In this document: positions 1-64,000 of the stretch, piece by piece | Layout: every line of letters begins with the position of its first letter | Numbering within the stretch: the first letter of the stretch is position 1 | Assembly: GCA_033764855.1 (NCBI GenBank) | Contig: JANRIP010000005.1 | Coordinates: 102,240 to 166,239, forward strand | Direction of reading: 5' to 3' | Source of the DNA: Hyphomonadaceae bacterium | GTDB lineage: Bacteria > Pseudomonadota > Alphaproteobacteria > Caulobacterales > Aquidulcibacteraceae | Length of the DNA stretch: 64,000 nucleotides | Program-made: the position numbers and the translations under genes | Notes under the pieces: generated by a model | Database searches by the model: none | What the model saw: the letters and a program-made list of their open reading frames with translations, nothing else | Told to the model about the DNA's origin: nothing

Positions 1-62
1 GCGTGTCTCCTGGCCGCGTACCAAGAACGCCGCGCGAGTCTGAAACCGCGCGGCGTCTAGGC

Positions 63-2060
63 TCATGCAGCGTTGGAGTGCTGCGCCTTCTTGGCGGCCT
101 CCTCCGCACGGCGGCCGGTAAGCTCAACCATGTGGTCGAACTCGGCTTCGAAGGTGGCGAGGCCCTGCGTGAGCGAGCGCAATTCGATGATGAAATTCTG
201 CCGCTCGCTATGCGGCAGATACACGTCGACGCGATCCCAGCCGGGCCAGCCTTCGCGGCTTTCAAAGCCGAGGATTTGACCATTATGCGCGGACACAGCC
301 GAGTTGATTTTCGGCGTGCCCCAGCTTGGCGTGTAGATGGAGAGCTTCTCGATCGGCTCAAGCACGACCGGCTCGCACTCCGCCAAAGCTTCGCTCATGC
401 CGAGGCGGCCGGCCATCTGGAACGCGTGCTCGGAAGAATCGACGCTATGGAAAGAGCCGTCGATCAAGGTCACCGATACATCTACAACGGGAAAGCCGAT
501 CGGGCCTTTGCTCATGGCGTCCTGCACGCCGGCTTCGACGGCGGGAATCCATTGGCGCGGTATGGCGCCGCCGGTGATCTTGTCGACGAACTGAAAGCCC
601 TCGCCGCGCGGCAGCGGCTTCACCTGGATCACGCAATCGCCGAACTGGCCGTGACCGCCGGTCTGCTTCTTGTGCCGACCGCGCTTTTCCGCGTTGCGGC
701 GAATGGTTTCCTGGTAGGGCGTCGACGGGCGCGCGGTGGAGACGTCCACGCCGAAGCGGGATTTGAGCCGATCGATCACGGTGCGCAGGTGCGGATCGCC
801 TTGGCCCTGCAGCAGGATTTCATGCGTGACCTGATCATGCTTCACCTCAAGGCCGGGATCCTCCTCCACCAGCTTTTGCAGCGCGCCGGAGAGACGCACA
901 TCGTCTTTGCGATCCTTGGTGGCGATGGCGAGTTGGAAAACCGGGTAGCGCTTCTTGAAGCTCAGCTTGATTTTCTGCTGACCGTTGCGTGACAGCACAT
1001 CGCCCGCCGCGACGGGATCGAGCTTGCCGATGGCGATGACATCGCCTTTGGGTGCGCTGGAAATTTTCTTAGTCTGCCCATTATTGACGGCGAACAAGGC
1101 GCCGGGGCGCTGGCTTGAGCCATCGCTCAGCGTAAGCTGATCGCTATCCTGCAATGGGCCGCCAAACACGCGGGCGTAAGCCAGCTTGCCGGCCTGGCCG
1201 GCGTGCGAAATCTTCATCACATAGGCGCCGGGGCCGGCGAGGCCGAGGCGCTCGGCGGCGTATTGCGGCGCGGGCGTATCGTGGCGCAGCGCCTTCAACA
1301 GACGGCGCACGCCATGGCCTTGCGCGGTTGAGCCGAAAAACACTGGCGTGATCAAACATTCGCGCGCTTCGCGCACCAGATCGCGATAGACCAGATCGCG
1401 GTCCGGCGTTGTGTCGGAGAGCAATTGCTCCATCAGCGCATCGTCGAAATCGGCCAGCTGTTCGAGCATGTGGAAGCGCGCTTCGGTTTCGCGCTCGGCC
1501 AACTCGGCCGGAATGTCGATCACCTGCGAAGGCTTGCCCTGCTGATAGAGGAACGCGCGCTCCAGCGCGAGATCGACATAACCGGCGACCTTCTCCTCTT
1601 TCCAGATTGGAATCTGCCGCGCGACAAGCGGCAAGGCGCTGACAGGCTGCAGCATCTCCAAGAGATCGCGCACGCGCCCGCGCGCCTGATCAATCTTGTT
1701 GATGAAAAGGAGATGCGGAATTTTCATCTCTTCCAGCGCGTGCAGGCACGGCTGAATCAGAATGGCTTTATCAGGATCGGGATCGGCGACAACGATGGCG
1801 AGATCGACGGCGGGCGTTGCAAAGTCAGCGTCAGCGACGAAATCGACGGCGCCGGGCGTATCGATCATTGCGTAATGGTCACCCATGAAATCGATCGCCG
1901 TGATTTGCACTTCGGTGGACTGGCCCGCCGCGGCCGAGGCTGTGCCCGGACCGCCCGAGGCGGCTGACGCCAGGGCCTGAATCAACGCCGTCTTGCCCGC
2001 CCCGGTCGGACCGACGACGGCGACTGCCCTCACCACATTTGCCGATTTACTGCCAGGCAT
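63..2060 (-). CDS. EF-G-like translational GTPase (elongation factor G paralog)
   Basis: ORF 63..2531 trimmed to the ATG at 2058-2060 (MPGSKSANVV...) because the longer N-terminus runs into the pirin gene. G motifs GPTGAGKT, DTPG, NKID, then EF-G domain II-V-like sequence. Confidence 0.8.
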   Translation of the reverse strand: MPGSKSANVVRAVAVVGPTGAGKTALIQALASAASGGPGTASAAAGQSTEVQITAIDFMGDHYAMIDTPGAVDFVADADFATPAVDLAIVVADPDPDKAILIQPCLHALEEMKIPHLLFINKIDQARGRVRDLLEMLQPVSALPLVARQIPIWKEEKVAGYVDLALERAFLYQQGKPSQVIDIPAELAERETEARFHMLEQLADFDDALMEQLLSDTTPDRDLVYRDLVREARECLITPVFFGSTAQGHGVRRLLKALRHDTPAPQYAAERLGLAGPGAYVMKISHAGQAGKLAYARVFGGPLQDSDQLTLSDGSSQRPGALFAVNNGQTKKISSAPKGDVIAIGKLDPVAAGDVLSRNGQQKIKLSFKKRYPVFQLAIATKDRKDDVRLSGALQKLVEEDPGLEVKHDQVTHEILLQGQGDPHLRTVIDRLKSRFGVDVSTARPSTPYQETIRRNAEKRGRHKKQTGGHGQFGDCVIQVKPLPRGEGFQFVDKITGGAIPRQWIPAVEAGVQDAMSKGPIGFPVVDVSVTLIDGSFHSVDSSEHAFQMAGRLGMSEALAECEPVVLEPIEKLSIYTPSWGTPKINSAVSAHNGQILGFESREGWPGWDRVDVYLPHSERQNFIIELRSLTQGLATFEAEFDHMVELTGRRAEEAAKKAQHSNAA

Positions 2061-2238
2061 GAGCGCATCTCCATTGTTCCCCGTTTCGGGGCTGGGCGGC
2101 GCGCTTCGCCATGCTTCGTCGGCGGCCGGCGCCGCTTCTGGCTTGTCACGGGTCTCGCACTGCGCGAGCCGGAAGATCACTCTTTCACGACATTGAACGT
2201 CTCGCAAGCGAAGCGAGATGCGCTGCTGTTTACGATGT

Positions 2239-3159
2239 TCACCGCTCCGGCAGTGGGATGAACTCTTTGTCGTCGCCCGGCACGAGGCCGAAGCGGCCAG
2301 TCTTCCAGTCTTCCTTGGCTTGCTCGATCCGCTCTTTGCGCGAGGACACGAAATTCCACCATAAATGGCGCGGGCCGAGATTGGCGCCGCCGAGCAACAG
2401 GAAACGCGCGCTCGTGCGCGCGCGAATGGTGATGGGATCGCCGGAGCGTAGCACCAGCAATTTGCCGGGACCGAACACGTCACCGGCAATTTCGATCTCG
2501 CCGCCGACCGTATAGACGGCGCGCTCTTCATGATCGGCGTCGAGCGGCAAGGCTGCGCCCGGCTCCAAATCGGCGCCAGCGTAGAAGATTTCCGAGAAGG
2601 TTTTGACCGGCGAGGTCAAGCCATAGAGCGAGCCAGCGATTACGCGCACATGCTTGCCGCCTTCATTGAGCGCAGGGAGCGCCGCAACATCGTGATGGGC
2701 GAAGAAGGGCGCGCTTTCTTCATGCGCTTCCGGCAGCGCGATCCAGGATTGGATGCCGCTGATCGGCGAGCCGCTCGCGCGCAGTTCTGCCGCAGTGCGT
2801 TCAGAATGCGCGATGCCGCGCCCCGCATTCATCCAATTCACATCGCCAGGCCGGATCGCCTGCGCGGAACCCAGCGTGTCGCGGTGAAAAATCTCTCCGT
2901 CGAACAAATAGGTGATGGTGGCGAGACCAATGTGCGGATGCGGGCGCACATCCAGGCCCTTGCCCGCCTCAAACCGCGCGGGGCCAAATTCATCCCAGAA
3001 GATGAACGGACCCACCATGCGCTTTTCGATCGCCGGCAGGGCGCGGCGCACCATGAAATTATCGCCTAAATCGCGCGGTTTGGGTTCAATCGTCACCATC
3101 ACCTTGCCGTGTTCCGGCAAGGCGTCGGACAGCTGTTCATCGCCTGGTCGCATGGTCAT
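2239..3159 (-). CDS. pirin family protein
   Basis: 306-aa ORF with pirin-like bicupin sequence (RDLGDNFMVRRALP, VGPFIFWDEFGP, HPHIGLATITY). Confidence 0.85.
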   Translation of the reverse strand: MTMRPGDEQLSDALPEHGKVMVTIEPKPRDLGDNFMVRRALPAIEKRMVGPFIFWDEFGPARFEAGKGLDVRPHPHIGLATITYLFDGEIFHRDTLGSAQAIRPGDVNWMNAGRGIAHSERTAAELRASGSPISGIQSWIALPEAHEESAPFFAHHDVAALPALNEGGKHVRVIAGSLYGLTSPVKTFSEIFYAGADLEPGAALPLDADHEERAVYTVGGEIEIAGDVFGPGKLLVLRSGDPITIRARTSARFLLLGGANLGPRHLWWNFVSSRKERIEQAKEDWKTGRFGLVPGDDKEFIPLPER

Positions 3160-3310
3160 ACAGCCATTCTAACATGCATGGCTCGCCCGTCACGCCTACG
3201 CTTTTGCGGGCTTCCCAAGCCTTACGGAAAGGGTAAAACGACGACGCGCGCGGGTGCGTCCCGCGGCCCACGGCGCTGCTTATGCGCCCAATCAAAAATT
3301 GGAGATTTGA

Positions 3311-3556
3311 ATGAGAATCGCTCTTGCCCTCGCGGCCGCACTGGCGTTTGGCCTCGCCGCCTGCAGCCAAGCGGACCAGACCGAAGCTGAAACCAATGCC
3401 GACGCCGCGGCCACCGAAGTCGGCGCCGCCATGGAAAGTGCTGGCGACGCCATCGGCGACGCCGCCAACGAAGCCGGCGAAGCGGTTGAAGGCGCCGTCA
3501 ACGACGCCGCCACTGAAGTCGAGCACGCGACCGACGACAACGAAGCGACCCAGTAA
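3311..3556 (+). CDS. small acidic lipoprotein (hypothetical)
   Basis: 81-aa ORF. Signal peptide with lipobox LAAC, Ala/Glu/Asp-rich mature part, strong terminator right after it. Confidence 0.6.
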   Translation: MRIALALAAALAFGLAACSQADQTEAETNADAAATEVGAAMESAGDAIGDAANEAGEAVEGAVNDAATEVEHATDDNEATQ

Positions 3557-3580
3557 ACGCTTCAACTGCAGACATGAAAT

Positions 3581-3613
3581 GGGCGGCGCTGATCAGGCGC
3601 CGCCCGTTTTATT
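3581..3613 (+). terminator. rho-independent terminator
   Basis: GC stem gggcggcgc / gcgccgccc with a 7-nt loop followed by gttttattt. Lies between convergent genes. Confidence 0.6.
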
Positions 3614-3628
3614 TGACGCTACGCCGCT

Positions 3629-4096
3629 TCAGTTGCGATCCACACGGCACTGGAAGCAGCCATATTTGGAGCGAATGTGAATGTACGCGACGCGCGGATC
3701 CTCGAGGATCGACTCGCATGTCGCGGCCAGCTCTGCTCCTGGCACGATCTGGCCGGTCTCGTAGAGAATCCAATCCGCATTGTCATAACCACGGATCGCC
3801 GCCGGATTGAGAAACGCGAACCAAGGCGGCAGCGCATCGCTGTCATAGTGCGTGCACGCGGCTTGATGCAGAAATATGGGACCCGTTTCCGCATAAGGCT
3901 GAGCCTCGCCGGCAAAGGGCCGATGCGCGAGCACGAGCTTAGGCTCGCCATTGGCGATCAAACCCAAACAATGCCGGCACGGATTGGCGCCGCCTTCGGC
4001 GAGGCGCACAAGCGGTTTCTGGCCATGCGCATCAGCGCCGCCGTGGCGTAAATGCTCGAACAGATCAGTGGCGATGCCACTCACCCTAAAACTCAT
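3629..4096 (-). CDS. DUF1203 family protein
   Basis: 155-aa ORF resembling DUF1203 proteins (MSFRVSG..., NPCRHCL, PYAETGPIFLH). Confidence 0.7.
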   Translation of the reverse strand: MSFRVSGIATDLFEHLRHGGADAHGQKPLVRLAEGGANPCRHCLGLIANGEPKLVLAHRPFAGEAQPYAETGPIFLHQAACTHYDSDALPPWFAFLNPAAIRGYDNADWILYETGQIVPGAELAATCESILEDPRVAYIHIRSKYGCFQCRVDRN

Positions 4097-4171
4097 GCCG
4101 CTCTCTCGCTTCCGTCGGCGAGAGAGTGGCAGGTGAAGATGCGTGGCGCTGGCCGCTTTCGGACGCGCTGT

Positions 4172-6766
4172 TTACGCGGCTTTCTTATCGCTTGCGCCGT
4201 TGAACAGGAAGTCGTTGCCGTCAAAGCTGACGTTGACGCGATCGCCGTCCTTGATGGCGCCTTCCAGGATTTGCCGCGCCAGCGGGTCCTGCACGTCCTT
4301 CTGGATCACGCGCTTCAGCGGCCGCGCGCCCCAGGCGGGATCGTAACCCCGTTTAGCCAGCTCCGCTTTCGCGCGCGCATCGAGCTCCATGCTGATATTG
4401 CGCGCCGCCAAGAGCCGATCGAGCCGCTTCAGCTGGATCTCGACGATCGCGCCCATCTGCGCTTTTTCGAGCCGCTTGAACAGAATGATCTCATCGACGC
4501 GGTTGAGGAATTCCGGGCGGAAGCGCGCGCGCAATTCGCTCATCACGCCATCGCGCGCATCTTCGACATCGGCGCCATCGGGCAGCTCCGCCATATATTG
4601 CGCGCCGGCGTTCGAGGTCATGATCAGAATGGTGTTCTTGAAGTCGACAGTGCGGCCTTGGCCGTCCGTTAGGCGGCCATCGTCCAGCACTTGCAGGAGG
4701 ACGTTGAACACGTCCGGATGCGCTTTCTCGATTTCATCGAACAGCACGACTTGATAGGGGCGGCGCCGCACGGCTTCGGTGAGTGCGCCGCCTTCTTCAT
4801 AGCCGACATAGCCCGGTGGCGCGCCGATCAGACGCGCAACCGAATGCTTCTCCATATATTCGGACATGTCGATGCGCGTCAGCGCATGCTCATCGTCGAA
4901 CAGGAATTCGGCGAGCGCTTTGGTGAGCTCGGTTTTGCCAACGCCGGTTGGGCCCAAGAACATGAACGAGCCGATCGGCCGGTTGGGGTCCTGCAGACCT
5001 GCGCGCGCGCGGCGCACGGCGTCAGAGACAGCGCGCAGCGCCGGCTCTTGGCCGATGACGCGGCCGCGCAGCGACTCCTCCATCGCCAACAGCTTGGCCC
5101 TCTCGCCCTCCAGCATTTTCTCGACCGGCACGCCGGTCCAGCGCGAGACCACGCCGGCAATGGCTTCGGCGTCGACCACTTCTTTCACCAGCCCGCCCGC
5201 ATTGCCGCCGCCTTTCTCAGCGTCGGCGATTTGCTTTTCCAATTGCGGGATGCGGCCATATTTCAGCTCGGACGCGCGGGCGAGATCGCCGCGACGCACG
5301 GCGTTTTCATACTCGGTCTGCAGCCGCTCCAGCTCTTCCTTGGATTTGGAGGTGACTTGCAGTTTCTGCTTTTCGGCCGACCACGCCGCCGTGAGTTCCG
5401 CCGAACGCGTTTCCAGCTGTTTGATTTCGGCTTCGAGCTTGCCGAGCCGATCTTTCGAGGCCGGGTCTTTTTCCTTCTTGAGCGCTTCCAGCTCGATTTT
5501 GAGCTGCAGCATGCGGCGGTCGATCTCATCCAGCTCTTCCGGCTTGGAATCGACCTGCATGCGCAGACGCGAAGCGGCTTCATCCATCAGGTCGATGGCT
5601 TTATCCGGCAGGAAGCGATCGGTGATGTAGCGATGCGAAAGCTGCGCGGCGGCGACGATGGCGGCGTCGGAAATGCGCACGCCATGATGCTGCTCGTAAC
5701 GGTCCTTCAGCCCGCGCAGGATGGAGATGGTATCCTCCACCGTCGGCTCATCGACGAACACGGGCTGGAAGCGCCGCGCCAAAGCCGCGTCCTTCTCCAC
5801 ATGCTTACGATATTCATCGAGCGTGGTGGCGCCGACGCAATGCAGCTCGCCGCGCGCCAGCGCCGGCTTTAACAGGTTGGACGCATCCATCGCGCCATCG
5901 GCTTTACCGGCGCCGACCAAAGTGTGCATTTCATCGATGAAGAGAATGATGCCGCCTTCGGCCGCAGTGACTTCGTTCAGCACCGCCTTCAAGCGCTCTT
6001 CGAATTCGCCGCGGAATTTGGCGCCGGCGATCAGCGCGCCCATATCGAGAGCGAGCAGCTTTTTGTGCTTCAAGCTCTCGGGCACATCGCCATTGATGAT
6101 GCGCAAGGCGAGGCCCTCGGCGATGGCGGTTTTGCCGACGCCGGGTTCGCCGATCAGCACCGGATTATTCTTGGTGCGGCGCGAGAGCACTTGAATGGTG
6201 CGGCGGATTTCTTCGTCGCGGCCAATCACCGGATCCAGCTTGCCCTTGCGCGCATCTTCGGTGAGATCGCGAGCATACTTCTTCAGCGCTTCATATTGAT
6301 CTTCGGCGCTGGCGCTCTGCGCGGTGCGGCCCTTGCGCAATTCAGTGATGGCTTGTTCGAGCTTTTGCGGGGTAAGGCCGGCTTTCTTGAGAATGTCCGC
6401 GGCGGGCCCGGGCGTGATGGCGAGGCCGAACAGCAGACGCTCGGCGGTGACGTAGGAATCACCAGCCTTGGTCGCGGCCTGCTCGGCGGCGTCGAGGGCG
6501 CGGGAGAAAGAGTTGGAGGCGTACATGCGGTCGTTGCCGCCCTGCACTTTGGGCAGCGCCTGCACGGACTTGTCCGCCTCATCGGCGGCCTGACGCGCAT
6601 TGGCGCCGGCATTGGTGATGAGGCTCGCCGCGAGACCCTCGCGGTCATCCAGCAGCGCCTTTAAAAGATGCTGGGTTTCGAGTTGTTGGTTTTGTTCGCG
6701 CAAAGCGATGGTTTGCGCAGCTTGCACGAATCCACGCGCACGCTCGGTGAGCTTTTCCATATCCAT
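4172..6766 (-). CDS. clpB: ATP-dependent chaperone ClpB
   Basis: Two AAA+ modules (Walker A GEPGVGKT and GPTGVGKT) with a long coiled-coil middle domain. Start moved to [13 protein letters not shown] (ATG 6764-6766), with GAGGG 7 nt upstream. Confidence 0.95.
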
Positions 6767-6890
6767 GACGGACCCTCTAAGGCGTCCTGCCCCGACCTCC
6801 ATTGTGGCCGATCAGGGCAGCATGTAGATGGCCAAGACCTAGGTGTGGCAACAGGGCCACACAAGGGTTCGCGGCCACAAAAATTATGGC

Positions 6891-7733
6891 CTAGTGCGCC
6901 ATCAGCAGCGGCAACGTTGACGTACGCAGCAGGTCGCGTGTGGCGCCGCCAAACACCAGTTCGCGCAGGCGCGAATGGGCGTAGCCGCCCATCACCACGA
7001 CATCCGCGCCAAGCGCTTCCGCCTGTTCGAGAATTGCGGCTGAAGCGGAGCGTCCCATACTGTCGACGTTGCTCACCTCGGCCTTGCCGCCGCGCCGCGT
7101 CAGGTGCGCGGCAATGTTGGCGCCCGGCATTTCGCCATGGCCGAACATTTTCGGCTTGGCGTCCACGGTTATGACGGTGACCTGCTCGGCGCGCTCAAAC
7201 AGCGCGTCAGCTTCGGAGAGCGCGCGCGTGGCTTCGCGGCTGGCGTCCCACGCGACGGCGATGCGCTTGCCAATGCTGCCGCCTTTCCATCCCGGGGGCG
7301 CGATGAGCGCCGGGCGGCCGGAGTGAAACAAGACGCCTTCGATCAGCTCTTCGCGGAGATCGCCGCCTATGCCCTCGACCGGGCGGGTCATCACCGCAAT
7401 ATCGGCGTAGCGCGCATGGACGGCGGCGACGCGGCCCAAATCGCGCGAGAGCGCTTCGGCCGTGATCAGTTCGCAAGGCTGCGTCATGGCTTCGAGCCGC
7501 TTGGCCACCTTCTTGCGCTCCACCTCCGCTTCGGCGCGGGCGCGGCCGAGCAGTTCAGCCCAGACCCCAGCTACGACGGTGGGCTCATACGCCAAAGGTT
7601 CATCCGGCAGCGGCGTCAGGAAGGCGGCGCTTAGGTGGGCTTTGCAATCGCGCGCCACCGCTTCCGCCAGCGCCAGCGCCGGCTCATCCGCCTCGGCTTC
7701 GGCGACGATGGCGAGAATATCTTTCCAGCTCAT
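6891..7733 (-). CDS. universal stress protein (tandem USP domains)
   Basis: 280-aa ORF with two UspA-like halves. C-terminal motif VVMGGYAHSRLRELVFGGATRDLL. Confidence 0.8.
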   Translation of the reverse strand: MSWKDILAIVAEAEADEPALALAEAVARDCKAHLSAAFLTPLPDEPLAYEPTVVAGVWAELLGRARAEAEVERKKVAKRLEAMTQPCELITAEALSRDLGRVAAVHARYADIAVMTRPVEGIGGDLREELIEGVLFHSGRPALIAPPGWKGGSIGKRIAVAWDASREATRALSEADALFERAEQVTVITVDAKPKMFGHGEMPGANIAAHLTRRGGKAEVSNVDSMGRSASAAILEQAEALGADVVVMGGYAHSRLRELVFGGATRDLLRTSTLPLLMAH

Positions 7734-7863
7734 GGGACGCGCCTCGCGTTTTCCTCGATCACCGGGCCTTTAGCACAATTGATAGCGCCGCGCCGCCTGT
7801 TCCTGCTTGCGCCGGATCAAACTGGCGCCTGACAAGCCTCGCCCAGGAGCTTAGAACGCGCTC

Positions 7864-9306
7864 ATGAGCAATCCGATCCGTACTGACGCCTACATTAACG
7901 GCGAGTGGCGCAGCGCAACAAAGCGCTTCGACGTGCTGAATCCCGCCAACCAGAGCGTGATCGCGCAGGTTCCCGATCTCGGCGCGGAAGATGCTGAGAA
8001 CGCTGTCGCCAGCGCACATGCGGCGTTTCCGGCTTGGGCGGCGAAATCGGCCAAGGAGCGCGCCGCGATCATGCGCGCCTGGTACGATTTGATGATGGCC
8101 GAGATTGATCGGCTGGCGCAGCTGATCACCATGGAAGGCGGCAAGCCGCTGGCCGAAGCCAAGGGCGAAGCGGCTTATGGCGCGGCCTTCATCGAATGGT
8201 TTGGCGAAGAAGCGAAGCGCGCTTATGGGCGCTCCATCCCCACCACGACGGCGAGCCGGCGTTACGTCACCATCAAGCAGCCGATTGGCGTGTGCGTGGC
8301 GATCACGCCTTGGAATTTTCCAATGGCGATGATCACGCGCAAGGCCGGCCCGGCCATTGCGGCGGGCAACACCATCGTGCTGAAGCCGCCGCAGCAGACC
8401 CCGCTCACCGCGCTGGCGCTTGCCGAGCTGGCGGAAAGGGCCGGCGTGCCGAAAGGCGTGTTCAATGTTGTGACCACGACCGACGCCCGCTCTGTCGGCA
8501 AAGTGTTTTGCGAGAGCCCGCTGGTGCGCAAGTTTTCTTTCACCGGCTCCACTGATGTCGGCAAGATGCTGGGCGGGGCGTGCGTGGCGGCGAATGTGAA
8601 ACGGGTTTCACTGGAGTTGGGCGGCAATGCGCCGCTGCTCGTGTTCGCCGACGCTGATATTGATAAAGCGGTGGCGGGCGCGATCGCGTCCAAATTCCGC
8701 AATGCCGGCCAGACTTGCGTGTGCGCCAACCGCATCCTGGTGGAAGACGCGATCTACGATGAATTCGCGCGCAAGATGACCGACGCCGTGGCGAAGATGA
8801 AAGTCGGCCCTGGCGATAAGGAAGGCGTCGTGGTTGGCCCGCTGATTGACGCGAAAGCGATCGAAAAGGTCGAGCGCATGGTGGGCGAAGCTTTAGCCAG
8901 CGGCGCTGTCGCGCTCACGGGCGGGCAGAAGCACCCCGCCGGCGCGCAATTCTACACCCCCACCGTGCTCGCCAATGTCACGCGCGACATGCGCGTGAAC
9001 ACGGAGGAGATTTTCGGACCGGTGGCGCCTTTGATCCGCTTCAAGACGGAGGATGAAGCCATTGCCATCGCCAATGACACGCCGTTTGGCCTTGCGGCTT
9101 ATTTCTTCACCGCCGACATCAACCGCGCCTGGCGCGTCGCCGAACGCATCGAGGCCGGCATGGTTTCCATCAATGACGGCATCTTCTCCAACGAAGTCAT
9201 TCCCTTTGGCGGCATCAAGGAAAGCGGCCTCGGGCGCGAAGGCGGCGTTGAAGGGTTGGAGGAGTACCTAGAAACCAAGTTCATCAATTTTGGCGGCTTC
9301 GCGTGA
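7864..9306 (+). CDS. gabD: NAD(P)-dependent succinate-semialdehyde dehydrogenase
   Basis: Aldehyde dehydrogenase motifs ELGGNAP and catalytic GQTCVCANR. N-terminus typical of GabD (YINGEW...). Confidence 0.9.
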   Translation: MSNPIRTDAYINGEWRSATKRFDVLNPANQSVIAQVPDLGAEDAENAVASAHAAFPAWAAKSAKERAAIMRAWYDLMMAEIDRLAQLITMEGGKPLAEAKGEAAYGAAFIEWFGEEAKRAYGRSIPTTTASRRYVTIKQPIGVCVAITPWNFPMAMITRKAGPAIAAGNTIVLKPPQQTPLTALALAELAERAGVPKGVFNVVTTTDARSVGKVFCESPLVRKFSFTGSTDVGKMLGGACVAANVKRVSLELGGNAPLLVFADADIDKAVAGAIASKFRNAGQTCVCANRILVEDAIYDEFARKMTDAVAKMKVGPGDKEGVVVGPLIDAKAIEKVERMVGEALASGAVALTGGQKHPAGAQFYTPTVLANVTRDMRVNTEEIFGPVAPLIRFKTEDEAIAIANDTPFGLAAYFFTADINRAWRVAERIEAGMVSINDGIFSNEVIPFGGIKESGLGREGGVEGLEEYLETKFINFGGFA

Positions 9307-9563
9307 AGGCTAGCCCTTCACTTCAAGGCGCTTTCTGGTCGCTTGGCCTTGTGCTCGGCGGTGTCTTACTCACGCCCGCCCTGCTTCTGGCTTGGATTTA
9401 CATATCGCCCGATACAGTCGCCATGACCGTGATTGTAGGCGACGGCGGTCTTTGGGTGACGCTCTTCCCCTACGTCGCCGCGACACTCGCCGGCGTTTGT
9501 TTAGTTTGGCTTTCAATTTTGCGCCTTACACGGCTGACTAAACGGACCAACGCAGGCGCCTAG
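9303..9563 (+). CDS. small membrane protein (hypothetical)
   Basis: 86-aa ORF with 2-3 hydrophobic helices. GTG start overlaps the gabD stop and its stop overlaps the next start. Confidence 0.4.
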   Translation: MKASPSLQGAFWSLGLVLGGVLLTPALLLAWIYISPDTVAMTVIVGDGGLWVTLFPYVAATLAGVCLVWLSILRLTRLTKRTNAGA

Positions 9564-9814
9564 TGAGCCCGGGCTTCGTCTACATCCTAGGCAGTGTGCG
9601 CGGGGCGGATCGGCGCACTTATGTCGGCTGGTGTTTGGACCTTGAGCAGCGGCTCGCCAAGCACAATGCGGGGCTTGGGGCGCGCTCCACACGCGGGCGG
9701 CGCTGGACTTTGCTCTATGCCGAGCGCTACGCCACGCGCAATGAAGCGATGAGCCGCGAAGTTTCCTTGAAGCGGGACCGCAAATTTCGCGCTATGCTGG
9801 CGGCGCTGCTTTAG
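9563..9814 (+). CDS. GIY-YIG nuclease family protein (UPF0213/YhbQ-like)
   Basis: 83 aa with GFVYILGS...TYVGW...RLAKHN...E..LK. No flanking palindromic repeats, unlike the other two GIY-YIG genes. Confidence 0.75.
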   Translation: MSPGFVYILGSVRGADRRTYVGWCLDLEQRLAKHNAGLGARSTRGRRWTLLYAERYATRNEAMSREVSLKRDRKFRAMLAALL

Positions 9815-9823
9815 GGGGAAACC

Positions 9824-10228
9824 ATGGACGACGCTTTCGTCGCGCTCGCGCTCTATACGGGCTTGTCAGCGCTGATGTTGCTGGTATTGACGCTGAATGT
9901 GAGCCTCAATCGCGGCAAGCACCGCACGGTCCAGCCGGGGCAGATGGGCGAAGGCGCCGTCGTCCGCGCCATCCGCGCCCACGCCAATTTCACCGAATAT
10001 GCGCCGCTCGTGCTGCTGATGCTCGGCGTTCTGGCGCTGAACCGCACGGCGGCGCTGCCGATCCATATTCTGGGCGCAGCTTTCCTGGTCGGTCGCGTGC
10101 TGCATGCGCTTGGCATGCTGCAGCCCAAGCATCCGAACGCCGCGCGCGTGCTCGGCGCATTCATTACGGTGCTGGTGTTGCTGGCCGGCGGGATATTATG
10201 CCTGATGCGATTCTATGAGGCGCTTTGA
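9824..10228 (+). CDS. MAPEG family membrane protein
   Basis: 134 aa, 3-4 TM helices, motif RAHANFTEYAPL typical of MAPEG/YecN proteins. Confidence 0.8.
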   Translation: MDDAFVALALYTGLSALMLLVLTLNVSLNRGKHRTVQPGQMGEGAVVRAIRAHANFTEYAPLVLLMLGVLALNRTAALPIHILGAAFLVGRVLHALGMLQPKHPNAARVLGAFITVLVLLAGGILCLMRFYEAL

Positions 10229-10231
10229 GTC

Positions 10232-11128
10232 ATGAGCCTGCGCTTCGCCGTCTATGACGTCTTCACCGATCAGCCCTTCGCCGGCAATCCGCTCGCCGTG
10301 GTGTTTGACGCTGACGCGCTGAGCGATGCGCAGATGCAAACCGTTGCGCGCGAATTCAATCTCTCCGAGACCATTTTCGTGCGCCGCCCGTCCGATGCGC
10401 GCCATGCGGCGCAGGTGCGCATTTTCACGCCCGGCGCGGAGCTTCCATTTGCAGGCCATCCTACTATTGGCGGCGCCATCGCGCTGGCTGAGGATCGTCA
10501 CGAGCCGGGCGCGCCCAATGACGTGGTGCTGGTGCTTGAGGAAAAGATCGGCCCAGTGCGCTGCGGGGTTAAACTGAGCAGCGGGAAAGCCAGCTTCGCC
10601 GAGTTTAGCGTGCCGAAATTGGCTGAACCTGCGGGCGAAGCGCCAGACGCGGCGTCATTAGCGCACGCGCTTGGGCTCACGCCGGCGGATATCGGTTTCG
10701 GCGCCCACGCCCCCTCCTTCTTGAGCGCCGGCGTGCCTTACGTCATGGCGCCGCTGGCGAGCTTGGAGGCGCTGGCGCGGGCGCGTTGTGTCGGCTCGCT
10801 GAGCGAGAGCCTCGGCTGCGCGAGCGTATTCGCCTATGCCCGCGCCGCGCATGATGCAGCACATTCCTTTCGCGCGCGCATGTTCGCGCCGGAGCTTGGC
10901 ATTCCCGAAGACCCGGCCACGGGCAGCGCCGTCGCGGCGTTCGCCGGCGTGCTGGAGCGGTTCGAAGCTTTGCCTGACGGTTGGCACACTTTGCCGGTGC
11001 TGCAGGGGGTGGAAATGGGCCGGCCTTCGCTGATCGGGCTCGAAGTGCAGCTTGAGGCTGGCAAGCTGGCGGGCGCGCGGATCGCCGGACAGGCCGTTAA
11101 AATAAGCGAAGGCGTGCTGTTCGTTTAG
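10232..11128 (+). CDS. PhzF family isomerase-like protein
   Basis: 298 aa. N-terminus VYDVFTDQPFAGNPLAVVFDA...LSETIFV is a PhzF family hallmark. Confidence 0.85.
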   Translation: MSLRFAVYDVFTDQPFAGNPLAVVFDADALSDAQMQTVAREFNLSETIFVRRPSDARHAAQVRIFTPGAELPFAGHPTIGGAIALAEDRHEPGAPNDVVLVLEEKIGPVRCGVKLSSGKASFAEFSVPKLAEPAGEAPDAASLAHALGLTPADIGFGAHAPSFLSAGVPYVMAPLASLEALARARCVGSLSESLGCASVFAYARAAHDAAHSFRARMFAPELGIPEDPATGSAVAAFAGVLERFEALPDGWHTLPVLQGVEMGRPSLIGLEVQLEAGKLAGARIAGQAVKISEGVLFV

Positions 11129-11182
11129 CGTTGCAAGGGTCGCGCTTGTCGGCGGCTTGGCGGCTCCGTTAGATTAAGCGCC

Positions 11183-12298
11183 ATGACGCCCATGTCCCTG
11201 CCCGCTTGGCTCTACACCGATCAGCGCTTTTTCGAGCTGGAGCGCGAGAAAGTCTTTCGCCCCGCCTGGCACATAATGGGCCACATCAATGATGCGCCAA
11301 AGCCGGGCGATTACATCACGCTCGACATATTGGGCGACCGGGTCGTCACGCTGCGCGGCGAGGATGGCGAAATACGCAGCTTCCACAATGTGTGCCGCCA
11401 CCGCGCCGGCAAGCTGGCGCCGGAATCACGCGGCTCATGCGGGCATCGGCTGGTCTGCCCGTATCATGCCTGGAGCTATAAGCTCGACGGCAGCTTTGCC
11501 GGCGCGCCGAAATGGCAAGGCTTTGAGGGGCTCGATCCGCAAGAGCTGGGGCTTGTTCCGGTGGAGCAGGAAATCTTCGCCGGCTTCATTTTTATCCGCT
11601 TCGAAAAGGGCCTGCCCAGCATCGCCGAAATGATGGCGCCCTATGCCGATGAGATCGCGCAGTTCGAAATGGAAAAGCTGGTGCCAAATGGCCGCGTCAC
11701 GCTGCGGCCGCGCACGGTGAACTGGAAGAATGTCGGCGATAATTATTCCGACGGCATGCACATCCCGGTCGCGCATCCTGGGCTTTCGCGCCTGTTCGCC
11801 GGCTCGTACCAGATCGAAGCCCAGCAATGGGTCGATAAGATGTGGGGCCACATTACCGACGCGCCCTCCAACCATTGGCCGGAGCGCCAGTATCAAAAGC
11901 TGCTCGACGGCTTCACGCACATCCCGCCGGAGCGGCGCAAGCTGTGGGTCTATTACAAGCTGTGGCCCAATGTGGCGTTCGACATTTATCCGGACCAAAT
12001 CGACTTCATGCAGTTCGTGCCGGTCTCGGCCACTGAAACCATGATCCGCGAAATCGCCTATGTGCATCCGGATTCCAGCCGCGAAATGAAGGTGGCGCGC
12101 TACCTCAACTGGCGCATCAACCGGCAGGTCAATGCTGAGGATACGGCGCTGATCCAAGCGGTGCAGGACGGCATGGCGTCATCGAGCTACACCACCGGGC
12201 CGCTCTCGCCGAGCGAGCATTGCCTGATCTCCTTCGGCAACCGCATGCGCGCGCTGATCCCGGAAGCCAGCCTCGATCGCGCGCCGGCGACGGTGTGA
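11183..12298 (+). CDS. Rieske (2Fe-2S) aromatic-ring-hydroxylating oxygenase alpha subunit
   Basis: Rieske motif CRHRAGKL...CPYHAWSY, then a catalytic domain with DNYSDGMHIPVAHP. Confidence 0.85.
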   Translation: MTPMSLPAWLYTDQRFFELEREKVFRPAWHIMGHINDAPKPGDYITLDILGDRVVTLRGEDGEIRSFHNVCRHRAGKLAPESRGSCGHRLVCPYHAWSYKLDGSFAGAPKWQGFEGLDPQELGLVPVEQEIFAGFIFIRFEKGLPSIAEMMAPYADEIAQFEMEKLVPNGRVTLRPRTVNWKNVGDNYSDGMHIPVAHPGLSRLFAGSYQIEAQQWVDKMWGHITDAPSNHWPERQYQKLLDGFTHIPPERRKLWVYYKLWPNVAFDIYPDQIDFMQFVPVSATETMIREIAYVHPDSSREMKVARYLNWRINRQVNAEDTALIQAVQDGMASSSYTTGPLSPSEHCLISFGNRMRALIPEASLDRAPATV

Positions 12299-12304
12299 AC
12301 CTCA

Positions 12305-12367
12305 CACCCATTCCCCAGGGGCGGCGAAGCCGCCGGACTTTTGCTTCGCAAAATCCGGGAATGGGTG
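12305..12367. repeat. family-B palindromic element, gene-less copy (B2)
   Basis: Outer inverted repeat cacccattcccc / ccgggaatgggtg enclosing two small hairpins (ggcggc-gaa-gccgcc and ttttgc-ttc-gcaaaa). Termini match the element around the GIY-YIG gene at 57818..58317. Confidence 0.7.
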
Positions 12368-12437
12368 CATGGCCATGCGAGCGCCATACGGCTCTGGCAT
12401 GGCGAGAGCGCGGGCCGCAAGGTCCGCGCCTCTTGGC

Positions 12438-12626
12438 TCAGGCGGGCGTGAGCGCCTGCGGAGCCAGCAGAAGCGCGTCCGAATCGGCCTCGGCGGCCAA
12501 TTCAAACGAAGAGGAACAACGGGCGCAAAAGGCCACGTCGCCGACAATGGTGCGGAAGGTCGAGCGCCGGCGCTGCAACGGCGTGTGGCAGGTCGGACAA
12601 GGCTCGCCGATTTTCTTCTCGAGCAT
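12438..12626 (-). CDS. small zinc-ribbon-like protein (hypothetical)
   Basis: 62-aa ORF with CPTC...CARC pairs. GGAGAG 6 nt upstream of the ATG. Confidence 0.4.
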   Translation of the reverse strand: MLEKKIGEPCPTCHTPLQRRRSTFRTIVGDVAFCARCSSSFELAAEADSDALLLAPQALTPA

Positions 12627-12999
12627 TTTTGTCTCTCCAGGCGCTGCAACATTAGCGACGCAATGTTGAACAGAACCTTTAGGTTACCGGGTCACTAACC
12701 CATCAACGTAAGAGATGCGCATTCGGATCTGCCTCTGCAGGCCCATTTCGTTTCTCAACGCGAATGTGATGCAAACCGCCGCCTTCGCCGCGAGATTTCA
12801 GCGAATTGTGGCGAACCCCCATCGCGAGATCACAGGCTAAAGGATGAGTCGCTTCGCGCCGCCTTACAATTGGACAATCGGCGTCGTCCCCATCACAGCG
12901 CGCTAGATGCGCAACACATGGGCAGGCTCAGCCCTTCTTTTTGGCGCGCTTAGGCGCGCGGGCGACGGTGACGGGCATATCGGCCACTTATCACACCTT

Positions 13000-13104
13000 C
13001 CGTCATTCCGGACGCGCGGAGCGCGATCCGGAATCCAGGGGGTGACACGCTCAGGATGTCGCCCCTGGGTTCCGGGTTCACGCTGCGCGTGCCCCGGAAT
13101 GACG
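13000..13104. repeat. family-A nested-palindrome element (A1, solo)
   Basis: Outer IR ccgtcattccgg / ccggaatgacgg, inner IR ccggaatccagggg / cccctgggttccgg, and arm hairpins cgcgc-gga-gcgcg and cacgc-tgc-gcgtg. Confidence 0.85.
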
Positions 13105-13117
13105 GCAGAGAGAAAAC

Positions 13118-14449
13118 TTGACCGATCTCGCGCCTCGAAGCACGCAAGCCGCAAGGGAGGCCGCTATTACCACAACAACGATTGACCGCGCGCAGACCAA
13201 ACGCGTGCTCGCCGCCAGCCTCGTCGGCACGGCGATCGAGTTCTACGATTTCTATATCTACGCCACCGCCGCCGCTTTGGTGTTCGGGCCGCTCTTCTTC
13301 CCGGCGGACTCGGCGTCAGCGCAGCTCATGGCCTCCTACGCCACTTTCGCGTTGGCCTTCATTGCGCGGCCCGTGGGCGCGGTGGTGTTCGGGCATTTCG
13401 GCGACCGGGTGGGGCGCAAATCGACGCTCGTGGCTTCGCTGCTGCTGATGGGCGGCTCGACCATGGCGATCGCCTTCCTGCCCACTTACGCCATGGCCGG
13501 CTGGATCGCGCCCTTTCTGTTGTGCATGTTGCGGTTCGGCCAAGGCCTGGGCCTGGGCGGGGAATGGGGCGGCGCGGCTTTGCTGGCGGTGGAGAACGCC
13601 CCGCCCGGCTATCGCGCTCGCTTCGGCATGTTTCCGCAACTTGGCGCGCCGGTGGGCTTCATCTTCGCCAATGGCTTTTTCCTGCTGCTCGGCATGGGGC
13701 TGACGGACGAGCAGTTCGTCAGCTGGGGTTGGCGCATTCCGTTTCTCGCCAGCGCGCTGCTGGTGGGCGTGGGCTTGTGGATCCGCCTCAAGTTGACGGA
13801 AACGCCAGCCTTCCAGGCTGCGCTGGAAGAAAAGCCACCCGCGCACGTGCCGCTCGGCGAGGTGCTGGCGAAACATTGGCCGCACGTGCTGGGCGGCACG
13901 CTCGGCGTGATCGCCTGCTTTTGCATCTACTATCTCTCGACCGCCTTCGCGCTTGGCTATGGCGTCGGCCGGCTCGGCTATTCACGCGAGGCATTTCTTG
14001 GCGTGCAGCTCATCGCCATCCTGTTCATGGCGATCGGCATTATCTGGGCCGGCTATTGGTCCGATGCGAGCAATCCGCGCCGCGTGCTGATGTGGGGCTG
14101 CGTGCTGACGATCTTGGCCGGCTTTGCGCTGGCGCCGCTCATGGGCGCGGGCTCGCTGCTGCTGATCGGCGGGTTTCTTTCGCTGACCTTGCTGCTGATG
14201 GGGTTCGTGTACGGACCCCTCGGCGCATGGCTGCCGGGGCTGTTTCCCGCGCGCGTGCGCTATACCGGCGCGAGCGTCGCCTTCAATGTCGGCGGCATTC
14301 TCGGCGGCGGGCTGACGCCCATCATCGCCGAGCAATTGGTGGGCGCGGGCGGGCTCGCTTACGTCGGCTATTATCTGAGCGCGGCGGCGGCGCTCAGCTT
14401 TGTCGGCCTGCTCGCCCTACGCAAATCCGGCGCGCCGGTGGCGGATTGA
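13118..14449 (+). CDS. MFS transporter, metabolite:H+ symporter (MHS) family
   Basis: 443 aa, about 12 TM. N-terminal motif GTAIEFYDFYIYATAAALVFGPLFF and GHFGDRVGRK typical of MHS/ProP-like transporters. TTG start. Confidence 0.85.
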   Translation: MTDLAPRSTQAAREAAITTTTIDRAQTKRVLAASLVGTAIEFYDFYIYATAAALVFGPLFFPADSASAQLMASYATFALAFIARPVGAVVFGHFGDRVGRKSTLVASLLLMGGSTMAIAFLPTYAMAGWIAPFLLCMLRFGQGLGLGGEWGGAALLAVENAPPGYRARFGMFPQLGAPVGFIFANGFFLLLGMGLTDEQFVSWGWRIPFLASALLVGVGLWIRLKLTETPAFQAALEEKPPAHVPLGEVLAKHWPHVLGGTLGVIACFCIYYLSTAFALGYGVGRLGYSREAFLGVQLIAILFMAIGIIWAGYWSDASNPRRVLMWGCVLTILAGFALAPLMGAGSLLLIGGFLSLTLLLMGFVYGPLGAWLPGLFPARVRYTGASVAFNVGGILGGGLTPIIAEQLVGAGGLAYVGYYLSAAAALSFVGLLALRKSGAPVAD

Positions 14450-14547
14450 AGGATGAGTGGCTGCTATTCGCCGAAAACCGCTGCTTCCAGTTTGGCTTCG
14501 TTGGTTTCAAATGCTCCCTTGCACTTCGAGGCCTGGGAGGACCCCGC

Positions 14548-14991
14548 ATGACGGATGAGGAGCTAACGGAGATCGTCGCGCGAACCGAACGCGCTAATCA
14601 GGCCTGGGTCAATGGCGAGTGGGATGTCGGTTACGGCAGCTTTATTTCGCATGCCGACGACGTTTCCATCTATGGGCCATTTGGCGGCCCGTTGACCCTC
14701 GGTGGCAAGGAGTGGGCTGCGCGCGGCCCGCAAACGGTGAAGCAATTCGGCAATGGCGCCTCGACGCTCCACGTCCTGGCGTCATACCAGTCCGGCGATC
14801 TTCTTGTTCTCGTCACCTTGGAAGAGCAGACCACCGACATTGCCGACAAGGTCCGCCATCCCTGGAGCCTGCGGACAACGCAAGTGTATCGGCGCGAAGG
14901 CGGTGAATGGAAAGTTGTGCACCGCCACGCCGATCCGCTCACGCGCTTCCGGCCAACGGAGGAGACGCTTGCGTTGGCGGCCCCGCCTTAA
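14548..14991 (+). CDS. SnoaL/NTF2-like fold protein (DUF4440-like)
   Basis: Only the last 147 codons of ORF 13522..14991 look real. ATG at 14548 with GGGAGG upstream; ends ...GGEWKVVHRHADPL, typical of NTF2-like proteins. Confidence 0.7.
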   Translation: MTDEELTEIVARTERANQAWVNGEWDVGYGSFISHADDVSIYGPFGGPLTLGGKEWAARGPQTVKQFGNGASTLHVLASYQSGDLLVLVTLEEQTTDIADKVRHPWSLRTTQVYRREGGEWKVVHRHADPLTRFRPTEETLALAAPP

Positions 14992-15035
14992 CGATGGAAG
15001 CGACGCGAATGGCGGGCATGGCCAATCGCGGACAT

Positions 15036-15146
15036 TTAATCTCGCCGTCATCCCGGCCGGAGACGCGCAGCGTCGTAGAGCCGGGACCCAGCGCCAAAAC
15101 TCAGCGCTCCGCACCCCTGGCTCCCGGCTCTCCCTCCGGTCGGCCG
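15036..15146. repeat. family-A nested-palindrome element (A2, diverged solo)
   Basis: Outer IR ccgtcatcccggcc / ggccgggatgacgg, arm hairpin gacgc-gca-gcgtc, degenerate inner IR gccgggaccca / ctggctcccggc. Confidence 0.7.
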
Positions 15147-15279
15147 GGATGACGGAGGTTTGGTGGTGAGGTGATGGAAGCTGCGGCCGCTAGCGTGCCC
15201 TTGGTCACATCGCCCGGCGCGGGGGCTGGGTAGGTTTGCTCATCGAAGCGATGACGCTTCGAGTTGAGGAGCAAACCAA

Positions 15280-15372
15280 ATGACCAAGTTTTACAGCCTG
15301 ATCGCCGCCTGCGCCGTGTTCGTTCCGGTGGCTTACGCCACCCTCGCACAAGCCGCGCAAATCGTCGCCTGA
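15280..15372 (+). CDS. 30-aa hydrophobic peptide, paralog 1
   Basis: ATG preceded by GAGGA 9 nt upstream and an in-frame stop 5 codons upstream. Encodes MTKFYSLIAACAVFVPVAYATLAQAAQIVA. Too short for the ORF track. Confidence 0.5.
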   Translation: MTKFYSLIAACAVFVPVAYATLAQAAQIVA

Positions 15373-15450
15373 TCGGCCCCAGCCTCAAAGCTCAGAGATT
15401 TTCCCATGACCAGGATGCAAGCCTTTTCCGCCGCCACTGAGAACCCATCC

Positions 15451-15543
15451 ATGGCGAAATTCTACGCCCTGCTCGCGGCGGTGATGGTGATGGCGCCGCT
15501 CGCCATGGCCACGCTCAGCCAAGCTGCGCAAATCGTCGCCTAA
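15451..15543 (+). CDS. 30-aa hydrophobic peptide, paralog 2
   Basis: Encodes MAKFYALLAAVMVMAPLAMATLSQAAQIVA, 20 of 30 residues identical to paralog 1 by manual alignment, with many synonymous differences. An in-frame ATG at 15406 would give a 45-aa form. No clear SD. Confidence 0.45.
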   Translation: MAKFYALLAAVMVMAPLAMATLSQAAQIVA

Positions 15544-15572
15544 TCCTTCCCGCGATCGAACGCAGCCAAAAA

Positions 15573-15606
15573 GGCCGCCGAGGATGCTCCCCCTCGGCGG
15601 CCTTTT
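15573..15606 (+). terminator. rho-independent terminator after the peptide pair
   Basis: ggccgccgagg / cctcggcggcc stem followed by tttt. Confidence 0.7.
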
Positions 15607-15641
15607 CTTGATGCGATCCTGATGCGCGGCGACGGAGCTGC

Positions 15642-16973
15642 TTAGCTGCTGGCGCATTCCGTTTCTGAGTCATCACCAGCGCGCGAGCCCTGCGCGCCGC
15701 CATCGAGCGCACGCAGCAAGCGGGCGTCGCGCCCGTAAATGTCCTCAGCAAACACGACGCCCGAGTCCGTAACCGTCGCCGTTAGATAGAGGAGATAGAC
15801 GGGCAAAGCGGGCGCCACCTGGATCAGCTGCGTTTCGCCGGACTCGATCGCAGCCTCTAAGGACTCTGCAGTCCAGTCCCCTCCCAGCACGGCGACGGCC
15901 AAGGCTTCAGGCTGGGCAACGCGCACGCACCCATGACTGAGCGCGCGATCAGCACGCTCAAACAGGCTTCGGCTCGACGTGTCGTGCAAAAATACTGCGT
16001 ACGGGTTTGGAAGGTCGAAGCGGAGCCGGCCCAGCGCATTGCCCGCGCCAGGCCGCTGACGCAGCGTGTAAGCGAATGGGCGCGCATTCCAATCCACATC
16101 CGCCAGGCTGACAACGGCGCCTTGCGCATTGACGGCCTCGTAGTTTTCGCGGGCGGCGGCCGCTGGATCGCGCCGGAAGCGCGGCAGCAACTCTGCATTC
16201 AAAATGCTTGAAGGCGGCGTCCAATACGGATTGAGCGTCACCGTTTCAATTTGCGCGGCGAAACTCGGCGTCGGCGTGCGCCGCGCCCCGACAATGACGG
16301 CATGCTCGATTGGCGCGGCGGCGCCATCACGCACGCGCAGCTGGAAGAAGGGGATGAGCACATCGATACGGCGCGGCGGCAGATCGCGCGGCAGCCAGCG
16401 CCAACGCTCGAGCGTGGCGCGCAGCAGATCAATCCGCGTTTCGCGCGCTAAGCCATTGGCGTCGAGCGCGCCTTCCGGCTCGGCGCGCACTTGCGCCAGC
16501 GCGCTCACCAGAGTGCGATAGTCAGCTGATGCCGGCGCCAATGCGCTGAGCACGGCGGAAGCCGCCGCCCCGCCGCGGAGCTCGGCGCGCAGCGCTTCGA
16601 TGTCCGGCGCGGGGGCCCTTGGCATATGCCACTCCGGGTCCGCCGACTCTGGATCGACGCCGCCCTGCGCAAGAGCGTGCGCCAAGCGTGCGAAGAGCGT
16701 TTCGGCTGTTGCATCGAGGCGGGCCGCCGCGCCGGCATCGTGCTGCGCTCTACGCTGCAGCCGATTCAGCTCCTCAAGGGCGGCGCTTTCGGGCGGCAGG
16801 CCCTCCGCTTCGGCGCCAGCAATGGCGATGCGCAGGCCGTCCACGGCGCGATCGTCCCACACGCGGGCGGGCGGCGCAGGAACGGGCTCGGTCGGCGGCG
16901 CTTCGCCGCCGCCCGCACAACTCGCGAGAACAAGCAAAGCCAACAGCATTGTGCGCAGTCTGGCGCGAACCAT
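15642..16973 (-). CDS. L,D-transpeptidase (YcbB/LdtD-like)
   Basis: YkuD catalytic motif LSHGCVRV and long N-terminal scaffold. Start trimmed to MVRARLRTMLLALLVLASC (lipobox) at 16973 so it does not overlap the divergent gene. Confidence 0.85.
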   Translation of the reverse strand: MVRARLRTMLLALLVLASCAGGGEAPPTEPVPAPPARVWDDRAVDGLRIAIAGAEAEGLPPESAALEELNRLQRRAQHDAGAAARLDATAETLFARLAHALAQGGVDPESADPEWHMPRAPAPDIEALRAELRGGAAASAVLSALAPASADYRTLVSALAQVRAEPEGALDANGLARETRIDLLRATLERWRWLPRDLPPRRIDVLIPFFQLRVRDGAAAPIEHAVIVGARRTPTPSFAAQIETVTLNPYWTPPSSILNAELLPRFRRDPAAAARENYEAVNAQGAVVSLADVDWNARPFAYTLRQRPGAGNALGRLRFDLPNPYAVFLHDTSSRSLFERADRALSHGCVRVAQPEALAVAVLGGDWTAESLEAAIESGETQLIQVAPALPVYLLYLTATVTDSGVVFAEDIYGRDARLLRALDGGAQGSRAGDDSETECASS

Positions 16974-17040
16974 TTGCGAGCATCCCCTCACTTGCAGCTG
17001 ACACATTGGCTTGGCCGCGCTCCTCACATAGGGTTCGCCA

Positions 17041-17574
17041 ATGCTCACGCGCCGCTCTACGCTGTTTGCACCTTTGGCCGCACTCGCGCTGGGATCAACA
17101 CCGCGCTCTGCTTTTGCGTCGCAGTCCACGGACGTGCGCGCCTTGCGCCTGCTCAATCTCCACACAGGCGAGTCGCTTGAGGCTGAATACTGGCGCGCGG
17201 GCGCTTATGCGGAAGATGCGCTGGGCGCCATCAACCACATTCTGCGCGACCATCGCACCAATGAAGCGCACATGATGGACGCGCGACTGCTGGATTTGCT
17301 GCACGAGTTGGCGGGCGCGCTGGGGACTAACCGGCCATTTCAAGTCATATCCGGCTATCGTTCGCCAACCACGAACGCCGCCCTGGCTGATGCCAGCGGC
17401 GGTGTCGCGCGGCGCAGTTTGCACATGGAAGGCATGGCCATCGACATCGCGATGGACGGCGTTTCAACCGAAACCGTGCGCGACGCCGCGCTGACGCTTT
17501 CGCGCGGCGGCGTGGGCTTTTATCCGAACCCAGGTTTTGTTCACGTCGATGTCGGCCGCGTGCGGCGCTGGTGA
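17041..17574 (+). CDS. DUF882 / peptidase M15 murein endopeptidase (YcbK/MepK-like)
   Basis: Tat-type signal (RRSTLFAPLAALALG). Motifs SGYRSP, HMEGMAID, FVHVD typical of YcbK family. Confidence 0.85.
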   Translation: MLTRRSTLFAPLAALALGSTPRSAFASQSTDVRALRLLNLHTGESLEAEYWRAGAYAEDALGAINHILRDHRTNEAHMMDARLLDLLHELAGALGTNRPFQVISGYRSPTTNAALADASGGVARRSLHMEGMAIDIAMDGVSTETVRDAALTLSRGGVGFYPNPGFVHVDVGRVRRW

Positions 17575-17577
17575 GCC

Positions 17578-18690
17578 TTAGCCCAGCCAGCTTGGCCGCT
17601 TGAACGGCTTGCCGAGGTCTTTCGCCACTGCCTCGTGCGCGATGGCGCCTTCATAGACGTTGAGGCCGTTGGCGAGGTGGGGATCGTCGATCAGCGCCTG
17701 CTTGTAGCCCTTGTTGGCCAAGGCCAGCGCGAATGGGAGCGTAGCATTGTTGAGCGCAAAGGCGCTGGTGCGCGCCACTGCGCCTGGCATGTTGGCGACG
17801 CAATAATGGATGACGCCATCGACCGTAAACACCGGATCGGAATGCGTGGTGGCGTGCGAGGTCTCAAAGCAGCCGCCTTGGTCGATGGAAATATCGACGA
17901 GCACCGAGCCGGGACGCATGGTTTTCAGCATGGGCTTGGTGATCAGCTTCGGCGCGGCCGCGCCCGCGACCAGCACGGCGCCGACGACCACATCGGCTTC
18001 CTTCACCGCTTCTTCGACGGCGGCTCGGGTTGAGTAGACGGTTTCAAGCCGGCCATTGAATTCGCGGTCCAGCTCTTCAAGCCGGGTCGGGTTTTTGTCG
18101 AACACGGTGACGCGCGCGCGCATGCCGACCGCGATTTGCGCGGCATTGTAGCCAGCGACGCCCGCGCCGAGGATCACGACATCGGCCGGGCGCACGCCAG
18201 GCACGCCGCCCATCAGCACGCCGCGCCCGCCATGGGCTTTTTCCAGATAATGCGCGCCGACTTGGATCGACATGCGGCCGGCCACTTCGCTCATCGGCTT
18301 TAAGAGCGGCAGACGGCCATTGGCGTCCGTCACGGTTTCATAGGCGATGCAGGCAGCGCCGGATTTCATTAGCTCTTCGGCCTGCTCCGGGTCGGGCGCG
18401 AGATGCAGATAGGTGAAGAGCGTGTGCTTGGGCTTCAGCCGCGCAATCTCGACCGCTTGCGGCTCCTTCACCTTCACGATCATGTCGGCGGTTTCGAACA
18501 CCGCGTCGGCGTTCGGAACGATCTTCACGCCAACCTTTTCATAGACCGCGTCCGGCGCGCCAATGCCCTCGCCCGCCTTGGTTTCTAGGAAAACCTCATG
18601 GCCGGCGCGGACCAATTCGGCCGCGCTCTCAGGGGTCAGGCCGACCCGGTATTCGTGGACCTTGATTTCCTTCGGGCAGCCGACGCGCAT
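17578..18690 (-). CDS. ald: alanine dehydrogenase
   Basis: Starts MRVGCPKEIKVHEYRVGLTP (ATG 18688-18690, GGAGA upstream). NAD-binding VVILGAGVAGYNAA. Confidence 0.92.
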   Translation of the reverse strand: MRVGCPKEIKVHEYRVGLTPESAAELVRAGHEVFLETKAGEGIGAPDAVYEKVGVKIVPNADAVFETADMIVKVKEPQAVEIARLKPKHTLFTYLHLAPDPEQAEELMKSGAACIAYETVTDANGRLPLLKPMSEVAGRMSIQVGAHYLEKAHGGRGVLMGGVPGVRPADVVILGAGVAGYNAAQIAVGMRARVTVFDKNPTRLEELDREFNGRLETVYSTRAAVEEAVKEADVVVGAVLVAGAAAPKLITKPMLKTMRPGSVLVDISIDQGGCFETSHATTHSDPVFTVDGVIHYCVANMPGAVARTSAFALNNATLPFALALANKGYKQALIDDPHLANGLNVYEGAIAHEAVAKDLGKPFKRPSWLG

Positions 18691-18814
18691 GGGACGATCT
18701 CCTGGATGCGCCAATTTATCGCGAACGAGCTGCATTTTCTTGGAAATCACGTTAGGCTTGGTGCAGTTTTTGCATCTTTTGTGCAATATGGCCGCCCTAA
18801 TCGGTAATTTCTCC

Positions 18815-19276
18815 ATGCAGCTGGACGAATTCGATCACAAAATTCTCGCGCTGCTGGAGCGCGATGGCTCCCTCACCAGCGCAGCCATAGCCGATGAGGT
18901 CGGCCTCTCCCCCTCCGCCTGCCATCGGCGCGTGAAGGCGATGGAAGCGGCCGGCGTGATTGCGGGCTATGCGGCGATCCTTTCAGAGAAAGCGCTGGGC
19001 CGCAGCGCCACTGTGTTCGTGGCCGTGACGCTCGACAATCAGCGCGCCGACACCATGGCCGCGTTCGAGCGCGCCGTCGCCACCTGCCGCGAGGTGCAGG
19101 ACTGCCATCTGATGACCGGCGAAAGCGATTATTTGCTGCGCATCGTCATCGCCGATGACGACCGCTATGAGCGCGTCCACCGCGAAACGCTATCGAAGCT
19201 GCCGGGCGTGCGGCGGCTGGTGAGCAATTTCACCATCCGCACTGTGTTCCGACGCGCGGCGAGTGTGGCGTATTAA
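18815..19276 (+). CDS. Lrp/AsnC family transcriptional regulator
   Basis: Starts MQLDEFDHKILALLERDGSLT. 153 aa, divergent from ald, the usual arrangement for this regulator type. Confidence 0.85.
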   Translation: MQLDEFDHKILALLERDGSLTSAAIADEVGLSPSACHRRVKAMEAAGVIAGYAAILSEKALGRSATVFVAVTLDNQRADTMAAFERAVATCREVQDCHLMTGESDYLLRIVIADDDRYERVHRETLSKLPGVRRLVSNFTIRTVFRRAASVAY

Positions 19277-19290
19277 AGCTCATCCACCCC

Positions 19291-19430
19291 CGTCATTCCG
19301 GACGAACTCCCGCGAAAGCGGGAGGGAGACCCGGAACCCAGGAGGACTGGGCGCAGCGCCAAACTCGCATCTAAAAAATTGAGGTTGTCGCCCCTGGGTT
19401 CCGGATCGCGCTCCGCGCGTCCGGAATGAC
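19291..19430. repeat. family-A nested-palindrome element (A3, solo, long loop)
   Basis: Outer IR gtcattccggacg / cgtccggaatgac, inner IR ccggaacccagg / cctgggttccgg (perfect), arm hairpins ctcccgc-gaaa-gcgggag and cgcgc-tcc-gcgcg. Fills the gap between two convergent genes. Confidence 0.85.
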
Positions 19431-19455
19431 TGAATTTAGTGAAGCGTACCTTCAC

Positions 19456-20412
19456 TTAAATCGGATAGCGCATCGCGACATTGGCGCGTTCGTATTTCGC
19501 GCCGAACTTTTTCATCACTTCATCGCAATGGTAGAAGCCCATCTTCTCGTAAAGATGGATCGCGGCCTTTTGCTTCGTATTCGTGAGCAAATGAAGCTTC
19601 TTTACGCCCATTTCACGGGCCCGCGCGATCAGTGCGGCAAGTAGAAACTCGCCCGCCTTCTGGCCGCGTTTTTTCGATGAGACCGCCATTTTGGTGAATT
19701 CGTAGTCGCCATCCTTGCCGACTGGCTGCAGCGCGCCGACGCCAATGATGTCTCCATCGCCATCGCGGACGAATAGAATATCGCCGCCCCGATCGATAAT
19801 GTGCTTGCGCGGATTTGACAGCACCTCTTCGTCCGTCTGCTCCATCTTGAACGCTGAGCGAATCCATTCGGCGTTGAGATCGTAAAACGCGCGCGCGAGT
19901 TCATCGCTATAGCGAACAATAGAAAGACCGGGCGGTTCGCCGGAGCGTGTATGGAGCGGCGTCGCGGCGAGCTTGTCCTCGTAGGCCGCCAACCGCTCTA
20001 AAATGTCGACCGCACCCGCCTCCTCGCTCAGTTCGCGCGCCGCTTCCCTGATCTGGCGCCACGCCGTCGCCTTGAGATGCGCCACCTTGCGCCGGCCTTC
20101 GTCCGTCAGACGTATGACGCGAATGCGCTGATCGGTTTCATGCGTCTCATTGCTGACGAGACCGCTCTCCACCATCGCCGATACGGTGCGCGTGATCGCC
20201 GGCTGTGACACCCCGATCAGGTCGCCGAGCTCGCCAATCGTCGCCGCGCCGCGCAGATCGAGCGTCGCCAGGATGACGTTGAAAGCGGGGAGCAGCCGGC
20301 CATGGCCGCCGGCCTCGAAAATCCTGGTGCAATCAGCCTGCATGCGCTCGGCCAGGCGCTTCATGCGGCTGCCCAAGAACAGAAATCCCAGCTCAGCCAG
20401 CGCGTCCGCCAT
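19456..20412 (-). CDS. MarR-type HTH regulator fused to GNAT N-acetyltransferase
   Basis: N-terminal half is MarR-like (LGDLIGVSQPAITRTVSAMVESGLV). C-terminal half is GNAT (GVGALQP...RGQKAGEFLLAALIARAREMG...LYEKMGF). Confidence 0.8.
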   Translation of the reverse strand: MADALAELGFLFLGSRMKRLAERMQADCTRIFEAGGHGRLLPAFNVILATLDLRGAATIGELGDLIGVSQPAITRTVSAMVESGLVSNETHETDQRIRVIRLTDEGRRKVAHLKATAWRQIREAARELSEEAGAVDILERLAAYEDKLAATPLHTRSGEPPGLSIVRYSDELARAFYDLNAEWIRSAFKMEQTDEEVLSNPRKHIIDRGGDILFVRDGDGDIIGVGALQPVGKDGDYEFTKMAVSSKKRGQKAGEFLLAALIARAREMGVKKLHLLTNTKQKAAIHLYEKMGFYHCDEVMKKFGAKYERANVAMRYPI

Positions 20413-20430
20413 CGCTCATTCCATAAGGCT

Positions 20431-20448
20431 TTATATAACTACTTATAT
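20431..20448. promoter_or_regulatory. perfect palindrome, candidate MarR-type operator
   Basis: tatataa-ctac-ttatata, the most AT-rich spot of the intergenic region, 19-36 bp upstream of the MarR-GNAT ATG and upstream of acs. Confidence 0.4.
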
Positions 20449-20540
20449 ACTATGCGGCGCGGGTGTCAACACGATGCGGGAGTTCGCTCTTGTATCGGGT
20501 CGGCCCCGCGCTCTAATCCGCACGCCAAGAGGAAACGCCT

Positions 20541-22490
20541 ATGTCCGATGCTGTTGTCATTCCCGTCCCGCCCGAATGGGCTAAGCGCGCCTATGTGGAT
20601 GATGTCGCCTATCGCTCCATGCATGCGGCGGCTTTGGCCGATCCGGAGGCGTTCTGGGGCGTTGAGGGTCAGCGGCTCGATTGGATCAAGCCCTACACCA
20701 AGGTGAAGGACTGCTCCTTCAACGAGGCTGACTTTCACATTCGCTGGTACGAGGATGGCACGCTCAACGCCGCGTACAATTGCATCGACCGGCATCTGGA
20801 AAAACGCGGCGATCAAGTGGCGATCATTTGGGAAGGTGACGACCCGGCCCACTCCGCGAAATTCACTTATCGCCAGCTGCATGCGGAAGTGTGCCGCTTC
20901 GCCAATGTGCTGAAGGCGCAAGGCGTCAAGAAGGGTGACATCGTCACCATCTACCTTCCGATGATTCCGCATGCGGCCTTCGCCATGCTGGCGTGCGCGC
21001 GCATTGGCGCGGCGCATTCGGTGGTGTTTGGCGGCTTCTCGCCGGAGAGCCTCGCCAACCGTATCAATGATTGCGGATCGAAATTCGTGATCACCGCCGA
21101 TGAGGGCGTGCGCGGCGGCAAAATCATTCCGCTGAAAGCCAATGTGGATGAAGCGCTCGCCCACGCGCACGTGCCAACCAATGTCGACAAGGTGATTGTC
21201 GTCACCCACACGGCCGCGGGCGTGCCGATGGTGGACGGGCGGGACCTTGTTTACGAGGATGAAGCGGAAAAGGTCAGCGCCGAGTGCCCGTGCGAGGAAA
21301 TGAGCGCGGAAGATCCGCTCTTTATCCTCTACACGTCAGGCTCAACAGGAAAGCCGAAAGGCGTGCTGCACACGACGGGCGGTTATCTCGTCTACGCCTC
21401 GATCACGCATCAATATGTGTTCGATTATCATGATGGCGACATCTATTGGTGCACCGCCGATGTGGGCTGGGTGACGGGTCATTCCTACATCGTCTATGGC
21501 CCGCTCGCGAACGGCGCGACGACATTGATCTTTGAAGGCGTGCCGAATTATCCAACCACATCGCGCTTCTGGGAGGTGGTGGACAAGCACCAGGTCAACA
21601 TCTTCTACACCGCGCCCACCGCGATCCGCGCTTTAATGCGCGAAGGCGAAGCGCCGGTGAAGAAAACTTCGCGCGCGAGTTTGCGTCTGCTCGGCAGCGT
21701 AGGCGAGCCGATCAATCCGGAAGCCTGGCTTTGGTATTATCGCACGGCGGGCGATAGCCGCTGCCCAGTGGTCGATACGTGGTGGCAAACCGAAACTGGC
21801 GGCGCGCTGATCACCAATCTGCCCGGCGCCACGGCGATGAAGCCTGGCAGCGCCACGCGGCCTTTCTTTGGCGTCAAACCCGCGCTCGTCGACGAGCAAG
21901 GCAATTTTCTTGAAGGCGCGGCAAGCGGCAATCTGGTGCTGCTGGATTCATGGCCGGGCCAGATGCGCACCGTTTATGGCGATCATAAGCGCTTCTTCGA
22001 CACCTACTTCACCACCTATAGAGGCATGTACTTCACCGGCGATGGCTGCCGCCGCGATGAAGACGGCTATTATTGGATCACCGGCCGCGTCGATGACGTC
22101 TTGAATGTCAGCGGCCATCGCATCGGCACGGCGGAGATCGAAAGCGCGCTGGTGGCGGATACGAAAGTGGCTGAGGCCGCCGTCGTCGGCTATCCGCACG
22201 ACATTAAGGGCCAGGGCATTTATGCGTACGTCACCCTGAAGCAAGGCGTTGAGCCGAGCGATGAGCTGAAGCGCGAATTGGTGCAGGTGGTGCGCCACGA
22301 AATCGGCCCCACTGCGACGCCCGACATCATCCAATGGGCGCCCGGCCTGCCCAAGACTCGCAGCGGCAAAATCATGCGCCGCATCCTGCGCAAGATCGCT
22401 GAGAACGAACTGGGCAATTTAGGCGATACGAGCACGCTGGCGGACCCAAGCGTGGTGGAGGATTTGGTGCGGAATCGGGCAGGGGCTTAA
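20541..22490 (+). CDS. acs: acetyl-CoA synthetase
   Basis: 649 aa. AMP-binding motif [12 protein letters not shown]-terminal [11 protein letters not shown] motif containing the conserved acetylatable lysine. Confidence 0.95.
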
Positions 22491-22499
22491 ACTGCCATC

Positions 22500-22620
22500 C
22501 CATTTCCGTCATTCCGGGGCATGCGCAGCATGAACCCGGAATCCAGGGGATGACAGAGCATATCGGCTGCCCCTGGATTCCGGGTTCGACCTAGCGGTCG
22601 CCCCGGAATGACGGAAATGG
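22500..22620. repeat. family-A nested-palindrome element (A4)
   Basis: 20-bp perfect outer IR ccatttccgtcattccgggg / ccccggaatgacggaaatgg, 18-bp perfect inner IR gaacccggaatccagggg / cccctggattccgggttc, arm hairpins catgc-gca-gcatg and cgacc-tagc-ggtcg. Confidence 0.9.
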
Positions 22621-22632
22621 TAGCGTCGAGCT

Positions 22633-22953
22633 ATGTCCCGCTACGAAGCCATTGCGGTTTACATCATGGCGAATGAGCGCAATGGCACGCTCTATATTGG
22701 CGTGACCAGCAATTTGCCACGACGCGCTCAGCAACATCGCGAAGGGCTCGTTGAAGGCTTCACGCAGAAGTACGGCTGCAAGCTACTTGTTTGGTTTGAA
22801 CAACGCCAAGATATGCACACCGCGCTCGCACGCGAGAAAGAACTCAAGAAGTGGCGCCGCGACTGGAAGCTCGCCCTGATCGAGAAATCAAACCCACAAT
22901 GGCGGGATCTCGCGGAGGACTTCCTAAATCCCCCGCCGCCAACTTTTCTCTGA
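22633..22953 (+). CDS. GIY-YIG nuclease family protein
   Basis: 106 aa with YIMANERNGTLYIGVTSNL...H..G...F..KYG...LVWFE...E..LKKWRRDWK. Bracketed within 12 and 2 bp by elements A4 and A5. Confidence 0.8.
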   Translation: MSRYEAIAVYIMANERNGTLYIGVTSNLPRRAQQHREGLVEGFTQKYGCKLLVWFEQRQDMHTALAREKELKKWRRDWKLALIEKSNPQWRDLAEDFLNPPPPTFL

Positions 22954-22955
22954 TC

Positions 22956-23063
22956 CGTCGTTCCGGGGCGACCGGAGGTCGAACCCGGAATCCAGGGGCC
23001 AGCAAGTACCGCGCTCTCGTCCCTTGGATTCCGGGTTCATGCTCCGCATGCCCCGGAGTGACG
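22956..23063. repeat. family-A nested-palindrome element (A5, inverted relative to A4)
   Basis: Outer IR cgtcgttccgggg / ccccggagtgacg, inner IR gaacccggaatccagggg / cccttggattccgggttc. The arm hairpins cgacc-gga-ggtcg and catgc-tcc-gcatg occur in the opposite order to A4. Confidence 0.85.
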
Positions 23064-23128
23064 AACTGGCCACGCCAACGTAGGTCACACCCCTAGCGCC
23101 GGCCGCCCTACCATTGTATATCCACAGC

Positions 23129-23203
23129 ATGCTCAACGCCCGTTGGCCCGCGTTTCGATTTTTTAGCTGGTCGCCATTCCTGGCGGGCAGGGCCGTATCC
23201 TAG
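23129..23203 (+). CDS. candidate attenuation leader peptide (Trp/Phe-rich mini-ORF)
   Basis: ATG..TAG encodes MLNARWPAFRFFSWSPFLAGRAVS (2 Trp and 4 Phe in 24 codons). It ends 29 nt before a terminator that precedes the DAHP synthase gene. No obvious SD. Confidence 0.4.
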   Translation: MLNARWPAFRFFSWSPFLAGRAVS

Positions 23204-23231
23204 CGCGAGCACGCGAAGCGAGACGAAACCC

Positions 23232-23258
23232 AAGCCGCCAGGATCTGGCGGCTTTTTT
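23232..23258 (+). terminator. rho-independent terminator / candidate attenuator upstream of DAHP synthase
   Basis: aagccgcca / tggcggctt stem with a tttttt tail, ending 39 nt before the GTG start. The 5' stem half ccgccagg can alternatively pair with cctggcgg at 23179-23186, inside the mini-ORF. Confidence 0.65.
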
Positions 23259-23296
23259 ATCGCCCGCCAGCCTTGCGCAAACCGAGAGACTTGAAC

Positions 23297-24355
23297 GTGC
23301 AGATACCGACTGACGACCTCCGCATTCTCGATGTGCGGCCGATCTCCTCACCGATGCAGCTGATCCGCGAGGCGCAGCCTACACAGCAGGCGCTGCAAAC
23401 CGTGATTGACGTGCGCAACGCGTTCAAGCGCATCCTGGATGGCGAAGATGACAGGCTGGCCGTGGTGGTCGGCCCCTGCTCGATCCACGACACCAAGGCG
23501 GCGATGGACTATGCGCGGCGGCTCGCCGAAGCGCGCGCCAAGCATGCAGGCGAACTTGAGCTGATCATGCGCGTCTATTTCGAAAAGCCGCGCACGACCA
23601 CGGGCTGGAAGGGCCTGATCAACGATCCCGAACTGAATGGCACGTTCGAGATCGAGGAAGGTTTGCGCATCGCGCGAAAGCTGCTGCTGGACATAAACGA
23701 TATCGGTGTGCCCACCGGCTGCGAATATCTCGATATGATCACGCCGCAATATATCGCCGACCTGGTTGGCTGGGGCGCGATTGGCGCGCGCACGACGGAG
23801 AGCCAGGCGCATCGCCAGCTGGCTTCTGGCCTCTCCTGCGCGGTCGGCTTCAAGAATGGCACCAAGGGTGATGTGCAAATCGCCGTGGACGCCGTACTCG
23901 CCTCGGCCGCCCCGCACCATTTCATGACCGTGACCAAATGGGGCGTGGTCGCTGTCGCCAACACGGCCGGCAATAGAGATTGCCACATCATCCTGCGCGG
24001 CGGCGCCGACGCCACCAATTATGACGCAGCGAGCGTGCAAGCCGCATGCGCGCTGCTGGCGAAGGCCGGCTTGCCGGAGCGGCTGATGGTGGATGCGAGC
24101 CACGCCAATAGCCGCAAGAACCCAGAGAACCAAAAGCTGGTAATGACCGATATCGCTGCGCAAATCGCCGGCGGCGAGCGGCGCGTGATTGGCGTGATGG
24201 TGGAGAGCAATCTGGTGGCTGGGCGCCAGGATATCGTTCCCGGCAAAGATCTGACCTACGGCCAGAGCGTCACCGATGGCTGCATTGATTGGCAGTCGAC
24301 CGAAAAGGTTCTCGACGAACTGGCGTCCGCGATCAAAGCCCGACGGGCGCGTTAA
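23297..24355 (+). CDS. aroG: class I 3-deoxy-7-phosphoheptulonate (DAHP) synthase
   Basis: GPCSIHD motif. The GTG start at 23297 (GAGAG 8 nt upstream) gives MQIPTDDLRI..., matching the length and sequence of the enterobacterial AroG N-terminus. The track start at 23273 is TTG. Isoenzyme assignment is tentative. Confidence 0.9.
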   Translation: MQIPTDDLRILDVRPISSPMQLIREAQPTQQALQTVIDVRNAFKRILDGEDDRLAVVVGPCSIHDTKAAMDYARRLAEARAKHAGELELIMRVYFEKPRTTTGWKGLINDPELNGTFEIEEGLRIARKLLLDINDIGVPTGCEYLDMITPQYIADLVGWGAIGARTTESQAHRQLASGLSCAVGFKNGTKGDVQIAVDAVLASAAPHHFMTVTKWGVVAVANTAGNRDCHIILRGGADATNYDAASVQAACALLAKAGLPERLMVDASHANSRKNPENQKLVMTDIAAQIAGGERRVIGVMVESNLVAGRQDIVPGKDLTYGQSVTDGCIDWQSTEKVLDELASAIKARRAR

Positions 24356-24408
24356 GAGGTGCGCGACGCCGGCTGATCCGCTAGCTTCTCGCGCAGACGG
24401 GAGGCTCT

Positions 24409-24969
24409 ATGCTGACATTCCTCTTCTTCGCTGGGCTCGCCATCATGGCGGTCGGCGCGATCGTCCTGTTCAACAATCTGATCGCCAAGCGGCAAATGGC
24501 TCATAATGGCTGGGCCGATATTGACGTGCAGCTGAAGCGGCGCGCCGATCTCGTGCCGCAACTGGTGAGCACGGTGCAGGGCTATGCCGCGCACGAGCGG
24601 CAATTGTTCGAGGAGATCGCCGCCAAGCGCACGCAAGCACTCGCCGCCGGAGACGATCCCACCGCACGCGGCGCTGCGGAATCGGCGCTGACCAAACCGC
24701 TCGGGCGTCTCATTGCTGTCGCGGAAGGCTATCCCGAACTCAAAGCTAGCGAGAACTTTCTCGAACTGCAGCGCGCGCTGGCAGACACCGAAAACAAAAT
24801 CGAAATGGCGCGCCGCTTCTATAATGGCGCGGTGCGTGAGCTGAATACGGCGGTGGAGACGTTCCCGGGCAATCTCGTGGCTGGCGCGGCCAATGTGACG
24901 CAGCGCAAGTTTTTCGAGATTGACGCCGCCAGCGCCGCAGCGCCTGCGATCAATTTGGGCCAGCCATGA
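24409..24969 (+). CDS. lemA: LemA family protein
   Basis: 186 aa, N-terminal TM helix. Motifs YAAHERQLFEEI, ENFLELQRAL, RRFYNGAVRELN. Confidence 0.9.
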   Translation: MLTFLFFAGLAIMAVGAIVLFNNLIAKRQMAHNGWADIDVQLKRRADLVPQLVSTVQGYAAHERQLFEEIAAKRTQALAAGDDPTARGAAESALTKPLGRLIAVAEGYPELKASENFLELQRALADTENKIEMARRFYNGAVRELNTAVETFPGNLVAGAANVTQRKFFEIDAASAAAPAINLGQP

Positions 24970-26660
24970 AGGCGCTTTTCTTCGCGCTCATCGCGCTGCT
25001 GTTCGCCGCGCCTGCCTACGCCGCCGAGCAGATCAACCGCTTCGATGTCGTGATCGATGTGGAGACGGATGGCGATATCTTCGTTACGGAAAACATCAAC
25101 GTGACCGCCGAGGGTAATGCCATTCGCCGCGGCATTTTCCGCGATTTGCCGCGCTATTATGAGCGCGAGGGCGAGCGGCTTCCTTATGAATATGAGATCG
25201 AAAGTGTTGAGCGCGACGGGCAAAGCGAGCCGTACGACACCACGCAAGAAGGCAATGCTTTCCGCATTCGCATTGGCGAAGAAGATACGTTCCTTGACTA
25301 TGGCCCGCACGCCTATGTGATCCGCTATCGGGTCAACAATCAGGTGCGCTACTTCGCCGACTATGACGAAATTTACTGGAACGCGACCGGCAATTACTGG
25401 GCCTTCTCGATCGTGCGCGCCAGCGCGACAGTCAACTTGCCGCCCGGCGCGCGCATCACCGCAACGCAAGGCTATACTGGCGCGCTAGGCAAAACCGGAG
25501 ACGCTTACCGATACGTGCAGCGCGGCGACGCGCACATTTTTGAAACGACGCGCCCGCTGCAAATGGGTGAAGGACTCACCATTGCCGTGGGCTTCGCCAA
25601 GGGGCTGATTGATCCACCCTCTTCGGCCGATGAAGGCGCTCTGCTTTGGCACCGCTTCGGCGCGCTCGCGGTTCTGTTCGGATCTGTCGGCGCGCTGTTC
25701 TTTTTTCTGTATCGCGGCTGGACCCGGGTTGGACGCGATCCGACCAAAGGCCCTATCTTCCCGCGCTATGAGGCGCCTGCCGGCTATTCGCCCGCTGCCG
25801 TGCATTACATCTATAATCGCGCGCTTGTCGGCCATCGCGCGCTGATCGCGACCTTCATGAACCTCGCCGTGAAAGGTCGCATCAATATTGATGCGACCAG
25901 CAAACGCGAAACCATCCTGATGCGCTCGCCCGAGCAGAACGCCGCTGGCTTGGCCAATGAAGACCTCTCGCTTGAGCGCTCTCTGTTTGCGGCCAGCAGC
26001 ACCAAGACGCTGGGCGGCGACTACGACCCGGGCTTCACAACCGCGTACACCGCCTTCAAGAGCGCGCTGGGTCGGAACTATGGCAGCGCCTATTTCCGCT
26101 GGAACGCGGCCTACACCATCATCGCGCTCGTGCTGAGCATAGTCATCGTCATCATCGCGGCCAATGTGACGGTGAATTGGACTATCTGGCATTCGCTCGG
26201 CGTTGTGGCGCTTGCGGGGCTCAACATCGCTTTCATGTATTTCATGCCGGCGCCCACGGTGAAGGGTCAGCAAGTCCGCAGCGAGATTGAAGGCTTCAAA
26301 CTTTATCTCGAAACCGCTGAGAAGCTGCAGCTCAACGCGGTCCAGGTCGGCTCGGCCGAGCCGCCGCCCATGACCAAAGAGCGCTATGAGGCGTTCTTGC
26401 CCTACGCCGTCGCGCTCGATGTTGAGCGGCCTTGGACCAAGTATTTCGAACACACGCTGCCGGAGGTCGCGCGCGCCTATAGCCCGACCTGGACCAATAT
26501 GAGCACCGGCCAATCGATCGGTTCGCTCGGCTCATCCTTGGTCAACAATATCAGCTCCGGGGTCAGCAGCGCGCTGCCGCAAAGCTCCAGCTCATCCGGC
26601 TCTGGCGGCGGCGGCTCATCAGGCGGGGGCGGCGGCGGCGGGGGCGGCGGAGGCTGGTGA
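24966..26660 (+). CDS. DUF2207 domain membrane protein
   Basis: ATGA overlap with lemA. Signal peptide, large extracytoplasmic domain, several TM helices, C-terminal Ser/Gly tail ending in a run of 11 Gly plus Trp. The LemA-DUF2207 pairing is a common arrangement. Confidence 0.8.
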   Translation: MKALFFALIALLFAAPAYAAEQINRFDVVIDVETDGDIFVTENINVTAEGNAIRRGIFRDLPRYYEREGERLPYEYEIESVERDGQSEPYDTTQEGNAFRIRIGEEDTFLDYGPHAYVIRYRVNNQVRYFADYDEIYWNATGNYWAFSIVRASATVNLPPGARITATQGYTGALGKTGDAYRYVQRGDAHIFETTRPLQMGEGLTIAVGFAKGLIDPPSSADEGALLWHRFGALAVLFGSVGALFFFLYRGWTRVGRDPTKGPIFPRYEAPAGYSPAAVHYIYNRALVGHRALIATFMNLAVKGRINIDATSKRETILMRSPEQNAAGLANEDLSLERSLFAASSTKTLGGDYDPGFTTAYTAFKSALGRNYGSAYFRWNAAYTIIALVLSIVIVIIAANVTVNWTIWHSLGVVALAGLNIAFMYFMPAPTVKGQQVRSEIEGFKLYLETAEKLQLNAVQVGSAEPPPMTKERYEAFLPYAVALDVERPWTKYFEHTLPEVARAYSPTWTNMSTGQSIGSLGSSLVNNISSGVSSALPQSSSSSGSGGGGSSGGGGGGGGGGGW

Positions 26661-27004
26661 TGCGCGTGGTCAACATTGTTTCGGCGCTCACCGGCGCGTT
26701 CGCGCTCATCATGCTGGCGCTGTTGCGGCACGCTGGCGCTGGCGGCGATATGAGCGCGGTGCTGATAGGCGGCATGCTGCACTTGAGCGCGGCGACGGCG
26801 GGTCTGACCGTTGCGGGGCGCAGTGGTAAACTCAACCTCATCGCCATCGCCATGGTGCTTGTGGGCGCAAACATTTTCGCCGGCGTCATTTACGCCAACG
26901 CCTTGGCGCCGGGGCATCCGTTTCACGCGCTAGCGCCGCTCGGCGGCGGCCTGCAAATTATCGGCTGGATTCTCCTGGCCTTCGCGTCGCCCGAGCGGCG
27001 CTAA
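26657..27004 (+). CDS. DUF423-like small membrane protein
   Basis: 115 aa, 4 hydrophobic helices, C-terminal PLGGGLQIIGW motif. Overlaps the previous stop. Confidence 0.65.
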   Translation: MMRVVNIVSALTGAFALIMLALLRHAGAGGDMSAVLIGGMLHLSAATAGLTVAGRSGKLNLIAIAMVLVGANIFAGVIYANALAPGHPFHALAPLGGGLQIIGWILLAFASPERR

Positions 27005-27081
27005 CATCTGCGCGCGCAAGTCGCGCACTCGCCAAACGCCGCTGATGCGCTAAATGCTAGCGCTGAAGCCGGAGACGCCTT

Positions 27082-28266
27082 TTGTTCGATATGACGCCAA
27101 CCGCCCCTGTCAGCCTTGACGCCATTATCCGGCAGCTTGAAAGCGCCATCGCCGGCGCGCTGATGCTGAACCCTGAGCAAGCGGCGCTGCGCGCTGGGAT
27201 CAGCTTCCTGATCGTTGGCGGCGCAGCGATTTTGATGACCATTATTCGCTTGGCGTTGCGCGCCGTGGTTTCGCGCGTGACGCCGGAGGACGAGCAGCAG
27301 AGCAAAAAGCGCGACGCCAGCCGCAAGGTTGGCGGGCTGGCCTTGGCTTTGGTTCGTCTCGCCATTGTGGTGGGCGCGATCTACTTCTTGCTGCGCGTTT
27401 GGGGCCTGGATTTCGGGCTGTTCACGGGCGGCGCGGTCGGGGCCGCGCTCGCGGGCATTGGCCGCGCACTGCTCATCATCATTATCGCCATTGCGGCGGT
27501 GGAGGTTTCCGGCTTCGCCATCTTGCGCAGCCTGCACCGTGTCGCGCGCTCGGCGCGCGATCCGCGCCGGGCGGCGCAAGTGCGTACGCTGGCGCCGGTG
27601 CTGCGCGGGGCGGTGCAGACCATTATCGTGGTGCTGGCGGCGATGATGTTTCTGTCGCAGCTCGGCGTTGAGGTTGGCCCGCTTGTGGCTGGCGCCGGTA
27701 TTGTCGGGCTTGCTGTCGGCTTCGGCGCGCAAACCATCGTCAAAGACTTTCTCACCGGTATCTTTCTCATTGTCGAAGACATCGTCTCGATCGGCGATGT
27801 GGTGCAGATCGGCGAGTTTGGCGGCGTCGTTGAGGAGATGTCGCTGCGCACCATCAGGCTGCGCGACTTTGACGGTACGCTGCACATTTTCCCGTACAGC
27901 GAAGCGCAAGTGATCCATAATCGGACCAAGACGTTTTCGTACGCCGTGTTCGATCTCTCAGTCGATTATTCCGCCGACATTCCGCGCGCCATTGAGGTGA
28001 TGAAGGAAACCGGCGCCGAACTGCGCGCCGACAGTGAGTTCGCGCCGCTGCTGCTCGACAGCATCGAGGTTGTCGGCGTCGATAAGCTGGCCGATTCCGC
28101 GGTCGTGCTCAAGGCGCGGATCAAGACGCTCCCGGGCAAGCAATGGACCGTGAAGCGCGAATATTTGAAGCGCGTCAAAGCGGCGTTCGACGCGGCGGGC
28201 GTCATCATCCCGTTCCCCACGCTGAAGCTGATCCCCGCGGACGGCCCGGTGCGCGAGGAAGGCTGA
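27082..28266 (+). CDS. mechanosensitive ion channel (MscS family)
   Basis: Several TM helices, then the MscS beta domain (DFLTGIFLIVEDIVSIGDVV...G.VEE...R.T.LR...G). TTG start with GGAGA 7 nt upstream; alternative ATG at 27091. Confidence 0.85.
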   Translation: MFDMTPTAPVSLDAIIRQLESAIAGALMLNPEQAALRAGISFLIVGGAAILMTIIRLALRAVVSRVTPEDEQQSKKRDASRKVGGLALALVRLAIVVGAIYFLLRVWGLDFGLFTGGAVGAALAGIGRALLIIIIAIAAVEVSGFAILRSLHRVARSARDPRRAAQVRTLAPVLRGAVQTIIVVLAAMMFLSQLGVEVGPLVAGAGIVGLAVGFGAQTIVKDFLTGIFLIVEDIVSIGDVVQIGEFGGVVEEMSLRTIRLRDFDGTLHIFPYSEAQVIHNRTKTFSYAVFDLSVDYSADIPRAIEVMKETGAELRADSEFAPLLLDSIEVVGVDKLADSAVVLKARIKTLPGKQWTVKREYLKRVKAAFDAAGVIIPFPTLKLIPADGPVREEG

Positions 28267-28304
28267 AGGCCCAAGTTTGCCAAGCGCCGCGCTTGGGTTT
28301 ACAT

Positions 28305-28402
28305 GATCGGCACCCGGGGAGCCGCGCCGAAGCGGCTGAGATTGGGCTGACGCCCTGACCCGTTGAACCTGATCCGGGTCATGCCGGCGAAGGGAGAGAC
28401 CC
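28305..28402 (+). promoter_or_regulatory. TPP (THI-box) riboswitch
   Basis: Conserved elements ggggagc...gctgaga...ccctgacccgttgaacctgatccgggtcatgccggcgaaggga directly upstream of thiC. Boundaries approximate. Confidence 0.85.
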
Positions 28403-28482
28403 ATGACGCCAGCCAACACCAATTGCGCGCGCCGCGGCCAGACCGCCGCTTCCGCGCGCGCATCTCGTCCCATCCAGGATAA

Positions 28483-30387
<1,905 letters not shown>

Positions 30388-30418
30388 AATCGGGCATGCA
30401 GGTTGCCCTTATTGGGAG

Positions 30419-31354
30419 ATGGCTAATTTGCCGGAGGTGCAAAAAGTAGAGAACTTGGCAGACTTGGCTCCGCCAGAGTGGAAAGATTCAGCGTCTGGAT
30501 TCAATTATGCGCGGTTTCGCTTTTTTCCGTCGGGTATTGCTGTCGACTCCGCCGAGGTGGAGGTACTGAAGTCCCTCTTTCCGCTTTTGGGTTTGATTTC
30601 CACCCACCCAGTCCGCTTTACACTTGTGAAAACTGACGACGGGACCAAATTTCGAGCGGTTTCGACGCAAATATGCCACCGCGACGGCCAGCGTCATGTG
30701 CTGACAGAATTTGGCGAAAAGGAAATTCCAAGCGGGGCCTATTTGGTGGTGTTTAGCCCGGTCCCGATTTTACCAGATAGTCGATCCAACGACGGAAAAG
30801 CGGAGCAGGCCATTAGCGTCTGCCGCGGCCTCGCAACAGCCGCACTCGGCCATACGGCAGCGGAAAAGGCGATCTACACTTGCGACTCTTACTTACGCGA
30901 GGTTCGCACGACTATCTCCGCCGACACGATCGAGAATTTCATAAGCGTAGAGCGCTACTGCTACCTTGATACCGAGACGCTGCGAGATATCTCGACCGCG
31001 ATGCGCACGCACCTTAAACCGGATGTCAGAGAGCGGTTTGAAACTGCTTTGATGCTTCTTGGCAGCGCAACAGCCGTAATCGACTCAACCATACGCCTGA
31101 TGCATACGTGGATCGCGTTAGAAGTTGCATCGGGCTCTCGTGGGAAAGCTGAAGAGGCGGTAAAGCTCACAACGAGCGGCGACGGGACACCATACCAACG
31201 CATCAAAGATGCTCGCGACGACCTGTTTCACAGGGGCAAGCGGCCAACGCTTTCAAGCAGTGATGAGCGGATTGTGCACGCCGCTCTGATCAACGTCTTG
31301 CTCGGCTACTACCGCAAGCAAACCAAAACAGTTGGCTCGATCTCAGAGACGTAG
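30419..31354 (+). CDS. hypothetical protein with C-terminal HEPN-like motif
   Basis: 311-aa ORF in a visibly AT-richer segment, with no family I recognise. The C-terminal helical region contains WIALEVASG...RIKDARDDLFHRG (Rx4H). GGGAG abuts the ATG, so the exact start is uncertain. Confidence 0.6.
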   Translation: MANLPEVQKVENLADLAPPEWKDSASGFNYARFRFFPSGIAVDSAEVEVLKSLFPLLGLISTHPVRFTLVKTDDGTKFRAVSTQICHRDGQRHVLTEFGEKEIPSGAYLVVFSPVPILPDSRSNDGKAEQAISVCRGLATAALGHTAAEKAIYTCDSYLREVRTTISADTIENFISVERYCYLDTETLRDISTAMRTHLKPDVRERFETALMLLGSATAVIDSTIRLMHTWIALEVASGSRGKAEEAVKLTTSGDGTPYQRIKDARDDLFHRGKRPTLSSSDERIVHAALINVLLGYYRKQTKTVGSISET

Positions 31355-31356
31355 CT

Positions 31357-31516
31357 CCCTTCTCCCCTTGAGGGGAGAAGGTGGCCCGGAGGGCCGGATG
31401 AGGGGATCACGGTGGTCGCGGAATGGGGCGACGTCACCAGCGCTAAAGTTGGAAACAAAGAACTGCCCCTCATCCGTCGGCTTCGCCGACACCTTCTCCC
31501 CTCAAGGGGAGAAGGG
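31357..31516. repeat. family-C composite palindromic element (C1)
   Basis: Terminal hairpins cccttctcccc-ttga-ggggagaagg and ccttctcccc-tcaa-ggggagaaggg, with internal IR atgagggg / cccctcat. Begins 3 bp after the stop of the preceding gene. Confidence 0.85.
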
Positions 31517-31572
31517 TTGGACCGGCGCTCACCCGGCGCTGCGCGCCACCCTCTCCCCTCAAAGGGAGAGGG
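31517..31572. repeat. family-C half element
   Basis: ctcacccggcgctgcgcgccaccctctcccc-tcaaa-gggagaggg resembles the right half of C elements. Confidence 0.6.
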
Positions 31573-31588
31573 ACAATAAGCTGGAAGC

Positions 31589-31939
31589 ATGAAGCGCAAT
31601 CCGGACAGCGTCCGTCGCGCGCGTGAGAGCCGCGCGGAGATGACCAATGCGGAGACCAAGCTTTGGTCGCTGCTTCGGGATCGTCGGCTGATCAGCCGCA
31701 AATTCCGCCGCCAGCACACGATTGGAATTTACGTTGTCGACTTCGCCTGCCCGGCGCTCCATCTCGTGATTGAGGTGGATGGGCCGTCGCACGACGCGGA
31801 AGACCAGAAGGTGTTTGACGCGCAGCGTACCGAATACCTCCAACGCGAAGGCTGGCGCGTGATCCGGTTCAAGAATGACGAAGTGTATCAGTCGTTCGGA
31901 TACGTGCAGGAGCGCATCATAGCCGAATGCGGCGAGTGA
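31589..31939 (+). CDS. DUF559 (Vsr-like endonuclease fold) protein
   Basis: 116 aa with MTNAETKLWSLLR...FRRQH.IG.YVVDFACP...LVIEVDG.SH...D..R...L...GWRVIRF.N.EV, typical of DUF559. Confidence 0.85.
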   Translation: MKRNPDSVRRARESRAEMTNAETKLWSLLRDRRLISRKFRRQHTIGIYVVDFACPALHLVIEVDGPSHDAEDQKVFDAQRTEYLQREGWRVIRFKNDEVYQSFGYVQERIIAECGE

Positions 31940-31946
31940 TAAGCAT

Positions 31947-32100
31947 CCCCTCTCCCCTTGAGGGGAGAGGGTGGCGCGAAGCGCCGGGTGAGGGGCTGAC
32001 GGTGTCGGCAGAATAAAGCTCGATCTCGTTCGCTTGGCGCCAGATACGCGCCCCTCATCCGCCCGCTTCGCGGGCACCTTCTCCCCTCAAGGGGAGAAGG
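31947..32100. repeat. family-C composite palindromic element (C2)
   Basis: cccctctcccc-ttga-ggggagaggg ... gtgagggg / cccctcat ... ccttctcccc-tcaa-ggggagaagg. Starts 8 bp after the DUF559 stop. Confidence 0.85.
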
Positions 32101-32254
32101 AAAAAGCATAGCGTGACACCCACCAACCCCGCTCCAAGCGCGGATACACCCCGCCCTATCCCGCAACCTCCCGCGCCAAACCCCAGCAGAATCCGCCCAC
32201 CCGCGCCAATCTATCCGACTGGCCCCGCGCCCAGCGCACACTCAGCGCTCCCAC

Positions 32255-32767
32255 ATGCACACGCCCCGCACCCACCGTCCCAAACCAAAGCCCGCCCGGA
32301 TCACATGCAGACTCGCACCCTGGGCGCGGCTTTGGCTTTCGTGCATTGCGGCGCTCCTCTCCACCGCCGCCTGCGTGCTGCCGCCCGCGCTGCAACGGCG
32401 CCTGCCCGTGCTCGATCTGCCGCTCAAAGTGCTGGGCCGGCACGTCGCGCGGCTCATCCTCTTATGCGCGTATGAGCGCGCCGCGCTGCCGACAAGCGAG
32501 CGCGCCCTAGAAAGCCTGCGCGCAGCGGGCGCGATGAGCGCGCTGTTGCGCACCGGCGTGCAGCGCCATCTCGTCAACGCTGACGGCGCGTTCGACCTCG
32601 CCGCCATCGCGCGCACCTGCGCCAATCCCGAGCCGGCAATTGCCGACATGGCCGCCGCGCTCGAACGCGGCCTCACCCGCCGCAATCCGATCCTGCCGCG
32701 CGCCGCGTGCGAACCTCTGCGCACGCTTGCGCCGCGTGCGCTCGCGCATGCGTGCGATACGTCCTGA
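32255..32767 (+). CDS. hypothetical protein (possible lipoprotein)
   Basis: Third-position G/C bias favours this frame over the Arg/Ser-rich antisense ORF. It has a hydrophobic segment WLSCIAALLSTAAC, no recognisable family and an uncertain start. Lies between C2 and C3. Confidence 0.35.
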   Translation: MHTPRTHRPKPKPARITCRLAPWARLWLSCIAALLSTAACVLPPALQRRLPVLDLPLKVLGRHVARLILLCAYERAALPTSERALESLRAAGAMSALLRTGVQRHLVNADGAFDLAAIARTCANPEPAIADMAAALERGLTRRNPILPRAACEPLRTLAPRALAHACDTS

Positions 32768-32838
32768 CGGCAATCGACAATCGACAATCATATCCACGCC
32801 GAGTCCCACGACTCCGGCGGCGCTCGCGTGTGCCTCAA

Positions 32839-32962
32839 CCCCCTTCTCCCTCGCGGAGAAGGGGGCAGGGGGATGAGGGGCGTTCAATCAAGCCGGCGCC
32901 TGCGTGTTTCCCTCGCCCCTCACCCCGCCGCTACGCGGCGACCCTCTCCGCAAGGGAGAGGG
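32839..32962. repeat. family-C composite palindromic element (C3, diverged)
   Basis: cccccttctccc-tcgc-ggagaaggggg ... gatgagggg / cccctcac ... ccctctcc-gcaa-gggagaggg. Abuts the 3' end of the ABC ATPase gene. Confidence 0.75.
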
Positions 32963-32973
32963 TTGAGCCGGAG

Positions 32974-33738
32974 CTACTCGAACGTCGCCACAAACGCCCC
33001 ATCCAAGTCCCTCACGCGCGCGCGGCGGCCATAGGCGGCTTGCAGCGTCTCTTCCGTCAGCGCTGCGCGCGGGGCGCCTTGGGCGATGACGCAACCTTCG
33101 CGCAGCAGCACGATGCGATCGGCGGCGCGGGCGGCGAGTGCAACGTCGTGCGTTGAAAAGAGCGCGCCGCCGCCCCGGCCCGCATGCGCCCGCACTATGT
33201 CGGCGACGCCCAGCGCTTGGGCGGGATCGAGCCCCGCTGTGGGTTCATCCAGCAGCAAGAGCGGCGCGGCTTGCGCCAGCGCGCGAGCCAAATGCGCGCG
33301 CGCTTTCTCGCCGCCGGAAATTTCGTCCATGCGCCGCGCGCGCAAGGCGGTGAGATCGCAGGCGTCGATGGCGGAATCGACAGCGGCGCGGTCGGTCATG
33401 CTGAGCGTATCGGGCGCGGCGCCATAAGCGTAGCGCCCAAGCGCGACCAGACGCTCCACGCTCACCGGCCAGATCGATTGCGGGCGCTGCGGCAGATAAG
33501 CGGCGCGCAAGGCGCGTTCGCGCGCTGAGAGTTCGCGCGGATTTCTCTGCAACAATTTCGCCTCGCCGCTCGAAGCGATCAGCCCGAGCGATGCGCGAAT
33601 AAGTGAGGTTTTGCCCGCACCGTTCGGCCCTAGCAACGCCACCACTTCGCCGGGCGCGATGGTGAGCGAAACAGAGTCCACCACGCGCGCGCCGCGCAGC
33701 GTGACGCTGAGATTGGTGAGCTCGAGCAGCGCGCTCAT
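32974..33738 (-). CDS. ABC transporter ATP-binding protein (FecE/BtuD type)
   Basis: Walker A GPNGAGKTS, signature ISGGEKAR, Walker B LLLLDEP. Last gene of a riboswitch-controlled operon. Confidence 0.9.
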   Translation of the reverse strand: MSALLELTNLSVTLRGARVVDSVSLTIAPGEVVALLGPNGAGKTSLIRASLGLIASSGEAKLLQRNPRELSARERALRAAYLPQRPQSIWPVSVERLVALGRYAYGAAPDTLSMTDRAAVDSAIDACDLTALRARRMDEISGGEKARAHLARALAQAAPLLLLDEPTAGLDPAQALGVADIVRAHAGRGGGALFSTHDVALAARAADRIVLLREGCVIAQGAPRAALTEETLQAAYGRRARVRDLDGAFVATFE

Positions 33739-34691
33739 GCTTCGCCTCCGCGCGAAGCCAGGCGCGCGGCGATCAGCGCAAACACCGGCCCGCCAATCAA
33801 AGCGGCGGCGACGCCGAGTTTCAGCTCCGTATCCGTAGGCAACACGCGCACCAGCAGGTCAGCCAGCGCCAGCATGGCCCCGCCCGCCAGCGCGCTCGGC
33901 AACAAGATGCGCGCCGGATCGTGGCCGGCGAACACGCGCACCAGATGCGGCGCCGCGATGCCGACAAAGCCGATCACGCCGGCCACCGCCGTCGCTCCGC
34001 CCACGCAAGCGGCGGCGCCGAACACGACCAGCCAGCGCGTGTGCGAAAGCTCTGCACCAATGGCGGCGGCTGCCTCTTCGCCCAAAGTCAACGCCTGCAA
34101 GCCGCGCGCGGCGGCAAGGATTAGAGCCGCGCCAAGCAATAGCAGCGCGCCAACCAAGGCCGCATCTTCCAGCGAACGCCCTTCGACGGAGCCGAGCGTC
34201 CAGTTCACTAGATCCGCCAGCGCGCCGGGATTGGGCGCGAGGTTCAAGGTCAGTGCGATCAGGCCGCCAGCGCTGGAGGAAAGTCCCACGCCAATCAGCA
34301 CCAGGCTCGCCGGTCCGCGCGCAGCCGCGCCGAGCACAGTGATGAGCAGCGAAGCGCCGAGCGCGAACAGCACCGCCATGAGCGGCGCGAAGCTCGCAAA
34401 GCCAAACGCGAACGCGAGCACGGCGCCAAGCGCCGCAAAGCCAGAAAGGCCAAGCACGCCGGAATCCGCGAGCGGATTGCGCAGCAGACCTTGCAAAGCC
34501 GCGCCGGAGAGGCCGAGCGCTGCGCCGACCAGCCAAGCGGTGAGCACGCGCGGGAAGCGGATTTCCCAGACGATGGCGTGCGTCATCGCATCATTGTGCA
34601 GCGGATTGACCGAAACGGGGCCAAGCCAAAGCGACGCCGCAATCGCGCCGAGGCTCAGTAGTGCGAGCGTAAGAGTAAGCCGCCAGCTCAT
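33735..34691 (-). CDS. FecCD/BtuC family ABC permease
   Basis: Start trimmed to MSWRLTLTLALLSLG (ATG 34689-34691), giving ATGA overlap with the upstream gene. Typical FecCD sequence (RFPRVL, LSGAALQGLLRNPLAD, IGFVGI.APH). Confidence 0.85.
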   Translation of the reverse strand: MSWRLTLTLALLSLGAIAASLWLGPVSVNPLHNDAMTHAIVWEIRFPRVLTAWLVGAALGLSGAALQGLLRNPLADSGVLGLSGFAALGAVLAFAFGFASFAPLMAVLFALGASLLITVLGAAARGPASLVLIGVGLSSSAGGLIALTLNLAPNPGALADLVNWTLGSVEGRSLEDAALVGALLLLGAALILAAARGLQALTLGEEAAAAIGAELSHTRWLVVFGAAACVGGATAVAGVIGFVGIAAPHLVRVFAGHDPARILLPSALAGGAMLALADLLVRVLPTDTELKLGVAAALIGGPVFALIAARLASRGGEA

Positions 34692-35497
34692 GGCGCCAGC
34701 AGTGCAGCTTGCACCGCTTCGGCTGCGTCGATAGCGAACCAAGCTTCGCAGGATATGGCCCCGGCCGGCAACGCCAAGGTGCGCGCGTTCGCCAGCGCTC
34801 GGCGCACCACCGGATGGCGCGAGGGCGACCATGCATCCATGCGCGTGCGGCCGGTGCCGAAGAAGCCGGTGGCGATCAGGGCGGGCGGGGTTGTGACAAG
34901 GCGCTCGAGCGGCAGCACGGTCCAGCTCGCGCCGCTCCATGAATTGCGCCCGCCCGCTTGCACGATCACATCGTGCATCAGCACGCCGGAGCCTGCGACG
35001 GCGCCCGCTGAAGAGAGATACATCACCGCCGGGCGCTCTGCAGGTGCGCGCGCGTGCAAGCGCGCGAGGCGGAGGTCGAGGTCAGCGGCTAGCGCGGCGC
35101 CGCGTTCGGCCTGACCGATGGCGGCGGCGGCGTGCAACAGGTCAGCGCGCGCGGCGGCGAAGCTGGGGGCATCGCCGACTTGCAGCACCGGCACGCCAAA
35201 GCGGCCATAGACTTCGGCCGCATCCCACGGCCCGCCCCAATTGCGCACGATCAGGTCAGGGCGAAGCGCCAGCACATCCTCCAGCGAGCCGCGCGTTTGG
35301 CGGATGCCGACAGCGCGATCGCGGAAATAAGAGTCATCACGCTGCGCGCCGATAGAGAGCGCGGCAATCTGCGCGCGATCGGCCAAAGCGAGCACAAATT
35401 GGTCTGCGCAATAATCCAGCGACACGATGCGCTGGGGCGCCGCTTCGGCGCGCGATGCAAACAGAAGCGCCAGAGCGCAAACGAGAAACCGGCCCAC
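34688..35497 (-). CDS. periplasmic substrate-binding protein (BtuF/cluster A type)
   Basis: 269 aa with signal peptide, RIVSLDYCADQFVLAL and PDLIV motifs. GTG start with GGAGGA upstream. First gene after the cobalamin riboswitch. Confidence 0.8.
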   Translation of the reverse strand: MGRFLVCALALLFASRAEAAPQRIVSLDYCADQFVLALADRAQIAALSIGAQRDDSYFRDRAVGIRQTRGSLEDVLALRPDLIVRNWGGPWDAAEVYGRFGVPVLQVGDAPSFAAARADLLHAAAAIGQAERGAALAADLDLRLARLHARAPAERPAVMYLSSAGAVAGSGVLMHDVIVQAGGRNSWSGASWTVLPLERLVTTPPALIATGFFGTGRTRMDAWSPSRHPVVRRALANARTLALPAGAISCEAWFAIDAAEAVQAALLAP

Positions 35498-35524
35498 TTA
35501 TCCTCCAGCGGTCCCATCCCGGAC

Positions 35525-35700
35525 CCAAGGATCGTTTGCCGGCAGGTCTTCTGGCTTCGCGGGTCAGCGCTTTGATCCGCCTTCCCGGATTGCTCCAGTG
35601 GCTGGTTGGATCAGAGCTCGCCGCTTACAGCTGCGGGCGCAGCCGCGGAATTGCACCGCGTTCCCTCGTGCTCCTTACGGAGACCGACATGGGCTCTCTT
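35525..35700 (-). promoter_or_regulatory. cobalamin riboswitch
   Basis: The minus strand reads ...agggaacgcggtgcaattccgcggctg...gccactgg (B12 box, plus-strand ccagtggc at 35595-35602)...gggaaggc...agaagacctgccggc. Boundaries approximate. Confidence 0.85.
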
Positions 35701-35735
35701 AAAGGCGCGGCGGCGGCGGCGCAATCGAACGCGCC

Positions 35736-36092
35736 CTAAAGGATTTCGCGCACGCGCTCTTTCGGCCGGGCCAGCAGCGCGCCTTTGGCGCTGACGACGA
35801 AGGGACGCTCGACCAGGACCGGATGCTCGATCATGGCCTCGATCAGCTTGGCGTCGCTGATTTTGGAATCGAGCAAGCCTAGCTCCTCGGCCTCTTTGGC
35901 CCTGTTGCGCAGCGCTTGGCGCGCGGTGAGGCCGGCGTCGGCGAACAGCTTTTTGAGCTGCGGCTTGGTCCATCCGGCCTTGAGATACTCGACCACGACA
36001 GGCTTAGCCCCGCTGGCCACGATCAGCTCCAGCACTTGGCGGGAGGTGGAGCATTTCGGGTTGTGATAGATGGTGACGCTCTTAGCCATCAC
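35736..36092 (-). CDS. ArsC/Spx family protein (arsenate reductase-like, YffB type)
   Basis: 118 aa with IYHNPKCSTSR motif. Start directly abuts the stop of the upstream GS-like gene. Confidence 0.8.
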   Translation of the reverse strand: MMAKSVTIYHNPKCSTSRQVLELIVASGAKPVVVEYLKAGWTKPQLKKLFADAGLTARQALRNRAKEAEELGLLDSKISDAKLIEAMIEHPVLVERPFVVSAKGALLARPKERVREIL

Positions 36093-37445
36093 TCACACCT
36101 TCAAGAGCAGATGGTCCCGTTCCCATGACGAGATCACGCCTTCGAACGCGTTCAGCTCGTGCGCTTTGATGCGCTGGAACGCGTCGCAAAAATGTGCGCC
36201 TAAAAGATCGATGACAGGCTGGCATTCCTTGAAGCGGCCCAGAGCCTCATCGAGGGTGCGCGGCAAAGTGCGCGCCCATTTATAGGCGCTGCCTTGCACC
36301 ATTTCCTTCGGCTCAATCTTATCGCGAATGCCGATATAACCGCAGATCAACATGGCGGAAATGGCGAGATAGGGATTCGCGTCAGCGCCCGGCAAACGGT
36401 TTTCGATGCGCCGATTGGTCGCGTCCGAAATCGGCACACGCAGACCGCAGGAGCGGTTATCGTAACCCCATTGCAGATTGATCGGCGCGGACCAATCCGG
36501 ACGCATGCGCCGGAACGAATTGACGTTCGGCGCAAAGAGCGGCGCGACCTCGCCCAGATATTCCTGCAGACCGCCGACAAAGTGGCGAAACATCTCGGAA
36601 TTGTCGCCATTATCGGTGGCGAACAGATTGGCGCCCTTCTTGTCGACGACCGAGGCGTGCAGGTGCATTGCGCTGCCCGGCTGGTGCTCCATCGGCTTGG
36701 CCATGAATGTCGCATAGACGCCGTGCTTCAGCGCCACCTGACGCACGATGCGCTTGAACACCAGAACTTGGTCCGAAACGTGGACCGGATCGCCATGGTT
36801 GAAATTGATCTCGAGCTGCGCGGCGCCGCTCTCGTGAATCATGGTGTCGAGATGAAGCGAGGCCGCCTCGGCGTGCTCATAAATCGTCTCGATCAGATCT
36901 TCGTATTCCGTAATGGCTTCGAGACCATAAGGCTGGGGCGAAGTTTCGTGCCGGCCTGAGCGGCCTTTCGGCGGCTCGAGCGGAAGGTCTGGATCGGTGT
37001 TGACCTGAGTGAGATAGAATTCCAGCTCTGGCGCAACGACCGGCCGCAATCCTTCCTTCTGATAAAGCTCCACCACGCGCTTCAACACATAACGCGGCGC
37101 GACGTCGAACGGTTCGCCGCTGGTATGGTATGCGTCGGCGAACACAAACGCTGTCGGCGTTTTGTAGCCTGGGGCGACGCAGATGGTTTGAAGGTCCGGG
37201 CGCAGCACAACATCGGGATCCGACATCGCGATGGCTTCGTCCGCATCGTCGGAATATTCGCCTGTGACTGTCAGCGAGTAAATGCTGGACGGAATCCGCA
37301 GACTCCCATCGCGCTCGCTCTGCAGGAATTTTTGCGCTGGGAAGACCTTGCCACGCACGACACCGTTAAGGTCAGGGACGAGACATTCGACCTCGCCAAT
37401 GCCGCGCTCGTTAATCCAACTCGCAAAAGATTTCACTTCAGACAT
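36093..37445 (-). CDS. glutamine synthetase family protein (gamma-glutamyl-polyamine synthetase-like)
   Basis: Type I GS catalytic-domain motifs (KPMEHQPGSAMHLHASV, NSFRR, DNRSCGLRV, ENRLPGADANPYL). ATG at 37443-37445 preferred over the GTG at 37454. Confidence 0.88.
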   Translation of the reverse strand: MSEVKSFASWINERGIGEVECLVPDLNGVVRGKVFPAQKFLQSERDGSLRIPSSIYSLTVTGEYSDDADEAIAMSDPDVVLRPDLQTICVAPGYKTPTAFVFADAYHTSGEPFDVAPRYVLKRVVELYQKEGLRPVVAPELEFYLTQVNTDPDLPLEPPKGRSGRHETSPQPYGLEAITEYEDLIETIYEHAEAASLHLDTMIHESGAAQLEINFNHGDPVHVSDQVLVFKRIVRQVALKHGVYATFMAKPMEHQPGSAMHLHASVVDKKGANLFATDNGDNSEMFRHFVGGLQEYLGEVAPLFAPNVNSFRRMRPDWSAPINLQWGYDNRSCGLRVPISDATNRRIENRLPGADANPYLAISAMLICGYIGIRDKIEPKEMVQGSAYKWARTLPRTLDEALGRFKECQPVIDLLGAHFCDAFQRIKAHELNAFEGVISSWERDHLLLKV

Positions 37446-37691
37446 GCAACACACAATTTGAAATGGCGCGCGCGATTGCGCGCCGCGATGACGCGCAAAT
37501 CCGGTTCGAAACAGCTTTCAAACGAGTGCGGGGGGCCGAAGAAAAGCCGCCGCGCGCATCTCCCCTTAGAAAAGGGAAGCGGGAGCGCATGGATCACCTA
37601 ATGCGCCAATATGGGCGGGCCGCTTGCGGCAAGTCAAGCCGAAGCGTTGCGCGATTGAGCGCGTTCCCTCACGTTTTCCGCGAATTTACCC

Positions 37692-39089
37692 TTATTCTTC
37701 AGCCTTAAGCGCACGCAATGCAGGTTCGGCTTCGCGCAAGCTCTTACCGATAATATCGATGGCGCGATCGATTTCCGCATGCGTGAAAATAAGCGGCGGG
37801 CTCATCACAATCGTATCGCGAATGCCGCGCACCATCAGGCCATTCTTGATGCACAGATCGCGCACGATCGGGCCAGCTTTGCCTTCCTTGCCGGTGAAGC
37901 GCTTATTCGTGCCCTTCTGCGCCACGATTTCGACGGCGCCGAGAAGCCCAAGCGAACGCGTTTCGCCAACCAGCGGATCAGCATCCAGGCGCTTCAGCGC
38001 GTTGGCGAGATAAGGTCCCGCATCATTGCGCACGCGTTCAACCAAGCCCTCGCGCTCAATGATCTCGATGTTCTTCAGCGCAACGGCGGCGCAGGTTGGA
38101 TGGCCGGAATAAGTATAGCCGTGCACGAACTCGCCGCCATCGGCGCGCAGCGCTTCGACGATCTTGTGCGAAACCGCGGTCGCGGAAATCGGCAGATAGC
38201 CGGAGGACAAACCCTTCGCCATTGGCACGAGATCGGGCTTCAAGCCGAAATGCTGGAAGCCGAACCAAGAGCCGAGGCGGCCGAAGCCGGTGATGACTTC
38301 ATCAATGACCAAGAGAATGCCGTACTTCTTGGTGATGGCTTGCACGCGGTCCCAATAGGTTTTGGGCGGGAAGATCACGCCGCCTGCGCCCTGCACCGGC
38401 TCGCCGATGAAAGCAGCGACATTCTCAGGGCCAACTTGCAGGATGCGATCCTCAATCGCTTGCGCGGCGCGTGCAGCGAAGGCCTCTTCGTCTTCCTCGA
38501 AGCCCTCCATGAATTTGTAGGGCTGCATGACATGCTCGACGCCGGGGATCGGCAGATTGCCGATCGGGTGCATGTGCTTCATGCCGCCCAGACTGACGCC
38601 GGCGACGGTAGAGCCGTGATAAGCGTTCCAGCGGCTGATGAAGACTTGCCGCTTTGGCTGGCCGACAACTTTCCAATAATAGCGCACCAGCCGCAGCACG
38701 GTGTCATTCGCTTCCGAGCCGGACGAATTGAAGAAGATGTGCTGCAGATCGCCGCCGAGTTTTTCGGCGAGCTTTGTGGCGAGCTGGATGGTGGGCGGCG
38801 TCGCGGTTTTGAAGAAGGTGTTGTAGAAAGGCAGTTCGAGCATTTGCTCGTACGCCGCCTTGGCGAGCTCTTCGCGGCCATAGCCGACATTCACGCACCA
38901 AAGGCCGGCCATACCGTCGAGCAGCGCATTGCCGTCGCCATCATAAATGGTGGAGCCTTCGGCGCGCGTAATGATGCGGCTGCCGCCGAGACGTTCGATC
39001 TCGGCATAACTTGCTTGCGCCGGCAAGTGGTGTGCGAGATCGAGCTTGCGCAGCTCAGGAACATTATAATTACGCAGTGTTTTGGACAT
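37692..39089 (-). CDS. class III aminotransferase (putrescine/omega-amine:pyruvate type, SpuC-like)
   Basis: Start trimmed to MSKTLRNYNVPEL (ATG 39087-39089). Motifs GLWCVNVGYGR, VIDEVITGFGRLG. Confidence 0.9.
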   Translation of the reverse strand: MSKTLRNYNVPELRKLDLAHHLPAQASYAEIERLGGSRIITRAEGSTIYDGDGNALLDGMAGLWCVNVGYGREELAKAAYEQMLELPFYNTFFKTATPPTIQLATKLAEKLGGDLQHIFFNSSGSEANDTVLRLVRYYWKVVGQPKRQVFISRWNAYHGSTVAGVSLGGMKHMHPIGNLPIPGVEHVMQPYKFMEGFEEDEEAFAARAAQAIEDRILQVGPENVAAFIGEPVQGAGGVIFPPKTYWDRVQAITKKYGILLVIDEVITGFGRLGSWFGFQHFGLKPDLVPMAKGLSSGYLPISATAVSHKIVEALRADGGEFVHGYTYSGHPTCAAVALKNIEIIEREGLVERVRNDAGPYLANALKRLDADPLVGETRSLGLLGAVEIVAQKGTNKRFTGKEGKAGPIVRDLCIKNGLMVRGIRDTIVMSPPLIFTHAEIDRAIDIIGKSLREAEPALRALKAEE

Positions 39090-39103
39090 GAGACGCTCCT
39101 CCC

Positions 39104-39886
39104 TCAGGCCGGCGCTAGCTTTTCGCGACGCAGTGCGCGGCCGAGCAGTTTGAAAAATGTTTGCGATTGCGGGTTTTCGTGCGCGCGCCATTCGGGGTGC
39201 CATTGCACCGCCAAAATTTGCGCGCCGTTGATGTCGGCGGAGATGGCTTCCACTACGCCATCCGGCGCCAGCGCTTCCACGGTCAAGCCTTTGCCGAGTT
39301 TATCGACGCCCTGATAGTGCACGCTCACGACATCGAGCTGATCGCGATTGTAAGCGCGTTTCAGGATGCCGCCTTCGCACAGCGTAACCGGATGCAAGTG
39401 GCTGAAATATTCGGTGAAGCTTGCATCGCTCGGCGCGTGATGGGGAATGAGATCAGGACTTTCGGCCATGTCGCGCCGAAGCGTGCCGCCAAAATACACG
39501 TTCAATTCCTGAAAGCCGCGGCAAATGCCGAAGACGGGCTTGCCGAGATCGAGCATGGCTTCGATCAGATGCGCGGTCATTTCATCGCGCGCGGGATCGA
39601 ACGGCCCAGGCGCATCGTCGACCAGCACGCCATAGCGCTTTGGATCGAGATTGCTCGGCGTGCCGGTGAGCAACAGGCCGTCAAGGCACGGCGCCACTTC
39701 GCGCGCGTGCATCAAGTCCGGCATGGCCGGCACAAGCAGCGCCGCCGCATCGGCGTAAGTGAGCGCTGACACGGCATAGCGTGTCATCACCGCCTGCGCG
39801 GCCTGCCCTTCGACATCGCGGTTGCATGCAATAATGCCGAGCACCGGCCTGGGGCCGGCGGAATGCGCTGCTTCCATGTCCTTCAT
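39104..39886 (-). CDS. gamma-glutamyl-gamma-aminobutyrate hydrolase family (PuuD-like, peptidase C26)
   Basis: Class I amidotransferase motifs GICRGFQ (Cys nucleophile) and VQWHPEW. Confidence 0.85.
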   Translation of the reverse strand: MKDMEAAHSAGPRPVLGIIACNRDVEGQAAQAVMTRYAVSALTYADAAALLVPAMPDLMHAREVAPCLDGLLLTGTPSNLDPKRYGVLVDDAPGPFDPARDEMTAHLIEAMLDLGKPVFGICRGFQELNVYFGGTLRRDMAESPDLIPHHAPSDASFTEYFSHLHPVTLCEGGILKRAYNRDQLDVVSVHYQGVDKLGKGLTVEALAPDGVVEAISADINGAQILAVQWHPEWRAHENPQSQTFFKLLGRALRREKLAPA

Positions 39887-39899
39887 TTGGGGCGTGATA

Positions 39900-41087
39900 T
39901 CACGAGAGCAGGACGGCTGGCGAGCAGGCGTGCCACGCCAACCAGACGGGCTCGTCCCAGGTAAAGTCTTCTTGATCGTAGCGCGTCAGATTGGAGCGGA
40001 AGGTCTTTACGCGGCGACCGCCGGCAATCTCGACTTCGAAGATGGTCTCACTGCCCAAATAGACGATGTCCCGGATCGTGCCGGGCACGACATTGGCGCC
40101 TGCCGGGGCGTCCTCCATCTTCATCGCGGCCGATCCTTCGGGCCGCTTGTGCATTTCGATCTTTTCCGGCCGCAACGCGACCCACACCGTCGACCCCTTC
40201 GCGCCGGAGACGCCGTGATCGAGATAGACCGGCGCTTCCAGCTCCGGCGACTGCACCACAGCGTGGCCGGGTTCATCTTCAGCCAACGTGCCCTCGAACA
40301 TGTTCACCGAGCCGACAAAGTCAGCGACGAAGCGCGAATTGGGGAATTCATAAAGATCGGCTGGCGTCGCTACTTGCTGCAGCAGGCCGCGATTCATGAC
40401 GGCGCAGCGCGTGGCGATGGCGAGCGCTTCATCCTGATCGTGCGTGACCATGATGAAAGTAATGCCGACCTTCTCCTGCAATGAGGTGAGCTCGGAGCGC
40501 ATTTGGTCGCGCAACTTGGCGTCGAGCGCGGAGAGCGGTTCGTCCAGCAACAGCACCCGCGGGCGCTTCACCAGCGCGCGCGCCAGCGCCACGCGTTGGC
40601 GTTGGCCGCCGGAGAGCTGATCGGGCTTGCGCTCGCCAAAGCCGCCGAGCTTCACCAGCTCCAAGGCTTCGGCCACGCGCTCCTTGCGTTCGCGATCCGG
40701 CACGCCGTCCATTTTGAGGCCGTAGGCGACGTTATCGTCGACGCTCATGTGCGGAAACACGGCATAGGACTGAAACACCATATTCACTGGCCGCTTATTG
40801 GGCGGCAGATGGGCGATGTCCTTGCCGTCAATCAGGATGCGGCCTTCGGTGGGTGTTTCGAAGCCGGCGAGCATGCGCAGCAGCGTGGTCTTACCGCAAC
40901 CGGAAGGGCCGAGCAGCGCAAAGAATTCGCCTTCCTGAATCTGCAAGTTCACATTATCGACCGCCACCACTTTGCCGAAGCGCTTGGTGATGTTTTCGAA
41001 ATTGATGATCGTGTTCGGCTTCACCGCCGCATTGGGGCGGACGGCTATGCTCGATACGCCATTGGAAGTTTGGGCGACGTCACTCAT
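39900..41087 (-). CDS. polyamine ABC transporter ATP-binding protein (PotA/PotG type)
   Basis: Walker A GPSGCGKTT, signature LSGGQRQR, C-terminal TOBE-like domain. ATGA overlap with the permease gene. Confidence 0.9.
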   Translation of the reverse strand: MSDVAQTSNGVSSIAVRPNAAVKPNTIINFENITKRFGKVVAVDNVNLQIQEGEFFALLGPSGCGKTTLLRMLAGFETPTEGRILIDGKDIAHLPPNKRPVNMVFQSYAVFPHMSVDDNVAYGLKMDGVPDRERKERVAEALELVKLGGFGERKPDQLSGGQRQRVALARALVKRPRVLLLDEPLSALDAKLRDQMRSELTSLQEKVGITFIMVTHDQDEALAIATRCAVMNRGLLQQVATPADLYEFPNSRFVADFVGSVNMFEGTLAEDEPGHAVVQSPELEAPVYLDHGVSGAKGSTVWVALRPEKIEMHKRPEGSAAMKMEDAPAGANVVPGTIRDIVYLGSETIFEVEIAGGRRVKTFRSNLTRYDQEDFTWDEPVWLAWHACSPAVLLS

Positions 41088-41941
41088 GACTTTGCTTTCG
41101 CTTTGTTTTCCGATGCCGTCTGCATCTGCAGACCCACTGCCGTCAGGAATATGGTGAGTACGATCAAGATTGTGGAGGCCGCGTTCACCTCCGGCGTCAC
41201 CGAGAAACGGACCATCGAATAGACCTTCACCGGGAAGGTGATGGTGTCAGGCCCCGCGGTGAAGAAGGTGATCACGAAGTCATCCAGGCTGAGGGTGAAG
41301 GCCAGCAGTGCGCCGGCGACGAGCCCCGGCTGCATGTGCGGCACCAGCACGTCGATGAAGGTGCGCCATTCACTGGCCCCCAAATCCTTGGCCGCCTCCT
41401 CCAGTTCGCGATTGAACGAAACCAAGCGCGCGCGCACCACGGTCGCCACGAACGGGAATGCGAAAGAGGTGTGGGCGATGATGATGGCGCCCAAATTGAG
41501 CGGCCACGGCATGCCCATTGGCCAAGGCAAGACGCGGGCAAAGAAAACCAGCATGGCCACGCCCATGCAGATTTCCGGCACGACGATCGGCAGCGCCATG
41601 CCGCCCTCAAACGCGGTTTTGCCGGGGAAGCGGAAGCGCCAGAGCGCGACAGCCGCGAGCGCCCCGAGCACGACGCTGAAAATGGTGCAGAAGAAAGCGA
41701 TCGTCATCGAGTTGGCGAAAGCTTGGATCAGCGAGTCATTGCTGAGCGCCTTCTCGTAATATTTGAGCGTAAAGCCCTGCCAGACGATGTTGCGGCGGCT
41801 GTCATTGAAGCTGAACGCCATCAGCGTGATCAGCGGCAGGTAGAGAAAGAGCAGCGTCAGCCCCACGGTCGCGCGGAGCGGCCATCGCCGCATATAATCG
41901 AGCGGACCCGGCTTGTCTTTTTTGACGGCGACGTCGCTCAT
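41084..41941 (-). CDS. polyamine ABC transporter permease (PotC/PotI type)
   Basis: Start trimmed to MSDVAVKKDKPG (41941), giving a 4-bp overlap with the upstream permease gene. EAA-loop region EEAAKDLGAS. Confidence 0.88.
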   Translation of the reverse strand: MSDVAVKKDKPGPLDYMRRWPLRATVGLTLLFLYLPLITLMAFSFNDSRRNIVWQGFTLKYYEKALSNDSLIQAFANSMTIAFFCTIFSVVLGALAAVALWRFRFPGKTAFEGGMALPIVVPEICMGVAMLVFFARVLPWPMGMPWPLNLGAIIIAHTSFAFPFVATVVRARLVSFNRELEEAAKDLGASEWRTFIDVLVPHMQPGLVAGALLAFTLSLDDFVITFFTAGPDTITFPVKVYSMVRFSVTPEVNAASTILIVLTIFLTAVGLQMQTASENKAKAKS

Positions 41942-42849
41942 CCCACGCCCCGCTTCTTGGCGCGGCTCTCGATCAAGGCCTGCACGGCGATGGCGAAGAA
42001 GGTCAGATACATGAGCAGGAAGGAGAGCGCCGCGCCGAACGGCCAATCATTGGCGCGCTTGAATTGGCGCTCGATCACGTTGGCGATCATCTGGCTGTCT
42101 GGGCCTCCCAGCAGGTCCGGCGTCAGATAAGCGCCGAGCGCGGGAATGAAGGTGATGAGAATGCCTGAGGCGATCCCAGGCGCGGCGAGCGGGACAACGA
42201 CGCCCATAATCGTGCGCATATGCCCCGCGCCGAGATCGAGGCTGGCTTCCATTAGCGAGCGATCCATGCGGTCAAGCGCGGAATAGAGCGGCAGCACCAT
42301 GAAAGGCAGGTGCACGTACACTAGGCCGAAGATCACCGCGAAATTGTTGTGCAGCAATTCCAGCGGCTCGAACGCGCCGAGCGGCTGCAGGCCCACCAGA
42401 GTCATGAGCCCGGAGGCATTGTTCCAAAGCCATTCAACGCCGAAATTGACATAGCCCTCCGTGCGCAGCACGGCGATCAGCGCATAGGTTCGGATCAAAA
42501 GGTTGGTCCAGAACGGCAGCATGATCAGCAGCAGCAGCCATGCCTTGGCGCGCGGCGAAGCGAAGGCGATGGCGAGCGCCACTGGGAAGCCGATGATGAG
42601 GCAAATCAGCGTCGTCGCGCCGGCTATGATCACCGACTTGATGAAGATGCCGACATAGAGCGGCTCAAGCGCGCGGAAATAATTGGCGAAGGTGCCAGTC
42701 AGCGCAATGTCGGCGAGGCCCTGGTTCTCGCCGAACGAATAGGCCCAGATGACCGCCATCGGGACCAGAAAGAAGGCGACAAGCCAAAACGCCGGCGGCG
42801 TCAGCACCACGCCGAAGGCGGCTTTGGCTTGTTTCCAAGTCTGCTCCAC
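41938..42849 (-). CDS. polyamine ABC transporter permease (PotB/PotH type)
   Basis: 303 aa, 6 TM, EAA-loop MEASLDLGAG. Confidence 0.88.
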   Translation of the reverse strand: MEQTWKQAKAAFGVVLTPPAFWLVAFFLVPMAVIWAYSFGENQGLADIALTGTFANYFRALEPLYVGIFIKSVIIAGATTLICLIIGFPVALAIAFASPRAKAWLLLLIMLPFWTNLLIRTYALIAVLRTEGYVNFGVEWLWNNASGLMTLVGLQPLGAFEPLELLHNNFAVIFGLVYVHLPFMVLPLYSALDRMDRSLMEASLDLGAGHMRTIMGVVVPLAAPGIASGILITFIPALGAYLTPDLLGGPDSQMIANVIERQFKRANDWPFGAALSFLLMYLTFFAIAVQALIESRAKKRGVG

Positions 42850-42864
42850 AAAAACTCCCGGAGC

Positions 42865-43968
42865 TTACGCGGCGCGAACCCGCGTGATGAGTTCTTCGAA
42901 TTGCTGCGCTTTTTCCGCGCCTTCAAACGCGCCGTACTCGCACTTGGCCAGACGATCCGCCGGCGGGAAGATGACCGGGTTATTCTTGTAGGAGTCATCC
43001 ATCAGTGCGCGCGCCGCTGCGTTCGGCGTCGGGTACAAGATCTCCTTGGTGATCTCGCTGCCCGCTTCACCATCCAACAGATAGTTGATGAAGGCGTGCG
43101 CGCCTTCAAGGTTCGGCGCACCGACTGGAATGCAGAGACAATCCGAGTTGAGTAGGCTGCCTTCAGTCGGCACCAGGAAGTCGATGTCAGCGTCTTCCTC
43201 CATGACCTGGGCGATGTCGCCATTATACTCGAGCACGAGATCGACATCGCGCGCGAGCAGCATGTCCTGGCCATTATCCTCGTGGAAGGCTTTGATGTGC
43301 GGCTTCTGACGGATCAACATTTGTTCGATCTGCGTCAGCATTTCGTCCGGAATGCCGTTCACCGAATGGCCGAGATATTTGGCGCACAGGCGGATGAGAT
43401 CCGCCGATTCTGAAAGCAGCGCGATCTTTTGCGAGAACTGATCGCTGTCGAACAGCCACTTCCAGCTATCCGGCACAAATCCGGCAGGCATGGCGGATTT
43501 GCGGTAGGCAATGCCAAGCACGAGCCAAGTATACGGCATGGAATAGCGGCGGCCCGGATCGAAGGCGGCGTCCTGGAATTCCGGCAGCAAGTTGGCGAAG
43601 TTCGGAATCTTGGCGCGATCGAGCGGCTCAAGCATTTGCGCTTCGGACATGCGCGTCACGAATTCATTCGACGGCACGATCACGTCATAGCCGGGATTGC
43701 CGGCGCGCAGGCGCGCGAACAATTCGTCATTGGTGGCGAACAGACTCATCCGGACTTCAGTGCCCGTGGCAGCCTTGAAGTCGTCGAGCGTGGTGGGGCC
43801 GATATAAGTGTCCCAGTTATAGAAATTGACGACCGGCGCGCCGCCCCCGCCAGGCGAACACCCTGCCGCCCCACCGACAAAGCTCATGCCGATCGCAGCG
43901 GCGCCAAATTGTTGGAGGATGGACCGGCGCGAGGCGCCCTTGATAATGGTGGATTTGGTCATCTGCAC
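42865..43968 (-). CDS. polyamine ABC transporter substrate-binding protein (PotD/PotF type)
   Basis: Tat-like signal plus lipobox (SRRSILQQFGAAAIGMSFVGGAAGC). PotD/F-like sequence (NFYNWDTYIG, YDVIVPS). Confidence 0.88.
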   Translation of the reverse strand: MQMTKSTIIKGASRRSILQQFGAAAIGMSFVGGAAGCSPGGGGAPVVNFYNWDTYIGPTTLDDFKAATGTEVRMSLFATNDELFARLRAGNPGYDVIVPSNEFVTRMSEAQMLEPLDRAKIPNFANLLPEFQDAAFDPGRRYSMPYTWLVLGIAYRKSAMPAGFVPDSWKWLFDSDQFSQKIALLSESADLIRLCAKYLGHSVNGIPDEMLTQIEQMLIRQKPHIKAFHEDNGQDMLLARDVDLVLEYNGDIAQVMEEDADIDFLVPTEGSLLNSDCLCIPVGAPNLEGAHAFINYLLDGEAGSEITKEILYPTPNAAARALMDDSYKNNPVIFPPADRLAKCEYGAFEGAEKAQQFEELITRVRAA

Positions 43969-44118
43969 CCTTCCTTGAGGTTGGCCGTACTGCCTGACAG
44001 CGCAACTGGATCAATAACCTAACAAGCACGCAACTTCGATCCGGGATCAATACGCCTTCCCCAGGGACGCGCCGAAATTCGCACCCGTTCCCGTTCTGTA
44101 CGTGCTACCGGCGCCGCA

Positions 44119-44481
44119 TCAGCGGGCGTTGCGCTCTCCGGTCAGCCATTCGACGATCTGGTTTTGGTCGTTAAGCAGCACCACGCTTGGCTTGATCGGC
44201 TCTTTCGCCAGCTCGAAGCCCATGATGATCACTTGCTCGCCAGCTTTGATTAGGTGCGCGGCGGCGCCGTTGATGGAAATGATACCCGAACCGCGCGCGC
44301 CGGCGATGATGTAGGTCTCCAGCCGCGCGCCGGAGGTGTTGGACACCACCATGACGCGCTCGCCCTCCCACATGCCGACAGCATCGACCAAATCCATGTC
44401 AATCTCAATCGAGCCGACATAGTTGAGGTTCGCGTCGGTCACGCGGCCATTATGCAGCTTTGAGCGCATCACCCAGCGCAT
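44119..44481 (-). CDS. panD: aspartate 1-decarboxylase
   Basis: 120 aa with KLHNGRVTDANLNYVGSIEID, containing the Gly-Ser self-processing site. Confidence 0.9.
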   Translation of the reverse strand: MRWVMRSKLHNGRVTDANLNYVGSIEIDMDLVDAVGMWEGERVMVVSNTSGARLETYIIAGARGSGIISINGAAAHLIKAGEQVIIMGFELAKEPIKPSVVLLNDQNQIVEWLTGERNAR

Positions 44482-44499
44482 TCAGAGTCTCCGTCACTC

Positions 44500-45882
44500 T
44501 TAGGTTGCGCGCAGATACCAATCGAGATCGGTGCTGGGGATGACGCCTTGATAGCGGTCCTGCTCGATTCGCTTCACGGCCGCGTACATGTTCACGAAGC
44601 GCTCGCCGAAATACTCTTTCAGCAAAGCAGACTCGGCGAAGCGATCGGTGGCGGCGAACCAATTGGTCGGCAGCTTTTCGCCGGTCTGACCGCCTGCCTG
44701 TGCGTAGCCGTCGCCTACAATGGGCGGGCCGGGATCGATCTTATTGCTGATGCCATGATGCACCGCCGCTAACAGCGCAGCGACAGCGAGCGCGGGATGC
44801 GCATCGGCGCCGGCGACGCGGTGTTCGATGTGGCGCGTATGCGGCGCGCCGGCGGGCACACGGAAGGAAACGGTGCGATTATTGACGCCCCAGGCGGTCG
44901 CGGTCGGCGCGTAGGAATTGGCGCGGAAACGGCGGAAGGAATTGGCGTTAGGCGCGAAGATGGCCATTGAGTCGCCGATCAGCGCCTTCATGCCGCCGAC
45001 AGCATGCTTCAGCGCGGGTGAGCCTTCGAGCGCTTCGCTGGCGAAGATGTTTTTCCCCGCCGCGTCATTCACGCTGACATGCATGTGCATGCCCGAGCCG
45101 GGATAATCGGCGAAGGGCTTGGCCATGAAGGTGGCCTCAAAGCCATGCTTGAGCGCAACGCCCTTGCAGGCGCGCTTGTAGAGAATGGCGTCGTCAGCCG
45201 AGCGCATGGCGTCGGCGTGGTGCTTCAGTGTGAGTTCGAGTTGGCCGGGCCCATATTCGCTGATCGCGCCTTCGAGCGGAATGCCGCACGCATCGGCGGC
45301 CGCCCAGAGCTCGCGCAGGAAGGGCGCGGCCTCTTCCATCTCGGTCAGCGAATATTGATCGTGCTGGCTGGGTCGGCGGCTGTTCAGCGGAAACTGCGCC
45401 ACCTTGAGTTCGCCGCCCACATAATTTGGATCGACCAGATAGAATTCGAGTTCGCACGCCACCACCGGCGTCAGGCCGTCAGCCTTGAAGCGATCGATCA
45501 CGCCTTGCAGCACGTGGCGCGGGTCGAGAAAGTTCGGCGTTCCGTCCTGTTCGTAAATCGAGACTTCGACTTGCGCCAATTCCGGGCCAAGCCATGGCGC
45601 GAGCGTGAGGCGCCCAGGCACGGGGCGGCCAATGCGGTCCGCATCGCCCTCTTCCCAGATGAAGCCGGTTTCTTCGCAGTCACGGCCGGTAATGTCCGTC
45701 ACCAGCATGGAGGTGGGCAGGAAACGGCCCTGCTCATAGAGCGGGATCAGCTCATGGCGGCGCAAGCGCTTGCCGCGCGGCACGCCTGATAAGCCCGTAT
45801 AAATGATTTCGAAGAATTGGACGTTCGGGTTGGCGTCCAGAAACGCCTTTGCTTCCTTCACATCGCCAATGGCGCTCGTCAT
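44500..45882 (-). CDS. glutamine synthetase family protein (gamma-glutamyl-polyamine synthetase-like), second copy
   Basis: GS catalytic motifs (KPFADYPGSGMHMHVSV, NSFRRF, NNRTVSFRV, EHRVAGADAHPAL). First gene of the minus-strand cluster. Confidence 0.88.
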   Translation of the reverse strand: MTSAIGDVKEAKAFLDANPNVQFFEIIYTGLSGVPRGKRLRRHELIPLYEQGRFLPTSMLVTDITGRDCEETGFIWEEGDADRIGRPVPGRLTLAPWLGPELAQVEVSIYEQDGTPNFLDPRHVLQGVIDRFKADGLTPVVACELEFYLVDPNYVGGELKVAQFPLNSRRPSQHDQYSLTEMEEAAPFLRELWAAADACGIPLEGAISEYGPGQLELTLKHHADAMRSADDAILYKRACKGVALKHGFEATFMAKPFADYPGSGMHMHVSVNDAAGKNIFASEALEGSPALKHAVGGMKALIGDSMAIFAPNANSFRRFRANSYAPTATAWGVNNRTVSFRVPAGAPHTRHIEHRVAGADAHPALAVAALLAAVHHGISNKIDPGPPIVGDGYAQAGGQTGEKLPTNWFAATDRFAESALLKEYFGERFVNMYAAVKRIEQDRYQGVIPSTDLDWYLRAT

Positions 45883-46069
45883 GATTTTCCGTTGGATGAT
45901 CGCTATGCCTGCCCGCTCTCTATCCTGTTCCCGGGCGCGACGCGAGCCTTAAGCCGAGCGCCCGCCCTGGCGTTAACGCCGAGTGGGGCGCTCCGATAAG
46001 GCGCGGAGGCTTGTTTCAGATCAAAGTGGCCGGCCTTCAAGCAGCCTATCTCCGCGCGAGGAGTTAGCC

Positions 46070-46318
46070 ATGACCGAGCATTTCGATCACGCCTTGGAGG
46101 AGGAATTCTCCGAACACCGCGAAACCATTCATCGGCTGAAAATCAGCGACCCTTCCTTCAAGACCCTGCTCGAACGCAATCACGCGCTTTGGCTGCAAAT
46201 CCAGAACATCCAGAACAATGTCACGCCCGCCGACGACCAGACCCGGCATGATCTGGAAAAGCAGCGGCTCGTGCTGCTGGACGAAATAGCGGCCCGCGTT
46301 GGGGCTGCAGAAAGCTGA
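46070..46318 (+). CDS. DUF465 (YdcH-like) protein
   Basis: Start at MTEHFDH (GAGGAG upstream). 82 aa with H..I..LK..D..F..L......L, typical of DUF465. Confidence 0.7.
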   Translation: MTEHFDHALEEEFSEHRETIHRLKISDPSFKTLLERNHALWLQIQNIQNNVTPADDQTRHDLEKQRLVLLDEIAARVGAAES

Positions 46319-46372
46319 CGCTTGCGCCCAGCCTGGGAGAAAGTGGTAGTTTCCTCCTAGCAGGGGGAAACG

Positions 46373-48385
46373 ATGGGTCGGCTTTGGATCATTTTGCTGG
46401 GCGCGGTCGTGTTGGGCTGCGCCCAACCGTCCGCCGCGCCATCACCCGACTATAGCCCCACGATCACGCGCGACTCATTTGGCGTCGCCACCGTGCATGG
46501 GCGCGACGATGCGGAGACTGCCTACGGTCTGGCGCTTGCGCATGCGGAGGACAATTTCGCCACCATCCAATTGGTGGCGCTAGCGGCGCGCGGACGACTG
46601 GGCGCTCATCTCGGACGCGATGGCGCGCCCTCCGACTTTTTGTGGAACCTGATCGAGGTGAAGCAAAGCGTCGAGCAAGGCTATGAGACGCTTTCACCAG
46701 AATTTCGCAGCGTGCTTGAAGGCTATGCGGCAGGTCTCAACGCCTATGCCGCGGCGCATCCTGATGAAGCCCTGCCCGGCGCACGCAACCTCACCGGGCG
46801 CGACGTCGCGGCGGGGTCGGCGCTGACGCTGCCGCTGTTTTTCGGCTTCGATCATGTGCTGGGCGTGCTGGCCGATGAAACAAGCCACCCTTGCGCGGCG
46901 CGAGAGGCGCGCGCGGAAAATATTGATTGGGGCTCCAACGCCTTTGCGGTAGCGCCCTCTCGCTCGAGCGATGGGCATACGCGCGTCATCCTCAATTCGC
47001 ATCAGCCCTGGGACGGCCCGGTGGCCTGGTACGAAGCGCGGATCGAAAGCGATAGCGGCTGGCGCATGCATGGAGGCGTGTTTCCCGCCGCGCCGTTCCC
47101 GGTGGTCGGGACCAATGGCGCGCTGGGTTGGGCGGCGACGGTGAACTTTCCTGACCTGATCGATCTTTATCGGCTGACCACCGACGCGGAGCATCGCGGC
47201 CAGTATTTCTATGACGGCGCGTGGCGGCGGTTTGAAACGCGCACGGTTTGGCTTTGGGTGAAGATGGGCTGGTTCACCGTACCCGTGCCGCGCACGCTGC
47301 GCTATTCGGTTTATGGTCCGGCGTTCGAAACCGCCGATGGCTGGGTGAGCGTGCGTTATGCGGGCGAGCACGAAATCCGCGCGCTCGAGCAATTCTATCG
47401 CATGGGCAAAGCGCGCAGCTATGAAGAGTGGCGCGCGGCCATGGACATGCGCGCCATCCCCTCCTTCAATTTCATCTATGGCGACGCCAGCGGACGCATC
47501 GCGTTTCACTACAATGCCAGCTTGCCGCGCCGCGCGCCGGGTTATGATTGGTCCGGTTGCGTGCCGGGCGACACCAGCGCCACGCTCTGGCCACAGCGTG
47601 AATATCTGGCGACGCCGGTTTTGGACACGCCCAATTCAGGCTGGCTCTACTCGGCTAATGGACAGCCTTGGTCCTCCACCGATCCGGCTTCGGATTTGCA
47701 GCCCGCACAGTATGCGGAGGTAGCGCCCTTCATCGAAACCAACATGACCAATCGTAGCTATCGCGCCGTCGAAATCCTCTCTCCACTGCGCACAATCAGC
47801 GCTGAGCAATTGTTGGCGGCGAAGTTTGACGTGACCTCCAGTTCGCAATCGCGCACGGAAGCTGCGATCCAGCGCATCCTGGGCGCGGACGCGAGCAATG
47901 ATGCGGAGCTGGCGCAGATTCAGGCGGTGCTGCGCCGATGGGACCGGCGCGCGGCGCAAGACTCGACCGAGGCGCCGCTGGCGCTGCTCATGTTCTACCC
48001 GCTCTATAACGCCCGCCTTTACGGCCAGCCCGAGCCCGATCCGATTGCGACAGCGCGCGATGGCGCGCGCTATCTCATGCAGCATTTCGGCAAGCTGGAC
48101 CCGCCGCTGGGCGAGGTGCTGCGGCTCCGGCGCGGCGATGTGGACCTGCCGTTGCAGGGCGCGCCGGACACGCTGCGCGCGCTGCGCTGGCATCCCGATC
48201 CAGACGGGCGCCTCAGCGCCGATTTTGGCGATGGCTTGATGATGGTGATGGACTGGGCGCCCGATGGCGCGCTCACCGTGCAGAGCATCCACCAATGGGG
48301 GGCCAGCAACCACCCAGAAAGCCCGCATTATAATGATCAATCGCCACTTTACGCGCGCCACGAATGGCGCACCAACCCCTGGTGA
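46373..48385 (+). CDS. penicillin acylase family Ntn-hydrolase (peptidase S45; acyl-HSL acylase-like)
   Basis: Lipoprotein-type signal (VVLGC). Autoprocessing and nucleophile site DWG-SNAFAV. 670 aa. Confidence 0.85.
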   Translation: MGRLWIILLGAVVLGCAQPSAAPSPDYSPTITRDSFGVATVHGRDDAETAYGLALAHAEDNFATIQLVALAARGRLGAHLGRDGAPSDFLWNLIEVKQSVEQGYETLSPEFRSVLEGYAAGLNAYAAAHPDEALPGARNLTGRDVAAGSALTLPLFFGFDHVLGVLADETSHPCAAREARAENIDWGSNAFAVAPSRSSDGHTRVILNSHQPWDGPVAWYEARIESDSGWRMHGGVFPAAPFPVVGTNGALGWAATVNFPDLIDLYRLTTDAEHRGQYFYDGAWRRFETRTVWLWVKMGWFTVPVPRTLRYSVYGPAFETADGWVSVRYAGEHEIRALEQFYRMGKARSYEEWRAAMDMRAIPSFNFIYGDASGRIAFHYNASLPRRAPGYDWSGCVPGDTSATLWPQREYLATPVLDTPNSGWLYSANGQPWSSTDPASDLQPAQYAEVAPFIETNMTNRSYRAVEILSPLRTISAEQLLAAKFDVTSSSQSRTEAAIQRILGADASNDAELAQIQAVLRRWDRRAAQDSTEAPLALLMFYPLYNARLYGQPEPDPIATARDGARYLMQHFGKLDPPLGEVLRLRRGDVDLPLQGAPDTLRALRWHPDPDGRLSADFGDGLMMVMDWAPDGALTVQSIHQWGASNHPESPHYNDQSPLYARHEWRTNPW

Positions 48386-48399
48386 GCTAAACCGCGCTT

Positions 48400-49722
48400 A
48401 TGCCTGATACCGCCCGCCCGAACTCACTCGACGCCTTCTGGATGCCGTTCACGCCGAACAGGGCGTTCAAGGCCGATCCGCGCATGGTCGTGCGCGCCGA
48501 AGGCATGCACTATTACACCGCCGACAATCGCGCGATCCTCGACGCTACGTCTGGCCTTTGGTGCGTGGCGTGCGGGCATGGGCGCAAGCCGATCGTGGAA
48601 GCGATTCAGCGCACGGCGGCGGAGCTTGATTATGCGCTGAGCTTCAATCTCGGCCATCCGCTGGCGTTCGAGTTCGCCAATCGCCTGGCCGGCATCTTGC
48701 CCGAGGGCGTCGACCGCATCGCCTTCACCAATTCGGGCTCGGAAAGCGTCGACACGGCGCTGAAGATCGCGCTGGCCTACCAAAAGGCGCGTGGCAAGCC
48801 TGGCAAGTTCCGGCTGATTGGGCGCGAACGCGGCTATCATGGCGTCAATTTTGGCGGCATTTCCGTGGGCGGCATTACCCGCAATCGGATGACGTTCGGA
48901 CCCATGGTCGCCGGCGTCGATCACCTGCCGCACACACTCGATATTGCGCGCAACGCCTTCTCACGCGGCCTGCCGGCGCATGGGGCGGAGCTTGCAGATG
49001 CGCTGGAACGGCTGGTGCAATTGCACGATGCTTCGACCATCGCCGCAGTGATCGTTGAGCCGGTTGCGGGCTCGACTGGCGTGATCATCCCGCCAAAGGG
49101 CTATCTTGAGCGCCTGCGCGAACTCTGCACCAAACACGACATTTTGCTGATCTTCGATGAGGTGATTACCGGCTTCGGGCGCCTCGGCGCGCCGTTCGCC
49201 TCCGATTGGTTCGGCATCAAGCCTGATATCATCACCATGGCCAAAGCCATCACCAATGCGGCAGTGCCGATGGGCGCTGTGGCCGCCTCGCGCGAGATTT
49301 ACGACACCATCCTCGCCAATAGTGAAACGCCGATCGAACTGTTCCACGGCTACACTTCGACCGCGCATCCGCTCGCCTGCGCCGCCGGCATCGCGACGCT
49401 GGACGTCATGCGCGACGAGAACCTGTTTCAGCGCGCCGCCGACCTCTCGCCCTATTGGGAAGACGCGCTGCACGCGCTGCGCGATGCGCGCCATGTGATC
49501 GATATCCGCAATTTAGGGCTCATTGGCGGCGTCGAACTTGAGCCGCGACCGGGCGCGGCGAGCAAACGCGCGCTCGAGGCTTTCAACGGCGCCTTCGATA
49601 AGGGCGTGCTGATCCGCGTGACCGGCGACATTATCGCCTTCTCGCCGCCATTGGTGATCGAAAAGGCGCAGATTGATCAGATCGTCAGCGTCGTGCGCGA
49701 CGTGCTCAGCAAGATCGACTAA
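48400..49722 (+). CDS. omega-amino acid:pyruvate aminotransferase (beta-alanine--pyruvate transaminase-like)
   Basis: Class III aminotransferase. N-terminus LDAFWMPFTPNR and motifs GLWCVACGHGR, IFDEVITGFGRLG, TMAKAITN. Confidence 0.9.
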   Translation: MPDTARPNSLDAFWMPFTPNRAFKADPRMVVRAEGMHYYTADNRAILDATSGLWCVACGHGRKPIVEAIQRTAAELDYALSFNLGHPLAFEFANRLAGILPEGVDRIAFTNSGSESVDTALKIALAYQKARGKPGKFRLIGRERGYHGVNFGGISVGGITRNRMTFGPMVAGVDHLPHTLDIARNAFSRGLPAHGAELADALERLVQLHDASTIAAVIVEPVAGSTGVIIPPKGYLERLRELCTKHDILLIFDEVITGFGRLGAPFASDWFGIKPDIITMAKAITNAAVPMGAVAASREIYDTILANSETPIELFHGYTSTAHPLACAAGIATLDVMRDENLFQRAADLSPYWEDALHALRDARHVIDIRNLGLIGGVELEPRPGAASKRALEAFNGAFDKGVLIRVTGDIIAFSPPLVIEKAQIDQIVSVVRDVLSKID

Positions 49723-51347
49723 GCCGCCGCGGCGCGCACAGGTCCGTGTTGGTTCGCAACCGGCACGCTCACGCTGAAGGTTGAGCCCTTGCCCAGCTGG
49801 CTGACAACCTTGATATCGCCGCCCATGGCGCGCGCCAATTTGAGCGAGATCGCCAAGTCCAGTCCGCTGGCGGTGTCGTCGATCACTTCGCTTGCGGCGT
49901 TGGCGGGCTTAAAGCGCTCAAACAATTGCGCTGTCTCCTGCAGCGTCATGCCGGCGCCGGTATCGGCGACGTTGAACACCAAGAAAGCGCCGTCAGCGCT
50001 TGGATGAGCGGAGAGGCTGACCCTGCCGCGCTGTGTGGATTTGGCCGCGTGGCTCACCAGATTCAGCAGGCACTGACGCAAGCGCGCATGATCGGCTAGA
50101 ACGAGATTATCGCTTGGACTGACCACGAGTTTATTGCCTTGCGCATCGGTGATGGGCTCGGCAATTTCAGCCACCTCAGCCAGCAATTCGCCCGCATGAA
50201 CGGGCTCGATCTGCATGGAGAGTCGCCCCGCATCGAGGCGCGATTGATCGAGAATGTCGCTCACCAGTCGGCTCAGTTGCCGCCCCGCCGCCGTGATGCG
50301 CGCAGAATCTTCTCGGAGCGCGGCGCCCTTCGGCCCAAGCGCGGCGCACTCCTCCTCAATCAGCTCCGCATAACCGATAATGGTGTTGATCGGCGAACGC
50401 AGCTCGTGGCTCATGGTAGCGATAAAATCTGATTTGAGGCGGCTTGCTTCAACCAAACTCTCCGCCCGCACAAGACTGGCGACCTGCCGCTCGACCTGCT
50501 TTCGCGCGATCAGCACAGTCAAGAACCCGCCAAGCGCAAGGGCCGCCAAGACCAGCCAAAAACGATACTTCAACCCAGCCAATCCTGGGTGCGGATGCGG
50601 CCAACTCAATCGGCCGACTTCTGCGCCATCGGCCCCAATGACGCCAATGGACACGGCGTCGGGCGCGGCGTCGGGGCCAAAGCTGAGAGTCCGCAGATTG
50701 AGGTCGTGGCCCATCGTCTCGATGCGAGATGGATCGAGGAATTGGACCGCAGCGAGGTAATACAAATCTTCGCGACCGGCCAGAGCGCGCCGCGCGGCAT
50801 CGTTTTCCGGAGTAATTGGCGTGACGCCGATAATCGCCAAATTATCGCCGACGGCGGCATAAGTGTGCGCGACGCCTAGCGCCGGGTCTTCGGTTCCAGC
50901 CAGGGTGCTCAAATTCGGCGCGCGAGAGGCCGCGTCAACGAGTTGCATCGTTACGTTGGCGGGCGCGTTCTCGTTAAACCAGACAAAGCGCGGCGACTCT
51001 CCTGGGCGGAACACAATGAGCGCATCCGCCACGGAAGAATAGAACATGCCCTTTAGCCAGGACGCACTGAACTGCACGCTAGTATTCGCGTAGGCGTCGT
51101 CCCAGTTGGCGTAATCGAGGGCCAAAGCGTCAAGCGCGCGCATGCGCCCATCTAGGGCGCCCTGCACCAGGTGGCGCGTGCCATCGGCAAAGTCCCGATC
51201 TTGCTGCCGCGCGAAACCCACCAGCATGAGCAGGGCCAACACGCCGATCAGCAGCACAAGGCCAATGATCGGCGCGCCGGCGCTCAGCCAGGCGTGTCGT
51301 GCAGAATCAATGCGGGGAGTAATTCGCGGACGCATTTGAGGTTGCAC
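49719..51347 (-). CDS. sensor histidine kinase
   Basis: Two TM segments flank a periplasmic sensor domain (tentatively CHASE4-like). H-box MSHELRSPIN and a C-terminal HATPase domain. No response regulator gene adjacent. Confidence 0.85.
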   Translation of the reverse strand: MQPQMRPRITPRIDSARHAWLSAGAPIIGLVLLIGVLALLMLVGFARQQDRDFADGTRHLVQGALDGRMRALDALALDYANWDDAYANTSVQFSASWLKGMFYSSVADALIVFRPGESPRFVWFNENAPANVTMQLVDAASRAPNLSTLAGTEDPALGVAHTYAAVGDNLAIIGVTPITPENDAARRALAGREDLYYLAAVQFLDPSRIETMGHDLNLRTLSFGPDAAPDAVSIGVIGADGAEVGRLSWPHPHPGLAGLKYRFWLVLAALALGGFLTVLIARKQVERQVASLVRAESLVEASRLKSDFIATMSHELRSPINTIIGYAELIEEECAALGPKGAALREDSARITAAGRQLSRLVSDILDQSRLDAGRLSMQIEPVHAGELLAEVAEIAEPITDAQGNKLVVSPSDNLVLADHARLRQCLLNLVSHAAKSTQRGRVSLSAHPSADGAFLVFNVADTGAGMTLQETAQLFERFKPANAASEVIDDTASGLDLAISLKLARAMGGDIKVVSQLGKGSTFSVSVPVANQHGPVRAAAA

Positions 51348-51433
51348 GAACCTTAATGCTTCCGCGTTGCGGAACCGTTAGTGACGCGGCGCAAAACCCA
51401 CGTAAAGCAGCACAATCATGCTTTCTGAAGCGT

Positions 51434-53290
51434 TTAATTTTGCTCCAGAACCTCACTCGCCTCAAGCCACGCCGCTTCCGCTTTCGCCAAAGCGGTTGCC
51501 GCATGTTTACGTTCCTTAAGCAAGCTTTCGCCGCGCGCATGATCGCGCGTGAAGAGGTCGGGATCGGCAAGCGCCGCGTCGATGCGCGCCAGCGCGGCTT
51601 GCGCCTGCTCCATTTCGGTTTCAGCAGTCTCAAGCTTGCGCTGCAGCGTGTATTTGGAGTGCTTCGGCTTGGGCTCCGCGCGGCCAATCACAGCGGCGGC
51701 CTGCTTCTCGCCTTCTTCGCGCGGCCGGTCGGCGGCGGCGACAAGTTTTCGGTAATCTTCAAGATCGCCCTCATACTGGCGGGCGCGACCGTGATAGACG
51801 AGCCAAAGCCGGTCAGCGCAGGCCTCGGCCAGGTAGATGTCGTGCGTGATGAGCAGCACCGCGCCTTCATACTCGTTAATCGCGTGAATGAGCGCTTCGC
51901 GGCTATCAATGTCCAAGTGCGAAGTCGGTTCGTCGAGAATAAGCACATGCGGCATTGAGTGCGCCATCAAGCCGAGCAGCAGGCGCACTTTCTCGCCGCC
52001 GCTGAGGCTTTCAACCTTGGTGTCGATCTTATCGACGCCAAAGCCGATGCGGGCGGCGAGCGCGCGCAGTTTGGGCGGCGCCCAGTCAGGCTCGAGATCG
52101 CGAATATGTTCGAGCACGGTTTCACCCGCACGCAATTCGTCCAGCTGATCCTGGCTGAAATAGCCCATCACGGCTTTGCCCGAAGCGACGCGCTTGCCCG
52201 ATAGCAGCGGCAAACGCGCAGCGATGGACTTTACCAGCGTGGTCTTGCCCTGCCCGTTCGGGCCGATGATGACGATGCGGTCGTCATGATCGAGGCGCAG
52301 CGAGACGCGCTTCAAAACCGGCTTGCCTTCGACATAGCCGAGATCGCACTCGTCCATCACCACGAGCGGCGAGGCCAATGGCGCGGGGTCCTCGAAATGG
52401 AACGGCACGGTGCGCTCTTCGAGCGGCACGGCGATGTCCTGCATCTTCTCCAGTTGTTTGATGCGGCTCTGCGCCTGAGCGGCCTTCGAAGCCTTGGCGC
52501 GGAAGCGATCGATGAATTTCTGCAGATGCGCTTTTTGCGCATCCTGCTTGGCCTTCATCCCCTGCGCCAGCGCCATGCGCTCGGCCTTCTTTTTCAAGTA
52601 GGCGTCGTAGCCGCCGACGAAGATTTCGAGCTTCTTATCGTCTAGCGCCAGCACGTGCGTCACCGAACGGTTCAGCATTTCGCGGTCGTGACTGACGCAC
52701 ACGACCGTGTGCGGATAGTCGCGCAAATATTCTTCGAGCCAGGCCGCGCCTTCGAGATCGAGATAATTGGTCGGCTCGTCCAGGATCAGCAGATCAGGGG
52801 CCGAGAACAGCACGCCCGCGAGCGCGGCGCGCATGCGCCAGCCGCCGGAAAATTCACGCGCGGCGCGGCGCAGATCGGACTGCTCGAAGCCAAGACCGAT
52901 CATAATGGCGCTGGCGCGCGCTTCCGCAGAGTAACCGTCAATCTCCGCGAGGCGCACATGGATCTCGCCGATCCGGTCCGGGTCGGTTGCGGTTTCCGCT
53001 TCGGCAAGCAGGCCCGACAATTCCGCATCGGCGCCGATCACCAGATCGAGCAGCGGCGTATCCACCTGCGGCGCTTCCTGCGCGACGAAGCCCATGCGCG
53101 CGCCGCGCCTTACGCGAATGGCGCTATTGGGTTTGCCGGCCTCTTCGCCGATAAGGCGAAGCAATGTGGATTTGCCCGTTCCGTTCCTGCCTACGAGACC
53201 GACCTTCCAGCCCTCCGCAATGAAGGCATTTGCCTGCTCAAACAGCACGCGTCCGCCAATGCGGTAGGTAAGGTCGACAATTTCGAGCAT
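51434..53290 (-). CDS. ABC-F family ATPase (translation-associated, YheS/Uup-like)
   Basis: Two ABC cassettes (GRNGTGKST, GPNGQGKTT), no TM domain, charged linker and C-terminal coiled coil. Confidence 0.92.
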   Translation of the reverse strand: MLEIVDLTYRIGGRVLFEQANAFIAEGWKVGLVGRNGTGKSTLLRLIGEEAGKPNSAIRVRRGARMGFVAQEAPQVDTPLLDLVIGADAELSGLLAEAETATDPDRIGEIHVRLAEIDGYSAEARASAIMIGLGFEQSDLRRAAREFSGGWRMRAALAGVLFSAPDLLILDEPTNYLDLEGAAWLEEYLRDYPHTVVCVSHDREMLNRSVTHVLALDDKKLEIFVGGYDAYLKKKAERMALAQGMKAKQDAQKAHLQKFIDRFRAKASKAAQAQSRIKQLEKMQDIAVPLEERTVPFHFEDPAPLASPLVVMDECDLGYVEGKPVLKRVSLRLDHDDRIVIIGPNGQGKTTLVKSIAARLPLLSGKRVASGKAVMGYFSQDQLDELRAGETVLEHIRDLEPDWAPPKLRALAARIGFGVDKIDTKVESLSGGEKVRLLLGLMAHSMPHVLILDEPTSHLDIDSREALIHAINEYEGAVLLITHDIYLAEACADRLWLVYHGRARQYEGDLEDYRKLVAAADRPREEGEKQAAAVIGRAEPKPKHSKYTLQRKLETAETEMEQAQAALARIDAALADPDLFTRDHARGESLLKERKHAATALAKAEAAWLEASEVLEQN

Positions 53291-53339
53291 GGCCGGCGCT
53301 GATAGCAGATCATGCGGAACTTAGACGAGCCCCTATAGG

Positions 53340-53757
53340 TCAAGCGTCGCCATGTTCGATTCCCTTTGCCAACCGATTGACGGCGAGCCGGCTGGGATCG
53401 CCAAGCACGAAGTGTCGGAAGACGGCGTTCACTGGAGGCCCTTCGATCCGCAGCAGGATCGCAACCGCGTGCTCCACTCCCGCATCGAGTTCGCATGCGA
53501 GGATTGAACACGCTCGGCCCGCGGGCCAGGCAGGCCTAACGCGCCCGCCCCGGCGCTGGGGCGGCAAGTTCGCCCCGGCGTGCGAGCTTATGAACGAGGC
53601 GCGGCCACTCCGCCGCAAATTCAGCTGCGGCATAATGCTGATTGGGAGCCAGCGTGGATAAGAGCGCTGCAATGCGCTGGCGTTCCTTGGATGGGTCTAT
53701 CGTCGTTTCACGGCGCGTGGCGATGCGGTCTGCGGGTGGGAAAAGCATGGTCGTCAT
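53340..53757 (-). pseudogene. possible frameshifted hypothetical gene (two overlapping same-strand ORFs)
   Basis: ORFs 53536..53757 and 53340..53672 overlap by 137 nt in different frames. Both have coding-like third-position bias outside the overlap. No family recognised. Confidence 0.25.
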
Positions 53758-54086
53758 CCTGTGATCGGGGCGCGCGCGGCGCTGGCGTATTGGAGCGGCG
53801 TCAGTTCGAAATTGCGCGACAACACCGGCGCATCGCCCGGATCCCGCCTTTTGCAGCCCGCCCGTCCACGCTGCGCATATCCGGCCTCCAAAACCTAGTT
53901 ACTCGACCGATTTGATGTAGTATAAGGGTGATCAAGCCGCCGTCAAGGCTGCTCCGAAGTTGGACGGGTTTTTGCGCGATTTGCCGTCCGCGAAGGGCGG
54001 TCTTGACGGCGGCGAAGCGCCAAGCCCGCGCCAAACAAAGCAACGGCGTTGAAGCCGAGGCGCTTTCTCGGACTTTAGGGAGAAAC

Positions 54087-54162
<76 letters not shown>

Positions 54163-54295
54163 TTTCCAGAGGCGCGGGATATAGAGCCCAGCTGAACACA
54201 ACGTCAACTGAGCCTGTGGCGCGGGCCGCGGGTTTCAACTGCTGACCAAGAGCGAGGGTTGAAACCACGTTCCGAGATTGGCCGTATCCTTCAGC

Positions 54296-54778
54296 ATGTC
54301 CCTCAAACTCACCCGCCGCACCGCCCTGCTCGGGGCCGCCATCTTGCTTACGCCCGCCATAGCGCTGGCGCAGGATCGCTATGCTCGCGACCCGATCCGC
54401 AATCTGACGGACGCGCAATGGCGGGCGCGGCTCTCGCCGAGCGCTTATTCCGTGTTGCGCCACGAGGCGACCGAGCGGCCCTTCACCAGCCCTTTGAATG
54501 ATGAACACCGCAATGGCGTATTCGCCTGCGCCGGCTGCGGACTGCCTTTGTTTAATTCGCAATGGAAGTTCGATTCCGGCACGGGCTGGCCGAGTTTCTT
54601 CCGCGCCATCGATCAGAATATCGGCCGCCGCACCGATCGCTCGCTCGGCATGGTGCGCACGGAGTATCACTGCGCGCGCTGCCGCGGGCATCAGGGGCAT
54701 GTGTTCAGAGACGGGCCGCCGCCAACCGGGCTGCGCTATTGCAATAATGGCGTCGCACTCACCTTCACCCCGGCATGA
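54296..54778 (+). CDS. msrB: peptide-methionine (R)-S-oxide reductase, exported
   Basis: Tat-type signal MSLKLTRRTALLGAAIL. Zn-binding CAGC...CARC and catalytic RYCNNG. ATG 54296 preferred over TTG 54278. Confidence 0.9.
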   Translation: MSLKLTRRTALLGAAILLTPAIALAQDRYARDPIRNLTDAQWRARLSPSAYSVLRHEATERPFTSPLNDEHRNGVFACAGCGLPLFNSQWKFDSGTGWPSFFRAIDQNIGRRTDRSLGMVRTEYHCARCRGHQGHVFRDGPPPTGLRYCNNGVALTFTPA

Positions 54779-55464
54779 GGATCGAAATGAAAGTGTCCAC
54801 TCTGAAAGCGCTGGCCTGCGCCATGGCGATCGCCGCGTGCGCGCCGCCGGCGCTTTCCGAAGAGCCGGCGCGGCTGATGCCAGCGCCGCGCGCCGATGTG
54901 GCCGCGCAAGGCGCCGCGAGCCAGACCGCTGTGCTCGCCGGCGGCTGCTTCTGGGGTTTAGAAGGCGTGTTCGAGCATGTGCGCGGGGTTGAGCGCGTGC
55001 GCTCCGGCTATGCCGGCGGCGATGCGCGCCGCGCCAATTATAGCGATGTCACCACCGGCACGACCGGCCATGCGGAATCGGTGGAAATTGTGTTCGATCC
55101 GCGCGTGATCAGCTATGGCGAAATCCTGCGCATTTATTTTTCCGTCGCCACCGACCCGACCCAGCTTAACCGCCAAGGCCCGGATGTCGGCACGCACTAT
55201 CGCGGCGCGATCTTCTATGCCAATGCGGAGCAAGAGCGCGTGGCGCGCGCTTACGTGGCGCAGCTGACGGCGGCGCGCGCGTTCTCAAATCCGATCGTCA
55301 CCCGCATCGATCCGCTGACGCGGTTCTTCCCAGCGGAAGACTATCACCAGGACTATCTCTGGTCGCACACGCGCCAACCTTACATCGTCATCAATGATCT
55401 GCCGAAGATCGAAAATCTGCGGCGGTTGTTTCCTGATCGCTACTCCGCGCAGCGTTCGGGCTGA
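54775..55464 (+). CDS. msrA: peptide-methionine (S)-S-oxide reductase, exported
   Basis: N-terminal signal sequence (KVSTLKALACAMAIAAC). Catalytic GGCFWG motif. ATGA overlap with msrB. Confidence 0.9.
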   Translation: MRIEMKVSTLKALACAMAIAACAPPALSEEPARLMPAPRADVAAQGAASQTAVLAGGCFWGLEGVFEHVRGVERVRSGYAGGDARRANYSDVTTGTTGHAESVEIVFDPRVISYGEILRIYFSVATDPTQLNRQGPDVGTHYRGAIFYANAEQERVARAYVAQLTAARAFSNPIVTRIDPLTRFFPAEDYHQDYLWSHTRQPYIVINDLPKIENLRRLFPDRYSAQRSG

Positions 55465-55466
55465 GC

Positions 55467-57161
55467 ATGACGCTCCCGCTCATCGCGTATCTGGCTGGCG
55501 TGCTGACCATACTCAGCCCGTGCATCTTGCCCGTGCTGCCCTTCGTGTTCGCGCGCGCCGACCGGCCTTTCGTCACCAGCACCCTGCCTATGCTGATCGG
55601 CATGGCGATTACGTTCGCGGGCGTCGCTACTTTGGCGGCGATTGGCGGCGCATGGGTGGTGCACGCCAACCAGGCTGGGCGATTCTTAGCTCTGGCGCTG
55701 CTCATCGTATTTGGCTTGGCGCTGCTGTTTCCCGCCTTTGCGGAACGTGCGACAGCGCCGCTGGTGGCGCTGGGCAATCGGCTCAACAATAAAGCCAACG
55801 CGCAAAGCGCGAGTGTCGGCGCATCCTTGCTGCTTGGCGTCGCCACTGGATTATTGTGGGCGCCTTGCGCGGGACCGATCCTGGGTTTGTTGCTGACGAC
55901 AGCTGCGATTCAGGGCGCCAATGTGCAAACCAGCCTGCTGTTGCTCGCTTATGCGCTCGGCGCGGCGACCTCACTTGCGGTCGCGCTGTTCGCCGGCGGG
56001 CGCGTTTTTGCGGCGCTGAAGCGAAGTCTCGGCGCGGGCGAATGGATCAGGCGCGGCCTCGGCGCAGCCGTTTTGGCTGGCGCAGCCGCAATCGCCTTGG
56101 GTTTGGACACGGGTTTGCTGGCGCGCCTGTCCGCAAGCAGCACCGAACGGATCGAGCGCGCCCTGCTCGATATGGGCGGGCATGAGCCCGACGCACGCAT
56201 GAGCGCGGACGGACAGCCTGCACCCTCTTTAGAAGGCGGCGTGGCGTGGCTGAACTCACCGCCGCTGACGATGGAGCAATTGCGCGGCAAGGTCGTGCTG
56301 ATCGATTTCTGGACTTATTCCTGCATCAACTGTTTGCGCGCTTTGCCTTATGTCGAAGCCTGGGCGGACAAGTATCGAGAACATGGGCTGGTGGTGATTG
56401 GCGTGCACGCGCCAGAATTCGCGTTCGAGCGCGACGAAGGCAATGTGCGCCGCGCGATGGCAAATCTTGGAGTGGATTATCCGGTCGTGCTCGACAACCA
56501 GTTCGCGATCTGGCGCGCTTACAATAATCGCTACTGGCCAGCGCACTATTTCATCGATGCAAGTGGCGTGATCCGCCACCATCGTTTCGGCGAAGGCCAG
56601 TACGATAATTCCGAGCGCGTCATTCAAGAGCTGCTGCGCGAGGCTGGCTATGATCCGCCCGGCGGGCTGGTCGATCCCAATGCGCAGGGCGCATCGGCGC
56701 CAGCTTCCGCCGAGCCGCCGCAATCGCCGGAGACTTATATTGGCTATAGACGGCGTGAGAATTTCGTCTCCGCTGAACAGCGGACAGACGCGGTCTATAC
56801 TTACGAAACGCCAACGACGCTGCAGCTCAATCAATGGGGCTTGGTTGGCGAGTGGAAAGTCATGCGCCAGTCTGCCGAGCTTTCAACGGCGGGCGGCGCG
56901 ATCCGCTTTCGGTTCAATGCGCGCGATCTGCATTTGGTGCTGGCGCCCGGCGCAGACGGCGCGCCAGTGCGCTTCCGCATCACCATTGATGGGCGTGCGC
57001 CAGGCGCTGCAGCGGGCATGGATGTGAACGCGGCAGGCGAAGGGGTGGTGCGGGAGGAGCGGCTCTACCAGCTGATCCGCGGCGGGGGCGACGGCGAGCG
57101 CAGCTTCGAAATCGAGTTCCTGGACCCCGGCGTGCGCGCTTTCGCCTTCACCTTCGGGTAA
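55467..57161 (+). CDS. dipZ: cytochrome c biogenesis protein DipZ (CcdA/DsbD membrane domain fused to thioredoxin-like domain)
   Basis: CcdA-type TM domain (SPCILPVLP, WAPCAGPIL), periplasmic TlpA-like domain with WTYSCINCLR, extra C-terminal beta-rich domain. Confidence 0.85.
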   Translation: MTLPLIAYLAGVLTILSPCILPVLPFVFARADRPFVTSTLPMLIGMAITFAGVATLAAIGGAWVVHANQAGRFLALALLIVFGLALLFPAFAERATAPLVALGNRLNNKANAQSASVGASLLLGVATGLLWAPCAGPILGLLLTTAAIQGANVQTSLLLLAYALGAATSLAVALFAGGRVFAALKRSLGAGEWIRRGLGAAVLAGAAAIALGLDTGLLARLSASSTERIERALLDMGGHEPDARMSADGQPAPSLEGGVAWLNSPPLTMEQLRGKVVLIDFWTYSCINCLRALPYVEAWADKYREHGLVVIGVHAPEFAFERDEGNVRRAMANLGVDYPVVLDNQFAIWRAYNNRYWPAHYFIDASGVIRHHRFGEGQYDNSERVIQELLREAGYDPPGGLVDPNAQGASAPASAEPPQSPETYIGYRRRENFVSAEQRTDAVYTYETPTTLQLNQWGLVGEWKVMRQSAELSTAGGAIRFRFNARDLHLVLAPGADGAPVRFRITIDGRAPGAAAGMDVNAAGEGVVREERLYQLIRGGGDGERSFEIEFLDPGVRAFAFTFG

Positions 57162-57227
57162 GCGCCGATCTGGACGAATCCGTCCAAACCAGACTAGACG
57201 GGAGCCCTTCGCAACCGCCGGACGCCC

Positions 57228-57533
57228 ATGATCCCCGCCATTATCAATCTGGTCGACGCCGTTCTGGCGCTCATCATCGTGGTGCTGATCATCCACGTCG
57301 TGCTGTCCTGGCTATTTGCTTTCGATATTGTCAGCCGGCGCAATCAGTTTGTCGGCGCGGTGTTCGAGTTCACCACCCGCTTGACCGACCCACTGCTGAA
57401 GCCGCTGCGCCGGATCATTCCGCCGATCGCTGGTGTCGATCTTTCTGTGCTGGTGCTGCTGCTCTTGATCCAGTTCTTGCGTGAATTGCTGCCCTGGCTT
57501 GGCGGCTTGCTGATTGGCAGCCCGCTCTATTGA
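57228..57533 (+). CDS. YggT family membrane protein
   Basis: 101 aa, two TM helices. Motif P.L.PLRRIIPPI.G.DLS typical of YggT. Confidence 0.8.
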   Translation: MIPAIINLVDAVLALIIVVLIIHVVLSWLFAFDIVSRRNQFVGAVFEFTTRLTDPLLKPLRRIIPPIAGVDLSVLVLLLLIQFLRELLPWLGGLLIGSPLY

Positions 57534-57811
57534 GCCGGCTGCGGGTCCGGCTAACACCTTCGGGCGGCGCCGACCGCATTGACGGCGCAGGCGCGGACGA
57601 GAAAGGCCCCTATCTCAAAGCGCGCGTGCGCGCCGCGCCGGAAAAGGGTCTCGCCAATGCCGCGCTGGAGACGTTGATCGCCAAAGCGCTTGGCGTGGCG
57701 AAATCGAATGTCAGCGTTGCGCGCGGGACCACATCGCGCATGAAGAGTGTTGAGATAGAAGGCGTCAGCGACGCGGAGGTGTCCGCACTTCTTAGCAAGC
57801 ACAGCACTTAA
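57530..57811 (+). CDS. DUF167 (YggU-like) protein
   Basis: 93 aa, overlaps the yggT stop. The yggT-yggU pairing is conserved in many bacteria. TTG start. Confidence 0.75.
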   Translation: MSRLRVRLTPSGGADRIDGAGADEKGPYLKARVRAAPEKGLANAALETLIAKALGVAKSNVSVARGTTSRMKSVEIEGVSDAEVSALLSKHST

Positions 57812-57817
57812 ACCTCC

Positions 57818-58317
57818 CACCCATTCCCGGGGCGCCGCGCAGCGGCGAGCCCGGGACCCATAAACTGGCTTGTCTAAAGATTGCCATTTGCTGCGCCCCG
57901 CGCACAATTCCGCAATGCGCACTGACGAAAGCCGCCTGACCGCGACCTACATGCTCGCCAACCGCAAACACGGCACGCTTTATCTCGGTTCAGCGCTCGA
58001 CCTGGTTCAGCGCATGAGCGAACACAAATCCGGTCTCGGCTCCCAGTTCGTCGCGAAATATGGGCTGGATCGGCTTGTTTGGTTTGAGCCATTTATGCTC
58101 GTCTCAGAGGCGCGCGACCGCGAATACCAACTGAAGAAATGGCGGCGAGACTGGAAGATCAATCTCATCGAGCATGAAAATCCAGACTGGGATGACCTCT
58201 ATCCCACGCTTACAGGCGGAACGCCGATGCGCTCTCGCTGGCGTCCAGGCTAGACTTCAAAACAAACGTGTTTATGGGTCCCGGACTTGGCGCTTTGCGC
58301 CAATCCGGGAATGGGTG
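57818..58317. mobile_element. family-B nested-palindrome element carrying a GIY-YIG gene (B1, putative mobile unit)
   Basis: Outer IR cacccattcccgg (57818-57830) / ccgggaatgggtg (58305-58317). Inner IR ccgggacccataaac (57851-57865) / gtttatgggtcccgg (58270-58284). Arm hairpins cgccgc-gca-gcggcg and ttggcgc-ttt-gcgccaa. The gene occupies the loop. Confidence 0.7.
57915..58253 (+). CDS. GIY-YIG nuclease family protein
   Basis: Start at MRTDESRLTATYMLANRKHGTLYLG. Shares GTLY[IL]G, KYG, LVWFE, LKKWRRDWK, LIE, NP.W.DL with the 22633..22953 protein. Confidence 0.8.
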   Translation: MRTDESRLTATYMLANRKHGTLYLGSALDLVQRMSEHKSGLGSQFVAKYGLDRLVWFEPFMLVSEARDREYQLKKWRRDWKINLIEHENPDWDDLYPTLTGGTPMRSRWRPG

Positions 58318-58349
58318 TTCAAACACCGCTCACCAATTCGGAGCCGCTT

Positions 58350-59237
58350 ATGACCGCCCGCATCATTGATGGAAAAGCCGTTGCCGCCAGCGTGCGTGCT
58401 GACGTGGCGAAGGCGGTGGCGGCGCTGCCGGGGCAGCCGGCGCTCGCCGTGGTGTTGGTCGGCGACAATCCGGCCAGCCATGTTTATGTGGCGTCGAAAG
58501 TGAAGATGACGGCGGAAGCCGGCATGCGCTCGGTAGAGATCCGCCTGCCTGCCGACACGAGCGAATCCGAGTTGATCTCGAAAGTGTCCGCGCTCTCAAA
58601 CGATCCGGAGATGGACGGCATTCTCGTTCAGCTGCCGCTGCCTAAGCACATCAGCGAGCCCAAAGTGCTGGCGGCGATCGATCCGATGAAGGATGTGGAC
58701 GGCCTCACCGAAGCCAGCGCCGGCAAGCTGGTGCTTGGCAAGCCGGGCCTCAGGCCCTGCACGCCGGTTGGCTGCGTGATCTTGGCGAAAACCGAGCGGG
58801 CTGATCTCACTGGCGCCAATGTCGTGGTGATTGGCCGCTCCATTCTGGTGGGCAAGCCTGCAGCGTTGCTCTTCCTCGAACAGAACGCCACCGTGACCAT
58901 CGCTCACTCCAAGACGCGCGATCTGAAAATGGTGTGCCGCGGCGCAGATATTCTCGTCGCCGCCGTGGGGCGGCCGGAAATGGTGCAGGCCGATTGGGTG
59001 CGCCCGGGCGCGATCGTGATCGATGTCGGCACCAATCGCGTGCCCGCGCCCGAAAAAGGCGAAGACAAAACCAAGCTGGTCGGCGATGTGCATTTCCCTA
59101 CCGTCAGCCAGGTGGCCGCCGCGATCACGCCCTCGCCCGGCGGGGTGGGGCCGATGACCATCGCCTGCCTGTTGCGCAATACGGTGATCGCCGCCTGCGC
59201 CCGGCGGGGCTGGCCGCTGCCCGACGCCCTCGCCTAA
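58350..59237 (+). CDS. folD: bifunctional methylenetetrahydrofolate dehydrogenase/cyclohydrolase
   Basis: Start trimmed to [13 protein letters not shown]. Motifs [35 protein letters not shown]. Confidence 0.92.
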
Positions 59238-59360
59238 GCAATGAATGCTGCGCATGCGAGCAGGATGGAGGGTTCATCTTGCGCGCGACGCACGGCGCTT
59301 GTGGTGAGTTCTGCCCCGGTCTAGCTTCCGCCCCCATCGGGACCAGGGAGGTACGGGACA

Positions 59361-60977
59361 GTGACAGCGACAACAGAGGGCGGAAAACCAACCCCGCCGC
59401 TAGGACGTCTCTTCCTGCGCAAGAGCGTTGAGCAAATGCACGCCGAACATGAAGCCGGCGAACTGAAAAAATCGCTCGGCGCACTCAATCTCGTTCTGCT
59501 CGGCATTGGCTGCATTATCGGCACCGGCATTTTCGTGCTGACCGGCCGTGCGGCGGCGGAATTCGCCGGCCCCGGCATCATGATCTCGTTCGTGATCACC
59601 GGCGCGCTCTGCGCTTTCGTCGCCCTCGCCTACGCCGAGCTGGCGGCGGCGATTCCGGTTTCGGGTTCCGCTTACTCCTACTCCTACGCCTCCATGGGCG
59701 AGTTGGTGGCTTGGGTGATGGGCTTGTTGCTCGTGCTCGAATATGGCCTCGCCGCTTCAACCGTCGCGGTGGGCTGGTCGGGGTACGTCGTCAGCTTCTT
59801 GGCCGATTACAACATTCACATCCCAACCGCGCTGCAAGCCGCGCCGGGGGTCGAGGTGACCGACCACGCCACGGGCGAAGTGATTGGCGTTGGAGTCGTC
59901 AATCTGCCCGCCCTGTTGGCGATCGGCGCGGTGACGCTGTTGCTCACAGTGGGCGTTTCAGAATCCGCGACGGTCAATAATGTCGTCGTCGCGATCAAGG
60001 TCACGGTGGTGATCGCCTTCATCGTAATTGGCGCGCCCTACGTCGACACGGCCAATTGGGTGCCGCTCGTGCCCGAGCAAGTGCCCGCGCCCCCGCCTGG
60101 CACGGACATGAGTTTCGGAGCTCAGCTTGGCCGCGCGCTGATGGATGTGATCACCGCGCGCGAAGATGCGCCGGTTTACGGCATTGGCGGTTTGATCACC
60201 GCAGCAGCCACCATCTTCTTCGCTTACATTGGATTTGAGGCGGTCTCGACCGCCGGCGCGGAATCGAAGAACCCGGCCAGAGACATGCCGATTGGCATTC
60301 TCGGCTCGCTGATCGTCTGCACCATTTTGTACATCCTCACCTGCGCGGTGCTGGTTGGCATTGTGCCCTACCAGCAGCTCAACAATCCCGCGCCCATCGC
60401 CATGGCGGTCGACGCGATCGGCCTCGGCTGGTTTGCGACGCTGGTGAAGATTGGCGCCATTGCCGGCCTTTCTTCGGTGATGCTGGTGCTGCTCTACGGC
60501 CAGACCCGCATCTTCTACACCATGGCGCGCGATGGGTTGATCCCGCCTGTGTTCGCCAACGTGCACTCCAAGTTCAAGACGCCCTGGGTGAACACGCTCT
60601 TGGTGGGCGCTCTGGCGGCGGGCTTTGCCGGCTTTATGAGCCTCGATGCGCTGGCGAACCTCACCAATGTCGGCACCCTGGTGGCGTTCGGCATTATCTG
60701 CCTCACTGTGATGTATCTGCGTTTTGCGTCGCCGAACATGAAGCGGCCATTCAAGATGCCGGCTTGGATCGCCTTCCCGGTTTGCTTGCTGGGCGCGCTG
60801 ATGTGCTTCTTGCTGCTGATGGCGCTGATGGGCCATGTGCAGACCCGGAACTTCTTCCTGGTCTATCTGGCGCTCGGCCTCATCGTGTACTTCGTGTACG
60901 GCATGTGGAACTCGAAGCTCGGCCGCGGCATCACTGTCACCGGCACGACCGACGAGCCAAACCCGACGCAGCCCTAA
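59361..60977 (+). CDS. amino acid permease (APC superfamily, cationic amino acid transporter-like)
   Basis: 538 aa, about 12-14 TM. Motifs GIGCIIGTGIFVLTG and FAYIGFEAVSTAGAESKNP. GTG start. Confidence 0.88.
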   Translation: MTATTEGGKPTPPLGRLFLRKSVEQMHAEHEAGELKKSLGALNLVLLGIGCIIGTGIFVLTGRAAAEFAGPGIMISFVITGALCAFVALAYAELAAAIPVSGSAYSYSYASMGELVAWVMGLLLVLEYGLAASTVAVGWSGYVVSFLADYNIHIPTALQAAPGVEVTDHATGEVIGVGVVNLPALLAIGAVTLLLTVGVSESATVNNVVVAIKVTVVIAFIVIGAPYVDTANWVPLVPEQVPAPPPGTDMSFGAQLGRALMDVITAREDAPVYGIGGLITAAATIFFAYIGFEAVSTAGAESKNPARDMPIGILGSLIVCTILYILTCAVLVGIVPYQQLNNPAPIAMAVDAIGLGWFATLVKIGAIAGLSSVMLVLLYGQTRIFYTMARDGLIPPVFANVHSKFKTPWVNTLLVGALAAGFAGFMSLDALANLTNVGTLVAFGIICLTVMYLRFASPNMKRPFKMPAWIAFPVCLLGALMCFLLLMALMGHVQTRNFFLVYLALGLIVYFVYGMWNSKLGRGITVTGTTDEPNPTQP

Positions 60978-60999
60978 GGGCGAGCTTCGGCTCAAACAT

Positions 61000-61034
61000 G
61001 CGCCGCCATCGCAAGATGGCGGCGCTTTTGTTTT
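61000..61034 (+). terminator. rho-independent terminator
   Basis: gcgccgccatc-gcaa-gatggcggcgc followed by ttttgtttt, 23 nt after the permease stop. Confidence 0.75.
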
Positions 61035-61067
61035 GGGGCTAAGCCTGCACGCAGGAGACACGGACCC

Positions 61068-61361
61068 ATGCCAATTGCGAAACTCGGCGCCTCCGCCGCC
61101 CTTGCGCAGCTGCCGACCTGGAGCGTCGTCATCGGGCGCGACGCCATCTTCAAGCAATTCCGCTTCGCCGATTTCAATCAGGCGTTCGGCTTCATGACCC
61201 AGGCAGCGCTCTATGCCGATAAGCATGACCATCACCCGGAATGGTCCAATGTCTATAATCGCGTTGACGTAACGCTCACCACGCATGACGCCGACGGCGT
61301 GACGGAGAAAGATGTTGCGCTGGCGCGCTTCATGGATGAAGCCGCCGCGCGCTTTGCTTGA
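61068..61361 (+). CDS. phhB: 4a-hydroxytetrahydrobiopterin dehydratase
   Basis: 97 aa with F.F.DF..AF.FM...A..A.K.DHHPEW.NVYN.V...L.THD motif. Confidence 0.9.
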
Positions 61362-61387
61362 ATCGCATCGATAATGAGGAGGCGCGC

Positions 61388-62167
61388 ATGAGCGGCCGGC
61401 TGCAGGGCAAGAAGATTTTCATCACCGGCGCGGCGCAGGGGCTGGGCGCGGCCATCGCCAAGGGCGCGGCGGGCGAAGGCGCCAAGGTCGCGCTGGCGGA
61501 CATTAATGCGAGCGGCGCTGAGGCGATGGCGGCGGCGATCAACGCCCAGCAGGGCGCAGGCACGGCCTTCGCCTATGCGCTCGATGTCACCAATGAGGCG
61601 CAGTGGATCGCGGCGCTTGAGGCGGCTAACACAGCCATGGGCGGCATATCGGGCTTGGTCAACAATGCAGGCATTGGCGGCGGCCATCGCGGCATTGAGG
61701 AAACCGAGCTCAGCGAGTTTCGCCATGTGATGAGCGTGAATGTCGATTCCGTGTTTCTAGGCGCCAAGCACTGCATCAAGTATTTGGCCAAGAACCAGCC
61801 CGGTTCGATCGTGAATCTCTCTTCGATCGCCGGGCTGATCGCCGCGCACAACATGCCAGCCTACAACGCGTCGAAGGCGGCGGTGTGGTTGCTCTCGAAA
61901 AGCATCGCGCTGTATTGCGCCAAGAAGAAACTCGACGTGCGCTCCAATTCGCTGCACCCCACCTTCATCGATACGCCGATCCTCGATCCGTTTCGGGAAA
62001 TGTTCGGCAAGGAAGACGCAGAGGCGAAGCTGGCGCGGCAGATTCCGCTTGGCCGCATTGGCCGCCCCGAGGATATCGCAAACGCAGCAATTTATCTCCT
62101 CTCAGACGAAAGCCGCTTTATCACCGCCTCGGAGATCAAACTGGACGGCGGCATCTCGGCCATGTGA
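61388..62167 (+). CDS. SDR family oxidoreductase
   Basis: Start at MSGRLQGKKIFITGAAQGLG (AGGAGG upstream). Motifs NNAG and catalytic YNASK. Confidence 0.88.
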   Translation: MSGRLQGKKIFITGAAQGLGAAIAKGAAGEGAKVALADINASGAEAMAAAINAQQGAGTAFAYALDVTNEAQWIAALEAANTAMGGISGLVNNAGIGGGHRGIEETELSEFRHVMSVNVDSVFLGAKHCIKYLAKNQPGSIVNLSSIAGLIAAHNMPAYNASKAAVWLLSKSIALYCAKKKLDVRSNSLHPTFIDTPILDPFREMFGKEDAEAKLARQIPLGRIGRPEDIANAAIYLLSDESRFITASEIKLDGGISAM

Positions 62168-62220
62168 CTTGCCCCAATCCCGCCGGGCGCCGAGATGATA
62201 GTGTAGGAATAAAGGACAAG

Positions 62221-62709
62221 ATGATGCGCACTGCTTTCGCCGCTCTCCTCACTCTCACACTCGCTGCGTGCGGCCAGCAGCCCAGCGCGCCCGCCGACAC
62301 CAGCGCCCAGCCGGCGCAGGAAGCCGGCGCGGTGGAGTTCGGCTCTACACGCAACATGCCGGATTGGCTGTTCATCCTGCGCACCAATGATGGCGGCACC
62401 ATCCATTTCAACCAGCGCACCGTAACGCGCGCCGACGGCATGGCCGACATCTGGCTGCAGGTGCGCCATGGCCGCGATCAGCTCTTCGCCATGGAAAGTG
62501 AAACGCGCGAAACCGTGGTCCATTACGAGGTTGAGCGTCTGCATTATCGCTTCAACTGCCAGGACAATACGTTCGTGGTTGTTGAGCGCCAGATCATGGG
62601 CGCGAACGAGCAGGTGGTGGCGCGCAACGAGCCAACGCAGATTTACCGCGCTGTGCCCGAGGGCGGCGCCGCGGCGCATGTTCTGCCGATCGCCTGCCGC
62701 GGCGGCTAA
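62221..62709 (+). CDS. hypothetical lipoprotein
   Basis: Only the last 162 codons of ORF 61885..62709 are used. MMRTAFAALLTLTLAAC has a lipobox. No family recognised. Confidence 0.6.
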   Translation: MMRTAFAALLTLTLAACGQQPSAPADTSAQPAQEAGAVEFGSTRNMPDWLFILRTNDGGTIHFNQRTVTRADGMADIWLQVRHGRDQLFAMESETRETVVHYEVERLHYRFNCQDNTFVVVERQIMGANEQVVARNEPTQIYRAVPEGGAAAHVLPIACRGG

Positions 62710-63143
62710 GCCCCTCGGCGCTGGTAAAGAATGTTGGTGAGCAAAACACGCGCGCCCGTGGCGCCGAGCGTGCGATCCACAGCCTGCTGCATCAGCCGTG
62801 AGAGCACGTTGGGATCGGGCGCGGTGCGCTCGCGATAATAGACCGAAGCGTAAGTCGAGAGCGCGGTGCGCAAGGCGTCGCGCAGGCGCGGGCCGGAAGC
62901 CGCCACGCGCCGGCGCAAAGCCGCATCCTGCACGTCAACCCCCATGTCGACCACGATGGTGCCCATGGTGGCCTCGCGGCGGATCACGGCGGCGGAGAGT
63001 GTCGGCAACGGAACGTACGACTCGGCCGATGTCAGCCGCTCTTGCCGGTCAGGAGGCGCGCTCTCGCTCCCCGAAGCCCAAGCGGGTCCGGCTGCAAGCG
63101 CCGCGACGGCGGCGATCATGAGGGCGCGGCGGCTGTGACGCAT
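62706..63143 (-). CDS. hypothetical exported protein
   Basis: 145 aa with signal peptide MRHSRRALMIAAVAALAAGPAWA. No family confidently recognised. Confidence 0.55.
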   Translation of the reverse strand: MRHSRRALMIAAVAALAAGPAWASGSESAPPDRQERLTSAESYVPLPTLSAAVIRREATMGTIVVDMGVDVQDAALRRRVAASGPRLRDALRTALSTYASVYYRERTAPDPNVLSRLMQQAVDRTLGATGARVLLTNILYQRRGA

Positions 63144-63187
63144 GGCGCGTCAATGTGCTTAAGCTTGGCTAAAGAAGCGTGAATGAA

Positions 63188-64000
63188 TCAGCCTTCGGCT
63201 GCGAACATGGCGCGCAAGTCCACGGTGGAGCGTTCGCCAAGCGCTTGGAAATGAGCCCCGAGCCAGCGCTCGCAGGCGGCGCGTCCAACTTTGAACAGGC
63301 CTTCGAAATAGTAGAGATCAGTATTGAGGTCAGCGCCGATGGCGAGCGGGCTGAGCGCCTGGTCTTCGCTTACATTGTGGATCAGCATTTTGCGGTAGCG
63401 CCCTTCGGGCAGCCGGCTTTGATCGATCAGGCGAGCCACGAACTCAATCGCCCGCAATTCGCTGAGCAGACTGGCGTTGAAGGTGATCTCATTCATGCGC
63501 GCGCTAATGTCGGCGGCGTTGCGCGGCGCGCCTTCGCGCACGATTGGGTTCACTTGCACGATGAGGATGTCGCAAGTGGCTTGAATGTCGAATAGCGGGA
63601 AAAGCGCGGGATTGCCGACAAAGCCGCCATCCCAGTAAGGCGCGCCATCAATTTCCACCGCCTGGAAAAGCTGCGGCAAACACGCGGACGCCATCAAATG
63701 ATCGGCGGTCAGCTCCTTATTGCTGAAGATGCGGATGCGGCCAGTTTCAACATTGGTGGCCCCGATGAAGAGCGGGATCGCGTTGGGCGCGCGCACGCGC
63801 TCGAAATCCACCAGCTCCTCGACCACTTCCTTCAGCGGATTAAGATTGAGCGGGTTCAGATCATAGGGCGACGCCACGCGCGTGGCGACATCGGCCCACT
63901 GCGCCATGTAGGAACCCCAGCCGGGCGCAAACGAGTTGAGGAAAGCCAGCATGGGCGTGCGCCGATAGGGATTGGATCGCCCCGCGCGCGCGACACCCTC
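63188..64000 (-). CDS. patatin-like phospholipase family protein (5' end beyond window)
   Basis: The reading frame stays open to the window edge upstream of the listed Met. The C-terminal half of a patatin domain is present, with the catalytic-Asp motif YWDGGFVGNPAL. Confidence 0.8.
   Translation of the reverse strand, partial: EGVARAGRSNPYRRTPMLAFLNSFAPGWGSYMAQWADVATRVASPYDLNPLNLNPLKEVVEELVDFERVRAPNAIPLFIGATNVETGRIRIFSNKELTADHLMASACLPQLFQAVEIDGAPYWDGGFVGNPALFPLFDIQATCDILIVQVNPIVREGAPRNAADISARMNEITFNASLLSELRAIEFVARLIDQSRLPEGRYRKMLIHNVSEDQALSPLAIGADLNTDLYYFEGLFKVGRAACERWLGAHFQALGERSTVDLRAMFAAEG

Follow-up and report, generated by a model that had tools for sequence, protein, structure and literature searches.

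Two short tandem ORFs in the window, the 64-kb stretch of DNA analysed here, raise the question of whether they are genes and, if so, how they are expressed and what their products might do. The original prediction described a local pair of paralogous 30-codon genes with a Shine-Dalgarno (SD) sequence and a terminator, lying next to L,D-transpeptidase/MepK cell-wall genes. Both ORFs, the SD and the terminator were present at the positions claimed.

The tandem ORFs and their unit

The first peptide gene (15280..15372, + strand) encodes 30 residues, MTKFYSLIAACAVFVPVAYATLAQAAQIVA, and matched the family HMM with E 1.1e-18. An aromatic residue at position 19 marks it as first-of-pair type. Its SD, GAGGAG (15266..15271, + strand), lies 8 nt before the ATG and was kept as GAGGAGCAA in the leader alignment A1. 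The second gene, also on the + strand, has Met at position 19 and is of the second-of-pair type; its 30-residue form, from the ATG of 15451..15543, reads MAKFYALLAAVMVMAPLAMATLSQAAQIVA. A hand count gave 20 of 30 identical residues between the two, as had been claimed. The reading frame of the second gene stood up to analysis, and its start at 15451 came into doubt, because an in-frame ATG at 15406 directly follows a canonical inter-gene spacer (15373..15405, + strand) containing an SD-like CAGAGA (15393-15398). Ahead of the second ATG, ..AATTCGAGAGCAAACC.. recurs in the spacers of 51 pairs. The gene may thus span 15406..15543 and encode 45 residues, 15 of them inserted after Met-Thr. Used as a query, this 45-residue form found only one annotated relative (P0001) in the protein homologue search.

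Downstream of both ORFs is an intrinsic terminator (15569..15610, + strand) with a 15-bp stem and a T run. The arms, 15569-15583 and 15592-15606, are 100% complementary, and the fold had an energy of -35.1 kcal/mol (z -5.0). Being A-flanked, the terminator could also serve the convergent ldtD-like gene. A terminator-like hairpin was found 3' of 83/117 family units.

A many-copy family conserved at the peptide level

Homology searches confirmed that the two ORFs do not stand alone. By sequence they belong to a family of 30-residue hydrophobic peptides, many-copy and unannotated, with the consensus MTKFYALIAACAVFAPxAxATLNQAAQIVA, ranging over Terricaulis/Vitreimonas-like Caulobacterales. The search for related mini-ORFs that the original prediction had suggested, run with the degenerate pattern KFY-N18-QAAQIVA, recovered at least 112 stretches in genome contigs, all from one Caulobacterales clade. 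The family HMM found 246 genes among the loci fetched, and the family alignment, used as a profile against 1.84 billion representatives, found 286 clusters at 50% identity, all named "hypothetical". One complete genome carried at least 18 family genes at 10 or more sites, and the density of family units was ~1 per 400 kb. At E up to 10 the peptides matched nothing in Pfam, NCBIfam, PADLOC or PHROGs, and a literature search for the peptide motif found nothing either. Rfam returned nothing real for the unit or for a candidate small RNA adjoining crp, and no family copies were found in viral contigs or in the plasmid and phage collections.

Family units occurred in at least 15 unrelated chromosomal contexts. 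At the orthologous site in CP096134.1, the upstream MFS gene was kept and the downstream cell-wall neighbour was not. Synteny with the cell-wall genes was thus not conserved, and the tie of the pair to the L,D-transpeptidase/MepK genes had to be given up, as had a cell-wall function for the peptides, since contexts differ between sites. Family sites were nevertheless orthologous across species, each paralogue staying at its own site with its own variable residues.

Codon usage was analysed in 141 distinct 30-codon family genes. Entropy at third positions was far above that at positions 1 and 2 at conserved residues, the stop always fell at codon 31 while alternating between TAA, TGA and TAG, and the median pairwise dN/dS was 0.26. 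The third-position variation, fixed length and low dN/dS bear out the earlier view that the peptides are conserved beyond the DNA alone. On these codon patterns, the two ORFs were shown to be genes of the translated type under purifying selection. K3, A10, P16 and A18 were nearly invariant and F4, Y5, L7 and F14 were also conserved; residues 6-20 were all apolar. First and second peptides of pairs differed systematically at residue 19.

A CAP-like box and a -10-like hexamer precede the units

Upstream of the first ORF is a CRP/CAP-type palindromic box, cGTGCC-CTTG-GTCACA (15194..15209, no strand assigned), which corresponds to a family consensus of yGTGAC-N4-GTCACA followed by GCG. In a logo of 91 units, box positions G0, T1, C4, G9, A12, C13 and C16 were invariant. 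A -10-like hexamer, TAGGTT (15231..15236, + strand; TAssTT in the family), follows, with T36 in 87/91 units, A37 in 90/91 and T41 in 91/91. There was no indel between box and hexamer, so that exactly 22 bp separate the GTGAC-N4-GTCAC palindrome from the TAnnTT box, counted to its second base (TCACA ends at position 14, and A37 is the second base). Full-motif matches in 898 kb of loci were upstream of family genes in all cases (94/94). Weaker box-plus-hexamer matches adjoining crp also preceded the candidate small RNA.

The CAP-type palindrome and the 22-bp spacing, with overlap of the -35 position, are both features of a Class II promoter. Such spacing has been described as exclusive to Class II promoters in work that also sets out how CAP reads TGTGA (PMC10187061). 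The box resembles the sites of known Class II systems (E. coli CAP, M. tuberculosis CRP Rv3676 and the alphaproteobacterial CgrA and Clr), which have a TGTGA-N6-TCACA-type palindrome 22 bp from the second base of the -10. Clr sites also resemble the family's variable four-base core flanked by C and G (PMC10187061). The family differs in that the promoter is predicted from sequence, copies are many per genome, and full-motif matches in the DNA sampled all precede micro-protein genes. A CRP-dependent start is predicted at ~15242-15243.

Other promoter types fitted less well. No sigma-70 consensus promoter was found on either strand of the window unit. An ordinary sigma-70 promoter with GTGACC as its -35 would need a 19-bp spacer and a poor -10 at positions 25-30, where some units have no TA, and was kept as a minority model only. 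A sigma-54 promoter was rejected for want of GG/GC elements at the correct spacing, and an ECF41-type promoter (TGTCACA-N16-CGTC) because positions 31-34 are unconserved. The palindrome is not an RNA hairpin, as changes in its half-sites are uncompensated. An alternative is that transcription starts upstream of the hexamer and the box acts as an operator. This would account for a covarying anti-SD located at the place that the Class II model assigns to the -10 and discriminator, and the short RNA contigs X7 and X25 do begin ~10 nt upstream of the hexamer.

Comparison of the units showed a common plan in sequence. A CAP-like palindrome and a TAnnTT box come first, then a 5' hairpin and a strong SD ahead of the one or two peptide genes, and a terminator closes the unit. 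The original prediction had captured the ORFs, SD and terminator of this plan, and had missed the CRP-type promoter, the structured leader and the linkage to a CRP gene.

The leader may hide the Shine-Dalgarno sequence

Two stems were identified in the leader. The inner 5' hairpin, TCGAAGCG-ATGA-CGCTTCGA (15243..15262, + strand), showed compensatory changes, with A-U replaced by G-C in 12 sequences and G-C by U-A or A-U in 11. The outer stem is formed by an anti-SD arm, GGTTTGCTC (15233..15241, + strand), which pairs with 15269-15277 (GAGCAAACC), overlapping the SD, and covaries with the pre-ATG sequence across units. A count of 79 U-G pairs places the leader structure on the sense strand.

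RNAalifold, run on a plain MAFFT alignment, recovered the inner stem only partly, and the outer stem was therefore tested by duplex energies and contingency. Each arm paired better with its own partner than with those of other units (-9.81 vs -8.48 kcal/mol, permutation p<0.0005), and GG in the hexamer went with CC before the ATG in 24/24 units vs 11/41 (Fisher 1e-9), statistics that are uncorrected for shared ancestry. The predicted effect depends on where the RNA begins: with the hexamer included, 87% of units have a paired SD, and with a start 12 nt further on the share falls to 29%. In IS10/Tn10, as reportedly found by Davis, Simons and Kleckner in 1985, the ribosome-binding site base-pairs with sequence immediately 5' of the start used by the element itself, and only transcripts from the native promoter can be translated. 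The upstream anti-SD pairing proposed here would be of the same kind, although it is read from covariation only and the gene is not a transposase.

A CRP-family regulator accompanies the family

Comparative genomics showed that a CRP-family gene, whose CAP-type recognition helix is invariant and whose cNMP-binding cassette is intact, occurs together with the peptide family and often lies next to one of its members. Orthologues of this regulator occurred in genomes carrying the family. Across 81 orthologues the recognition helix GASREKVNR was invariant, and GEMAVLDGGxRSA was conserved in nearly all, a few differing at the GG position. The closest solved homologue was M. tuberculosis CRP, with GASRE-VN common to both; the R-E-x-x-x-R helix and G-E...R-S-A cNMP cassette are likewise shared with the Class II systems named above. 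A family peptide lay downstream on the same strand in 32/80 crp loci, where less than 1% would be expected at ~one unit per 400 kb. In loci L116-L119, the box overlaps the stop codon of the gene with cNMP_binding and HTH_Crp_2 domains, and this CRP-type gene is followed by a family peptide, a class III cyclase and a CpdA-like phosphoesterase. Other arrangements had the peptide upstream of crp, or a box in front of crp. A regulator gene was not found within the 64-kb window, and was present and linked in relatives; assignment of this regulator to the box is suggested by comparative genomics. In L176, a spike in depth behind crp turned out to come from a genome-wide repeat and not from an RNA gene.

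Transcripts of related units

A relative's unit stood at ~60-100x the depth of its neighbours in one wastewater metatranscriptome. In run X39, word depth was ~25,000 over the coding region, 2,057 for the promoter/leader unitig, and 130-420 for flanking genes and crp, although contig depth is a poor measure of expression. Unitigs carry only mean depth and break at paralogue branch points, which limits their use for placing the transcript start. Depths for L073 and L086 were summed because their units are identical. Depth in this run rose between the hexamer and the SD, and the abundant RNA species reached no further upstream than the 3' foot of the inner hairpin, immediately ahead of the SD. 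Units were at about flank level in runs X28, X29, X33, X37 and X38. Transcripts of a relative's unit can therefore reach tens of times those of neighbouring genes in one metatranscriptome, with no excess in others.

A proposed role and its alternatives

We favour the reading, at a probability of about 60%, that the region is one cassette of a multicopy small-protein family which serves as the dedicated output of a cyclic-nucleotide-binding CRP-type factor in Terricaulis/Vitreimonas-like Caulobacterales. On a rise in cAMP or cGMP, the regulator would bind at about -41.5 and recruit RNA polymerase. The native transcript would start at the inner hairpin, serving as a 5' stabiliser, and its SD would be free. 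Read-through transcripts from upstream genes would carry the anti-SD that overlaps the -10/discriminator, and fold-back on the SD would block their translation, an IS10-like insulation. The products would enter the inner membrane with the N-terminus in (Lys3) and the C-terminus out, each as a single Ala-rich helix with a mid-helix Pro and with the invariant QAAQIVA C-terminus facing the periplasm. They may act in bulk through sequence-specific helix contacts, either mutual, as the difference at residue 19 would allow, or with a membrane partner.

A link between a cyclic-nucleotide receptor and a single amplified class of membrane or exported micro-proteins would be an unusual shape for a CRP regulon. 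Annotation mostly misses genes so short or calls them "hypothetical", although strong purifying selection maintains at least 18 of them in one complete genome. The family would offer a concrete handle on cAMP/cGMP signalling in non-model Caulobacterales, and a natural test case both for insulation by fold-back on the ribosome-binding site and for the fate of ultra-short proteins resembling signal peptides. The box-plus-hexamer motif, GTGMC-N4-GKCACR-N21-TANNKT, and the peptide HMM enable its systematic annotation.

A tentative alternative, which we consider possible but somewhat doubtful, is that the peptides are exported. The first 20 residues would be a Sec/YidC signal peptide, and signal peptidase I would cut after A18-x-A20 to release the decapeptide T/S-L/M-x-QAAQIVA to the periplasm or medium, as a signal, as surface-active or self-assembling material, or as a ligand for a periplasmic protein, of PDZ type or otherwise. 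Large amounts would come from the many gene copies and the strong switch. By inspection the peptides have the canonical n-h-c layout, MTK / FYALIAACAVFA / P-x-A-x-A, with small residues at -3 and -1 and a helix breaker, Pro, near -5; Ala18 (-3) was present in 139/141 genes and residue 20 (-1) was A, S or T in 128/141. The Sec-type look with a short tail noted originally was thus borne out. The cleavage site was not: LAQA leaving AQIVA had been proposed, while the best-conserved site, P16-x-A18-x-A20|T21, would leave TLxQAAQIVA. P-x-A-x-A fits cleavage at least as well as it fits a permanent membrane helix. Distant members vary in the hydrophobic core and retain both P-x-A-x-A and QAAxIV[AG] at the C-terminus, the C-terminal end does not shift by even one residue, and conditional transcript levels are very high, all of which agree with export. 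Against it stands conservation of the core beyond what export needs, with A10 kept in 139/141 genes through four synonymous codons alongside K3, F4, Y5, L7 and F14. By its sequence pattern, this residue-specific purifying selection on the putative membrane segment is more than a mere export signal needs. Export, import or receptor genes were not consistently adjacent, and the adjacent regulator, with its intact cNMP cassette, is unlikely to be a peptide receptor.

The Phr and SHP (Rgg/SHP) peptides of Firmicutes are similar in their very small precursors, basic at the N-terminus, hydrophobic in the body and conserved towards the C-terminus, and in that some copies adjoin a transcription-factor gene. 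The present family differs in its Gram-negative alphaproteobacterial host and its many dispersed copies; its neighbour is a CRP-family protein with an intact cNMP site and not an RRNPP receptor, and Opp/PptAB-type genes are unlinked. No link to an RRNPP receptor or oligopeptide permease was found among the neighbours, which were unrelated housekeeping genes with a CRP-family gene as the only recurrent regulator. Staphylococcal phenol-soluble modulins are also encoded by several small genes, partly in tandem, with direct control by one dedicated regulator, as proposed here, and very high expression. These modulins, in contrast, are amphipathic, lack the signal-peptide layout, are driven by AgrA and have no sequence similarity to the family. 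A bolder version, which we think unlikely, would have the cNMP receptor devote most of its regulon to one micro-protein, with signal peptidase freeing the decapeptide (..QAAQIVA) and fold-back insulation ensuring that only the CRP-fired transcript is translated. If true, this would make the decapeptide the first extracellular peptide signal, or self-assembling material, that derives from a Sec signal peptide and is controlled by cNMP-CRP in a Gram-negative alphaproteobacterium.

It is less probable still that the peptides resemble type I toxins, depolarising or permeabilising the inner membrane to cause growth arrest or dormancy on a cNMP signal, with an SD-sequestering leader that blocks translation and a shorter or processed RNA that is active. 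Ibs, Ldr, TisB, DinQ, ZorO and AapA1 are likewise hydrophobic single-helix peptides of at most 50 residues, multicopy or in tandem, with gating by a transcription factor (LexA for TisB and DinQ), SD-hiding leaders and shorter active RNAs. The abundant RNA in X39, starting at the 3' foot of the inner hairpin, would suit such processing, and in some genomes a candidate anti-SD-bearing small RNA lies behind the same box beside crp. In the window unit, however, neither an antisense or adjacent antitoxin RNA gene nor an opposite-strand promoter was found, and no toxin family in the databases searched was matched. One promoter serves two genes, the invariant tail is uncharged, and paralogues persist at their individual sites from species to species, with variable residues particular to each. 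That transcripts in a living community stand tens of times above those of neighbouring genes speaks more for an abundant, apparently tolerated product than for a lethal one.

Finally, although the cassette is present in many copies, with promoter, leader hairpin and terminator conserved together, it is very improbable that this is mainly a repeated regulatory RNA or mobile miniature element with incidental ORFs, given the three-base periodicity, the conserved frame and length, the variable stop at a fixed position and the dN/dS of 0.26, the orthologous sites without terminal repeats (which also dismiss a MITE), and the absence from plasmid, phage and viral collections and from Rfam.

Several further candidates were set aside. 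A leader peptide or attenuator does not fit a unit that ends in a terminator of its own and is followed by unrelated genes lying in either orientation, nor does a RiPP precursor fit at least 15 unrelated contexts without a recurrent enzyme. For a lipoprotein, Cys11 is present in only 82/141 genes and lies too near the N-terminus. Light-harvesting alpha/beta peptides were rejected, as His is at no conserved position and is absent from the window's two peptides, occurring only at the variable residue 23 in some members.

A multicopy family of conserved peptide genes

Re-reading of the sequence bore out the original prediction of two 30-codon ORFs with a Shine-Dalgarno (SD) sequence, a terminator and related products. 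ORF1 (15280–15372, + strand) encodes MTKFYSLIAACAVFVPVAYATLAQAAQIVA and ORF2 (15451–15543, +) encodes MAKFYALLAAVMVMAPLAMATLSQAAQIVA, the peptides being identical at 20 of 30 residues. The SD, GAGGAG (15266–15271, +), lies 8 nt upstream of the first ATG, and ORF2 is followed by a perfect 15-bp terminator hairpin with a T run (15569–15610, +; −35.1 kcal/mol, z −5.0). ORF2 may instead be a 45-residue variant carrying a 15-residue insertion, since a canonical spacer and an SD-like CAGAGA stand upstream of an ATG at 15406; the frame from this ATG reads MT-RMQAFSAATENPSMA-KFY..., and a 45-aa call is present in a public protein collection. The interval separating the peptide promoter from the gene upstream contains a nested inverted repeat (15036–15160; arms 15045–15059/15141–15155 and 15077–15091/15117–15131). 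This element recurs genome-wide, and its summed depth is very high in both DNA and RNA runs.

Codon usage was analysed in 141 distinct 30-codon genes. Conserved residues were spelled by several synonymous codons (for Ala10: GCC 90, GCT 24, GCG 22, GCA 3), entropy at the third codon position greatly exceeded that at positions 1 and 2, the stop was fixed at codon 31 with varying identity (TAA, TGA or TAG), and median dN/dS was 0.26. By these measures the ORFs are coding; the reading frame is kept in relatives, and conservation of the peptides, and not of the DNA alone, is upheld. Residues K3, A10, P16, A18, Q24, A25, A26, I28, V29 and A30 were near-invariant, while residues 6, 11, 17, 19 and 20–23 varied. 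Residue 19 separates the pair members, with Phe/Tyr in the first gene and Met in the second, to which the window pair conforms. At the orthologous site of the complete genome CP096134.1 (L109), where the preceding gene is the MFS transporter gene that stands at this position in the window too, the first peptide's own variable residues are retained.

Neither the peptides nor the unit matched any family in Pfam, NCBIfam, PADLOC, PHROGs or Rfam. When the genome collection was scanned with a degenerate DNA pattern for KFY-N18-QAAQIVA, no fewer than 112 stretches matched, and nearly all of the matches listed were from Terricaulis, Vitreimonas, "Hyphomonadaceae" or "Caulobacterales" MAGs. In the harvested loci the pattern identified 173 genes and an HMM 246, with the consensus MTKFYALIAACAVFAPxAxATLNQAAQIVA; CP096134.1 has at least 18 family genes at no fewer than 10 sites. 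A profile run against 1.84 billion representatives returned 286 clusters at 50% identity, with matches reaching the protein C-terminus in every case, and all named members carry the label "hypothetical protein". The family was not found in the viral contigs, plasmids or phages of the collections searched. These are genuine genes, and they belong to a new family that lacks annotation.

The commonest unit has two genes on the same strand, 14–48 nt apart; other genes truly stand alone, and one cluster (L070) contains five. Among clusters of three to five genes (L070:5764–6960, L114:187–1141), some have their own terminators and another leader type, with repeated GCATCCAAA / GCGCATCAA motifs around the −10-like hexamer. 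Typical units were also seen on two short contigs binned outside Alphaproteobacteria (L058, labelled Binatia; L102, labelled Pirellulales), more likely through binning contamination than transfer.

A CRP-type promoter and its putative regulator

The palindromic box cGTGaCC-nn-cGTCACAGCG was found upstream of 91 units, and the hexamer TAssTT followed it by exactly 21 nt with zero indels in the 91; hexamer positions T36, A37 and T41 were almost invariant. In the 898 kb of DNA retrieved, the full motif occurred 94 times, each time upstream of a family gene. The palindrome is of the CAP type, GTGA-N6-TCAC, and its end is 22 bp from the second base of the hexamer, a distance reported for Class II CAP promoters alone (PMC10187061). 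Hexamer variants in distant units (CAGAGT, CAAGTT, TATGGT) still have A as their second base and T as their sixth, as would be expected of a −10 element. No sigma-70 consensus promoter was identified on either strand of the window unit, which fits activator dependence. In a Caulobacteraceae MAG (L198:6119–6380), a box with 22-nt spacing to TAGGCC stands upstream of a longer secreted-looking protein that is not a family peptide, so the box–regulator pair may predate the family.

A distant member, P0116, lies in four loci of relatives (L116–L119) directly 3′ of a gene with cNMP_binding and HTH_Crp_2 domains (crp). The stop codon of this gene falls inside the palindrome, and the distance from box to TAGGGT is again 21 nt. 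Regulator orthologues (57–75% identity) occur in the same genomes as the family, including CP096134.1, and in 32 of 80 orthologue loci a family peptide lies 86–4,903 nt downstream of crp on the same strand, against a chance expectation of <1% at about one unit per 400 kb. These crp-linked peptides form an N-terminally extended subtype, MTATFATKFxSLxLAAAFFLPxAxAxLNQAA[QL]IVA. A different lineage has a family peptide, complete with box and hexamer, upstream of crp, and in Caulobacteraceae a perfect TGTGACCGCGGTCACA occurs 35 nt before it. The nearest solved homologue, M. tuberculosis CRP (E 6e-26), has the helix GASRE-VN in common; All 81 orthologues examined have GASREKVNR unchanged; nearly all of them also keep GEMAVLDGGxRSA, the phosphate-binding cassette, a few differing at the GG position. 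CAP uses the motif R-E-x-x-x-R to read TGTGA (PMC10187061). From these sequence comparisons we conclude that a cNMP-binding CRP-type factor is the probable regulator of the family.

Next after crp and P0116 in L116–L119 is a gene for a fusion of a class III nucleotide cyclase with a periplasmic FGE-sulfatase domain, and then one for a CpdA-like metallophosphoesterase. One membrane span joins the cyclase domain to the FGE-sulfatase-type domain (L116:2479–4798; also L117, L118), and in L116–L118 these genes and the crp–peptide pair make up a compact cNMP module whose sensor domain is unusual. The regulator gene of Vitreimonas and Terricaulis is flanked by ccrM and mutY; crp sits between a CcrM-like methyltransferase (N6_N4_Mtase + RAMA) and mutY/dciA at L130:2879–9905 and L179:2751–8217, the crp-linked peptide of L130 being followed by an AI-2E-family transporter and a PEMT-like methyltransferase. 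At crp loci lacking a peptide, box and hexamer precede an ORF-less stretch of ~150 nt with a strong terminator at its end (L179:5919–6110, L194:5952–6140, L132:5756–5950; also L123, L145, L195), which exposes an anti-SD-like segment, CUUCUCCUUCCU. This stretch had no match in Rfam and is a candidate CRP-dependent small RNA, one that could pair with peptide leaders.

Leader structure and RNA evidence

The RNA from hexamer to ATG is predicted to fold into a two-tier hairpin (window 15231–15290, −24.5 kcal/mol, z −5.3). Compensatory changes among units occur in the inner stem, TCGAAGCG/CGCTTCGA, and the predicted outer stem pairs the SD region with nucleotides overlapping the hexamer and discriminator. 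Outer-stem duplexes were more stable within units (−9.81 kcal/mol) than across them (−8.48 kcal/mol; permutation p < 0.0005). CC preceded the ATG in 24/24 units with GG at hexamer positions 3–4, versus 11/41 with CC hexamers (Fisher 1e-9), and 79 U-G pairs place the structure on the sense strand. The predicted fraction of SD bases paired was 87% with the outer stem and 29% without the first 12 nt.

The anti-SD and Class II models are in tension, because a Class II start falls downstream of the anti-SD. They would be reconciled if the native transcript started at the inner hairpin and were hence translatable, with this hairpin 1–2 nt from the 5′ end, in the manner of a stabilising stem-loop. 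Transcripts reading through from the numerous genes upstream would then carry the anti-SD and be silenced, by analogy with IS10 fold-back inhibition. Alternatively, the box could be an operator and transcription could begin at the hexamer or upstream of it, although this would require a poor promoter.

Family sequences are present in metatranscriptome assemblies. For the relative L073 (MAG "PRO2"), 22 sequencing runs contained 88–100% of the unit's sampled words, and 16 of the 22 are registered as libraries of RNA or probable RNA. Unitigs of run X39 that were identical to the L073 coding region had a word depth of ~25,000, and the unitig over SD, leader, hexamer and box 2,057; depths were 228 and 131 for the two diverging flanks and 250–420 for the same organism's crp and neighbours. 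The high-depth stretch began immediately upstream of the SD and ended at the terminator, the limits expected of the sense mRNA. As the unit is identically duplicated (L073 and L086), the excess per copy is roughly 30–50 fold. In runs X28, X29, X33, X37 and X38, unit depth was about equal to that of the flanks, and set against X39 this makes expression look strongly conditional. The depth change at the base of the inner hairpin could reflect initiation at the predicted site, with coverage lost toward the 5′ edge, or else processing. Two short contigs (X7, X25) start ~10 nt upstream of the hexamer, contig-level data being too coarse to fix the start.

Peptide product and genomic setting

The peptides comprise a basic N-terminus (Lys3), 12–15 apolar Ala-rich residues, a conserved Pro16-x-Ala18-x-Ala20 and T-L-x-QAAQIVA-COOH. 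Formally this is a complete signal peptide with an excellent predicted signal peptidase I site after residue 20. The layout originally proposed thus stood, while the proposed cut at LAQA or LSQA releasing AQIVA gave way to this better conserved site. Within the main subfamily, conservation extends to the individual residues of the apolar core, which argues that the membrane helix itself is functional. We therefore favour, from sequence conservation, a membrane-resident N-in/C-out micro-protein. Its main rival is release of a decapeptide, to which the signal-peptide layout and predicted site lend weight and against which the core conservation counts; type I toxin-like action ranks second among the rivals.

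The regulatory architecture of the family is well defined. Its components are of known kinds, namely a CRP Class II promoter, a small hydrophobic protein and an SD-hiding leader; we found no literature that describes their combination, the number of copies or a CRP-type regulator apparently dedicated to such a family.

The genes flanking the units are unrelated housekeeping genes (e.g. dicarboxylate symporter, UbiH-like oxidase, radical SAM enzyme, PEPCK, aminopeptidase N, LptE, response regulator), and at least 15 conserved family sites are each common to 5–11 genomes. The L,D-transpeptidase/MepK cell-wall neighbourhood, earlier pointed out beside the unit, is thus one among many and gives no indication of function. 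At one conserved site, a second type of small hydrophobic ORF (e.g. MERPMLDFITPILALAPYLVILAALAAIPTDGVSGGGD) recurs just 3′ of peptide units (L007:448–564, L014:7471–7581, L048:4372–4494).

Follow-up and report, generated by a model that had tools for sequence, protein, structure and literature searches.

A probable Ssn-family nuclease gene enclosed by two presumably cognate hairpin repeat dimers downstream of acs in a Hyphomonadaceae bacterium

In a 64,000-nucleotide stretch of a Hyphomonadaceae genome (hereafter the window), the block at 22500-23065 is in all probability (we put it at roughly 0.8) a copy of the Ssn/SRM system, that is, a gene for an Ssn-family nuclease with a cognate hairpin dimer on each side, inherited mostly vertically now. 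Members of the Ssn family are single-domain GIY-YIG nucleases which bind a hairpin on single-stranded DNA and cut just upstream of it (PMC11893778). As this partnership of nuclease and repeat was already published in 2025 (Ssn/SRM, PMC11893778), the block adds a further instance to a known kind of system. Its parts and surroundings are as follows.

20541..22490, plus strand: acs (acetyl-CoA synthetase, 649 aa), the upstream neighbour, given for context and outside the system
22500..22620, no strand assigned: element A4, a dimer, heads outward, of two CGTC-tagged REP / SRM-like hairpins
about 22505-22549, plus strand: left REP of A4
22550-22569: spacer of A4
about 22570-22615, minus strand: right REP of A4
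22633..22953, plus strand: ssn-type gene for a single-domain GIY-YIG nuclease, A-type, 106 aa
22954..23065, no strand assigned: element A5, a second REP dimer, inverted relative to A4
about 22954-22998, plus strand: left REP of A5
22999-23020: spacer of A5
about 23021-23064, minus strand: right REP of A5
23232..23254, plus strand: terminator-like hairpin with a T run after it, located downstream of the block (consensus scan)

It was confirmed that A4 and A5 are strongly folding palindromes and that the nuclease gene between hairpin repeats is a real arrangement. The inverted repeats of A4 are perfect, as an earlier note on this DNA had read them; the inner one has the 18 bp given there (22532-22549 / 22570-22587), while the outer one measures 21 bp (22500-22520 / 22600-22620) instead of 20. 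A5 lies on the other side of the 106-aa GIY-YIG gene, as had been described, the gaps between gene and repeats being 12 bp upstream (A4) and 0-2 bp downstream (A5). The side hairpins of A4 are catgc-GCA-gcatg and cgacc-TAGC-ggtcg, and A5, whose heads (CGTCGTTCC and CGTCACTCC) are slightly degenerate, has the corresponding hairpins in the order cgacc-GGA-ggtcg, then catgc-TCC-gcatg, so that the opposite order noticed earlier is indeed present in the sequence. A4 aligned with A5 in reverse complement across 111 bp (86%), whereas their best direct match was 45 bp at 82%; thus the two elements are inverted relative to each other. When folded as single-stranded DNA, A4 reached -54.5 kcal/mol (z = -13.2) and A5 -38.6 kcal/mol (z = -6.6), and in either case none of 200 shuffles was as good.

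The A element belongs to a known kind of palindrome, being a heads-outward dimer of a CGTC-tagged REP, in which two inverted copies follow the plan CGTC-ATTCCGGGG-[mini-hairpin]-AACCCGGAAT-CCAG. The two halves of A4 fold independently, with an unpaired head, a stem ATTCCGGG/CCCGGAAT bearing a 5-bp apical stem, and an unpaired tail; the segments left unpaired in folded A halves are TCCGTC before the stem and CCAGGGG after it. The loop region of the local repeats is 13-14 nt long, reaching about 24 nt in a dimer at 19288-19432, and contains a mini-hairpin of 5-6 bp. Among 45 distinct halves the apical stem showed 13-24 double changes per pair with 98.3% of cells paired, a degree of pairing that was matched by 0 of 500 shuffles. 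With at most 3 mismatches allowed, the window contains 8 copies of the inner-arm motif AACCCGGAATCCAGGGG, against 0.14 expected from shuffles. A scan of the whole window at Rfam gathering thresholds returned only a cobalamin riboswitch, a TPP riboswitch and a tRNA, and no match at the elements. Repeats of these kinds were also found elsewhere in the window.

12303..12369, no strand assigned: solo short B-type palindrome with CACCCATTCCC heads at both ends
12998..13106, no strand assigned: solo A-type REP dimer without an adjoining nuclease gene
15045..15155, no strand assigned: solo REP dimer without an adjoining nuclease gene, belonging to a third subtype with head CGTC and stem ATCCCGGC
19288..19432, no strand assigned: solo A-type REP dimer without an adjoining nuclease gene

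Each of the five A-type elements in the window is a dimer with its heads outward, and the spacers measure about 20-55 nt. The dimer at 19288-19432 sits at a break of synteny with relatives; its neighbours are an AsnC-family gene and a gene that none of the three relatives compared (L006-L008) has at that position.

The protein encoded between A4 and A5 falls within the GIY-YIG superfamily both by domain match and by catalytic residues. It matched Pfam GIY-YIG (PF01541) at E = 1.2e-15, above the cut-off, and in an alignment of its homologs (A1) residues Y10, Y21, H35, E68 and N87 were invariant and R31 nearly so. The spacing of the catalytic Y10/Y21/E68 (11 + 47) is that of Y6/Y17/E64 in SsnA of N. 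meningitidis, in which mutation of these residues abolishes cleavage (PMC11893778). Homologs with 54-69% identity to the protein (57-66% for the ten listed) have flanking repeats in full or near agreement with the NTS consensus of SsnA, and it is by these canonical flanking motifs, together with the Tyr/Tyr/Glu spacing, that we tentatively place the protein in the Ssn family, a clade that corresponds to CDD cd10448 and is composed of single-domain proteins of about 94 aa with homology to SsnA at E < 1e-10 (PMC11893778). The AF2 model of the protein (pLDDT 78.7) matched only GIY-YIG domains in the PDB (Foldseek). Sequence and fold searches of the PDB found distant GIY-YIG domains and no solved Ssn structure, the sole significant sequence match being 1ZG2 (BH0048, E = 2e-5). 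NCBIfam held no specific model for the protein, its group I intron endonuclease model staying below threshold (18 bits, cut-off 56). Besides GIY-YIG, Pfam gave only a sub-threshold T5orf172, with no HUH, Y1 or transposase domain. Homology predicts the A-type protein to be a hairpin-guided single-strand DNA endonuclease.

The adjacency of this nuclease subfamily to palindromic repeats is systematic and not due to chance. The earlier note had called for a census of the flanks, and in it a repeat common to the upstream and downstream flanks (at least 35 bits) was detected at 49 of 82 loci from many phyla and in 0 of 69 control pairs; the motif common to the 82-locus census was (C)GTCATTCCCGCG-NNN-CGCGGGAATCCAG, with the heads usually distal to the gene. 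GTCAT-type heads were present within 300 bp of the gene at 85% of 162 homologous loci, likewise from many phyla, and their density there was about 12 times that elsewhere in the same loci. The published SRM pattern, HGTCWYN(0-2)YYVSBRHN(0-5)WNVSBRGN(0-2)RNCYNB (Chenal et al. 2025), had a density of 1.70 per kb up to 300 bp from the genes and of 0.084 per kb elsewhere in the same loci, and in its strict form was found within 300 bp of the gene at 42 of 85 homologous loci, at 19 of them on both sides. Complete A-type dimers stood on both sides of the gene in each of the five close relatives that were retrieved with their flanks intact and carry it elsewhere than beside acs. For Ssn homologs at large, it was reported that an SRM lies nearby in 71% and on both sides in 42% (PMC11893778). 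In the window itself the strict pattern had no match, with 0.3 expected. When its loop was widened to 6-25 nt, the pattern matched both halves of A4 and one half of a solo dimer (13065-13104). The local repeat therefore fails the pattern on loop length only, which shows the pattern to be too narrow for this clade and not the repeat to be unrelated.

A second nuclease gene of the same subfamily lies further along the window, enclosed by the arms of an element called B1 (57818-57873 and 58262-58317).

57816..57866, plus strand: left B-type REP of B1, with head CACCC, stem TCCCGGG/CCCGGGA, a 6-bp apical stem and tail CCCATAAAC
57915..58253, plus strand: paralogous GIY-YIG gene of the ssn type (B-type), with 112 aa when read from the ATG at 57915
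58269..58319, minus strand: right B-type REP of B1, inverted relative to the left one

The paralogy that had been proposed for the two proteins was upheld (46% identity over 95 aa, tblastn E = 2e-25), and the B-type protein matched PF01541 at E = 1.3e-12, above the cut-off. B1 follows the plan of the A elements but has a CACC head and is split around its gene. Comparison of nuclease clade with repeat family, which had also been suggested, showed that A-like proteins were accompanied by GTCAT heads in 17 of 17 cases and B-like proteins by CCCAT heads in 7 of 9, with GTCAT alone in none of the 9. The claim that each paralog has its own repeat type hence stands; that the repeats form two different palindromic families does not, as A and B belong to a single repeat superfamily, within which they are variants in specificity. 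One genome thus holds two cognate nuclease-repeat pairs. The two geometries that the note had distinguished are not fixed: in relatives, dimers lie on one side of the gene (either upstream or downstream), on both, or split around it.

Based on homology to SsnA, it is proposed that the A-type protein would bind the folded repeat on single-stranded DNA only, on the strand reading 5'-CGTC, and would cut a few nt 5' of the head, sparing duplex DNA and the complementary strand. The substrate would be the repeat half with its unpaired CGTC head, conserved stem, variable self-complementary apical mini-hairpin and unpaired CCAG tail. For SsnA itself, binding to NTS (CGTCATTCCCGCGMAVGCGGGAATCYRG) requires the motif to be single-stranded, and the cut falls upstream of it; duplex DNA and the complementary strand of the motif are left uncut. 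Homologs from three other species likewise cut near their own motifs, and binding and cleavage were demonstrated for four members (PMC11893778). The repeats, which are scattered through the genome and include the solo A-type dimers of the window, would then mark many places for cutting in single-stranded DNA, either on incoming strands during transformation or conjugation or in replication and recombination intermediates. The paralog at 57915-58253 would be a second enzyme whose head specificity has changed to CACCC and which has its own B repeats. A gene between its own target repeats is the usual, IS-like layout of the family, and is probably the trace of a selfish or domesticated partnership of nuclease and repeat and not an active composite transposon. 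Cruciform recognition of the whole 120-nt palindrome, in the manner of Slx1, was considered as well and seems the less likely primary mode, since the characterised members recognise individual hairpins on single-stranded DNA and either half is able to fold alone.

The alternative that survives best, though we consider it unlikely, is an active REPtron- or IS-like mobile element, in which the nuclease would mobilise the dimers and the repeat-gene-repeat unit with A4 and A5 as its ends. The layout is that of IS elements and of RAYT/REP, as was also remarked by the Ssn authors, who described an IS- or RAYT-like arrangement of the motif around the genes and drew the REP/RAYT parallel in their Discussion (PMC11893778); the same parallel, with a different enzyme class, had been drawn in the earlier note and is apt. 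The gene occupies different loci in different genomes, and one Terricaulis genome has two copies about 38 kb apart, with highly similar coding regions and different flanks. Solo dimers are dispersed, and enzyme and repeat co-vary. On the other hand, inspection of the borders of A4, A5, the block and the solo dimers revealed no target-site duplications. The dimers on the two sides of the gene have the same orientation in L001, L004, L011 and L012 but opposite orientations in the window, L009 and L013, and with such variation A4 and A5 do not behave as the terminal inverted repeats of a composite transposon, the role that had been given them along with their mutual inversion. Mobility of the REPtron kind is also at odds with the finding that close relatives keep the genes at orthologous sites, with L001, L002 and L004 having the gene at one common site and the B1 locus being syntenic with L097. 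Since SsnA spares the complementary strand, an inverted pair would offer one cuttable site per strand, and excision of a single-stranded circle as in IS200/IS605 would therefore not be predicted. GIY-YIG enzymes are hydrolytic nucleases, and we know of no strand-transfer activity among them.

The 3' end of acs, a gene whose homologs go under the name acetate--CoA ligase (93-78% identity), gives mixed evidence on the same point. The earlier note had suggested looking for acs 3' regions that lack the block, and these do exist: neither repeats nor gene were found there in L006, the closest relative by acs (93% identical at the protein level), or in L007 (87%), and L008 (86%) has a 5'-truncated gene and a downstream dimer. 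Yet the genes that flank the junction differ in each of the three, and the empty-site comparison is confounded by these further rearrangements at the same junction; it thus gives neither a clean insertion nor a clean deletion.

A free-standing homing-endonuclease gene, breaking 'empty' dimers and being copied into them by repair through the homology arms of the repeats, appears improbable. Many GIY-YIG enzymes are homing endonucleases. The gene occupies the spacer of a split dimer in B1 and in L097, whereas solo dimers have short spacers, and the similarity of the two Terricaulis paralogs, high in the coding region, ends at the REP head. Nevertheless, in many relatives an intact, unsplit dimer stands beside the gene, the characterised family members leave duplex DNA uncut, the protein has no DNA-binding domain of the homing GIY-YIG type and stays below the threshold of the group I intron endonuclease model, and the genomes examined have only one or two copies each.

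That the adjacency is fortuitous, the palindromes being ordinary REP- or terminator-like elements that act on RNA with no functional link to the nuclease, is scarcely credible: REPs are common downstream of genes and can act on mRNA (PMC3733652), hairpin covariation suits RNA as well as single-stranded DNA, and an element after acs could stabilise or attenuate the acs transcript, but the association extends over about 85% of 162 loci across phyla with a 12- to 20-fold enrichment and none in the control pairs, the protein clade co-varies with the repeat head, and binding and cleavage were shown directly for family members. With regard to transcription, a consensus scan found no promoter-like site between acs and the A-type gene, and the hairpin at 23232-23254 is a possible end of a putative acs-ssn transcript.

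Taken alone, the block at 22500-23065, read as an Ssn/SRM copy, is a further example of a published system and changes little. The published motif pattern, however, misses long-loop variants with nested hairpins, which are common in Hyphomonadaceae and in relatives from soil metagenomes, and surveys that use it therefore undercount repeat-associated Ssn genes. The GTC trinucleotide of the head weighs most for cleavage by the Neisseria enzyme (PMC11893778), and the two local pairs, which differ in the head trinucleotide, offer a candidate natural specificity switch and potential new cutting specificities for single-stranded DNA tools. The conserved basal stem and the freely covarying apical stem indicate where recognition goes by sequence and where by shape.

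A DUF559 nuclease gene at 31589-31939 shows the same layout with a different repeat (the 'C' repeats), DUF559 being a Vsr-like nuclease of the PD-(D/E)XK kind. The searched literature held no description of this layout, which may be a more original lead than the Ssn block. It is conceivable, although we regard it as doubtful, that Ssn-A/CGTC, Ssn-B/CACC and DUF559/'C' repeats belong to a general nuclease-driven class parallel to RAYT/REPIN, in which the nuclease spreads and maintains the repeats and which extends to DUF559. Were this true, the question left in 2013 of which enzyme serves CGTC REPs would be answered, and DUF559 would be a third nuclease fold in the class, for which no such partnership has apparently been described.

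When compared with known systems, the GIY-YIG proteins that give the best fold matches in the PDB, namely the UPF0213/YhbQ type (1ZG2 BH0048, 1YWL EF2693), Slx1 and the N-terminal domain of UvrC, have the fold in common with the local protein but are distant (at most 28% identity, TM 0.42-0.56) and have no known link to hairpin repeats. Inverted ends like those of insertion sequences and MITEs are present, but no direct duplications were visible on inspection and there is no transposase domain. REPtrons (RAYT with GTAG-tagged REPs/REPINs) resemble the block in several respects: in both, the gene of a hairpin-recognising single-stranded DNA enzyme lies between inverted copies of a dispersed repeat, the repeat also occurs as many solo dimers, gene copies per genome are few and inheritance is largely vertical. 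REPtrons differ in that their enzyme is an HUH tyrosine transposase (IS200/IS605-like) with a covalent intermediate and not a hydrolytic GIY-YIG nuclease, and their tag is GTAG and not CGTC; no transposition activity is known for Ssn.

The A halves agree with the CGTC-tagged REPs, whose defining features are a CGTC (or TGTC/CCTC) head left unpaired, an 8-9 bp stem with AT at its start and an unpaired tail of CCA type (PMC3733652). This superfamily, found mainly in Alphaproteobacteria, includes dRS3 of Neisseria and RPE-4/6 of Rickettsia (PMC3733652); its members form dimers, and no dedicated enzyme was known in 2013 (Di Nocera, De Gregorio, Rocco, BMC Genomics 2013, PMC3733652). They are predominantly inverted dimers, often heterodimers, with spacers of 20-100 bp, and the local A-type elements comply. 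Their loop is as a rule 4-5 nt, longer ones being noted only in some taxa such as Bradyrhizobium (PMC3733652), and the local loop of 13-14 nt with its covarying apical stem departs from this; the CACCC head of the B halves lies beyond the listed head variants.

A direct prior description was not found in the literature on GIY-YIG with REP, RAYT or MITE or on COG2827/UPF0213/YhbQ, and the Ssn paper was reached through CGTC together with GIY-YIG. The local block resembles the system of that paper (Chenal et al., Nat Commun 2025) in several features: the GIY-YIG protein has one domain, a length of about 95-110 aa and the same catalytic Tyr-Tyr-Glu spacing, its gene lies between its own hairpin repeats, the repeats share the overall plan of NTS, with head CGTCATTCC and tail GGAATCCAG identical to it, they are dispersed, and enzyme and repeat go together as cognate pairs. 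The local system departs from the published one in its structured loop of 13-14 nt, where the published pattern permits at most 5 variable loop positions besides the fixed ones, in its tight heads-outward dimers that can fold into palindromes of 110-120 nt, and in the presence within one genome of two paralogs with different heads (CGTC and CACC), the CACCC of the B repeats being without the GTC trinucleotide of the motif of the Neisseria enzyme.

The 106-aa GIY-YIG gene downstream of acs, the acetyl-CoA synthetase gene, lies between two palindromic elements, A4 and A5, in an arrangement that is real and for which chance is excluded. The nuclease-repeat system in the window is a rediscovery of that published by Chenal et al. 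(PMC11893778), because these authors had already described the Ssn family in March 2025, and the block is best filed as a further case of the Ssn/SRM system, one built on REP dimers of CGTC type whose motif is a long-loop variant. The features of the window are as follows.

About 12998-13106: A-type element, standing alone
15045-15155: solo dimer of a third CGTC-headed REP subtype, stem ATCCCGGC/GCCGGGAT, nuclease gene absent alongside
About 19288-19432: A-type element, standing alone
22500-22620: A4, perfect inverted repeats of 21 bp (outer) and 18 bp (inner), two 5-bp side hairpins
22633-22953: GIY-YIG gene, 106 aa, Pfam E = 1.2e-15, gaps of 12 bp and 0-2 bp to the elements
22954-23065: A5, parts as in A4, side-hairpin order reversed
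28305-28412, + strand: TPP riboswitch (Rfam gathering threshold), unrelated to the nuclease-repeat block
28960-29033: inverted repeat GCCGGTGACACACACTCTTTTTC / GAAAAAGAGTGTGTGTCACC, 23 nt, 96% complementary, 28-nt spacer, unlike the REP families
31528-31572 and 31948-31992: inverted repeat arms flanking the DUF559 gene, 96% complementary, differing from the REP families
31589-31939, + strand: DUF559 gene, 116 aa, Pfam E = 5e-35, Vsr-like PD-(D/E)XK, within block 31357-32100
35524-35703, - strand: cobalamin riboswitch (Rfam gathering threshold), unrelated to the nuclease-repeat block
54090-54162, - strand: tRNA gene (Rfam gathering threshold), unrelated to the nuclease-repeat block
57915-58253: paralogous GIY-YIG gene between the arms of B1, 46% identity, E = 2e-25

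As the earlier note had claimed, a paralog lies inside B1, and A4 and A5 bracket their gene in mutually inverted orientation with the side hairpins swapped, A4 matching the reverse complement of A5 at 86% over 111 bp and its direct strand at best at 82% over 45 bp. Folded as single-stranded DNA both elements go far beyond shuffled controls (A4, -54.5 kcal/mol, z = -13; A5, -38.6 kcal/mol, z = -6.6), and the inner-arm motif occurs eight times in the window against 0.14 expected. Each A element consists of two inverted copies of a shorter unit, heads outward, with a spacer of about 20 nt. This unit, CGTC-ATTCCGGGG-(5-bp mini-hairpin)-AACCCGGAAT-CCAGGGG, belongs to the CGTC-tagged REP superfamily, a grouping defined in 2013 whose members, Neisseria dRS3 and Rickettsia RPE-4/6 among them, form inverted dimers and, in the words of the time, "lack a dedicated transposase" (PMC3733652). 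Folded alone, an A half leaves head and tail unpaired on either side of the stem ATTCCGGG/CCCGGAAT, which bears an apical mini-stem, and the canonical 28-nt motif CGTCATTCCCGCGAACGCGGGAATCCAG folds on the same plan. So are the arms of B1 built, with head CACCC, stem TCCCGGG/CCCGGGA and tail CCCATAAAC. The view that two different repeat families are present was not sustained, as the A and B1 halves share one plan and intermediate units occur at loci from soil and other metagenomes (L099-L168). Beside the Ssn homologs at these loci one very commonly meets GTCATTCCGGGG-(variable hairpin)-AGCCCGGAAYCCAT, a long-loop unit with an A-like head and a B-like tail; families A and B of the window are therefore the ends of a continuum. 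It was also observed that one protein, P0115, carries an N-terminal extension (MNPEPTGDG...RVRNDS) resembling read-through translation of an A-type repeat, suggesting that such repeats inflate ORF calls and create spurious database peptides.

In N. meningitidis, SsnA has 94 aa and a GIY-YIG domain as its only domain (CDD cd10448); it binds the NTS, CGTCATTCCCGCGMAVGCGGGAATCYRG, solely when this is single-stranded DNA, and the cut falls a few nucleotides upstream, the complementary strand, duplex DNA and RNA being left uncut; cutting was abolished by Y6A, Y17A and E64A (PMC11893778). It was shown that recognition of the palindrome depends on both its sequence and its shape, that the head mainly controls cleavage by the Neisseria enzyme, that SsnA lowers transformation of Neisseria by motif-bearing DNA, and that three further homologs cut near their own motifs (PMC11893778). 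The SRM was found near 71% of Ssn homologs, and on both sides in 42%; the parallel with REP/RAYT drawn in the earlier note is sound, and the Ssn authors too had likened NTS-ssnA-NTS to insertion sequences and RAYT/REP (PMC11893778). In the alignment of the window protein, whose nearest relatives are in Terricaulis, Y10, Y21 and E68 are invariant and spaced as are the mutated SsnA residues. Repeats fitting or nearly fitting the NTS consensus flank homologs 54-69% identical to it (57-66% among the ten listed), and its predicted structure (pLDDT 78.7) matches GIY-YIG domains only. A search of the PDB found no Ssn structure, the nearest solved sequence relative being the UPF0213 protein 1ZG2 (E = 2e-5). 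Taken together, NTS-like flanks, Y/Y/E spacing and predicted fold give strong, indirect support to the window protein being a probable member of the Ssn family.

A first scan covered species-representative genomes; its 80 loci are spread over Alpha-, Beta- and Gammaproteobacteria, Dehalococcoidia, Planctomycetota, Syntrophales and further groups. When the 250 bp upstream of each gene were compared with the 250 bp downstream, a repeat of at least 35 bits was found in 49 of 82 loci (36 inverted, 30 direct) but never in the 69 control pairs, which came from 1.2 kb away, in agreement with the proposed association of this GIY-YIG subfamily with flanking repeats. In distant taxa both flanks share a unit, (C)GTCATTCCCGCG-NNN-CGCGGGAATCCAG, some 28 bp long and usually inverted across the gene, its CGTC heads distal and its arms separated by 0-40 bp from the start and stop codons. 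A second scan, of metagenomes with the B1 protein, gave 80 further loci, and heads were scored up to 300 bp from the gene in 162 non-redundant loci in all.

Repeat heads beside GIY-YIG genes, by protein group
A-like (at least 65% identical to the A protein), n = 17: GTCAT only 16; CCCAT only 0; both 1; neither 0
B-like (at least 65% identical to the B1 protein), n = 9: GTCAT only 0; CCCAT only 6; both 1; neither 2
Other proteins, n = 136: GTCAT only 114; CCCAT only 1; both 6; neither 15

Nuclease group and repeat type thus co-vary, GTCAT heads accompanying 17/17 A-like and CCCAT heads 7/9 B-like proteins; in the two B-like loci without either, the B head is present in degenerate variants. In the flanks, GTCAT-type heads reach 3.84 per kb, against 0.32 per kb elsewhere.

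The two geometries described in the earlier note are both seen in the window, but the arrangement is not fixed among homologous loci, where the B dimer may be confined to the upstream side, confined to the downstream side, or divided in two by the gene. Nor is a composite element with terminal inverted repeats supported, since the relative orientation of the flanking A-type dimers differs between genomes, direct in some and inverted in the rest. Whether the ssn gene moves between loci is a matter on which the evidence is mixed. It occupies different loci in different genomes, its neighbours being acs, a terminase-like gene, gyrB or a DAHP synthase-like gene: homologs 69-79% identical lie between a terminase-like gene and gyrB (L001-L004) or after a ketoacyl synthase gene (L005), all five with a complete A-type dimer on each side. 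Terricaulis GCA_047601265.1 has two ssn copies about 38 kb apart (L008, 6022-6351; L005, 4001-4327) with highly similar coding regions and dissimilar flanks, of which the L008 copy, next to acs, is without its first 11 codons and upstream dimer, suggesting that a duplication or gene conversion took place recently and that decay set in afterwards. Against frequent movement, however, the gene is at one and the same site in L001, L002 and L004, synteny links B1 to L097, the acs-ssn adjacency is common to the window and L008, and no target-site duplications are visible. Comparison of the acs 3' region with relatives is confounded, as neighbouring genes differ too. Over 19288-20412, synteny with L006, L007 and L008 (alanine dehydrogenase-like gene, AsnC-family regulator, acs) ends exactly at the solo A dimer (19288), beyond which the window has an additional minus-strand gene of 318 aa. 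Repeat clusters and dimers coincide with rearrangement points and synteny breaks, which is consistent with the older idea of repeats as recombination sites, although coincidence is no test of it. Since SsnA spares the complementary strand, a heads-outward pair would offer one cuttable site per strand, in which case excision of a single-stranded circle in the style of IS200/IS605 would not be expected.

The DUF559 nuclease gene is flanked by a compound hairpin repeat, CCYTCTCCCC-loop-GGGGAGARGG with GGCGC-loop-GCGCC and GGTGAGGGG, of which further copies lie nearby. Four homologs (57-70% identical; L169, L171, L172 and L173) occupy four different loci in other genomes, and all four have inverted copies of this repeat on either side. 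Over the 697 kb examined there are 17 repeat cores, 11 of them next to the five DUF559 genes. No description of this arrangement was apparent in the titles and abstract openings of the DUF559 papers in the literature searched.

The published SRM search pattern allows at most five variable positions at the loop, and in this strict form it had no match in the window (0.3 expected). Extending the loop to 6-25 nt brought in both halves of A4 and one half of a solo dimer (13065-13104). Within 300 bp of the gene the strict pattern was present in 42/85 loci, rising to 60/85 with long loops allowed, and the clade nearest the window protein has long-loop units almost exclusively. In 45 distinct long-loop units of 45 nt, taken from the loci fetched, double compensatory changes number 13-24 at each of the four central apical pairs and 98.3% of cells are paired, a level that neither shuffles nor slid registers come close to; the basal stem is invariant, partly by construction, as the collecting pattern fixed most of it. 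A covarying apex on an invariant base is consistent with the published reading of the palindrome by sequence plus shape, and suggests that any reading of the apical extension is by shape only. Compared with the published Ssn/SRM system, then, the repeats of the window are long-looped and fall outside the published search pattern, and its genome has two enzyme-repeat pairs, with heads CGTC and CACC.

What the first reader, a model, noticed from the sequence alone, without database searches (positions are those of the whole stretch)
31357..32962. Mosaic of family-C palindromic elements enclosing a DUF559 endonuclease-fold gene and a second orphan ORF
A 1.6-kb stretch between an orphan gene and the B12 transporter operon holds three composite C elements (31357..31516, 31947..32100, 32839..32962) and one half element. 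Each has terminal hairpins of the type ccttctcccc-tcaa-ggggagaagg and an internal inverted pair atgagggg / cccctcat. The DUF559 (Vsr-like) gene at 31589..31939 sits 16 bp after the half element and 8 bp before C2. A further 170-codon ORF lies between C2 and C3. This is the third small nuclease-type gene in the window wrapped by palindromic repeats, here a different fold and a different repeat family. That suggests a general nuclease-plus-hairpin-repeat module in this genome. DUF559 proteins are widespread and their biological role is poorly defined.
Basis: partly seen in the sequence, partly recalled or inferred. Interest (0 to 1): 0.62.

Follow-up and report, generated by a model that had tools for sequence, protein, structure and literature searches.

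The report
Nuclease gene framed by triplex-hairpin repeats
A small DNA-cutting-enzyme gene of unknown role (DUF559) sits among seven copies of a folded DNA repeat of the old, unexplained BoxC/"triplex motif" type, and relatives of the gene in many bacterial phyla are framed by the same repeat, so the enzyme may be the repeat's missing protein partner.

Summary
Seven 45-50-nt "arms" lie in 31358-32963. Six form three doublets (the C elements) and one is solo. An intact DUF559 gene (31589-31939) lies between two sister arms that are 96% complementary.

Each arm has three parts: a pyrimidine/purine hairpin, a GNA-triloop mini-hairpin, and a G-rich tail. The tail is the mirror image of the purine stem. 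The three stems match the published BoxC/PIT/TMECO intrastrand-triplex consensus of E. coli, but the second loop is long.

Of 82 DUF559 homologues from many phyla, 71 have such hairpins within 250 bp, 51 of them on both sides. Density is 3.7/kb near the gene, 0.10/kb farther away and 0.04/kb in control loci.

The usual layout is a compact 417-550-bp cassette of arm, gene and inverted arm. Gene-less doublets measure 96-172 bp. Arm sequence follows protein similarity, not the host genome.

A close relative lacks the cassette at this site, so the region is a variable island.

Whether the nuclease acts on the arms is inferred, not shown. Most arms lie far from any DUF559 gene, and many E. coli genomes keep BoxC without ycjD. 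I found no publication linking DUF559 to these repeats.

The parts
31358..31405 (+). Arm a1, the left arm of doublet C1. Hairpin CCTTCTCCCC-TTGA-GGGGAGAAGG, mini-hairpin GGCCC-GGA-GGGCC, tail GGATGAGGGG (the mirror of the purine stem).
   Evidence: As ssDNA it folds into two hairpins plus a free tail (-15.8 kcal/mol, z = -3.0).
31466..31515 (-). Arm a2, the right arm of doublet C1. It is an inverted copy of a1, with a different mini-hairpin stem (GTCGGC-GAA-GCCGAC).
   Evidence: The terminal 27 nt are 100% complementary to a1.
31528..31572 (-). Its stem is of the CCCTCTCCCC type and its tail is truncated to GGGTGAG. It is the sister of a4.
   Evidence: I1: 45 nt, 96% complementary to 31948-31992.
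31589..31939 (+). DUF559 (Vsr-fold, PD-(D/E)xK) nuclease gene, 116 aa, intact.
   Evidence: - Pfam PF04480, E = 5e-35.
- PDB 3HRL, E = 1.4e-18.
- AlphaFold model pLDDT 86.9; Foldseek hits 3HRL, I-Bth0305I and Vsr.
- All invariant family residues are present.
- 44% identical to E. coli YcjD.
31948..31995 (+). Arm a4, the left arm of doublet C2. Stem GGGGAGAGGG, tail GGGTGAGGGG.
   Evidence: Stem and tail both differ from a1 at the mirrored position, which is covariation.
32051..32100 (-). Arm a5, the right arm of doublet C2. It is of the CCTTCTCCCC type and is 92% identical to a2.
32101..32767 (+). C-rich leader (32101-32254) and the 170-codon gene (32255-32767). This is a resident gene of a small uncharacterised family. 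It is context, not part of the module.
   Evidence: - 12 homologues at 55-86% identity.
- 90.5% nucleotide identity to relative L166, where no C element flanks it.
- GC by codon position 0.73/0.60/0.81.
32839..32880 (+). Arm a6, the left arm of doublet C3. It is BoxC-like with a 2-nt second loop: CCCCCTTCTCC-CTCGC-GGAGAAGGGGG-CA-GGGGGATGAGG.
32916..32963 (-). Arm a7, the right arm of doublet C3. Stem GGGAGAGGGT, mini-hairpin CGCCGC-GTA-GCGGCG, tail GGGGTGAGGGG.

Best explanation
The stretch is a DUF559 nuclease cassette together with its own repeat family. It lies in a variable island between thiC and the B12-transporter operon.

**The repeat unit.** The unit is a 45-50-nt arm with three parts:
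- a 10-13-bp hairpin with an all-pyrimidine 5' strand and an all-purine 3' strand;
- a very stable GNA-triloop mini-hairpin that acts as a connector;
- a G-rich tail that mirrors the purine strand.

The tail can therefore fold back on the hairpin as a purine-motif intrastrand triplex. This is the BoxC/PIT/TMECO motif with a long second loop.

**Two forms.** Two inverted arms around the gene make the compact gene-bearing form, about 475 bp in relatives. Two inverted arms around 50-60 nt of filler make the gene-less doublets, which are the C elements.

**Proposed mechanism (inferred, not shown).** The Vsr-fold nicking enzyme recognises the folded arm in single-stranded or extruded DNA and nicks at or near it. 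Repair or recombination at these nicks would keep the arms alike, copy them to new intergenic sites, and make the surrounding DNA variable. This would be a nuclease-repeat partnership that works like RAYT/REPIN or Ssn/SRM but uses an unrelated enzyme fold.
For: **Shown**
1. Adjacency. 71 of 82 homologues, chosen by protein similarity only, have pyrimidine-stem hairpins within 250 bp, 51 of them on both sides. Density is 3.70/kb near the gene, 0.10/kb more than 400 bp away in the same loci, and 0.039/kb in 1.07 Mb of thiC control loci. The single DUF559 gene in those control loci abuts two such hairpins.
2. Blind test. In loci fetched by arm pattern or by thiC, all 3 inward-facing arm pairs spaced 301-700 nt apart contain a DUF559 gene. 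No other compact cargo was found.
3. Two size classes. There are 31 gene-bearing elements, 27 of them 417-550 bp (four outliers of 657, 677, 893 and 3313 bp). The 24 gene-less doublets are 96-172 bp apart from one of 257 bp.
4. Arms follow the protein, not the host. Mean hairpin edit distance is 1.05 at 80% protein identity or more and 7.2 at 45-55% identity. Five of six within-genome paralogue pairs (52-69% identity) have different arms, at distance 4-8. The sixth pair (83% identity) shares them.
5. Structure constraints. The mirror tail has at most 1 mismatch in 186 of 207 hairpins, against 27 of 207 with shuffled flanks. Tails score 9.53 of 10 on their own stem and 6.73 of 10 on other stems. 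The connector forms a hairpin of 4 bp or more in 98 of 114 arms against 15 of 114 shuffled, with 37 different stems and 84 of 98 GNA loops.
6. The protein is an intact Vsr-fold enzyme.
7. The arms are multi-copy in the source metagenome. Summed depth is about 1100 against about 60-70 for the flanks, and several contigs of matching depth carry arms.
8. A close relative (82-94% nucleotide identity) lacks the cassette and all three doublets at this site.

**From the literature**
- The TMECO oligonucleotide forms a triplex in vitro and marks variable regions. No partner protein or mobility gene was found for it (PMC4666352).
- A Caulobacter DUF559 protein, VsrA, causes DNA damage in vivo (PMC12907096).
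Against: - No activity, binding or cut site is known for any DUF559 protein on such repeats.
- Most arms are far from the gene: only 1 of 103 pattern-matched arms has a DUF559 gene within 300 nt.
- In E. coli, BoxC copies related to the ycjD-adjacent one occur in 5148 of 5426 complete genomes, but ycjD occurs in only 3378. The repeat therefore persists without this gene, at least over that time span.
- No clear target-site duplication was seen, only a 6-nt AAGCAT on both sides of C2.
- No empty-site or excision junction appeared in four metagenome runs.
- The copies in the window are old. C1 and C2 are 83-92% alike.
- The window has the minority 'gene between doublets' layout, which a simple autonomous/miniature model does not explain.
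- The correlation between arms and protein could come from co-inheritance alone.
Confidence: 0.5

Rival explanations
1. Passenger or landing-pad model. The arms are self-standing, structure-prone DNA that is either mobilised by some other enzyme or simply recombinogenic. The small DUF559 gene is a selfish homing-type cassette that settles in or beside arms. It does not act on the dispersed copies.
For: - About 99% of arms are solo or in gene-less doublets.
- BoxC persists in E. coli genomes that lack ycjD.
- The region is a variable island with different genes in a close relative, and a decayed solo arm remains there.
- An island is inserted beside BoxC in E. coli O157:H7.
- The fold is also close to the homing endonuclease I-Bth0305I.
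Against: - Only DUF559 was found as compact cargo between inward-facing arms, 3 of 3 in the blind test.
- Arms differ between paralogous cassettes in one genome and follow the protein clade. A generic landing pad would not do this.
- The cassette size is very uniform.
Confidence: 0.25
2. Repair-enzyme model. DUF559 here is a Vsr-like mismatch (T:G) nicking enzyme, as proposed for Caulobacter VsrA. The flanking arms are only cis elements of its own gene, such as mRNA-end stabilisers, insulators or an autoregulatory operator.
For: - Vsr fold.
- VsrA is a DUF559 protein functionally tied to a cytosine methyltransferase encoded elsewhere in the genome (PMC12907096).
- Hairpins at both ends of a short transcript could protect it.
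Against: - No methyltransferase gene lies among the neighbours.
- No terminator-like or promoter-like site occurs in 31200-33100.
- A purely cis role explains neither the many gene-less copies nor the conservation of the mirror tail and connector in solo arms.
Confidence: 0.15
3. Coincidence or invertible segment. The gene merely lies in a repeat-rich spacer, or the 45-nt inverted repeats mark a recombinase-driven invertible switch.
For: [quoted passage not shown] That is what inverted flanks would produce.
- Every spacer in this 1.6 kb holds a doublet.
Against: - The enrichment is about 37-fold over distal DNA and about 95-fold over control loci, across phyla.
- No recombinase gene is nearby.
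- No inversion junction from this locus appeared in the reads. The 'opposite strands' joints come from a diverged paralogous contig with 9 mismatches in 51 nt.
Confidence: 0.05

Closest known systems
BoxC / PIT elements / TMECO intrastrand-triplex motif of E. coli and other bacteria (Bergler 1992 and Hoyne 2000, as cited in Holder et al. 2015, PMC4666352)
   Same: - The three stems match. The published consensus is CCCTCNCCC-N3-6-GGGNGAGGG-N3-GGGNGAGGG. Arm a4 reads CCCTCTCCCC-TTGA-GGGGAGAGGG ... GGGTGAGGGG.
- Both are intergenic, occur singly or as inverted pairs, and are linked with locally variable DNA.
- The E. coli copy next to ycjD has the same GGGTGAGGGG tail.
   Different: - The second loop is 12-20 nt and forms its own GNA-triloop mini-hairpin. 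In TMECO it is 3 nt, and the published finder allowed 1-6 nt. Only arm a6 has a short loop (2 nt).
- The paper names no partner protein and states that no mobility function was found. It does not mention ycjD or any endonuclease.
Ssn nucleases with NTS/SRM hairpin repeats (Chenal et al. 2025, PMC11893778)
   Same: A small single-domain nuclease gene is flanked on both sides by the hairpin repeat that is also dispersed through the genome. Two such GIY-YIG genes lie in this very window.
   Different: - The fold is unrelated: GIY-YIG there, PD-(D/E)xK/Vsr here.
- The repeat is different: CGTCATTCC-type hairpin there, triplex-type arm here.
- Ssn activity on its repeat is shown. Nothing is shown for DUF559. 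The paper does not mention DUF559.
REP/REPIN-RAYT systems (PMC3116915, PMC3333891)
   Same: The enzyme gene is flanked by inverted copies of a short palindromic repeat. Gene-less inverted doublets (REPINs, BIMEs) are spread through intergenic DNA. There are one or few genes for many repeats.
   Different: RAYT is an HUH/Y1 transposase, whereas this is a Vsr-fold nuclease. The arm carries a mirror-repeat tail and a connector hairpin that REPs lack.
Vsr and Caulobacter VsrA (CCNA_02930, a DUF559 protein; PMC12907096)
   Same: The fold is the same. VsrA shows that an alphaproteobacterial DUF559 protein damages DNA in vivo.
   Different: Vsr acts on T:G mismatches and is tied to a cytosine methyltransferase. 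No methyltransferase gene is near this gene, and repeats are not discussed for VsrA.
Vsr-like homing endonuclease I-Bth0305I (PDB 3R3P)
   Same: It is the second-best structural match (Foldseek E = 1.5e-4, TM 0.62-0.66). Like this gene, it is a selfish-element nuclease of the same fold.
   Different: The homing enzyme sits in an intron or intein inside a host gene and carries an extra DNA-binding region. This gene is free-standing between repeats.
MITEs
   Same: Elements of about 125-160 bp with terminal inverted repeats, intergenic, with a longer coding relative that has the same ends.
   Different: There is no transposase of a known family and no consistent target-site duplication. The ends are themselves folded motifs.

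Membership tests
DUF559 (PF04480), Vsr-like PD-(D/E)xK nucleases | Pfam model matched above the gathering score over its full length | tested here: met
   120.1 bits against a cut-off of 20.6, covering profile positions 5-108 of 109.
DUF559 (PF04480), Vsr-like PD-(D/E)xK nucleases | Vsr-type fold | tested here: met
   The model has pLDDT 86.9. Hits are 3HRL (TM 0.70/0.86), I-Bth0305I and Vsr (1CW0, 1VSR); 3HRL by sequence, E = 1.4e-18.
DUF559 (PF04480), Vsr-like PD-(D/E)xK nucleases | Conserved acidic and His core residues intact | tested here: met
   D51, E62, D64, H68 and Q73 are invariant in 21 homologues and present here. That they are catalytic is inferred from the fold.
BoxC / PIT / TMECO triplex motif | C-rich stem, loop of 3-6 nt, complementary G-rich stem (CCCTCNCCC ... 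GGGNGAGGG) | tested here: met
   Arms a3, a4 and a7 fit exactly. Arms a1, a2 and a5 differ at one position (CCTTCTCCCC / GGGGAGAAGG). The consensus is taken from PMC4666352.
BoxC / PIT / TMECO triplex motif | Third G-rich block that mirrors the purine stem (G*G:C, A*A:T, T*A:T) | tested here: met
   All seven arms in the window show it. Across loci, 186 of 207 hairpins have at most 1 mismatch against 27 of 207 shuffled, with covariation in 14 stem classes.
BoxC / PIT / TMECO triplex motif | Short second loop (3 nt in TMECO; 1-6 nt in the ITxF finder) | tested here: not met
   The second loop is 12-20 nt with its own hairpin in six of the seven arms. Only a6 has a 2-nt loop. This is therefore a long-loop variant, not TMECO proper.
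BoxC / PIT / TMECO triplex motif | Triplex actually forms | not testable with these tools
   ViennaRNA models only the two hairpins. Triplex formation in vitro is published for the E. coli sequence only (PMC4666352).
REP/REPIN-RAYT | Partner enzyme is an HUH/Y1 (IS200/IS605-like) transposase | tested here: not met
   The gene is DUF559. No Y1 transposase is among the ORFs of 29000-35500.
REP/REPIN-RAYT | Gene flanked by inverted repeat copies, with gene-less inverted doublets dispersed in the genome | tested here: met
   Dispersal in the window's own genome is inferred only from metagenome depth.
Ssn / SRM | GIY-YIG (cd10448-type) nuclease | tested here: not met
   for this gene. The feature is met by the two other genes in the window.
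Ssn / SRM | Site-specific cleavage of the single-stranded repeat | not testable with these tools
   This needs a biochemical assay.
MITE with an autonomous partner | Terminal inverted repeats shared by a short form and a longer coding form | tested here: met
   most gene-bearing forms are 417-550 bp and most gene-less forms 96-172 bp, with the same arm types.
MITE with an autonomous partner | Target-site duplication | tested here: inconclusive
   AAGCAT flanks C2 on both sides. None was seen at C1, C3 or the cassettes of relatives.
Vsr very-short-patch repair | Genetic linkage to a cytosine-5 methyltransferase | tested here: not met
   The neighbours are thiC, a 311-aa orphan gene, the 170-aa gene and btuDCF. 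The published VsrA is also unlinked, so this does not exclude the function.

The most novel reading that the evidence does not exclude
DUF559 proteins form a family of about 24,700 clusters at 50% identity. In this reading they are the dedicated partner enzymes of the BoxC/PIT/TMECO-type triplex-hairpin repeats. Each clade would recognise its own folded arm (hairpin plus fold-back tail) and nick it, which would maintain and spread arms and doublets. That would be a third, independently evolved nuclease-repeat symbiosis in bacteria, after RAYT/REPIN and Ssn/SRM. It would also be the first enzyme family aimed at an intrastrand DNA triplex.
Probability: 0.3. Interest if true: 0.8.

Novelty: new variant of a known kind. 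Interest (0 to 1): 0.65.

Why it matters
- BoxC/PIT/TMECO repeats have been known since the 1990s. They form triplexes in vitro and mark unstable regions, but they have had no function and no protein partner.
- DUF559 is one of the large families of unknown function.
- A specific physical link between the two gives both a testable hypothesis: one purified protein and one synthetic oligonucleotide would be enough for a first test.
- If the nuclease reads a folded hairpin-triplex, it would be a structure- and sequence-specific DNA nicking enzyme. That would be of possible use as a tool, as Ssn is for ssDNA.
- It would also explain a source of local genome variability.

Tried and rejected
- **Whole-genome inventory.** As a substitute I used distal and control DNA, and contig depth in the source metagenome.
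- **Own genome in genome contigs.** It is apparently not in that collection. The best DUF559 hit is 68% identical and the best ThiC hit 84%.
- **Dating by synteny.** The nearest species-level genomes (L086, L087) are too rearranged. A closer Logan contig (L166) was found through the 170-aa gene and shows that the cassette is absent there.
- **Excision, empty-site or inversion junctions.** None was found in four metagenome runs. The 'opposite strand' joints come from a paralogous contig.
- **L008.** The apparent duplication of flanking DNA around the cassette looked like a long target duplication. The contig is short and its end repeats an internal segment, so I treated it as unreliable.
- **Promoters and terminators.** None in 31200-33100.
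- **Rfam.** Only the TPP and cobalamin riboswitches in 28000-37000.
- **Literature linking DUF559 to repeats.** Nothing beyond one table row on predicted inversions.
- **RIME elements.** I recalled the rhizobial RIME elements as possibly the same repeat, but no sequence was available in the library. This remains untested.
- **Triplex versus alternative pairing.** A direct-repeat relation of tail to stem fits less often than the mirror relation (110 against 186 of 207).
Full report
**1. What is there**

The 1.6-kb stretch holds seven copies of one 45-50-nt unit, which I call an arm.

| Arm | Coordinates | Strand |
|---|---|---|
| a1 | 31358-31405 | + |
| a2 | 31466-31515 | - |
| a3 | 31528-31572 | - |
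| a4 | 31948-31995 | + |
| a5 | 32051-32100 | - |
| a6 | 32839-32880 | + |
| a7 | 32916-32963 | - |

- Arms a1/a2, a4/a5 and a6/a7 are inward-facing inverted pairs. Arm a3 is the 'half element'.
- The hairpin pattern occurs 5 times in the 64-kb window, all of them here, with 0.00 expected by chance. A looser scan finds 8 pyrimidine-stem hairpins in the window, 7 of them here.
- ORF 31589-31939 is DUF559 (PF04480, E = 5e-35). It lies 16 nt after a3 and 8 nt before a4.
- Arms a3 and a4 are the most similar pair in the region, 96% complementary over 45 nt.
- The surroundings are as described. Upstream lie a TPP riboswitch, thiC and a lower-GC 311-codon orphan gene. Downstream lie the 170-codon gene, C3 and a btuD/C/F-type operon behind a cobalamin riboswitch.

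**2. Anatomy of an arm**

As single-stranded DNA every arm folds the same way (z-scores from -2.3 to -4.9):
- a 10-11-bp hairpin whose 5' strand is all pyrimidine and whose 3' strand is all purine;
- in six of the seven arms, a 5-6-bp mini-hairpin with a GNA triloop;
- an unpaired G-rich tail.

The tail is the mirror image, not the complement, of the purine strand.
- GGGGAGAAGG goes with GGATGAGGGG (a1, a2, a5).
- GGGGAGAGGG goes with GGGTGAGGGG (a4).
- GGAGAAGGGGG goes with GGGGGATGAGG (a6).

Read antiparallel, these give only G*G:C, A*A:T and T*A:T triplets, which is the purine-motif rule for an intrastrand triplex.

The same holds across 207 hairpins from 83 loci (82 fetched loci plus the window).
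- The mirror tail is present with at most one mismatch in 186, against 27 when the flank is shuffled. A direct-repeat reading fits in only 110.
- Tails score 9.53 of 10 on their own stem and 6.73 of 10 on other stems. The 14 stem classes change together with their tails.
- The connector forms a hairpin of 4 bp or more in 98 of 114 arms, against 15 of 114 shuffled. It uses 37 different stem sequences, and 84 of 98 loops are GNA. The structure is conserved while the sequence is free.

**3. The repeat is a known kind**

Holder et al. 2015 (PMC4666352) give the E. coli BoxC/PIT/TMECO consensus as CCCTCNCCC-N3-6-GGGNGAGGG-N3-GGGNGAGGG.
- The stems of a3, a4 and a7 fit it exactly. Those of a1, a2 and a5 differ at one position.
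- The difference is the second loop. It is 12-20 nt with its own hairpin here, 3 nt in TMECO, and limited to 1-6 nt in their genome-wide finder. Such arms would therefore have been missed. Arm a6 has a short 2-nt loop.
- That paper shows triplex formation in vitro and raised variability around the motif. It states that no mobility function was found near it. It mentions neither ycjD nor any endonuclease.
- In E. coli K-12 the DUF559 gene ycjD is 44% identical to the window's protein. It ends in a degenerate copy of the motif and has a perfect BoxC copy about 165 nt downstream, with the same GGGTGAGGGG tail.

**4. The gene-repeat link is general**

I fetched 82 DUF559 loci by protein similarity alone, at 43-68% identity. 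They come from Alpha-, Beta-, Gamma- and Zetaproteobacteria, Planctomycetota, Chloroflexota and others.
- 51 have pyrimidine-stem hairpins within 250 bp on both sides, 20 on one side and 11 on neither.
- Density is 3.70/kb next to the gene and 0.10/kb more than 400 bp away in the same loci. In 1.07 Mb around thiC in 80 other genomes it is 0.039/kb.
- The only DUF559 gene in those control loci abuts two such hairpins.

Where both arms pass strict criteria, three layouts are seen.
- In 21 loci the arms face inward (hairpin-connector-tail, gene, tail-connector-hairpin).
- In 5 loci, the window among them, the gene lies between the outer hairpins of two doublets.
- In the remaining 7 loci the two arms point the same way.

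There are two size classes. Of 31 gene-bearing elements, 27 measure 417-550 bp (outliers: 657, 677, 893 and 3313 bp). Of 24 gene-less doublets, 23 measure 96-172 bp (one is 257 bp).

In a blind set of loci fetched by arm pattern or by thiC, all three inward-facing arm pairs spaced 301-700 nt apart contain DUF559 (E = 1e-28 to 1e-33). Other spacings enclose ordinary chromosomal genes.

**5. Arms go with the gene, not with the host**

Mean hairpin edit distance rises as protein identity falls.

| Protein identity | Mean hairpin edit distance |
|---|---|
| 80% or more | 1.05 |
| 65-80% | 3.6 |
| 55-65% | 6.1 |
| 45-55% | 7.2 |

Five of six pairs of paralogues in the same genome (52-69% identical) have different arms, at distance 4-8. 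The sixth pair (83% identical) shares them. Similar proteins in different genomes share arms. A host-specific repeat landing near the gene by accident would give the opposite pattern. Co-inheritance alone could still explain the correlation.

**6. The protein**

- The AlphaFold model (pLDDT 86.9) matches the DUF559 structure 3HRL, the homing endonuclease I-Bth0305I and Vsr. By sequence, 3HRL scores E = 1.4e-18.
- All residues invariant in 21 homologues are present, so the gene looks functional.
- The family is very large. It has 24,690 clusters at 50% identity with E up to 1e-3, and 9,752 with E up to 1e-10.

**7. Local history**

- The window comes from a drinking-water metagenome. Its ThiC is closest to Terricaulis-like Caulobacterales, at 83-84%.
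- In that metagenome the assembly breaks at the arms. Summed depth over a1 reaches about 1100 against about 60-70 for the flanks, and several contigs of matching depth carry arms. The arm is therefore multi-copy, at roughly 15-19 genome equivalents, with the caveat that other organisms may contribute.
- A Logan contig from a close relative (82-94% nucleotide identity) has the end of thiC and the block of 170-aa gene plus btuDCF. Between them it carries different genes (a 260-aa ORF and a DUF4236 gene) and one decayed solo arm. In place of C3 it has a 182-aa ORF.
- The cassette and all three doublets were therefore gained or lost since these strains split. The interval is a variable island, in line with what Holder et al. 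report around TMECO.
- The 170-aa gene is resident, not cargo.

**8. What argues for caution**

- Nothing shows that the nuclease touches the arms.
- From the repeat's side the link is weak. Only 1 of 103 pattern-matched arms has a DUF559 gene within 300 nt. That is expected for a few-genes, many-repeats system, but equally for a passenger gene.
- In E. coli, ycjD is present in 3378 of 5426 complete genomes, while BoxC copies related to its neighbour are present in 5148. In O157:H7 an efflux island sits where the contiguous fabI-ycjD stretch ends. The repeats therefore outlast the gene.
- I saw no consistent target duplication and no junction reads. The copies in the window are diverged.
- The 'gene between doublets' layout of the window, L011 and L025 is unexplained. 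At one orthologous site four MAGs differ in whether the inner arms are present.

**9. Verdict**

- The idea of a nuclease-plus-hairpin-repeat module is supported as a genomic association and refined. The repeat is a long-loop variant of the BoxC/TMECO triplex motif. The C elements are the gene-less form of a compact DUF559 cassette. The GIY-YIG counterpart in the same window is the published Ssn/SRM system.
- The mechanism I think most likely is that the DUF559 nuclease nicks the folded arms, which maintains and spreads them. I give it about even odds. A passenger or landing-pad reading is the main rival.
- I found no paper that links DUF559 to these repeats. Earlier notes of this scan report the same pairing in other genomes. 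I treated them as leads and re-tested the points I use.

Noticed in passing
window 30419-31354: The 311-codon orphan gene after thiC has clearly lower GC (0.54 against 0.62-0.69 for its neighbours; GC3 0.61). It is absent from the close relative L166, which has an unrelated 260-aa ORF on the other strand at that place. It is part of the same variable island.
   Followed up: partly
window 32101-32254: A strongly C-rich, strand-asymmetric tract (C 76, A 37, G 27, T 14) lies upstream of the 170-codon gene. It is 90% conserved in L166, so it belongs to that gene's leader and not to the repeats. Its role is unknown.
   Followed up: partly
window 22507-23063 and 57818-58317: Two GIY-YIG genes each lie between 53-56-nt inverted repeats of the CGTCATTCCGG type. 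This is the published Ssn/SRM arrangement. With DUF559, the 64 kb holds three nuclease-repeat modules.
   Followed up: partly
L008, L009, L011, L013 (orthologous site in four MAGs): At the same genomic site the DUF559 cassette differs in whether the gene-proximal inner arms and about 85 nt of filler are present. L008 has a plain arm-leader-gene left side, while L011 has a full doublet. L008 also repeats 44 nt of flank at its contig end, which may be an assembly artefact.
   Followed up: partly
L288 (E. coli O157:H7 MB9-1), 3265-6264: About 38% of complete E. coli genomes have no ycjD detectable by megablast. In this O157:H7 strain a TetR plus RND-efflux block begins where similarity to K-12 stops, upstream of fabI and close to the K-12 BoxC position.
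   Followed up: partly
Proteins P0137 (1214 aa), P0244 (1019 aa), P0257 (986 aa), P0133 (377 aa, 3 stretches): Some close DUF559 relatives are embedded in much longer predicted proteins or occur as several stretches in one protein. These may be in-frame insertions or fusions.
   Followed up: no
Source metagenome run X1, a 5399-nt contig of depth 71: A contig of the same depth as the window's genome matches 31700-31750 with 9 differences and joins to an arm on the opposite strand. It is probably a second DUF559 paralogue next to an arm in the same organism.
   Followed up: no
L168-L287 (arm-pattern scan): Arms with identical stems (GGGGAGARGG ... GGRTGAGGGG) occur in Rhizobium, Agrobacterium, Mesorhizobium, Brevundimonas, Acidobacteriota, Planctomycetota, Verrucomicrobiota, Armatimonadota and Legionella. 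Besides 38 inward-facing doublets there are 22 back-to-back (tails outward) pairs with gaps of 130 nt or less.
   Followed up: partly
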